A stretch of 11,321 nucleotides of DNA from UHGV virus genome UHGV-1559644. The stretch is one strand, 5' to 3'. Below are positions 1 to 11,321 of this stretch, piece by piece. The DNA is from a virus. A program made the position numbers and the translations under genes. Numbering within the stretch: position 1 is the stretch's first letter; every line of letters starts with the position of its first letter. The notes beneath the pieces were generated by a model that was given only the letters and a program-made list of their open reading frames with translations, did no database searches and had not been told where the DNA came from.

Positions 1-49
1 ATCTACACCTAAGCCTTCGTCGGCAGCGTCAGATGTGTATAAGAGACAG
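1..49 (+). other. Illumina Nextera P5-side adapter: flow-cell tail ATCTACAC, 8-nt i5 index CTAAGCCT, read-1 transposase adapter TCGTCGGCAGCGTCAGATGTGTATAAGAGACAG (technical, non-biological)
   Basis: Exact match to the Nextera read-1 adapter including the 19-bp Tn5 mosaic end AGATGTGTATAAGAGACAG. Genomic sequence starts at 50. Confidence 0.95.
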
Positions 50-544
50 CCCCAGAAATGCCAGATTACGTATATCCTGGCAGCGATCGCTATTTTCCAT
101 GAGTGAACGAACCTGGTCGAAATCAGTGCGTTCGAACGCTAGTGCCTGTTTTGCACGTTCACCGGCATCAACGTTTTCTTTTCGGATCCGCCGCATAACC
201 AGTGAAACAGCATTGCTGTCACTTAGTCGCGGCAGCCCGGACCGACGATGAAGCATGTTTAGCTGGCCCAAATGTTGCTGGATAGTTTTTACTGCCAGAC
301 CGCGCGCCTGAAGATATAGAAGATAATCGCGAACATCTTCAGGTTCTGCGGGAAACCATTTCCGGTTATTCAACTTGCACCATGCCGCCCATGACCGGCA
401 AACGGACAGAAGCATTTTCCAGGTATGCTCAGAAAACGCCTGGCGATCCCTGAACATGTCCATCAGGTTCTTGCGAACCTCATCACTCGTTGCATCGACC
501 GGCAATGCAGGCAAATTTTGGTGTACGGTCAGTAAATTGGACAT
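50..544 (-). CDS. cre: Cre site-specific tyrosine recombinase, N-terminal 165 codons only (3' end cut by the adapter junction)
   Basis: Translation MSNLLTVHQNLPALPVDATSDEVRKNLMDMFRDRQAFSEHTWKMLLSVCRSWAAWCKLNNRKWFPAEPEDVRDYLLYLQARGLAVKTIQQHLGQLNMLHRRSGLPR... is recognisably P1 Cre. The last 8 residues and stop of the track ORF 29..544 (LSLIHI*) are encoded by adapter, so true coding sequence ends at 50. loxP lies about 420 bp upstream, as in P1. Confidence 0.96.
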
Positions 545-551
545 TTGACAC

Positions 552-773
552 TCAGATAATGGTTTTAAGTAAAGTGTACAGGATCGGCTCTGCCTTTACC
601 TGTTTATGGTTCTCGTCATAGAAACGCCAACGACCGCGACTGCGTTCTATCTTTTCTTCACCGCGCGATAATGACAGTTGACAACTATCACGATCAAACC
701 CTTTTGCCCGCCAGTAACCACGATTTTTCTCAAGCTCAAGATGAGTGGACACTTTAGCAGCTGAATATCCCAT
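552..773 (-). CDS. hypothetical small basic protein (73 aa) between loxP and cre
   Basis: ORF with a strong Shine-Dalgarno (GAGGTG, 5 nt before the ATG at 773). Its stop is 7 nt upstream of the cre ATG. No homolog recognised; coding status unverified. Confidence 0.3.
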   Translation of the reverse strand: MGYSAAKVSTHLELEKNRGYWRAKGFDRDSCQLSLSRGEEKIERSRGRWRFYDENHKQVKAEPILYTLLKTII

Positions 774-867
774 TTTTCACCTCTGATTGATTGGTGGTGC
801 TAAGTGCGCTACGCGAAATCTGGAGCACTAACACTGCCAACATTTCGCAGATTTTACGTAGCGCAAC

Positions 868-945
868 CTTGATCAAATGATCAAGTGATCACTATTTGAC
901 CTGGTAAGGTATTGAACTGTATGGATTTACAGGTAAATTGATCAT
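868..945. promoter_or_regulatory. GATC (Dam site) cluster in the cre upstream regulatory region
   Basis: GATC at 871-874, 880-883, 887-890 (three within 20 bp) and 940-943. Cre promoters are known to be Dam-methylation sensitive; exact promoter elements were not mapped here. Confidence 0.4.
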
Positions 946-962
946 GTTCAATAACCCTTAAG

Positions 963-996
963 ATAACTTCGTATAATGTATGCTATACGAAGTTAT
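963..996 (-). other. loxP: loxP recombination site (34 bp: 13-bp inverted arms ATAACTTCGTATA with an 8-bp asymmetric spacer)
   Basis: Exact sequence ATAACTTCGTATAATGTATGCTATACGAAGTTAT. The spacer reads ATGTATGC on the + strand, i.e. canonical GCATACAT on the minus strand, matching the minus-strand cre. Confidence 0.97.
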
Positions 997-1039
997 TAGG
1001 TCTGAAGAGGAGTTTACGTCCAGCTGCGCATAAAAATCA

Positions 1040-1056
1040 AGAATTATTAGAGCAAT
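1040..1056 (-). promoter_or_regulatory. C1 repressor operator-like site (Op99 group)
   Basis: Minus-strand ATTGCTCTAATAATTCT matches the 17-bp P1 C1 operator consensus ATTGCTCTAATAAATTT at 15/17. Confidence 0.55.
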
Positions 1057-1116
1057 AAATTTTGAGAGAAAAATCCCACTCCACCAGCCAAAAACTGGAT
1101 TGTTTTTCATAGTTGT

Positions 1117-1145
1117 TTGACAATTGCTCTAATAAATTATAGTTT
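1117..1145 (+). promoter_or_regulatory. sigma70-type promoter overlapped by a C1 operator, driving the coi-c1 immunity operon
   Basis: -35 TTGACA (1117-1122) directly abuts the operator ATTGCTCTAATAAATTA (1123-1139, 16/17 to consensus), followed by a -10-like TAGTTT (1140-1145). Confidence 0.6.
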
Positions 1146-1377
1146 TGCCGCCGTTTCGTAATACGACTTTGGATTCACTATTTAATGTGTCTTCAGCGTT
1201 GTAGAGCGGCTCAGAAGGAAATGAGCAAACAGGGAAACCTTATACAACGGCATTACAGCTATGCATTGCTCATCTTACACACAGCGCAATGTTGTTAGAT
1301 TACCCCAGCATGGATCATGGGTGAAACAGTAGGTCAGAGCTTCAGGCTCTGTGTTGTCAATACAGTGAGGCATAATT

Positions 1378-1587
1378 ATGGCTTTCATTCCACCAACCAT
1401 CGACGACGTTAGACATTGCTCTAACGCTTTATCTGTAGACCCCGCCGAAACCGACGCTGCCCGCGCCATTGCTGAACACTACTCAAAGATATCCAATCAG
1501 GAGTACCGCATCACCCAAGACGACCTGGATGATCTCACTGACACAATCGAATATCTCATGACCACTAACCAGCCAGACTCACAATAA
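1378..1587 (+). CDS. coi: Coi, C1-inactivator (69 aa)
   Basis: 69-aa ORF immediately upstream of c1 and downstream of the operator cluster, the size and position of P1 coi. SD-like TGAGG about 8 nt upstream. Confidence 0.8.
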   Translation: MAFIPPTIDDVRHCSNALSVDPAETDAARAIAEHYSKISNQEYRITQDDLDDLTDTIEYLMTTNQPDSQ

Positions 1588-1603
1588 ATGCACTAATAAA
1601 TCT
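1587..1603 (+). promoter_or_regulatory. C1 operator-like site overlapping the coi stop codon, upstream of c1
   Basis: AATGCACTAATAAATCT matches the operator consensus at 14/17. Confidence 0.4.
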
Positions 1604-1632
1604 ATTATTTTCGTTGGATCCTTCTATAATGG

Positions 1633-1675
1633 TGGCCAACAACTCCCAGTGTAATCCGCTGTGAGTTGTTGGCCA
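1633..1675. repeat. perfect 13-bp inverted repeat (TGGCCAACAACTC / GAGTTGTTGGCCA) with a 17-nt loop in the coi-c1 intergenic region
   Basis: Arms at 1633-1645 and 1663-1675 are exact reverse complements. No downstream T-run, so not a typical intrinsic terminator. Confidence 0.7.
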
Positions 1676-1697
1676 TGTCAATTCTGGAGGAGGATCA

Positions 1698-2549
1698 ATG
1701 ATAAATTATGTCTACGGCGAACAACTGTACCAGGAGTTCGTCAGCTTCAGGGATCTCTTTCTAAAAAAAGCTGTTGCACGCGCCCAACACGTTGATGCCG
1801 CCAGCGACGGTCGTCCTGTTCGCCCGGTTGTCGTTCTGCCGTTCAAAGAAACGGACAGCATTCAGGCTGAAATTGATAAATGGACTTTAATGGCGCGGGA
1901 ACTGGAACAGTACCCAGACCTCAATATCCCAAAGACTATTTTATATCCAGTGCCTAACATCCTTCGCGGTGTGCGTAAGGTTACGACTTATCAGACAGAA
2001 GCTGTGAACAGCGTCAACATGACCGCTGGCCGCATTATTCATCTGATTGATAAGGACATTCGCATCCAAAAAAGCGCGGGGATCAATGAGCACAGTGCGA
2101 AATACATAGAGAACCTGGAAGCGACAAAAGAGCTAATGAAGCAGTACCCGGAGGATGAAAAATTCCGTATGCGTGTACACGGCTTTAGCGAAACAATGCT
2201 GCGCGTCCATTACATTTCCAGTAGCCCTAACTACAATGATGGTAAATCAGTTAGTTACCATGTGCCGCTATGTGGTGTGTTTATCTGCGATGAAACTCTC
2301 CGTGATGGAATCATCATCAACGGTGAATTCGAGAAAGCAAAATTTAGCCTTTATGACTCTATAGAACCGATCATCTGCGACCGCTGGCCGCAGGCAAAAA
2401 TATATCGCCTGGCAGATATTGAAAATGTAAAAAAACAAATTGCCATCACTCGCGAAGAGAAAAAGGTCAAATCAGCCGCATCAGTTACGCGCAGCCGTAA
2501 AACTAAGAAGGGGCAGCCAGTAAACGACAACCCTGAAAGCGCGCAATAG
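1698..2549 (+). CDS. c1: C1 master repressor of lysogeny (283 aa)
   Basis: 283-aa ORF (MINYVYGEQLYQEFVSFRDLFLKK...) of the size and position of P1 C1, preceded by GGAGGAGG. Flanked by coi and convergent pacB as in P1. Confidence 0.9.
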   Translation: MINYVYGEQLYQEFVSFRDLFLKKAVARAQHVDAASDGRPVRPVVVLPFKETDSIQAEIDKWTLMARELEQYPDLNIPKTILYPVPNILRGVRKVTTYQTEAVNSVNMTAGRIIHLIDKDIRIQKSAGINEHSAKYIENLEATKELMKQYPEDEKFRMRVHGFSETMLRVHYISSSPNYNDGKSVSYHVPLCGVFICDETLRDGIIINGEFEKAKFSLYDSIEPIICDRWPQAKIYRLADIENVKKQIAITREEKKVKSAASVTRSRKTKKGQPVNDNPESAQ

Positions 2550-2573
2550 TTTCCATCCGGCATGGTCAATGAG

Positions 2574-4058
2574 TTATTCATTAAGCCATGCCAGAGCTTC
2601 ATCAACCTGCGCTTCGTCTTCGACGCTAAGCACTTCATCCTGGGGAACATAATCCGCCAGCATAGCGAAACAATATGTATCCCAATGGTCTGGTGAGTGC
2701 AGGTTGAGTTTTTTCTTCATATCCTCCTTACTCATCACCTTCCATTGACCTGCGGAGTTAATCCCTACAGGGATTTTCGACGCTTCCTCAATAGTTTCAT
2801 TACCCTTATCCAGTCTCATACGACCTGATTTTACGGCCTCTGCGGCTTGAACGTTGGCATAAGCACGCTTATCAAAGTACAGGCTCTTATCTTCACGGCT
2901 ATGCATCTTTTTACCCCAGCGTATACGCTGTACGGTAATACCATAATACTCGTACATCAGATCCGCCGTTGCTTTACCCAGCCCATCACCGTCTATCGCT
3001 ATGGTGATATTTGGGAATCGCTCAGGATTACATTCTGCGAAAATTTTGGCGGCAAGCTGCGTTTCTGTAACGTCTGTGTATTCCAGCATTCGATAGTTGA
3101 TTACACGGCGTTTATTTCTCTGGCCGGACACCATCATGATATTGATAACGGACTTATCCCGTCCCGTACCACCAGCAACGTCCACACATGCAAGCCAGCC
3201 CCATCCTTTGGCAATCTTGACTTTCCGCCGCGTCGCACGTTCAACCTCATCACGTCCAAGAAGGAAGCCATCCTGTGATTTAGGGAATAGTCCGCGTACC
3301 TTAATCATGTACATAGGGTTATCACGCCCGCCGTACTCCGCCAGCTTCATTTTGATAAATGCTGGCGTTACCAGCGGTGATTCCTCACTGTTAAGCGTGA
3401 TCGCCGTATAAACGCCATCAGGGTTACCAGGACGCTTGGCCAGTTTATGGTGAGTATCGTAGAAATAGCCGCTTGGGCGTGTAGGCTGTGACAATAATAA
3501 GATGCGGTTATCCTGTCCGGTAAGAGCACCAGTGATGATACCGAAAGCTCTATCACTGACACCGGAGGCTTCATCGATAATATACAGAAGATGATCTGCG
3601 TGTTCACCGGCGAGAGCTTCTTCACTTCCCAGACGAAAGCCCTTCGGTACTACAGTCCATACACCTTTACCAGTAACCTCATAGAAAGCGGTTTCTGTCA
3701 GAACAAAATAATCAGCAAGCCATGGAAAACGGCTGGTGGCAGTAGCCCAGTTTATCTTGATGTACTTGAATATACCGGTCATTACCTGCTGAATTTTGTT
3801 CGCAACGATAATGGCGCGGGCACCGGGATACATGATTATGAACAACATGATCATGATAGAAGTCATGTCTGATTTCCCGGTACCGTGACCAGACGAAACA
3901 GATGTCTTGCTACCCTGTTCCTGCACAGACTCAATAATCAGATCCTGCTGCCAGGTAGGTGTTTTGCCGAACAAAACATCAGCGGCAGCAATCCAGTCAT
4001 AACGATATAGCGCCACCAGCTCGCGCCAACGTGGATCCGTTACGCAACTTCTGGCCAT
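2574..4058 (-). CDS. pacB: PacB, terminase (pacase) large subunit, 494 aa
   Basis: Walker A-like GHGTGKS and Walker B-like [11 protein letters not shown]. Start overlaps the pacA stop by 1 nt; synteny with P1 pacA-pacB. Confidence 0.88.
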
Positions 4059-5251
4059 TAATCATCATCCCCGTATAGCTTGCGGGTAACTTCTTCGTCT
4101 TCCTCCTCGTCTTCGTCCAGGTCTTGTTCCAGCCATGGGTCGTTTGATACACCTTCAGTATCAACATCTCCATAACCGCCTGTATCAACGATATCGGCGA
4201 TTTCTTCCCTACGCTGCTCAATCCACAATGCGGCATCGGCGCGGCGGTTGGCGGCCCGTTCTCGCGCAACTTTGTCCAGATCTTCAAGAGAAGGGCCACC
4301 GACGGCTGTTTGCCTTTCCTCATCATCGGTATTGGTCTTAGGAGCACGCAGATCGGCTTTGATTTGCTCCAGCATCAGGGGCGGAACTTTCCCACCATGC
4401 GCCTCGATGAATTCAGCTGCTTCCAGCACTGACCAGTTATTTTCACGCTTTCGTTCGTATGCCAGCTTAACAATGCCAGCTTGCCCCATAGACAAAGCGT
4501 GCTTTTCCGCCTCCCGGCTTTCTTTTCGATAGTTATTCCGGATGCTGTAAATGGTGTTGATCAGACTGCTTATCTGCGCGGAACAGCTGTTTAGCATGCT
4601 CGCGATACGGTATTCAGGCGGAGTACCTCCATCATCGTCTTTTTGCTGATCGCGCATTTCCTGCACCAGGCGAATACACGTATCCCTGGCGTTCTCCAGC
4701 ATAAGGAGATGAGAAAGAGACTTTTCAAGAAGAGTGGTTTCCAGAACATCGGCCCCGGACCGACGCAACATAGCGCGCGCGGCCTTCCGCGCTTCAACGT
4801 TATCTATCAGGTAATCGCCAGCTTCGAATTCAAAGCGTTCACCATCATCATCCAGGGTGTCGCGTTCCAGACGATCACGTAAGGTCCGGTGGGCGCGGGT
4901 GATCACGTCATGATCATCTGAACGATCATTTATGCGCTTATTTTGGCGCTTCGCATTCTCGACTGCGGCACTGACAACGGCATTAACTCTCTGTTTTTCC
5001 GCTATTTCAGCCGCAATATGATCACCTGCATGTTGATCATTAGAGTGATCAATGATCATGCCTTTTAGTGGCTTCCTGACTGGCTTATTTGGCTTGCGGC
5101 TGTCCGCAGTCCTGGTGTCTTCTTTGAAGGCACGGAGATAACGACGTGCGGTATTAGGGTTAAGATTAAACTCGGCGGCATACTGTGCGATGGTGTAACC
5201 ACCATCTCGCGCCAGGCGAGCAAAATTCTTCTTGTGATCGTCCCAGGTCAC
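4058..5251 (-). CDS. pacA: PacA, terminase small subunit, 397 aa; contains the pac site
   Basis: N-terminal HTH-like region and acidic C-terminus; contains the GATC-hexamer pac cluster; position between lpa and pacB. Confidence 0.88.
4871..5058. other. pac: P1 pac packaging site: two clusters of TGATCA/G-type hexamers (Dam sites) flanking the cleavage region
   Basis: GATC-containing hexamers at 4873-4878, 4900-4906, 4911-4916, 4923-4928 (left cluster) and 5019-5024, 5034-5039, 5046-5051, 5053-5058 (right cluster), inside pacA as described for P1 pac. Confidence 0.8.
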
Positions 5252-5336
5252 TTATGCTTCCTTTCGTAAAAACTCTTTTTGACGCGAGGGTAACGAAAGT
5301 CACATGTCAAAAGGCCCGGAACGGGCAAGCAATCAA

Positions 5337-5789
5337 TCAGATACGTGCGGATGTGGCATTACCGTAATGACGGTGCTGACGGGCCACCTTATTGAAAAGT
5401 TGACGCGCCATTACCCAAGGCTGGTGCTCCCGGCGTTCCTTTTCGTCCTGCGTCATATAGAGTTCGTTCTGGAGTTTTTCATCAAACCGGCGCGGAGCGC
5501 GGCTGCGGCGAAAGAATTCAGGATTCAGAGAGTGGATCTGAAATCTACGTGGGCGTGTACTGTCATCAATCAAAACAGACGAATACTTAGACACAGCGAT
5601 AGCCTTTAAGCGCAGATAAACATCGCGCTTATCGACATCCAGATGCGGGTATTCCTTTTCAAGAATTGCTGCGAGTTCTTTCGCTGATAGAAGAGATTTA
5701 GTGCGGATCATGTAATCCGCAATCTCGTACGATGTTATTCGTGAGTGATTTATTTCCATGAAGTGGCGTCCCTGCCAGTTAAGTAACAT
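5337..5789 (-). CDS. lpa: Lpa (gene 10), late promoter activator, 150 aa
   Basis: 150-aa ORF immediately upstream of pacA, preceded by a C1 operator-like site and SD GGTGA. Assignment is by synteny and size. Confidence 0.7.
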   Translation of the reverse strand: MLLNWQGRHFMEINHSRITSYEIADYMIRTKSLLSAKELAAILEKEYPHLDVDKRDVYLRLKAIAVSKYSSVLIDDSTRPRRFQIHSLNPEFFRRSRAPRRFDEKLQNELYMTQDEKERREHQPWVMARQLFNKVARQHRHYGNATSARI

Positions 5790-5859
5790 CCTGTCACCTA
5801 CTGATTAGCCCATGTCAACTAATCAACGTCGAATATAATACCATCGATTAAAGAAATAG

Positions 5860-5876
5860 CAATGCATTAGAGCAAT
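5860..5876 (-). promoter_or_regulatory. C1 operator-like site overlapping a candidate sigma70 promoter for lpa
   Basis: Minus-strand ATTGCTCTAATGCATTG matches the operator consensus at 14/17, lies 71-87 nt upstream of the lpa ATG, and is followed by a TATTAT/ATTATA -10 candidate. Confidence 0.5.
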
Positions 5877-5877
5877 T

Positions 5878-6921
5878 TCATCTAACGCTCGACGAATGAC
5901 TTGTGATAGCGCCGACTCCAAGCGCGTAATCAAAGAACAATCGTTGATGCATCGCCAGCCTACCGTGCGTCTTCTCCCAATTATCGCGGTCACGCTCAAT
6001 ATCACGCTGGCATGACTGGCACAGAGGAATAGCATAAATGTCATGCGCGCATAATCGACTATGACGAACGATATAAGGCGTAATGTGAGCGCCAGCTCCC
6101 GCAGCTCCACAGCCACAGCATGGACGGGAAGCCACAAAATCCATGTACTCGGGCAATTTTAGCGATTGAAGTTTTGGTATTTTGAAATGCGCCATGCTAG
6201 GGTCGGAGTCAACATCCACAGGGCATACTTTTGCACGCATCGGCGCGGCGCGTTCTTCCATCATCTGAACATATGCTGTAGCGCGATCGTCATACGGGCG
6301 AATATCCGCCTCTTTCAGAGGTCCACTATCCTGCGGAGTAGCCTTCATCTTATTTATTGATATGCGGCAGACTTCTTCCGGCATCAGGTGCATCATGTTG
6401 CGCATGAAAGCCCACCAGCACAGCTCCTGAATACTTAAATCATGGCTATTTGAAAGGCCCATTTCCTGACGGGCGACATCCAGTATCCAGTTAACGCGAT
6501 TATTGTGCAGCGTTTCTTTCAGCTCATTAAAACCACGCATCCGGTAATGGTTATCGTGATGCCAGCACAACAACACCGCGCTATTGTCTCGTTCAGCGTG
6601 GACAATATGGTTGTCACACCAACTACGATCTGCGGCCTGGCATTGACCCTCTTTCCTACGCAACCACGCAACCAGCGCGTCAATTCCACCAATACGGCGA
6701 AACAGTTCATCGCTGTTAAAAAACGGCTGCAACGCCTCATTTGTTGCCATGGTTTGCTCGGTAACAACGAGGCCGTCTTCCATGTGCTCGATTAACTCAC
6801 GCGGCACCGGCTCCATAATAAATTTACGGCCAGCCTCCACCAGCTTTCTGACCTCCTGATCCACTTTGAACGTGGCGAGGCCAAGCTCTTTCTGTACAAA
6901 GGGAGTAATTACGGCTTTCAC
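5878..6921 (-). CDS. Cys/His-rich hypothetical protein (347 aa) with two HNH-like or zinc-binding-like motif clusters; occupies the position of the P1 post-doc gene(s)
   Basis: Long ORF with motifs [24 protein letters not shown] and CCGCG...RHSRLCAHD...PLCQSCQ. Same strand and immediately downstream of phd-doc. Confidence 0.7.
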
Positions 6922-6948
6922 ATCACACCTTTAATCACTGATTGGGCT

Positions 6949-7149
6949 TTATCTGCTGCCCGGCATTCTCTGTTTAAGCACAGCCATTTCCTGACGGCAT
7001 AACACAGCAATAGCGGTCCTGGCACCAATTTGCCTACCAACCAGGTATTGCTTTACCTCGCGGCGACTCACGCCATCAAGAAGCATCTTTAACGCTTCAC
7101 GGGACAACTTGTTGTATTTACGTGCCATTAATCTACTCCGCAGAACCAT
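6949..7149 (-). CDS. small hypothetical protein (59-66 aa) with HTH-like segment, immediately downstream of doc
   Basis: ORF start at 7149 overlaps the doc 3' end; an alternative ATG at 7128 lies 4 nt after the doc stop. Sequence [22 protein letters not shown] resembles a small HTH. Coding status is uncertain. Confidence 0.4.
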
Positions 7150-7513
7150 ACAATCTACGTAACGTGTCGGCGACAGAAGATACAGATATCTCGCCAGTCG
7201 CAGCGCCTACGGTAAGGTCTGCCAGTTCAGGTGAATCAAATACCTGCACCCCGTTACGGCGTAGAAATAGCAGCGCACTGTTTAGCGCGGTACGCTTATT
7301 GGCATCATTGAATATATGCCCTCTCGCTGTAGCCACCAGGTAGGTGGCGGAGACTTCGAAAAGGTCGGTGATCTCTTCGTAGGCAACTCTGGCCTGAACT
7401 CTCCCGATAATGGCCTCTGCCCTACCCGGATCTGACATTCCCGGCAGGCCGCCGTAGCGGCTTATATTCGCATCATGAAGCGCAATAAGTTCTTCCGGTG
7501 ATATATGCCTCAT
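7133..7513 (-). CDS. doc: Doc toxin (death on curing), Fic-fold kinase, 126 aa
   Basis: Sequence [22 protein letters not shown]... with Fic motif HIFNDANKR. Start overlaps the phd stop by 1 nt. Confidence 0.96.
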
Positions 7514-7734
7514 TATCGGTTAACCAGTTCCTTGTTGGTGGAGTCCAGAGTGTCAAACAGGGATGCAAATTCAGCATCCAGCGCCGCTTTTTTGTAGGCT
7601 TCGAAAGTAGCCTTGCTGACAATTACTGCTGGCTCACGGCCTCTGCGGGTGATTTCAACCTCTTCCCCGGCTTCAACATTGTTGAGCACTTCAGAAAGGT
7701 TGCCGCGCGCGGTACGGAAGTTAATGGATTGCAT
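7513..7734 (-). CDS. phd: Phd antitoxin (prevents host death), 73 aa
   Basis: [73 protein letters not shown]. The true ATG is at 7734 (the track ORF starts at an upstream GTG at 7740). SD GAGGTG is 4 nt upstream. Confidence 0.96.
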
Positions 7735-7740
7735 AAACAC

Positions 7741-7775
7741 CTCGTGTACTCGTTATGTGTACACAATTATAAACT
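7741..7775 (-). promoter_or_regulatory. phd-doc promoter/operator: -10 TATAAT with palindromic GTGTAC(AC) Phd-binding-type sites
   Basis: Minus strand reads TATAAT TGTGTACACATAACGAGTACACGAGGTG...ATG. GTGTACAC at 7757-7764, second half-site at 7745-7752. Confidence 0.6.
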
Positions 7776-7806
7776 TCACAGGCATAAAGCACCAGCACTT
7801 TGCAGC

Positions 7807-8196
7807 TTAAATCACCGGACAATCATCAAACTCCCCACTTCGGGCATCATTGATGACATGAGTGATCACACCAAAAACAGCATTACTGCCCGTGCATCCA
7901 TCGTCATCTACTGGTAACGCCTCTTTCTTCCCGGTGCTTAAATCCTCCAGGTGCTGGCGCGGATACTTCCTGTATCTCTTTATGCGATATTCACCCTCCA
8001 TAGCGCACACAAGCAGAGAACCATCAACCGGAGTAAGCGAGGAATCAACCACCAGCAAAGCACCCTGCAATATTCCCTCACGGTGATGGCTATCAGCTGC
8101 CCGCATGAAGTAGGTTGCTGATGGATGCCTGATTAGTTGCTGATCAAGAGAAATTCGGCTTTCAACATAATCCGCCGCAGGAGAAGGGAAGCCCAT
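7807..8196 (-). CDS. humD: HumD, UmuD'-like translesion-synthesis accessory protein, 129 aa
   Basis: FPSPAADYVE...HPSATYF and C-terminal VFGVITHVI resemble UmuD. A LexA box lies 20 bp upstream; SD GAGGTGG. Position upstream of phd as in P1. Confidence 0.88.
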   Translation of the reverse strand: MGFPSPAADYVESRISLDQQLIRHPSATYFMRAADSHHREGILQGALLVVDSSLTPVDGSLLVCAMEGEYRIKRYRKYPRQHLEDLSTGKKEALPVDDDGCTGSNAVFGVITHVINDARSGEFDDCPVI

Positions 8197-8215
8197 AGCG
8201 TTTCCACCTCAATAA

Positions 8216-8235
8216 TACTGTTCATTTATACAGTA
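8216..8235. promoter_or_regulatory. LexA (SOS) box TACTGTTCATTTATACAGTA in the divergent humD / ORF 8371 intergenic region
   Basis: Perfect CTGT-N8-ACAG with AT-rich spacer, flanked by TA as in the consensus TACTGTATATATATACAGTA. Overlaps a -10-like TATAAA for humD. Confidence 0.85.
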
Positions 8236-8370
8236 TACATTAAAGAGACACCTTTGGTGCAAACGCGTTACGTACATCAACCACCGCTGATGATTTTGTG
8301 CGCTTTGCTACTATTCATCACCAACGGATCAGCGTAACCTCGTTGCCAATCAGTTAATAAGGAATTAGCT

Positions 8371-8955
8371 ATGCCTAATCGCATTCCTCTCGATCCTGTA
8401 TTGCCCAAAAATTTTGACTGCACTCCTAACGAGAAACGCTTTAAAGCTCAGCTGGACGCCTAGTGGGACCATCCATATGGGGTTACACAACCTGACGGGA
8501 AAATTGTAGTTTATTGTCTGAATGGTGGGGCGTGGGACCGTCCATCCGTGCTTTGTTTGGCAGATAACTATGATGAAGCCTGTGAACTTGCCGAAAGACA
8601 GCAGGCAAGCTGGGTAAAAACACGGTCTGAACCGACATTCATGTTTTCAAAAGAACCGCCATTTATACTGGCGAGGATGTCGCAGCGACCGGATCATCAA
8701 CAAGAAATTGTTGCTGAATTTTCCTCAAGGGATGAGATGAATCTCTTCTCATTAAAGCAGGAAGAAAGGGATCGCGTCGAAGTGTCTCCAACTCTCGACC
8801 ACAACCGGATGAACCTGGCCCAGCTCGCCTGGTACAGCAAAGAATTAGAGATGTCTATTGCCCGGCTTGAAAACGAAAAAGCCGCTATCCAAGTCCAGCA
8901 CGAAGTAGTTCTGAACCGGATTAGAGAAATGCAAAACGATAACAGGGGATTTTGA
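8371..8955 (+). pseudogene. hypothetical protein gene (193 sense codons) interrupted by one in-frame amber codon at 8461-8463; alternatively a 30-aa ORF plus a separate downstream ORF
   Basis: ATG at 8371 with SD AAGGA 8 nt upstream. The frame stays open from the TAG at 8461 to the stop at 8953. The downstream segment has no credible start/RBS (GTG 8548 and ATG 8641 lack an SD). C-terminal part is coiled-coil-like. Confidence 0.45.
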
Positions 8956-9312
8956 ATGGCTAAAATCGAGTACCATCGCGATCGCAGTAATTACCTGGAA
9001 ATATACGATCATGAATCTCTTAACGATATCAACGATGCGTTATATGAATACTGTGAAAAAACGAGCATCACAGATGCACCTGATGCATTTGTCGAGCTGC
9101 CGGTATATCTCCGCGACATCTATGCAATACGAACACCGCCCGTATCGGTGATTCACATTGGCTATGTCCGCCTGTCCATCGAAGAAGATGAAGATCGTTA
9201 TATCGTGCGCCACTATACATTGGACAGAAAAGAACTTCCTAATGAATGGAACATGAGTAATTTCTACAACGGTGAATATGGCTTAAAATCCGCTAATAAT
9301 TTACGGTCATAA
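8956..9312 (+). CDS. hypothetical protein, 118 aa, translationally coupled to the preceding ORF
   Basis: ATG at 8956 immediately follows the TGA of the upstream ORF; SD AGGGGA 8 nt upstream. No homolog recognised; AT-rich. Confidence 0.6.
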   Translation: MAKIEYHRDRSNYLEIYDHESLNDINDALYEYCEKTSITDAPDAFVELPVYLRDIYAIRTPPVSVIHIGYVRLSIEEDEDRYIVRHYTLDRKELPNEWNMSNFYNGEYGLKSANNLRS

Positions 9313-9865
9313 TCTATACAGGCATGTATAACAACAACGAGCCTATTAGCTGTCAACAACGTTATTTCCTCAAATAAGAAAAAGCAGAAAACAAATTGTT
9401 TAAGGTCACAAATTGTGGCCTTGATGGAGGAGGGAGGCTTATTGGCTATGGCTAAAAATCAAATTAGACACTTCATGTTGCTGTAGCTCATCAAGATCCG
9501 AGGCCACAAAACCTTTTCCGAAAAACTTCACAAGTAACTCACTAGCCGCATCATTGTCACCTATTACACGAAAGTCATACGGCAACGTCGCAAGTTGACG
9601 ATGTAATCCTGCTGAGAAAGTCGAATCTAACAGCGCCCAGAATTCCCACCGCAGGATAATACTCGCCTCTTAATACTGTATATATGTTGTTACGATATGT
9701 TTTTCTGTCTCTAAAAAAAGATGTTAATAGAATGCTAACCATTGAAGGGGATAAAAATATACAATTCCAACAAACGTTATTTTTAACAATTTTTTTCTTT
9801 GCGTTGACTTTCCCGGACACCTTGTCTGACCGAAGGTGCGCGAAAGCCACTTTTTCCTTCCTGAG

Positions 9866-9874
9866 TTATCCACA
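9866..9874 (+). promoter_or_regulatory. DnaA box TTATCCACA in the nrdA promoter region (second weaker box TTATGCAC at 9879-9886)
   Basis: Exact 9-mer DnaA-box consensus about 160 bp upstream of the nrdA ATG. Confidence 0.7.
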
Positions 9875-9903
9875 AAGTTATGCACTTGCAAGAGGGTCAT
9901 TTT

Positions 9904-9950
9904 CACACTATCTTGCAGTGAATCCCAAACATACCCCCTATATATAGTGT
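9904..9950 (+). promoter_or_regulatory. tandem NrdR boxes (CACACTATCTTGCAGTG and CCCTATATATAGTGT) of the nrdAB promoter
   Basis: Two imperfect 16-bp palindromes of the acaCwAtATaTwGtgt type spaced about 31 bp centre to centre, 80-120 bp upstream of nrdA. Confidence 0.7.
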
Positions 9951-10027
9951 TCTAAGCAGCTTCCCGTACTACAGGTAGTCTGCATGAAACTATTGCGGAA
10001 AGAATTCCAAAAACAGGTACGACATAC

Positions 10028-11270
10028 ATGAATCAGAATCTGCTGGTGACAAAGCGCGACGGTAGCACAGAGCGCATCAATCTCGACAAAATCCATCGCG
10101 TTCTGGATTGGGCGGCAGAAGGACTGCATAACGTTTCGATTTCCCAGGTCGAGCTGCGCTCCCACATTCAGTTTTATGACGGTATCAAGACCTCTGACAT
10201 CCACGAAACCATTATCAAGGCTGCCGCAGACCTGATCTCCCGTGATGCGCCGGATTATCAGTATCTCGCCGCGCGCCTGGCGATCTTCCACCTGCGTAAA
10301 AAAGCCTACGGCCAGTTTGAGCCGCCTGCGCTGTACGACCACGTGGTGAAAATGGTCGAGATGGGCAAATACGATAATCATCTGCTGGAAGACTACACGG
10401 AAGAAGAGTTCAAGCAGATGGACACCTTTATCGATCACGACCGTGATATGACCTTCTCTTATGCTGCCGTTAAGCAGCTGGAAGGCAAATATCTGGTACA
10501 GAACCGCGTGACCGGCGAAATCTATGAGAGCGCCCAGTTCCTTTATATTCTAGTTGCCGCGTGCTTGTTCTCGAACTACCCGCGTGAAACGCGCCTGCAA
10601 TATGTGAAGCGTTTTTACGACGCGGTTTCCACATTTAAAATTTCGCTGCCGACGCCAATCATGTCCGGCGTGCGTACCCCGACTCGTCAGTTCAGCTCCT
10701 GCGTACTGATCGAGTGCGGTGACAGCCTGGATTCCATCAACGCCACCTCCAGCGCGATTGTTAAATACGTTTCCCAGCGTGCCGGGATCGGCATCAACGC
10801 CGGGCGTATTCGTGCGCTGGGTAGCCCGATTCGCGGTGGTGAAGCGTTCCATACCGGCTGCATTCCGTTCTACAAACATTTCCAGACAGCGGTGAAATCC
10901 TGCTCTCAGGGCGGTGTGCGCGGCGGTGCGGCAACGCTGTTCTACCCGATGTGGCATCTGGAAGTGGAAAGCCTGCTGGTGTTGAAAAACAACCGTGGTG
11001 TGGAAGGCAACCGCGTGCGTCATATGGACTACGGGGTACAAATCAACAAACTGATGTATACCCGTCTGCTGAAAGGTGAAGATATCACCCTGTTCAGCCC
11101 GTCCGACGTACCGGGGCTGTACGACGCGTTCTTCGCCGATCAGGAAGAGTTTGAACGTCTGTATACCAAATATGAGAAAGACGACAGCATCCGCAAGCAG
11201 CGTGTGAAAGCCGTTGAGCTGTTCTCGCTGATGATGCAGGAACGTGCGTCTACCGGTCGTATCTATATTC
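10028..11270 (+). CDS. nrdA: ribonucleoside-diphosphate reductase 1 alpha subunit (class Ia RNR), N-terminal about 414 codons; 3' end truncated by the adapter
   Basis: Translation from the ATG at 10028 (MNQNLLVTKRDGSTERINLDKIHRVLDWAAEGLHNVSISQVELRSHIQFYDGIKTSDIHETIIKAAADLISRDAPDYQYLAARLAIFHLRKKAYGQFEPPALYDHVVKMVEMGKYDNHLLEDY...) matches E. coli-type NrdA including the ATP-cone. Absent from the ORF track because it has no stop in the window; the minus-strand track ORFs 9938..10438 and 10550..11311 are its shadows. Confidence 0.96.
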
Positions 11271-11321
11271 CTGTCTCTTATACACATCTCCGAGCCCACG
11301 AGACCGATCAATCTCGTATGC
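11271..11321 (+). other. Illumina Nextera P7-side adapter (CTGTCTCTTATACACATCTCCGAGCCCACGAGAC, then index bases and ATCTCGTATGC)
   Basis: Exact match to the Nextera read-2 transposase adapter, followed by index-like bases and the start of the P7 tail. Technical, non-biological. Confidence 0.95.

Follow-up and report, generated by a model that had tools for sequence, protein, structure and literature searches.

Chromosomally integrated P1-like prophages have been described in finished genomes, where they are flanked by recombinase or prophage genes, and both Cre/lox and IS-mediated integration of P1 were mentioned in the same work (Pfeifer & Rocha 2024, PMC10879196). Joins of a different kind arise during assembly: in benchmarking, low-coverage genomes are those most often built into chimeric contigs, and metaSPAdes at 5-fold coverage is included among the affected cases (PMC7881036). 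Homology between P1 and the upstream region of nrdA is also already known, since it is annotated in the P1 reference record. Specifically, the misc_feature at 86399..86454 of NC_005856, between upfO and upfN, is described as homologous to an E. coli region with two DnaA boxes. Here, we analyzed a stretch of 11,321 nucleotides (UHGV-1559644, hereafter the window) in which P1-family sequence is joined to nrdA, represented by its promoter and codons 1-414, a contiguity that had been recognized correctly in an initial annotation. Our results indicate that this contig is most likely an in silico assembly chimera rather than a biological rearrangement.

The window is identical to contig NODE_567_length_11321_cov_5.166341 of ENA ERZ652144 (L014), an accession that a literature search did not find in any paper. 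The contig name, written in the SPAdes style, records a k-mer coverage of 5.2. The initial annotation had placed adapters at both contig ends, and the terminal sequences at 1-49 and 11271-11321 are what we take to be Nextera adapter, with the right end reading in the order of mosaic end, i7 index, and start of the P7 adapter. Given the SPAdes-style name, the low k-mer coverage, and the adapters at both ends, the window can be identified as the product of a de Bruijn assembly of untrimmed short reads at low coverage. We considered whether the adapters at both ends could instead mean that one Nextera fragment had been read through as a single molecule by a long read, which was ruled out by the SPAdes contig name and its coverage tag. 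The i7 index, located between GAGAC and ATCTCGTATGC (window 11305-11321), is the 6 nt CGATCA rather than a standard 8-nt Nextera N7xx index. This non-standard index suggests that custom index primers were used, with CTAAGCCT being the i5 index. Called genes at 29-544 (minus strand) and 10028-11320 (plus strand) run into the adapters, such that the Cre fragment has an adapter-encoded end (...LSLIHI and a stop) and the NrdA fragment ends in ...PVSYTHLRAHETDQSRM. Both artefactual protein termini have entered the public record of this contig.

To the right of the first adapter, the gene content comprises a truncated cre, loxP, coi, c1, pacB, pacA, lpa, pdcB, doc, phd, and humD. The order cre-loxP-c1-pacBA-lpa-pdcB-doc-phd-humD-lxr-upf93.6 is collinear and near-identical with that of the P1 family (Punavirus) and places the variable region in the P7/SJ46 type. 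Identity reached 99.76% to one P1-like locus (L008) over 50-9911 and 99.9% to another (L005) over 2573-9911. More broadly, 124 plasmids in PLSDB span 50-9911, and P7, SJ46, and more than 100 P1-like plasmids are collinear with the window up to 9911 at 98.5-99.9% identity. The humD-lxr(upf94.2)-upf93.6 region of P7 and SJ46 is collinear with window 7800-9911 at 98.8-99.2% identity, and differs in that P7 carries an IS903, inserted at approximately window 9575, that the window lacks. It also differs in that Trp31 of P7 lxr is replaced by a TAG at 8461-8463, which divides the gene into open reading frames of 30 and 135 amino acids. As 51 blocks of the protein collection list the product of the latter, the TAG allele is widespread among P1-like plasmids and not a sequencing error.

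Two further observations concern the P1-family segment. At 2549-2573, in the gap between c1 and pacB, the window is without a module of ~1.5 kb encoding an ORF6N/ANT antirepressor-like gene and small open reading frames, which is carried by many near-identical P1-like plasmids (at about 2305-4025 in L005-L007, L009, L010, and L012) and is missing from L008 and L011 as well. Presence or absence of this module is ordinary mosaicism of the P1 family. An Rfam scan of the whole window yielded no family reaching its gathering score.

We next located the switch between the two sources, using markers derived from an alignment of the window, MG1655, SJ46, P7, and P1 together with a per-base comparison to 11 P1-like loci. 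The E. coli chromosomal match begins at 9773 and the P1-family match stops at 9911. All P1-type markers are present through G9832, where the chromosome has T, and all chromosomal markers are present from T9897, which is C in every P1-like locus. Since G9832 is P1-type and T9897 is chromosomal, the observed switch is confined to the 64 bp at 9833-9896, which are identical in MG1655 and all 11 P1-like loci and hold both DnaA boxes and the start of the -35 element. The markers change over once and cleanly, without forming a mosaic. Downstream, 9833-11270 occurs letter for letter in the MG1655 locus (100% identity). The coordinates of all features are provided in Table 1.

Table 1. Features of the window, with positions counted from its first nucleotide.
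Feature	Position	Strand	Description	Basis
Illumina/Nextera adapter, left	1..49		P5 tail ATCTACAC, i5 index CTAAGCCT, TCGTCGGCAGCGTC and mosaic end AGATGTGTATAAGAGACAG	Read directly
P1-family phage-plasmid DNA	50..9832		P7/SJ46 type, uninterrupted	Sequence matches
loxP	961-994		Intact, ATAACTTCGTATAATGTATGCTATACGAAGTTAT	Read directly
humD	7807..8196	-	UmuD-like, Peptidase_S24	P7, SJ46, and P1 annotation; Pfam PF00717 on called gene
LexA box	8216..8235		TACTGTTCATTTATACAGTA, humD/lxr intergenic	Position transferred from P7 and P1 annotation
lxr/upf94.2 allele	8371..8955	+	In-frame TAG	Translations; phrog_6164 full length
upf93.6 homologue	8956..9312	+	118 aa	P7 annotation; phrog_5797
P1-family spacer	9313..9772		Non-coding	P7 match split at 9567-9575
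Hybrid small ORF	9724..9900	-	Chromosomal YpaB-type codon 2 (Thr), remainder of P7 Upf91.6 type	Translations
Homology patch	9773..9911		Common to the P1 family and the E. coli ypaB/nrdA promoter region	Start of chromosomal match, end of P1-family match
Crossover interval	9833..9896		64 bp identical in both parents	Alignment, per-base comparison, k-mer test
DnaA box	9866..9874	+	TTATCCACA, in both parents	Sequence
Second DnaA box	9878..9886	+	TTATGCACT, 8/9 to consensus, in both parents	Sequence
Chromosome-only segment	9897..11270	+	nrdA core promoter, leader, codons 1-414; ATG at 10028	ATP-cone and RNR domains
Nextera adapter read-through, right	11271..11321		CTGTCTCTTATACACATCT CCGAGCCCACGAGAC, index, ATCTCGTATGC	Read directly

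These results refine the initial annotation in several respects. It had ended the P1-type DNA at 8196 and treated 8197-9850 as a transition zone in which the breakpoint could not be placed from sequence; 8197-9832 is instead ordinary P1-family DNA of the P7/SJ46 type, collinear to 9911, and separate alignment to P1 and to the host chromosome, as it had proposed, put the breakpoint within the 64-bp identity. Its assignment of 9850-11270 to the chromosomal nrdA promoter and gene holds for nrdA, whereas the DnaA boxes are not solely chromosomal, being P1-family sequence as well. Likewise, we saw no IS element, integrase, or att-like repeat at the transition, as had been reported, yet the transition is not devoid of repeated sequence: the parents are homologous over 9773-9911 and identical over 9833-9896.

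The shared patch is 139 bp long, has ~95% identity between the two parents, and covers ypaB, the two nrdA DnaA boxes (consensus TTATNCACA), and the -35 element. Within it lies chromosomal ypaB, a small open reading frame of 47 amino acids on the minus strand. P7 Upf91.6 is a YpaB homologue with two differences within the first 32 residues and a divergent remainder. P1-family phages thus retain a ypaB-like 5' half along with the nrdA DnaA boxes and -35 element. In P1-like elements (L005, 11350-11765), another -10-like stretch, CTACATATTGTGG, comes after the nrdA-type DnaA boxes and -35 element, and a 45-amino acid hydrophobic open reading frame was called ~250 nt downstream on the same strand. 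The copied promoter piece may drive a phage transcript in P1-like elements. When 9300-10100 was scanned for promoters and terminators, hits did not exceed chance expectation, with the simple consensus scan missing even the known nrdA promoter. A full-text literature search on P1, nrdA, and the DnaA box returned nothing relevant.

How could a 64-bp identity produce the contig? The sample would have contained a P1-like phage-plasmid of the P7/SJ46 type together with an E. coli chromosome, each sequenced at low depth. The 64 bp would collapse to one short shared edge of the de Bruijn graph at k = 55, entered from the P1 left arm or the chromosomal yfaL/ypaB arm and exited through the P1 right arm or nrdA. 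The assembler would then have taken a path in through the P1 arm and out through the nrdA arm. We infer the value of k from the contig ends: the first 55 nt consist of 49 nt of adapter and 6 nt of insert, and the last 55 nt consist of 4 nt of insert and 51 nt of adapter. These lengths imply that k was at least 51 and most simply 55, with each contig end stopping, as expected, at the first 55-mer common to other read-through paths. Tails of 55 nt would be a coincidence if k were larger, and a smaller k would have given an earlier stop. The default maximum k of metaSPAdes is 55.

To quantify what the join demands of the reads, we compared k-mers of the window and its parents. The parents have ten 55-mers and two 63-mers in common and no 65-mer. 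At k up to 65, none of the window k-mers in 9601-10100 is missing from the unrecombined parents, and therefore the contig requires no recombinant read. In contrast, twelve junction-specific k-mers are required at k = 77, and at k of 77 or above these must come from real reads, which would count against a misjoin. Also counting against it, repeats as short as this one, an exact 64 bp relative to a probable k of 55 (at least 51 from the adapter tails), are normally resolved by SPAdes, which threads both reads and their pairs through them. For a misjoin to occur, the two genuine continuations must hence have been weak near the repeat, or clipped or lost there. We considered AT-bias as a cause of such loss, and rejected it because the GC content of the four arms (0.34-0.43) offers no discrimination. 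Separately, another P1-like element is represented by a Logan contig assembled at k = 31 (L013, ERR161286_150), which stops within the 64-bp block at a point corresponding to window 9873. Its end fits with the patch being a recurrent branch point of assembly graphs.

We then looked for the join elsewhere. Among 5,426 complete E. coli genomes, we found no sequence spanning the junction, and the reciprocal join, constructed from MG1655 and a P1-like locus, is in none of them. In the same genomes, the patch region is matched by 235 plasmid records in addition to the copy on the chromosome. The window-type join is also missing from 72,556 PLSDB plasmids, where all 124 well-covering plasmids stop at 9911. 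Exact junction patterns of both polarities had no match in JGI metagenome contigs or IMG/VR, and the window-type pattern had no match in GTDB species representatives. As a control, the parental P1 pattern had 23 matches in IMG/VR, and the bare 64-mer was found among species representatives in E. coli chromosomes only. The initial annotation had raised both a chimera and a rearrangement, and had looked to a reference with the same arrangement as support for a real structure. No such reference was observed in E. coli genomes, PLSDB, JGI, IMG/VR, or GTDB representatives, and its suspicion of a misjoin is further supported by the 64-bp exact inter-replicon repeat and the 5-fold SPAdes-style contig.

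The strongest competitor of a misjoin is homologous recombination in vivo, wherein a RecA-type crossover at the patch between a P1-like plasmid prophage and the chromosome generates a chromosomally integrated prophage (cointegrate) or a P1 derivative with nrdA, and the window is the humD-side junction. The minimal pairing length for RecA recombination is about 25-30 bp, which is exceeded by the 64-bp perfect block embedded in 139 bp of ~95% homology. A crossover in the patch would give exactly the same sequence, including a single, clean switch without a mosaic of markers. It is also known that a few chromosomally integrated P1-like prophages exist, the cause of their integration being unexplained (PMC10879196). 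However, a graph misjoin predicts the window sequence equally well, and neither polarity is seen among the complete E. coli genomes despite the 235 patch-matching plasmid records; the absence of the window-type join from PLSDB and GTDB representatives, and of both polarities from IMG/VR and JGI, weighs in the same direction. Moreover, recombinants that formed only a rare subpopulation would not prevail in an assembly at 5-fold coverage. Taken together, we regard in vivo recombination as unlikely.

Were the join real, the host-derived 139-bp patch would act as a built-in homology 'attachment site' through which a plasmid prophage becomes integrated or picks up nrdAB, a scenario to which we give similarly little weight. 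The upstream regulatory region of nrdA would then be replaced, with the DnaA boxes and core promoter left in place. Such a join would also give plasmid prophages a simple way of becoming integrated; the cause of this transition has been reported as unexplained (PMC10879196).

A chimera could alternatively have formed in vitro, with template switching at the patch during Nextera library PCR creating recombinant fragments that steered the assembler. The adapters identify the library as PCR-amplified Nextera, and we infer that a few chimeric fragments could tip the choice of path at 5-fold coverage. Nevertheless, PCR chimeras generally make up only a small share of the fragments, and the join requires none at k = 55, making a PCR origin quite improbable. 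Integration of P1 by Cre/lox at a chromosomal pseudo-lox site or by an IS, both known routes for P1, was rejected on the junction sequence and is scarcely credible, because the loxP site, 8.9 kb away, is intact, no hybrid lox site is present at the junction, 8197-10030 contains no IS, and the window lacks the IS903 of P7 and is collinear with IS-free P1-like plasmids to 9911.

As an assembly artefact, which we consider the best explanation, the contig is mainly a matter of data hygiene: taken at face value, this public record would suggest a phage-plasmid that carries or abuts a housekeeping gene. The patch shared between the P1 family and the nrdA promoter can be expected to mislead any assembler whose k does not exceed 64.

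Comparison with known systems places these conclusions in context. In reference P1, the patch lies in the same place relative to humD and lxr and has the same two DnaA boxes as the window, with an annotated homology of 56 bp at 94% and a BLAST match of 69 bp at 90% between the window and P1. The patch is thus shorter and weaker in reference P1 than in the P7/SJ46-type elements and the window, which share 139 bp at ~95% with a 64-bp perfect block. It is the longer perfect block of the P7/SJ46 type that makes the patch a repeat in the assembly graph and a possible substrate for recombination. Integrated P1-like prophages resemble the window in that P1-like DNA is contiguous with chromosomal DNA (PMC10879196), and differ from it in that P1 is joined at nrdA in 0 of 5,426 complete E. 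coli genomes. Chimeric contigs from low-coverage metagenomes (PMC7881036) match the window in their low coverage (5-fold here), de Bruijn assembler, and joining of two replicons at a shared sequence, which would be at least as long as k if k was 55. Unlike typical chimeric metagenome contigs, the two replicons here were probably from the same cell, and coverage and composition would consequently have given the assembler no means of separating them.

Follow-up and report, generated by a model that had tools for sequence, protein, structure and literature searches.

A conserved LexA box linked to humD in a P1-like phage-plasmid and its doubtful role in the control of the divergent lxr operon

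Organisation of the humD-lxr region

The stretch of DNA that was analysed (hereafter the window) comprises 11,321 nt of the viral genome UHGV-1559644 and represents a P1/P7/SJ46-like phage-plasmid with about 99% identity. Its minus strand carries pacB, pacA, lpa, pdcB, pdcA, doc, phd and humD, and its plus strand carries c1 and coi and, downstream of the LexA box described below, lxr/upf94.2 and upf93.6. Positions 7000–9500 share 99.1% identity with Salmonella phage SJ46, 99.0% with P1-like isolates, 98.7% with P7 and, across the part common to both, 97.8% with the P1 reference; in the humD-lxr region the window is 98–99% identical to the P7, SJ46 and P1-like records. A search of Rfam gave no RNA family match anywhere in the window.

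The gene humD (7807–8196, minus strand) encodes a UmuD'-like protein of 129 aa, as judged by its match to the NCBIfam HumD equivalog NF051876 (219 bits, cut-off 120), a Pfam Peptidase_S24 match and the annotation of P1, P7 and SJ46. Residue 2 of HumD aligns with Gly25 of UmuD, which is residue 1 of UmuD' in the structure 1umu, and the protein thus appears from the alignment to be made already in the processed UmuD' form. The P1 protein reportedly complements UmuD' in combination with the host UmuC, and the window itself has no umuC partner gene. The P1 record carries the note "functionally complements E. coli UmuD'" for humD. Directly downstream of humD lie the toxin-antitoxin genes phd-doc (7133–7740, minus strand), which have their own promoter Pphd with the -10 hexamer TATAAT at 7771..7766 (minus strand). 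The humD-phd interval showed no terminator-like site, so read-through from a humD promoter into phd-doc is possible.

On the other side of a 174-nt intergenic region, the plus strand carries an lxr-like gene of 194 codons (8371–8955, PHROG 6164; lxr, "LexA regulated function", in P1 and upf94.2 in P7) with an in-frame amber codon at 8461–8463, followed by a upf93.6-like gene encoding 118 aa (8956–9312, PHROG 5797). The ATG of upf93.6 comes directly after the stop codon of lxr, which suggests that the two genes form an operon.

A canonical LexA box on the humD side of the intergenic region

The 20-mer TACTGTTCATTTATACAGTA at 8216–8235 has the features of a LexA operator (SOS box): its arms TACTGT and ACAGTA are perfect (12/12 positions, no mismatches), and only three positions, all in the spacer, depart from the consensus TACTGTATATATATACAGTA (17 of 20 identical). 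When the window was scanned for TACTGT-N8-ACAGTA with up to two mismatches, this was the only match, and 200 shuffled versions of the window, with dinucleotide content preserved, contained no exact match. The approximate heterology index was 4.5–4.8, which is inside the range of the bona fide training sites and within the range of functional sites (below about 15), but it should be underlined that the underlying matrix was self-built, with 20 E. coli SOS boxes as input, and is not the published one, so that these values are indicative only. The box is situated close to humD, with a gap of 19 nt to the humD ATG (8196, minus strand) and of 135 nt to the plus-strand ATG at 8371. Both the near-consensus character of the box and its distances to the two start codons had been proposed in the initial annotation, and both were borne out.

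The same annotation regarded the box as the single canonical one, which holds as far as canonical boxes are concerned; however, a weaker box, AACTGTATGGATTTACAGGT, is present at 915–934. Its approximate heterology index is 7.0, and all other positions in the window scored 13.8 or higher. This is the second LexA site that the P1 record annotates over the promoter P2coi, adjoining loxP, and it links the SOS response to coi. Both host-LexA sites thus belong to the same element and the same record, but the P2coi site (AACTGT...ACAGGT) is weaker than the humD box (7.0 versus 4.5–4.8 on the approximate index) and is tied to the immunity/lytic switch through coi, the C1-inactivator, and not to translesion synthesis.

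The assignment of the humD box to LexA is not new. The same 20-mer, placed identically with respect to humD and lxr/upf94.2, is labelled "LexA binding site in the regulatory region of lxr and humD" in the P1 record (AF234172) and "LexA: regulation of humD expression" in the P7 record (AF503408; see also the annotation of Lobocka et al. 2004), and the P1/P7 annotations have contained the site, its attribution to LexA and the notion of lxr co-regulation since the early 2000s. The name lxr was given by the P1 authors from position alone. In the accessible literature on humD, lxr, LexA and P1 lysogen RNA-seq, we found no LexA-binding, SOS-induction or start-site data for the box at 8216–8235: in Ronayne 2016 the coi LexA site is no more than mentioned, and humD serves as a gene without C1 control, and Piya 2023 shows by CRISPRi that lxr and humD are non-essential, lxr being dispensable for P1 lytic growth. 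What the present analysis adds are corrections, namely that the comparative evidence links the box to humD and not to lxr, that there is a better -10 candidate for humD, and that this copy of lxr is truncated by an amber codon.

The box is conserved together with humD

To what extent the box is maintained is evident from 80 humD loci in IMG/VR. The core CTGT-N8-ACAG was retained in every one of them, and all 12 arm positions in 74. The loci collapse into 26 haplotypes, among which the eight core positions showed no variants and the 8-nt spacer occurred in nine variants; the minor-allele counts were 4 over the 12 arm positions versus 31 over the 8 spacer positions. An invariant core around a variable spacer is the pattern expected if selection acts on the positions contacted by LexA.

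A LexA box was also found upstream of the UmuD'-like gene in all ten distant phages tested (N15, phiKO2, HK140, the P22-like BTP1, vB_Ecl_MII_003, Huey, pAEv1818 from Aeromonas, yong1 from Hafnia, Cyrano and CMS-2020a), whose proteins are 45–94% identical. In eight of these ten the box starts 34–37 nt before the start codon, compared to 39 nt in the window, and the neighbouring genes are unrelated from one locus to the next.

The box also stays linked to humD where lxr is absent, as judged by these sequence comparisons. In RCS47 and D6 the homology to the window ends at about 8244–8246, just past the box, and the co-directional gene hot is located upstream of humD. Of the 80 IMG/VR loci, 35 carried hot alone in the 1.5 kb upstream, and an opposite-strand lxr, complete or fragmentary, was found in 39. 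Moreover, when 639 PLSDB hits were sampled at even intervals, about half matched just the 5' end of humD and the box. Taken with the P1/P7 annotation, the invariant core and the ten distant loci strongly support the proposal of the initial annotation that humD is under LexA control.

Predicted promoter of humD

A strict consensus scan returned no sigma-70 promoters in 7700–8700, and the promoter assignments given here rest on a self-built, approximate position weight matrix (PWM) for which about 113,000 positions were scored. With this PWM, the best -10 candidate on the minus strand was TATACT at 8237..8232, which reached the 99.96th percentile and was similar to the Pphd control. On the humD strand the hexamer is formed by bases 5' of the box plus the first bases of the box itself, the two thus overlapping by 4 nt at the outer end of the box; the block consisting of AATGTA upstream of the box and TACTGT is almost invariant across the 26 haplotypes, and its six AATGTA bases are invariant. 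The -35 region is poor in the P1/P7 type, the predicted candidates being TGCACC (18-nt spacer) or TTGCAC (19-nt spacer) at 8256..8262 (minus strand). In the RCS47/D6 type, as read from the sequence, TATACT is paired with a -35 hexamer TTCACA that matches at five of six positions, at 18-nt spacing. Transcription of humD would then start at about 8225, inside the box.

Two other placements of the humD promoter were considered and rejected. The initial annotation had the box overlapping a -10-like TATAAA; this hexamer does exist on the minus strand (8230..8225), but it falls in the variable spacer, where relatives have TATGAA, TACAGA, TACGGA or TGCAGA. The P1 record, for its part, predicts PhumD inside lxr, some 480 nt farther upstream; its hexamers (TTGTTG ... 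CATCCT) are poor and are not among the top PWM matches.

With regard to the laboratory P1 strain, the reference sequence (3737–3738, corresponding to window positions 8236–8237) reads TGTACT next to the box, in contrast to the window, P7 and SJ46, which have TATACT; every one of the 80 IMG/VR loci likewise has TATACT or else TATGCT. This difference weakens the predicted humD -10 of that strain. HumD is reported to be poorly expressed, and the TGTACT of P1 might be related to this.

Promoter candidates and state of the lxr operon

For lxr, the best sigma-70-like candidate on the plus strand was CTGATG, separated by a 16-nt spacer from a TG-extended TACTAT (8287–8314, with the -10 at 8309–8314), which scored at the 99.94th percentile. 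Its -35 begins 51 nt past the end of the box and its -10 lies 73–78 nt past it, and because this candidate is located downstream of the box, bound LexA would not be able to occlude it. The TTTGCTACTATTCATCACC block of the candidate was invariant in 21 intergenic haplotypes; these haplotypes are about 97% identical, so phylogenetic footprinting of the region between box and lxr was uninformative. An alternative plus-strand -10, TACATT at 8236–8241, directly abuts the box and, of the arrangements found, is the sole one that would let LexA occlude a promoter of lxr. It scored just 5.4 (99.77th percentile), which is not distinctive, its -35 (ATAATA) is poor, and the P1 reference has CACATT in this position.

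The coding sequence of lxr differs from those of P1 and P7 at codon 31 (8461–8463), which is TGG in P1, P7, SJ46 and pJIE250_3 and TAG only in the window; the corresponding Trp31 is invariant in an alignment of 24 members of the family. The TAG is either an error of sequencing or a genuine null mutation; in the latter case the lxr copy of the window is probably inactive. A second change close to the amber codon, Ser24 to Phe at 8441–8443, is likewise unique to the window.

Three IMG/VR loci (L074, L103 and L129) carry independent internal deletions that remove parts of lxr and upf93.6, corresponding to parts of 8337–9140 of the window. The left end-points of these deletions fall at about 8336–8339 and 8391, and the box and humD are retained in all three. 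From these sequences, the lxr-upf93.6 region seems to behave as a dispensable variable hotspot.

Relatives of lxr and their upstream regions

About 125 aa at the N terminus of Lxr form a domain that recurs with 50–60% identity in proteins of 130–140 aa encoded on conjugative plasmids or ICEs of alpha-, beta- and gammaproteobacteria. The motifs LDxWWDHPYG and CLNGGAWDR are invariant in this domain (loci L007–L064, alignments A1 and A2), and NCBI labels these proteins "DNA-binding protein". Neither Lxr nor Upf93.6 matched any Pfam, NCBIfam or PADLOC family, and the fold predicted for Lxr, although confidently modelled, had no match among the solved structures in the PDB or the viral structures in BFVD. 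The suggestion in the initial annotation that the operon supplies a partner for the UmuD'-like protein thus found no support in either the family or the structure searches.

We examined the upstream regions of lxr relatives at 61 loci outside the P1-type humD-box-lxr arrangement. At 57 genome loci, no lineage-appropriate LexA box was present within 400 nt upstream of the lxr relative, the sole loose match being one with CTGG/CCAG arms (L058), and none of four loci with full-length relatives, on Salmonella, Enterobacter and Klebsiella elements, had one within 400–450 nt; it should be noted that many of the distant relatives may be internal genes of operons, for which the absence of an upstream box is weak evidence. 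The geometry and the pattern of linkage nevertheless favour, on sequence grounds, an operator specific to humD over co-control of lxr, and the old annotation idea that the box co-regulates lxr is not supported by the comparison, which leans against it.

Some individual loci deserve mention. At one of them (L011) the lxr relative had seemed to lie beside umuDC-like genes encoding 139 and 426 aa; the 426-aa product matched TrbI and a neighbouring 330-aa product CagX, which are both conjugation proteins, and the 139-aa protein gave no match. On an Enterobacter contig (L067), about 100 nt upstream of the lxr homologue, there is a sequence resembling the P1 box, TGCTGTTCATATAAGGCAGTA, with a 9-nt spacer and a GCAG arm, which may have arisen by decay of a LexA site or by chance. 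On a Salmonella P1-like plasmid (L065/L066), lxr (67% identity) is located away from humD and follows a perfect palindrome, TTTGTTTGT-CAAC-ACAAACAAA, which overlaps a TTGTCA hexamer resembling a -35 and may serve as the operator of another repressor.

Proposed regulation and alternative explanations

Based on the above, we consider it quite probable that the 20-mer serves as the host-LexA operator of the humD promoter, and that lxr-upf93.6 is most likely transcribed from a promoter of its own and is probably not directly repressed by LexA. The sequence of the box, its position, its conservation pattern and its linkage to humD are shown by the analysis, and LexA binding, the promoter positions, SOS induction and the independence of lxr are inferred. 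In an undamaged lysogen, a LexA dimer on 8216–8235 would cover part of the TATACT -10 and the predicted humD start, and RNA polymerase would be excluded. Upon DNA damage, activated RecA would lead to self-cleavage of LexA, and humD would then be transcribed, possibly with read-through into phd-doc. Being born as UmuD', HumD could join the host UmuC without the slow RecA-mediated processing. The lxr-upf93.6 operon would be driven from between the box and the lxr ATG. If confirmed, such an arrangement would mean that the phage-plasmid supplies its host with pre-activated UmuD' only during the SOS response, which could hasten error-prone translesion synthesis and mutagenesis in lysogens; this has some relevance, since P1-like plasmids now spread resistance genes.

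A close likeness is to the umuDC operator of E. coli, where a LexA box overlaps the umuDC promoter; in both cases a canonical CTGT-N8-ACAG box is located just upstream of a UmuD-family gene, and in the window it would overlap the predicted -10 and start. The umuDC operon is repressed by LexA and becomes derepressed after RecA-stimulated cleavage of LexA, and by analogy the humD box is expected to share this logic. Unlike umuDC, however, the window lacks umuC, and HumD is pre-truncated, so that the post-translational checkpoint of UmuD would be missing.

The most serious alternative, which we nevertheless regard as unlikely, is that the box acts as a bidirectional operator, one LexA dimer repressing both humD and a back-to-back lxr promoter at TACATT, with the consequence that lxr-upf93.6 would be SOS-induced as the initial annotation proposed. 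This is what the P1 gene name implies and what the P1 annotation of the site reads, the plus-strand hexamer does adjoin the box directly, and the closest precedent is found in phiKO2 (NC_005857), where one annotated LexA box is located between the divergent dinI and a umuD-like gene; dinI is divergent in HK140 too. The phiKO2 region differs from the present one, though, in being only about 78 nt long, compared to 174 nt in the window, in having -10 hexamers annotated in both directions within a few nt of the box, and in that dinI is a recognised SOS gene, whereas the relatives of lxr elsewhere occur without LexA boxes. The low score of TACATT, its essentially absent -35 and its CACATT counterpart in P1 argue against such an operator, as do the better plus-strand candidate 50–75 nt downstream of the box, the far greater distance of the box from the lxr ATG than from the humD ATG, the lack of an upstream box at all 61 lxr-relative loci outside the P1-type arrangement, and the persistence of the box where lxr is absent. 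A further-reaching version, in which lxr-upf93.6 is truly co-repressed by the same LexA dimer and Lxr constitutes a new DNA-damage-induced factor of mobile elements, appears to us distinctly improbable; if true, Lxr might for example act with HumD and Hot to modulate RecA, Pol V or replication.

LexA bound to the box might instead act as a roadblock or insulator against minus-strand transcripts entering humD-phd-doc, without occluding a promoter. The position of PhumD in the P1 record, inside lxr, would fit such a role, and so would the co-directional hot directly upstream in RCS47 and D6, from which read-through is plausible. We nevertheless hold this to be very unlikely, given the poor hexamers of the upstream PhumD, the conserved distance from box to start codon across phages with quite different upstream genes, and the invariant -10-like TATACT that overlaps the box. 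That the 20-mer has no regulatory role and is a palindrome present by chance or left over by decay, humD being constitutively expressed at a low level, would agree with the negative outcomes of the nearby consensus promoter scan and of the literature searches, but is scarcely credible in view of the shuffled sequences, the invariant arms around a variable spacer, and the same box-to-start geometry recurring before humD-like genes in ten unrelated phages.

Ends of the contig

Both ends of the window consist of Illumina Nextera adapter sequence, the i5 side at 1–49 (ATCTACAC-CTAAGCCT-TCGTCGGCAGCGTCAGATGTGTATAAGAGACAG) and the i7 side at 11271–11321 (CTGTCTCTTATACACATCTCCGAGCCCACGAGAC-CGATCAAT-ATCTCGTATGC), indicating that the window is an untrimmed contig from a short-read assembly. 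The adapter truncates cre near position 50. At the other end, 9773–11270 corresponds to the E. coli chromosomal region ypaB-nrdA (99.5% identity), which is present in all 5426 complete genomes. The homology to P1, P7 and SJ46 extends to 9911, leaving about 140 nt in common with the ypaB-nrdA stretch, and the P1 record describes a stretch near upfO/upfN as similar to an E. coli DnaA-box region. The contig is probably a chimeric join through this repeat; a real recombinant is less likely.

Follow-up and report, generated by a model that had tools for sequence, protein, structure and literature searches.

A P7/SJ46-type lxr locus with an amber lxr and an intact upf93.6 on a P1-like phage-plasmid contig

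The window analysed here is the whole 11,321-nucleotide stretch of the virus genome UHGV-1559644. The original prediction singled out two + strand ORFs transcribed divergently from humD, and this layout was borne out. ORF1 (8371–8955, + strand) comprises 194 codons, including an in-frame TAG at 8461–8463, and ends on a TGA stop at 8953–8955. ORF2 (8956–9312, + strand) is an intact gene of 118 aa whose ATG immediately follows this stop, in the same reading frame. Each ORF is preceded by a ribosome-binding site, as had been proposed (AAGGA at 8359–8363 for ORF1, AGGGGA at 8944–8949 for ORF2), and the AT-richness is real, with a GC content of 44.9% overall, 47.0% in ORF1 and 41.5% in ORF2. The divergent neighbour, a 129-aa ORF on the − strand (7807–8196), is humD, which encodes a UmuD'-like S24 peptidase; P1 and P7 have humD annotated at the corresponding place. 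The phd-doc addiction module adjoins the pair. The region in which the pair lies has been described earlier as variable among P1-like phage-plasmids (PMC9603915).

Segment 8200–9850 was aligned with sequences of P1-like phage-plasmids. Along its entire length it shares 99.2–99.5% identity with SJ46, P7, MH422554 and many plasmids; the stretch reaches at least 99% identity in P7 and SJ46 as well as in dozens of phage-plasmids from E. coli and Salmonella, and at least 89 PLSDB plasmids carry a near-identical locus. The features annotated in these relatives are “LexA regulated function”, Upf94.2 and Upf93.6. Similarity to P1 ends at 8938, in the last codons of lxr, and restarts at 9767 with 77% identity. 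What lies in between (8939–9766) is a P7/SJ46-type cassette, in which the final codons of lxr, upf93.6 and an AT-rich spacer take the place of the P1 segment that contains hot. Across this cassette the window is collinear with P7 and MH422554, at about 99%. P1 has no upf93.6: hot occupies that position on the opposite strand, and the P1 hot segment does not align with the window. By alignment, the P1-like phage-plasmid lxr locus is present here as its P7/SJ46-type allele.

The repaired ORF1 protein is 98% identical to the P7-type Upf94.2 (cluster representative P0001, 194 aa) and 90–91% identical to the P1-type Lxr proteins (190 aa). ORF1 also matched PHROG 6164 (phrog_6164) along residues 1–194 of 194 (E 1.5e-133). 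On these similarities ORF1 is P1 Lxr, which is also P7 Upf94.2; the GenBank annotations of this gene are those of the P1 record AF234172 (AAQ14072.1, “LexA regulated function”) and the P7 record AF503408 (Upf94.2, AAQ07574.1). Its surroundings agree: humD on the − strand, lxr on the + strand and a LexA box between them are common to the window, P1, P7 and MH422554. ORF2 matched PHROG 5797 (phrog_5797) along residues 1–118 of 118 (E 3.7e-76), and its protein shows two amino acid changes relative to P7 Upf93.6 and one relative to MH422554. By the same kind of comparison ORF2 is P7 Upf93.6, the protein AAQ07573.1 annotated in the P7 record AF503408. No HolE Pfam match was obtained that would place ORF2 in the Hot/HolE (theta) family.

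Judged by conservation, both ORFs are genuine genes and not chance ORFs, because the homologues of ORF1 form 477 clusters, and because ORF2, whose relatives reach down to 32% identity, has 49 positions that do not vary among its close homologues. The original prediction had matched neither product to a P1 protein and had seen here a candidate for an undescribed system. Neither statement holds: one product is a P1 protein and the other a P7 protein, and both genes are in GenBank and PHROG besides their near-identical copies in the PLSDB plasmids. These near-identical genes are annotated, but not with a known function.

The TAG of lxr (8461–8463, + strand) lies at codon 31 and results from a TGG>TAG change at a family-invariant tryptophan; W31 is invariant in the 41 sequences aligned, and codon 31 is TGG in P1, P7 and MH422554 alike. 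The codon knocks out this tryptophan and is no read-through feature. Could it be a sequencing or assembly error, or be read through, so that lxr would be functional here? In favour of an error, the contig is a raw assembly, with leftover adapters and a probably chimeric end, and conserved residues of its lxr and upf93.6 are hit by three private changes (C>T or G>A). However, seven plasmids that were finished independently, out of 89 complete ones, contain exactly the same 48-mer with the TAG. One carrier of the TAG allele, pEC21Z048-103K, has an lxr that differs from the window copy by only two other bases. As for read-through, TAG is an ordinary stop codon in E. coli. Error or read-through is in our opinion highly improbable. 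Because the same TAG allele recurs in 7 of the 89 complete plasmids, the lxr of the window is, as read from its sequence, a real pseudogene that belongs to PHROG 6164 by descent, and the amber mutation is one that circulates in a natural sub-lineage.

Downstream of the TAG, the ORF list gives a remnant of 135 aa with a GTG start (8548–8955, + strand), which PGAP annotates as “hypothetical protein” in the TAG-allele plasmids (WP_001354543.1 in NZ_CP101271.1). Of the products of the pair, the window can yield only Upf93.6 and possibly this Lxr remnant. Other truncations or frameshifts of lxr are common (P0021, P0028, P0035, P0038 and P0041), and lxr was scored as non-essential in a CRISPRi screen of P1 (PMC10695390). 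The two genes are non-essential accessory genes that have been catalogued for years, and the locus is already known. Because its genes are catalogued in P1/P7 and its lxr is knocked out by a circulating stop, it is an ordinary known locus and not a new system.

The pair had been placed at the edge of the P1-type segment. The segment in fact runs past ORF2 to 9896–9904, and it is there that a switch to chromosomal sequence exists. A three-way alignment delimits a segment (9773–9904) common to P1-like plasmids and the promoter region of ypaB-nrdA in E. coli, inside which lies the DnaA box TTATCCACA (9866–9874); the P1 record already points out a resemblance to a region of E. coli in which two DnaA boxes are predicted. 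The passage from plasmid-type to chromosome-type (E. coli ypaB-nrdA) sequence occurs within an identical stretch, 9833–9896. Nextera adapters are found at both contig ends (31–49 and 11271–11289). The plasmid/chromosome junction is probably an assembly chimera.

Since the window runs on into ypaB-nrdA, with 99.5% identity to the E. coli chromosome over 9773–11270, the two ORFs might have been ordinary chromosomal genes upstream of nrdA. But chromosomal similarity starts only at 9773, the chromosomal gene upstream of ypaB is yfaL, and full-length matches to 8200–9850 occur in only 80 of 5,426 E. coli genomes, every full-length match among those listed being a plasmid-sized record. The ORFs are plasmid-borne; we rejected a chromosomal origin, whose likelihood is negligible, on this distribution of matches, the start of similarity at 9773 and the position of yfaL.

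Lxr combines a conserved N-terminal domain (about 125 aa) with a coiled-coil helix at its C-terminus. The N-terminal domain (Lxr-N) was found in 477 clusters and 897 PLSDB plasmids, across alpha-, beta- and gamma-proteobacteria. It also exists as a stand-alone family of plasmid proteins of 130–140 aa, for which there is no Pfam family and which are 50–70% identical to Lxr over its residues 1–125. Together with Lxr these proteins share 30 invariant positions, including those of the motifs WWDHP and CLNGGxWDR. In contrast to Lxr, they have no C-terminal coiled coil, no LexA box and no Upf93.6 neighbour. Their settings are a resolvase operon, the vicinity of repABC, SSU5-like phage-plasmids and large IncHI/IncF plasmids; further neighbours of Lxr-N are a gp32-exo-RecA operon and umuDC/Ter.

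NCBI labels the homologues of Lxr “DNA-binding protein”. The origin of this label could not be traced, and the label is neither supported nor disproved. No HTH or other DNA-binding Pfam domain was detected in Lxr, and its structure matched no DNA-binding fold. All members of the family are acidic (pI 4.8–5.4), with no basic surface recognised.

The canonical LexA box that had been reported is present between humD and lxr (TACTGTTCATTTATACAGTA, 8216–8235) and is the sole CTG-N10-CAG match in 8100–9950. The same LexA binding site is annotated in the P1 and P7 records, and that of P1 assigns it as regulating both humD and lxr. This annotation, the name “LexA regulated function” and the location of the box in the shared intergenic region would be consistent with lxr-upf93.6 being an SOS-induced operon under direct LexA control, acting with HumD in damage tolerance or replisome modulation. 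The same reading could account for the presence of hot, a theta-subunit homologue, as the P1 neighbour gene, for the Lxr-N homologues found near umuDC or recombination operons, and for the perfect LexA box upstream of lxr in a diverged lineage (L032) where humD is replaced by another gene. The geometry of the region argues against it. The box precedes the humD ATG by 20 nt and the lxr ATG by 136 nt, and it overlaps the best sigma70-like candidate promoter in the humD direction (8232–8262, − strand; −35 TTGCAC at 8262–8257, −10 TATACT at 8237–8232). A relaxed hexamer scan of 8190–8380 gave no sigma70-like promoter in the lxr direction, and a standard promoter scan of the humD-lxr intergenic region gave no candidate in that direction either. 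In L032, too, a spacing of about 20 nt separates the box from the leftward gene. Upstream of the lxr of lineage L033 the search gave no LexA box, nor did it give one for any of the non-P1 Lxr-N homologues examined with gamma- and alpha-proteobacterial motifs, and the searchable literature gave no expression data for lxr. Direct SOS control of the pair is possible but rather unlikely. By its position the LexA box is placed as the humD operator, and the name “LexA regulated function” rests on the nearness of lxr to an operator positioned for humD.

Upf93.6 is acidic as well (pI 4.8), and its relatives occur in 186 plasmids. A profile search against 1.8 billion representatives retrieved about 20 small relatives. 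Giant BspA-type LRR proteins, which gave weak multi-stretch matches in the search for Upf93.6 homologues, were discarded, the matches being judged a short repeat-motif resemblance.

Do lxr and upf93.6 form one system? They are adjacent, with gaps of 0–15 nt, in three P1-like lineages that are 65–70% and 53–57% identical, and cluster P0059 is a natural in-frame Lxr-Upf93.6 fusion created by a TGA>TGG change. We infer from this arrangement that they are co-transcribed in P1-like elements. The abutting stop and start codons, the adjacency kept in diverged lineages, the fusion and the neighbouring phd-doc module could all suggest a two-component module, i.e. a toxin-antitoxin, abortive-infection or anti-defence pair. 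The distribution of the genes is against such a module. P1 has lxr without upf93.6; the Lxr N-domain is present in some 900 plasmids and had a Upf93.6-like neighbour in none of the contexts examined, Upf93.6 being absent beside Lxr-N in five non-P1 contexts; and outside P1-like elements the relatives of Upf93.6 come downstream of unrelated genes, for instance between ssb / a TrfB-like gene and ccgAII on an IncN plasmid. Moreover, 7 complete plasmids combine the amber lxr allele with an intact upf93.6, an observation that speaks against an essential antitoxin role of Lxr, and neither protein matches a toxin-antitoxin or defence family in PADLOC or Pfam. A two-component module is improbable, and the toxin-antitoxin or defence-pair idea was rejected on the distribution and on the viable lxr-null allele. 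Judged by their occurrence, lxr and upf93.6 are not an obligate pair, each being widespread without the other. The adjacency in three lineages, the P0059 fusion and the LexA box upstream of lxr in the humD-less L032 leave some room for a functional link between the two proteins.

The original prediction also called the two-gene operon uncharacterised, and this was upheld in Pfam, NCBIfam, PADLOC and PDB scans. The Pfam, NCBIfam and PADLOC scans gave nothing above threshold for either protein, only weak coiled-coil or DUF matches; the PADLOC-DB defence models returned zero families at E values up to 1, and sequence-profile searches of the PDB gave only chance matches. The resemblance of WWDHPYG in Lxr to the WWDYG motif of the archaeal oligosaccharyltransferase was dismissed as one such chance match (E 0.067). 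An AF2 model of Lxr, built on P0001 (98% identical to the repaired window protein), had a pLDDT of 86.5 and predicts an alpha-beta3-alpha-beta3-alpha globular domain followed by a helix at 149–191. Foldseek retrieved nothing at E <= 0.001 for this model in the PDB and BFVD; a fold match of the N-domain only could have been missed because the full-length model was used and its long helix dominates the matches. The AF2 model of Upf93.6 was unusable (pLDDT 39.6, from a 7-sequence alignment). The literature searched contained no study on the function of lxr, upf94.2 or upf93.6.

Taken as a whole, the reading that explains these observations is that of a P7/SJ46-type lxr locus with an amber lxr and an intact upf93.6; we give it a probability of about 0.85. 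Proposals for what the two proteins do draw on context and composition. Both families are acidic (pI 4.5–5.6). Tentatively, and with rather low confidence, we suggest that Lxr and Upf93.6 act independently of each other as acidic accessory proteins directed at the host, of the establishment/leading-region kind. Lxr would then be a stand-alone plasmid domain of about 125 aa to which a C-terminal coiled coil is added in P1-like elements only, probably making a dimer or oligomer. Both proteins would probably bind a conserved host protein of DNA metabolism or defence, and not DNA. More specifically, and with slightly less assurance, the Lxr N-domain may represent a new class of plasmid/phage-plasmid establishment factor acting on, for example, a host SOS, recombination or defence component, Upf93.6 being a second, unrelated, leading-region-type anti-defence protein recruited into the same operon.

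The window itself is of limited importance, as a near-copy of annotated P1/P7 genes of which the first is dead. The wider interest lies in P1 Lxr as the coiled-coil-extended member of a strongly conserved, plasmid-restricted family. Hundreds of clinically relevant conjugative plasmids from Klebsiella, E. coli and Citrobacter carry members of the Lxr-N family, for whose database label “DNA-binding protein” there is no visible support. Intact alleles of lxr and upf93.6 would be reasonable inclusions in anti-defence/anti-SOS screens of accessory genes.

Compared with P1 Lxr and P7 Upf94.2, the lxr of the window is the same gene, at the same place divergent from humD and with the same LexA box; it differs by the replacement of Trp31 with an amber codon and by two private changes, S24F and P104S. 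Its C-terminal codons are of the P7 type (…MQNDNRGF) and not of the P1 type (…VQNG). ORF2 and P7 Upf93.6 are likewise the same gene, of 118 aa and located right after lxr; the window copy carries G11S, a private change at an otherwise invariant glycine. The pair resembles a type II toxin-antitoxin system such as phd-doc in being two small plasmid genes with abutting stop and start codons beside an addiction module. It departs from such systems in that the two genes occur separately, that lxr is lost in natural plasmids while upf93.6 is kept, and that neither protein is similar to a known toxin or antitoxin family (Pfam, PADLOC). Anti-defence and anti-SOS genes are known to be over-represented in leading-region arrays (PMC11541004). 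Like the leading-region or establishment genes (ArdA, ArdB/KlcA, PsiB), Lxr and Upf93.6 are small, acidic, non-essential and plasmid- or phage-borne, and on an IncN plasmid a relative of Upf93.6 is placed between ssb and ccgAII. They have, however, no sequence or fold similarity to ArdA, ArdB/KlcA, PsiB and the like; the likeness is one of context and composition only.

The P1/P7-type phage-plasmid segment of the window carries a cre fragment, coi, c1, pacB, pacA, lpa, pdcB, doc, phd and humD. The leftward neighbour of the pair studied here is humD (7807-8196, minus strand). ORF1 (8371-8955, plus strand) spans 194 codons, one of them an in-frame TAG (8461-8463), and ends with TGA at 8953-8955; the ATG of ORF2 (8956-9312, plus strand, 118 aa) follows this terminal stop without a gap and in the same reading frame. 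Shine-Dalgarno sequences are found at 8359-8363 (AAGGA, ORF1) and 8944-8949 (AGGGGA, ORF2), and the GC contents are 47.0% and 41.5% respectively (44.9% overall). The two ORFs, their ribosome-binding sites, the divergent humD and a LexA box are thus all present where the original prediction had placed them.

That prediction had also proposed an alignment with P1, P7 and SJ46. By megablast, the region 8200-9850 gives full-length matches at 99.2-99.5% identity in Salmonella phage SJ46, phage P7, a “Punavirus P1” record from infant faeces and many plasmids; the similarity to P1 ends at 8938, inside the last lxr codons, after which P1 has hot on the opposite strand. ORF1 is annotated upf94.2 in P7, “LexA regulated function” in the P1-like record MH422554 and lxr, with the same description, in P1; ORF2 is upf93.6 in P7 and “Upf93.6” in MH422554. 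These annotations and the alignment identify ORF1 as P1 Lxr and ORF2 as a P7-type gene standing in place of hot. Both also have full-length PHROG matches (phrog_6164, E 1.5e-133, and phrog_5797, E 3.7e-76), catalogued as “unknown function”. In PLSDB 314 records match 8200-9850, 89 of them over at least 80% of the query. The original prediction could match the products to no family, P1 proteins included, and had put them forward as a candidate for an undescribed system; neither point holds, as the locus is an already known, annotated P1/P7 gene pair without assigned function, of which the window has a degraded copy. The reading of the ORFs as ordinary chromosomal genes is refuted: among the matches listed from the E. 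coli genome collection, all full-length ones are plasmid-sized records. The location had been taken for one where phage-plasmids often carry accessory cargo; the hot-lxr-humD stretch is in fact one of eight variable regions in P1-like phage-plasmids (PMC9603915).

The lxr copy of the window is a pseudogene. Codon 31 is TGG (Trp) in P1, P7 and MH422554 and TAG in the window; Trp31 belongs to an invariant WWDHP motif, and alignments of 41 and of 20 members of the family show no other residue in its place. A functional lxr in which TAG is a sequencing error is very improbable, because an identical TAG-bearing 48-mer is found in 7 of the 89 complete plasmids with this lxr type. Among these is pEC21Z048-103K, whose lxr has two other base differences from that of the window. 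A full-length lxr CDS is annotated in none of the seven, and in pEC21Z048-103K the sole lxr call made by PGAP is a 135-aa remnant with a GTG start. Other decayed forms (frameshifts, internal deletions, truncations) make up sizeable clusters. The presence of the TAG allele in finished plasmids and of these other forms indicates that lxr is dispensable and repeatedly decaying; P1 lxr was non-essential in a genome-wide CRISPRi screen (PMC10695390). Compared with a plasmid that shares the TAG allele, the window has three private transitions (8441, 8680 and 8986), each of them C>T or G>A. Each also replaces a residue that is conserved elsewhere (Lxr S24F, Lxr P104S and Upf93.6 G11S). Relaxed selection once lxr had been inactivated could account for them, as could read or deamination errors.

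In P1-like elements lxr and upf93.6 form an operon, though elsewhere the two genes occur independently. They lie in one frame with a single stop between them, in the window (8953-8958) as well as in two diverged P1-like lineages (loci L032 and L033). Relative to the window these lineages have 65-70% identity in Lxr and 53-57% in Upf93.6, and both keep a 190-aa Lxr directly 5' of the Upf93.6 homologue though the humD/phd-doc neighbours differ. In one cluster (P0059, 58 member sequences) a natural change of TGA to TGG yields an in-frame Lxr-Upf93.6 fusion. The Upf93.6 family is small: a word search gave 17 clusters, an exhaustive HMM search added about 20 small relatives, and 186 PLSDB plasmids carry a relative. 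Outside P1-like elements these relatives are preceded by unrelated genes; on an IncN conjugative plasmid one of them sits between ssb, a TrfB-like gene and ccgAII, which we take to be leading-region genes. An obligate two-component system was rejected, since both families occur independently outside P1-like elements. The lxr-null allele is viable beside an intact upf93.6, which disfavours Lxr as an antitoxin of Upf93.6. On both counts it is unlikely that the proteins constitute a genuine two-protein module.

The AT-rich spacer directly 3' of upf93.6 holds IS903 in P7 (4871-5927 of the P7 locus, corresponding to about 9575 in the window), and ISVsa5 or an IS3-family element in other plasmids. 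In P1-like plasmids this spacer seems to be a place where insertions recur.

The canonical LexA box TACTGTTCATTTATACAGTA at 8216-8235 is the sole CTG-N10-CAG site in 8100-9950. It lies 20 nt 5' of the humD start codon and overlaps the best promoter candidates in the humD direction, including a -10 TATACT at 8237-8232. SOS control of humD is well founded on this geometry; HumD is reportedly a UmuD' homologue, as McLenigan et al. are said to have demonstrated experimentally in 1999. For lxr only the proximity of the box would suggest such control. In L032 a perfect LexA box, within a 34-bp perfect palindrome (AAACACATACTGTATACATATACAGTATGTGTTT), is present in the intergenic region 3273-3418, between lxr and an unrelated leftward gene of 84 aa, which replaces humD and is again about 20 nt from the box. 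This suggests that the SOS operator is kept between the divergent genes even if another gene has taken the place of humD, and would favour lxr-upf93.6 as a DNA-damage operon under LexA control that works together with HumD. We consider this idea, compatible with the role proposed below, possible but less likely than not: the geometry of the box is that of a humD operator, no sigma70-like promoter was found in the lxr direction in 8190-8380 even with a relaxed threshold, and no LexA box was found in the lxr upstream region of L033 or at the non-P1 Lxr homologues examined. A non-canonical LexA-like half site, TACTGTATATATGTTGTTAC (CTG-N10-GTT in place of CAG), is present at 9674-9693 in the AT-rich spacer, inside a minus-strand ORF matching P7 upf91.7.

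Further right, the P7-type plasmid similarity extends to 9904, well past the ORF pair where the edge of the P1-type segment had been drawn, and similarity to the E. coli chromosome (ypaB-nrdA) covers 9773-11270 at 99.5%. P1-like plasmids have a copy of about 130 bp of the chromosomal ypaB-nrdA promoter segment (9773-9904); it contains a DnaA box TTATCCACA at 9866-9874, and the P1 record already mentions that an E. coli region containing DnaA boxes is similar. In a three-way alignment the window follows the plasmid to about 9832 and the chromosome from 9897 onwards; the stretch between is identical in both, so that the join falls inside the shared repeat. The Nextera transposase adapter (AGATGTGTATAAGAGACAG and its reverse complement) is found at 31-49, where it cuts cre short, and at 11271-11289, where it does the same to nrdA; with adapters at both ends the contig is an untrimmed raw assembly. 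The join through the repeat is most probably an assembly chimera, a real recombinant cointegrate being a possible alternative.

Full-length Lxr (190-198 aa) occurs almost only in enterobacterial records, and in a P1-like element in every context examined. Its residues 1 to about 125 form a domain, Lxr-N, also found as stand-alone proteins of 130-140 aa with 50-70% identity to Lxr in gamma-, beta- and alpha-proteobacteria. A profile search gave 477 Lxr-N clusters, none with a Pfam domain, and tblastn on PLSDB found Lxr-N in 897 plasmids (564 conjugative; 472 from Klebsiella). Its neighbours vary: on 47-kb Pseudomonas plasmids they are a 66-aa gene and an overlapping resolvase gene, on Klebsiella SSU5-like phage-plasmids a gp32-exonuclease-RecA operon and a HEPN/Toprim gene, with umuDC/Ter on large Salmonella plasmids, repABC and trb operons on Bradyrhizobium plasmids and small-gene arrays on environmental plasmids; a Upf93.6-like neighbour was found in none of these five non-P1 contexts. 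The residual interest of the locus is this strongly conserved, uncharacterised family on hundreds of clinically relevant plasmids.

On Pseudomonas plasmids (47-63 kb; loci L004-L007, 7790-9040) the 66-aa gene, Lxr-N and a serine resolvase gene form a three-gene operon in which the start of the resolvase gene and the stop of Lxr-N overlap. L006 has a mer transposon directly upstream, which would fit a res-site-hunting transposon inserted beside a multimer-resolution module. Next after Lxr-N in the SSU5-like loci (L008-L011, 8001-9763) comes a HEPN_Toprim_N/HEPN_RiboL-PSP gene for a candidate defence nuclease, divergent from the gp32-exonuclease-RecA operon.

Lxr was modelled with AlphaFold2 on the P7-type cluster representative P0001 (98% identical) as a proxy, with a 41-sequence alignment. 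The model is confident (mean pLDDT 86.5): an extended N-terminus, helix 25-31, strands 36-39, 45-50 and 58-64, helix 67-85, strands 89-91, 98-102 and 112-117, then helices 120-134 and 149-191, the latter long. Foldseek of the whole model against PDB and BFVD returned nothing at E <=0.001, where a domain-only query might match. The Upf93.6 model has no usable fold (pLDDT 39.6), and PDB profile searches and Pfam, NCBIfam and PADLOC scans gave nothing significant for either protein. Both families are uniformly acidic (pI 4.5-5.6), so the NCBI label “DNA-binding protein” on Lxr homologues fits poorly.

We tentatively propose, with a probability of about 25-30%, that Lxr and Upf93.6 are accessory proteins directed at the host, like those encoded in establishment or leading-region arrays. 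They would probably work by contacting other proteins rather than DNA, P1-type Lxr probably oligomerising via its coiled coil. In such arrays anti-defence and anti-SOS functions are over-represented (PMC11541004).

Follow-up and report, generated by a model that had tools for sequence, protein, structure and literature searches.

An amber codon at a former Dcm site interrupts lxr in naturally circulating P1-like phage-plasmids

In-frame amber codons are familiar from several settings that come close to the case described here. Classical P1 genetics relied on amber mutants. Those were conditional-lethal alleles of essential genes, used with suppressor hosts, and they share with our locus an in-frame TAG in a gene of the P1 family. 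Phages are also known for stop-codon read-through and reassignment, where an in-frame stop likewise precedes a long open frame, together with conservation of the stop, a suppressor tRNA on the element and a sign of purifying selection downstream. A further setting is provided by cytosine methylation, and most E. coli carry dcm. In lacI, spontaneous amber hotspots sit at Dcm sites (Coulondre et al. 1978, as reviewed in PMC12606429), where a GC>AT transition at the methylated internal cytosine of CCWGG creates TAG from CAG (Gln) in coding-strand CCAGG. The T:G lesion produced by deamination of 5-methylcytosine is the target of Vsr very-short-patch repair (PMC2715241).

The gene concerned here is lxr ("LexA regulated function") of P1 (P1_gp102, YP_006568.1, 190 aa), which corresponds to upf94.2 of P7 (AAQ07574.1, 194 aa). 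It proved non-essential when P1 was screened genome-wide by CRISPRi (PMC10695390). Our literature search returned mentions of phage lxr and no characterisation of it. PGAP labels lxr/upf94.2 in plasmids as 'DNA-binding protein'. As for clues to function, Lxr has no Pfam, NCBIfam or PADLOC family, PHROG 6164 carries no assigned function, and searches of PDB and BFVD with the confident Lxr model returned no significant structural neighbour.

We analysed a stretch of 11,321 nucleotides, referred to below as the window (UHGV virus genome UHGV-1559644). It is the ENA metagenome contig ERZ652144 NODE_567, with a coverage of 5.17, and it matches P1-family phage-plasmids. Its genes follow in the order truncated cre-like integrase, c1, pacB, pacA, lpa, pdcB, pdcA, doc, phd, humD, the split frame discussed here and a gene of 118 aa. 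No Rfam family was found in the whole window. Illumina Nextera adapter and index sequences occupy positions 1-49 and 11271-11321. The stretch 9850-11270 matches ypaB-nrdA of the E. coli chromosome at 100% identity, while identity to plasmids stops at 9911. The resulting overlap of 62 bp (9850-9911) is a DnaA-box stretch common to P1-like elements and the region upstream of nrdA. Because plasmid and chromosome overlap at this shared repeat, the window is almost certainly, to judge from its sequence, a chimeric assembly across it. With such a join and adapters at both ends, it is unsuitable for structural inference. The features of the lxr region are collected in Table 1.

Table 1. Features of the lxr region, with positions counted along the window
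Feature	Position	Strand	Remarks
humD (UmuD'-like S24 peptidase), divergent from lxr	7807-8196	-	intact; annotated in P1, P7 and plasmids
LexA box TACTGTTCATTTATACAGTA (CTGT-N8-ACAG), humD-lxr intergenic region	8216-8235		intact; sequence match to annotated sites
Shine-Dalgarno sequence AAGGA of lxr	8359-8363	+	anti-SD pairing -6.2 kcal/mol
lxr pseudogene (P1 lxr / P7 upf94.2 / PHROG 6164)	8371-8955	+	194 codon positions, broken at codon 31
30-aa stub MPNRIPLDPVLPKNFDCTPNEKRFKAQLDA, then TAG	8371-8463	+	sole part still translated from the native start
TTT (Phe24), from TCT (S24F)	8440-8442	+	private to the window's haplotype; Ser in most homologues
Destroyed Dcm site, now CCTAG, ancestral CCTGG (CCWGG)	8459-8463		relatives GCCTGGTGG, window GCCTAGTGG
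Amber codon, from TGG (Trp31) by transition G8462A	8461-8463	+	alignments with relatives
Remaining 163 lxr codons, untranslated from the native start	8464-8952	+	rest of the N-terminal domain and C-terminal coiled coil
135-aa ORF from GTG, PGAP 'hypothetical protein' in TAG plasmids	8548-8955	+	weak SD, without the most conserved 59 residues
Downstream gene, P7 upf93.6 homologue, PHROG 5797	8956-9312	+	ATG abuts lxr TGA; own SD AGGGGA; intact

The frame opened by ATG at 8371-8373 runs through 30 sense codons and then meets TAG as codon 31. Past this TAG the same frame continues for 163 sense codons up to TGA at 8953-8955, which makes 194 codon positions when the TAG is counted as sense. A first-pass annotation, made from the letters and a list of open reading frames, had described a 30-codon ORF with a good Shine-Dalgarno sequence that ends at the TAG, and both the sequence and the ORF list agree with it. 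The continuous frame that it reported beyond the stop stands as well; its counts of 193 codons for the whole frame and 164 codons after the TAG have to be replaced by 194 and 163, a trivial correction. A stop-free run of 163 codons has a probability of about 4e-4 in the plasmid part of the window (stop frequency 0.046, six frames), and 20,000 shuffles of 8464-8952 yielded no stop-free sequence, so the open run is not a product of chance.

As judged by homology, the split frame is lxr, and it has the form found in P7 as upf94.2. At the nucleotide level it shares 99.7% identity with the intact 194-aa gene of pJIE250_3, 99.1% with upf94.2 of P7 and 94% with lxr of P1; its C-terminus is of the P7 type, not the P1 type. 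Two positions separate the window's frame from the intact allele of pJIE250_3, and the latter matches PHROG 6164 over residues 1-194 (E 1.4e-134). The locus, the neighbours (phd-doc, humD, LexA box), the start and the Shine-Dalgarno sequence are the same as in P1 and P7. The two phage genes are intact (190 and 194 aa), whereas the window copy contains the amber in place of Trp31 and the replacements S24F and P104S. Homology and position thus both place the gene in the lxr/upf94.2 family, but the uninterrupted frame of 190-194 aa is broken by the TAG at codon 31. It follows that the window copy is a pseudogene allele rather than a functional member of the family.

The surroundings of the split frame repeat the layout of the annotated records NC_005856 and AF503408: lxr is divergent from humD, shares a LexA box with it and lies beside phd-doc. 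The LexA box of the window has its counterparts in the LexA site of P7 and in the protein_bind feature of NC_005856 named 'LexA binding site in the regulatory region of lxr and humD'. For the window itself, this consensus box suggests that lxr is a LexA/SOS-regulated gene. A simple promoter scan found no sigma-70 promoter at the box. The gene downstream of lxr has anti-SD pairing of -6.5 kcal/mol. More distant homologues of lxr have no conserved neighbourhood, neither a recurrent association with umuD or LexA nor a constant partner gene; they occur on a Klebsiella phage-plasmid, on Pseudomonas plasmids beside a resolvase and on environmental plasmids.

The first-pass annotation proposed that a sense codon at this position in orthologues would establish a nonsense mutation in a single gene, as opposed to two independent genes, and the relatives bear this out. 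Codon 31 is TGG, among the sense codons that the annotation had listed, in P1, P7 and pJIE250_3, and these relatives also have TCT where the window has TTT. Among 52 related IMG/VR loci, retrieved with the window's own translation as query, TGG is present in 49, including a homologue of 68% identity, and TAG in 3. A protein search gave about 120 cluster representatives of Lxr from Enterobacteria, Pseudomonas, Burkholderia, Xanthomonas, Bradyrhizobium and Mesorhizobium. Both Trp31 and Trp32 are invariant in alignments of 33 and 44 of these homologues (45-92% identity), where residues 1-60 form the best-conserved block. The invariant positions fall mostly within residues 1-59 (I5, P6, P9, W31, W32, D33, C49-R57). 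Most of the distant homologues have a length of about 130 aa and extend over the N-terminal two-thirds alone, which delimits a conserved domain from residue 1 to about 125. Only enterobacterial homologues of 190-199 aa have the C-terminal coiled coil (helix 149-192 in an AlphaFold model). On the evidence of these alignments, the amber removes almost all of the conserved domain of Lxr.

The TAG is by no means limited to the window. The whole haplotype, with TTT at codon 24 and TAG at codon 31, is present in the isolate E. coli KTE119 (KB732924.1), with 99.93% identity to the window across about 4,542 bp (5371-9911). It is also found in three other ENA/Logan assemblies, including human-gut metagenome contigs, and in IMG/VR locus L012. 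The exact 30-aa stub with Phe24 occurs on 17 contigs, among them that encoding the KTE119 protein ELF05041.1. TAG without S24F is far commoner than this haplotype: in a collection of 15 billion proteins, the stub with Ser24 is found on 534 contigs, and three 135-aa remnants are found on 375, 310 and 24 contigs. We further searched 5,426 complete E. coli genomes for exact matches to 83-nt probes. About 205 of them harbor the locus, and TAG is present in 24, as plain TAG in 8 and together with V38I in 16; the corresponding TGG haplotype is present in 39. Carriers of TAG come from human, poultry, pig, fish, crayfish, soil and wastewater sources on several continents, with clinical isolates included. 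Besides E. coli, of which three sequenced substrains of MRE162 (UK, France, Norway) belong here, there are carriers among Shigella and Salmonella. The TAG is a natural nonsense allele in circulation, and it is already contained, unremarked, in hundreds of public records.

A likely origin of the mutation can be read from its immediate context. All relatives with TGG have a CCWGG site at this place, and the change is G>A at its fourth base. The affected G8462 pairs with the methylated internal cytosine of CCAGG on the bottom strand. In our view, spontaneous deamination of 5-methylcytosine is the most likely source of G8462A. Deamination on the bottom strand would result in a T:G mismatch at CCTGG, and if this mismatch was missed by very-short-patch repair, it would be fixed as CCTAG, with conversion of Trp31 from TGG to TAG. 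The lacI ambers share with such an event its type (GC>AT), its place at the methylated inner C of CCWGG, the resulting TAG and the guarding of this class of site by Vsr repair. They differ in the strand and the codon: in lacI, CAG (Gln) lies in coding-strand CCAGG, while here the 5-methylcytosine is on the non-coding strand and TGG (Trp) in CCTGG becomes TAG. The basis is different as well, since we rely on population data and not on a measured mutation rate.

Two further Dcm sites are present in lxr besides that at 8459-8463. At 8814-8818, the same change at base 4 (G>A, position 8817) is synonymous and is found in P7 and in the related loci L017 and L032. At 8828-8832, the site again lies in frame as GCC-TGG, and the same change would give W154*. 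A 153-aa protein that ends just before Trp154 (P0018) occurs on 80 contigs. At the DNA level, the W154* amber gave no 100% match with an 83-mer probe in complete E. coli genomes, and its exact 23-mer was absent from JGI metagenome contigs. Across 41 unique loci of 3.5 kb, rare C>T/G>A variants occupy 6 of 16 Dcm hot positions and 173 of 1,211 other C/G positions (odds ratio 3.6). This enrichment is suggestive only, its one-sided p depending on the cut-off for rarity (0.02 for at most 3 copies, 0.05 for at most 2, 0.21 for singletons). When all polymorphisms are included, the test (p=0.21) is swamped by deep haplotype divergence.

The TAG is found on two flanking haplotypes that are about 30 differences apart, and each of them has a near-identical sister with TGG. 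Between 7749 and 9513, just 3 positions (8441, 8462 and 8986) distinguish the window's haplotype from the TGG plasmid pJIE250_3. From the other TAG loci (L004, L005, L006, L016 and L019) this haplotype is separated by about 30 differences, the nearest at 8323-8325 upstream and at 8680 downstream; the near-identical TGG sister of these loci is L015. Two or more firings of the hotspot would account for this pattern, and so would the exchange of a TAG-bearing tract of at most 354 bp (8326-8679) by recombination between the two backgrounds.

The subsequent evolution of the TAG lineages is consistent with loss of function. Changes specific to them are S24F, P104S, V38I, W55* (TGA), E131K and V60M. 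All six alter the protein, none is synonymous and all are GC>AT transitions; the count is too small for significance, and the pattern points to the relaxed constraint that is expected of a disabled gene. Truncation is also frequent outside of the TAG lineages. Counting all alleles, lxr is truncated in 14 of the 52 IMG/VR loci by 5 different lesions, the others being E72*, E112* (seven loci), E137* and a frameshift that leads to a product of 158 aa. Further frameshifted or truncated lxr stubs are present in the protein collection. The neighbours, in contrast, are never truncated in related loci (humD 0/50, phd 0/46, doc 0/46). Because truncation affects 14 of 52 copies of lxr and none of 50 copies of humD, the constraint on lxr, as seen in these loci, is much weaker than that on its neighbours. 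Judged from the same comparison, lxr is decaying in many lineages, and the TAG of the window is one instance of this decay.

Several other explanations of the TAG have to be weighed against a natural nonsense mutation. The most trivial one is a base-call or assembly error in a metagenome contig of about 5x coverage, the real gene being intact, as the first-pass annotation had also considered. The low coverage and the poor hygiene of the assembly, with its untrimmed adapters and chimeric join, speak for such an error. It would, however, have to be repeated identically in the isolate KTE119, in the three other ENA/Logan assemblies, in L012 and on all 17 contigs with the exact ORF, and the TAG alone would have to be wrong in 24 complete E. 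coli genomes as well. The same haplotype in an isolate genome and in independent metagenome assemblies leaves this explanation with a negligible probability. We regard as equally negligible the idea, raised by the same annotation, that the amber marks a laboratory P1 stock with an engineered or selected am allele. The central place of amber mutants in classical P1 genetics lends it some appeal, and no result of our analysis supports it. Laboratory P1 records (NC_005856, AF234172, AF234173, M95666) have TGG and are only 94-96.6% identical to the window in this region, whereas wild plasmids of the P7/pJIE250_3 type reach 99.1-99.7%. The carriers of TAG are the diverse natural isolates described above. 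Moreover, a screen for conditional-lethal ambers would not have yielded a non-essential gene such as lxr; instead of an essential gene in a suppressor host, we find a dispensable gene on a wild P7-like backbone, and the allele is widespread.

Two explanations accept the TAG as real and retain a function for the sequence behind it. One is that full-length Lxr is made by amber suppression or programmed read-through, through a host suppressor of the supE/supF kind or a tRNA encoded by the element, the TAG being then regulatory or conditional. The frame of 163 codons past the TAG and the commonness of the TAG allele fit with this idea, which the first-pass annotation had listed among its options. 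Of the features that accompany read-through and reassignment in phages, a conserved stop and a suppressor tRNA on the element are nevertheless absent, and the small set of changes in TAG lineages gives no sign of purifying selection downstream. Among homologues the TAG is a derived minority state, seen in only 3 of 52 IMG/VR loci, and it is carried in a wide range of unrelated hosts among E. coli, Shigella and Salmonella. ARAGORN found no tRNA gene in the window and none on the complete TAG plasmid pMRE162 UK. In the commonest TAG lineage there is a second stop of a different kind at codon 55, and as this is TGA, an amber suppressor could not rescue that lineage; all lineage-specific changes, as noted, alter the protein. 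The base after the TAG is T, and such a context favors efficient termination in E. coli. We therefore consider read-through very improbable. Somewhat less remote, and still improbable, is a functional split, in which a C-terminal fragment (135 aa from GTG 8548, or a coiled-coil piece from ATG 8737) is produced by re-initiation and possibly acts together with the stub. RefSeq annotates an ORF of 135 or 132 aa in TAG plasmids, the frame is free of indels in four TAG haplotypes, TAG locus L019 has GTG>ATG exactly at codon 60, and ATG 8737 has a moderate Shine-Dalgarno pairing of -5.1 kcal/mol. In the window's haplotype, the downstream 163 codons contain neither an indel nor a further stop, and a fragment of lxr may, on this reading of the sequence, have kept some residual function. 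The starts available for the 135-aa fragment are poor, though, as the first-pass annotation had rightly observed of the downstream part in general: GTG 8548 lies 85 nt past the stop with a pairing of -3.9 kcal/mol, and the in-frame candidate TTG 8557 has no anti-SD pairing (+0.6 kcal/mol), compared to -5.9 kcal/mol at the 5th percentile of arbitrary window positions. The fragment would also lack residues 1-59, the home of most invariant positions. Because of its weak Shine-Dalgarno sequence and this missing part, the 135-aa ORF is most likely an annotation artefact. Intact homologues (L061 and L063) have Met60 as well, so V60M is an ordinary polymorphism and not a sign of a newly acquired start. 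The lesions E72*, E112*, E137* and the frameshift to 158 aa interrupt the putative fragment itself, which means that no part of Lxr is consistently spared, and the ratio of 0 synonymous to 6 protein-altering changes in TAG lineages speaks against the split too.

We conclude that the window very probably carries a natural loss-of-function allele of lxr, an ordinary young pseudogene of a dispensable gene, and that the allele probably originated by deamination at a Dcm site. Ribosomes starting at ATG 8371 would release a stub of 30 residues, and the other 163 codons would not be made; we infer that the TAG allele gives no functional product. After de-repression of the SOS response, mRNA would still be formed, and the start of lxr would yield the 30-aa peptide alone. 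About 490 nt of untranslated mRNA would then precede the gene at 8956-9312. Expression of this gene may be reduced by Rho-dependent polarity or by lost translational coupling, although it has a strong Shine-Dalgarno sequence of its own. Since lxr is dispensable, the TAG allele would be able to persist and spread.

A bolder proposal is that inactivation of lxr recurs and is favored in wild P1-like phage-plasmids, since the SOS-induced product of the gene burdens the lysogen or plasmid carrier; the two in-frame GCC-TGG Dcm sites would then serve as built-in mutational switches through which loss becomes frequent. We find this rather unlikely at present. Drift in a dispensable gene that contains hotspot Trp codons explains the recurrent loss of lxr equally well as selection does.

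Taken together, the case has little weight for biology at large, being a nonsense pseudogene of a dispensable accessory gene. It does offer what is probably a clean natural example of the textbook amber hotspot at a Dcm site, in wild plasmids rather than in lacI. In databases, the RefSeq 'hypothetical protein' of 135 aa (WP_001354543.1 and relatives) would be better labelled 'lxr pseudogene'. The weak constraint on lxr, relative to the co-regulated humD, is worth knowing before any functional work is started. If the product of lxr is indeed costly, then its inactivation represents recurrent adaptive gene loss on a phage-plasmid, and it would provide a handle on the function of a domain family that extends across plasmids of Enterobacteria, Pseudomonas, Burkholderia, Xanthomonas and rhizobia.

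Inactivation of lxr is not confined to the amber at codon 31. The gene (approximately positions 1408-1992 of each locus) is truncated in 14 of the 52 related IMG/VR loci (L012-L063), and the truncations represent five distinct lesions: W31*, E72*, E112*, E137* and a frameshift that leaves a product of 158 aa. Among the same loci, humD, phd and doc are never truncated, and the downstream upf93.6 gene is missing from 19.

Lineages that carry the TAG have acquired further changes. The commonest of them, present in L006 (NZ_AP025206.2, 1151-1735) as well as in 16 complete E. coli genomes, also bears V38I, E131K and a second nonsense codon, W55* (TGG>TGA), every one of which is a G>A transition. 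Another TAG-bearing locus, L019 (IMG/VR UViG_2778261693_000004), has V60M through GTG>ATG at the equivalent of window position 8548, exactly the codon from which PGAP begins the 135-aa remnant. Because Met60 is also found in the intact homologues L061 and L063, this is probably a coincidence. As for the two additional Dcm sites of lxr (see table), the first is polymorphic for the same G>A change at base 4, which is synonymous there and occurs in P7, L017 and L032, and the second is another in-frame GCC-TGG, encoding Trp154. P0018, a protein of 153 aa present on 80 contigs, ends, at the level of its protein sequence, just ahead of this residue.

The TAG is also carried by plasmid pMRE162 UK of E. 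coli MRE162 (NZ_CP119405.1; L084, L085), a degraded P1 derivative with numerous copies of IS1. Between its pdcB homologue and c1 there is no annotated terminase (pacAB), no tRNA genes are present on the plasmid, and its cargo includes bcs cellulose genes, an autotransporter and dcuC.

Features located in the window
Feature	Position	Strand	Remark
171-aa ORF	29-544	-	weak phage-integrase N-terminal SAM-like match
Additional Dcm site in lxr	8814-8818
Additional Dcm site in lxr	8828-8832
ypaB and 5' part of nrdA (ATP-cone, RNR domains)	9850-11270		E. coli chromosome identity

The structure of the contig itself deserves attention. At the right-hand side, identity to the E. coli chromosome is 100% throughout the ypaB-nrdA segment and P1-like identity ends at position 9911, so that 62 bp (9850-9911) are common to both sides. 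They form a DnaA-box stretch for which the P1 annotation marks similarity to E. coli DNA. Most likely, the junction is an assembly chimera across a repeat rather than an insertion of cargo. The outermost nucleotides (1-49 and 11271-11321) match no P1-like record and no E. coli chromosome among the best hits. They read ...ATCTACAC-CTAAGCCT-TCGTCGGCAGCGTCAGATGTGTATAAGAGACAG at the 5' end and CTGTCTCTTATACACATCTCCGAGCCCACGAGAC-index-ATCTCGTATGC at the 3' end, and are Illumina Nextera adapter left untrimmed at both ends. The position of the ORF at the left end is consistent with the cre-like "site-specific integrase" annotated beside c1 in related plasmids.

Upstream of lxr, humD and the humD-lxr intergenic region (7831-8325) exist as two sharply distinct haplotypes among otherwise near-identical P7-type plasmids, differing by about 25 SNPs and two indels. 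At the LexA box, three of the differences fall in its spacer or flank, and the CTGT/ACAG cores are retained. Both L015 and P7 are mosaics of the two haplotypes, which shows that recombination across this region is frequent.

The N-terminal part of Lxr (about 125 residues) is an uncharacterised domain without a Pfam family, and a confident AlphaFold model has no structural neighbours in PDB or BFVD. In Klebsiella, Salmonella, Pseudomonas, Burkholderia, Xanthomonas, Bradyrhizobium and Mesorhizobium, plasmids and phage-plasmids carry the domain, with its invariant motif WWD...CLNGG.WDR, as stand-alone proteins of about 130 aa (homologues P0086-P0162; loci L075-L083).
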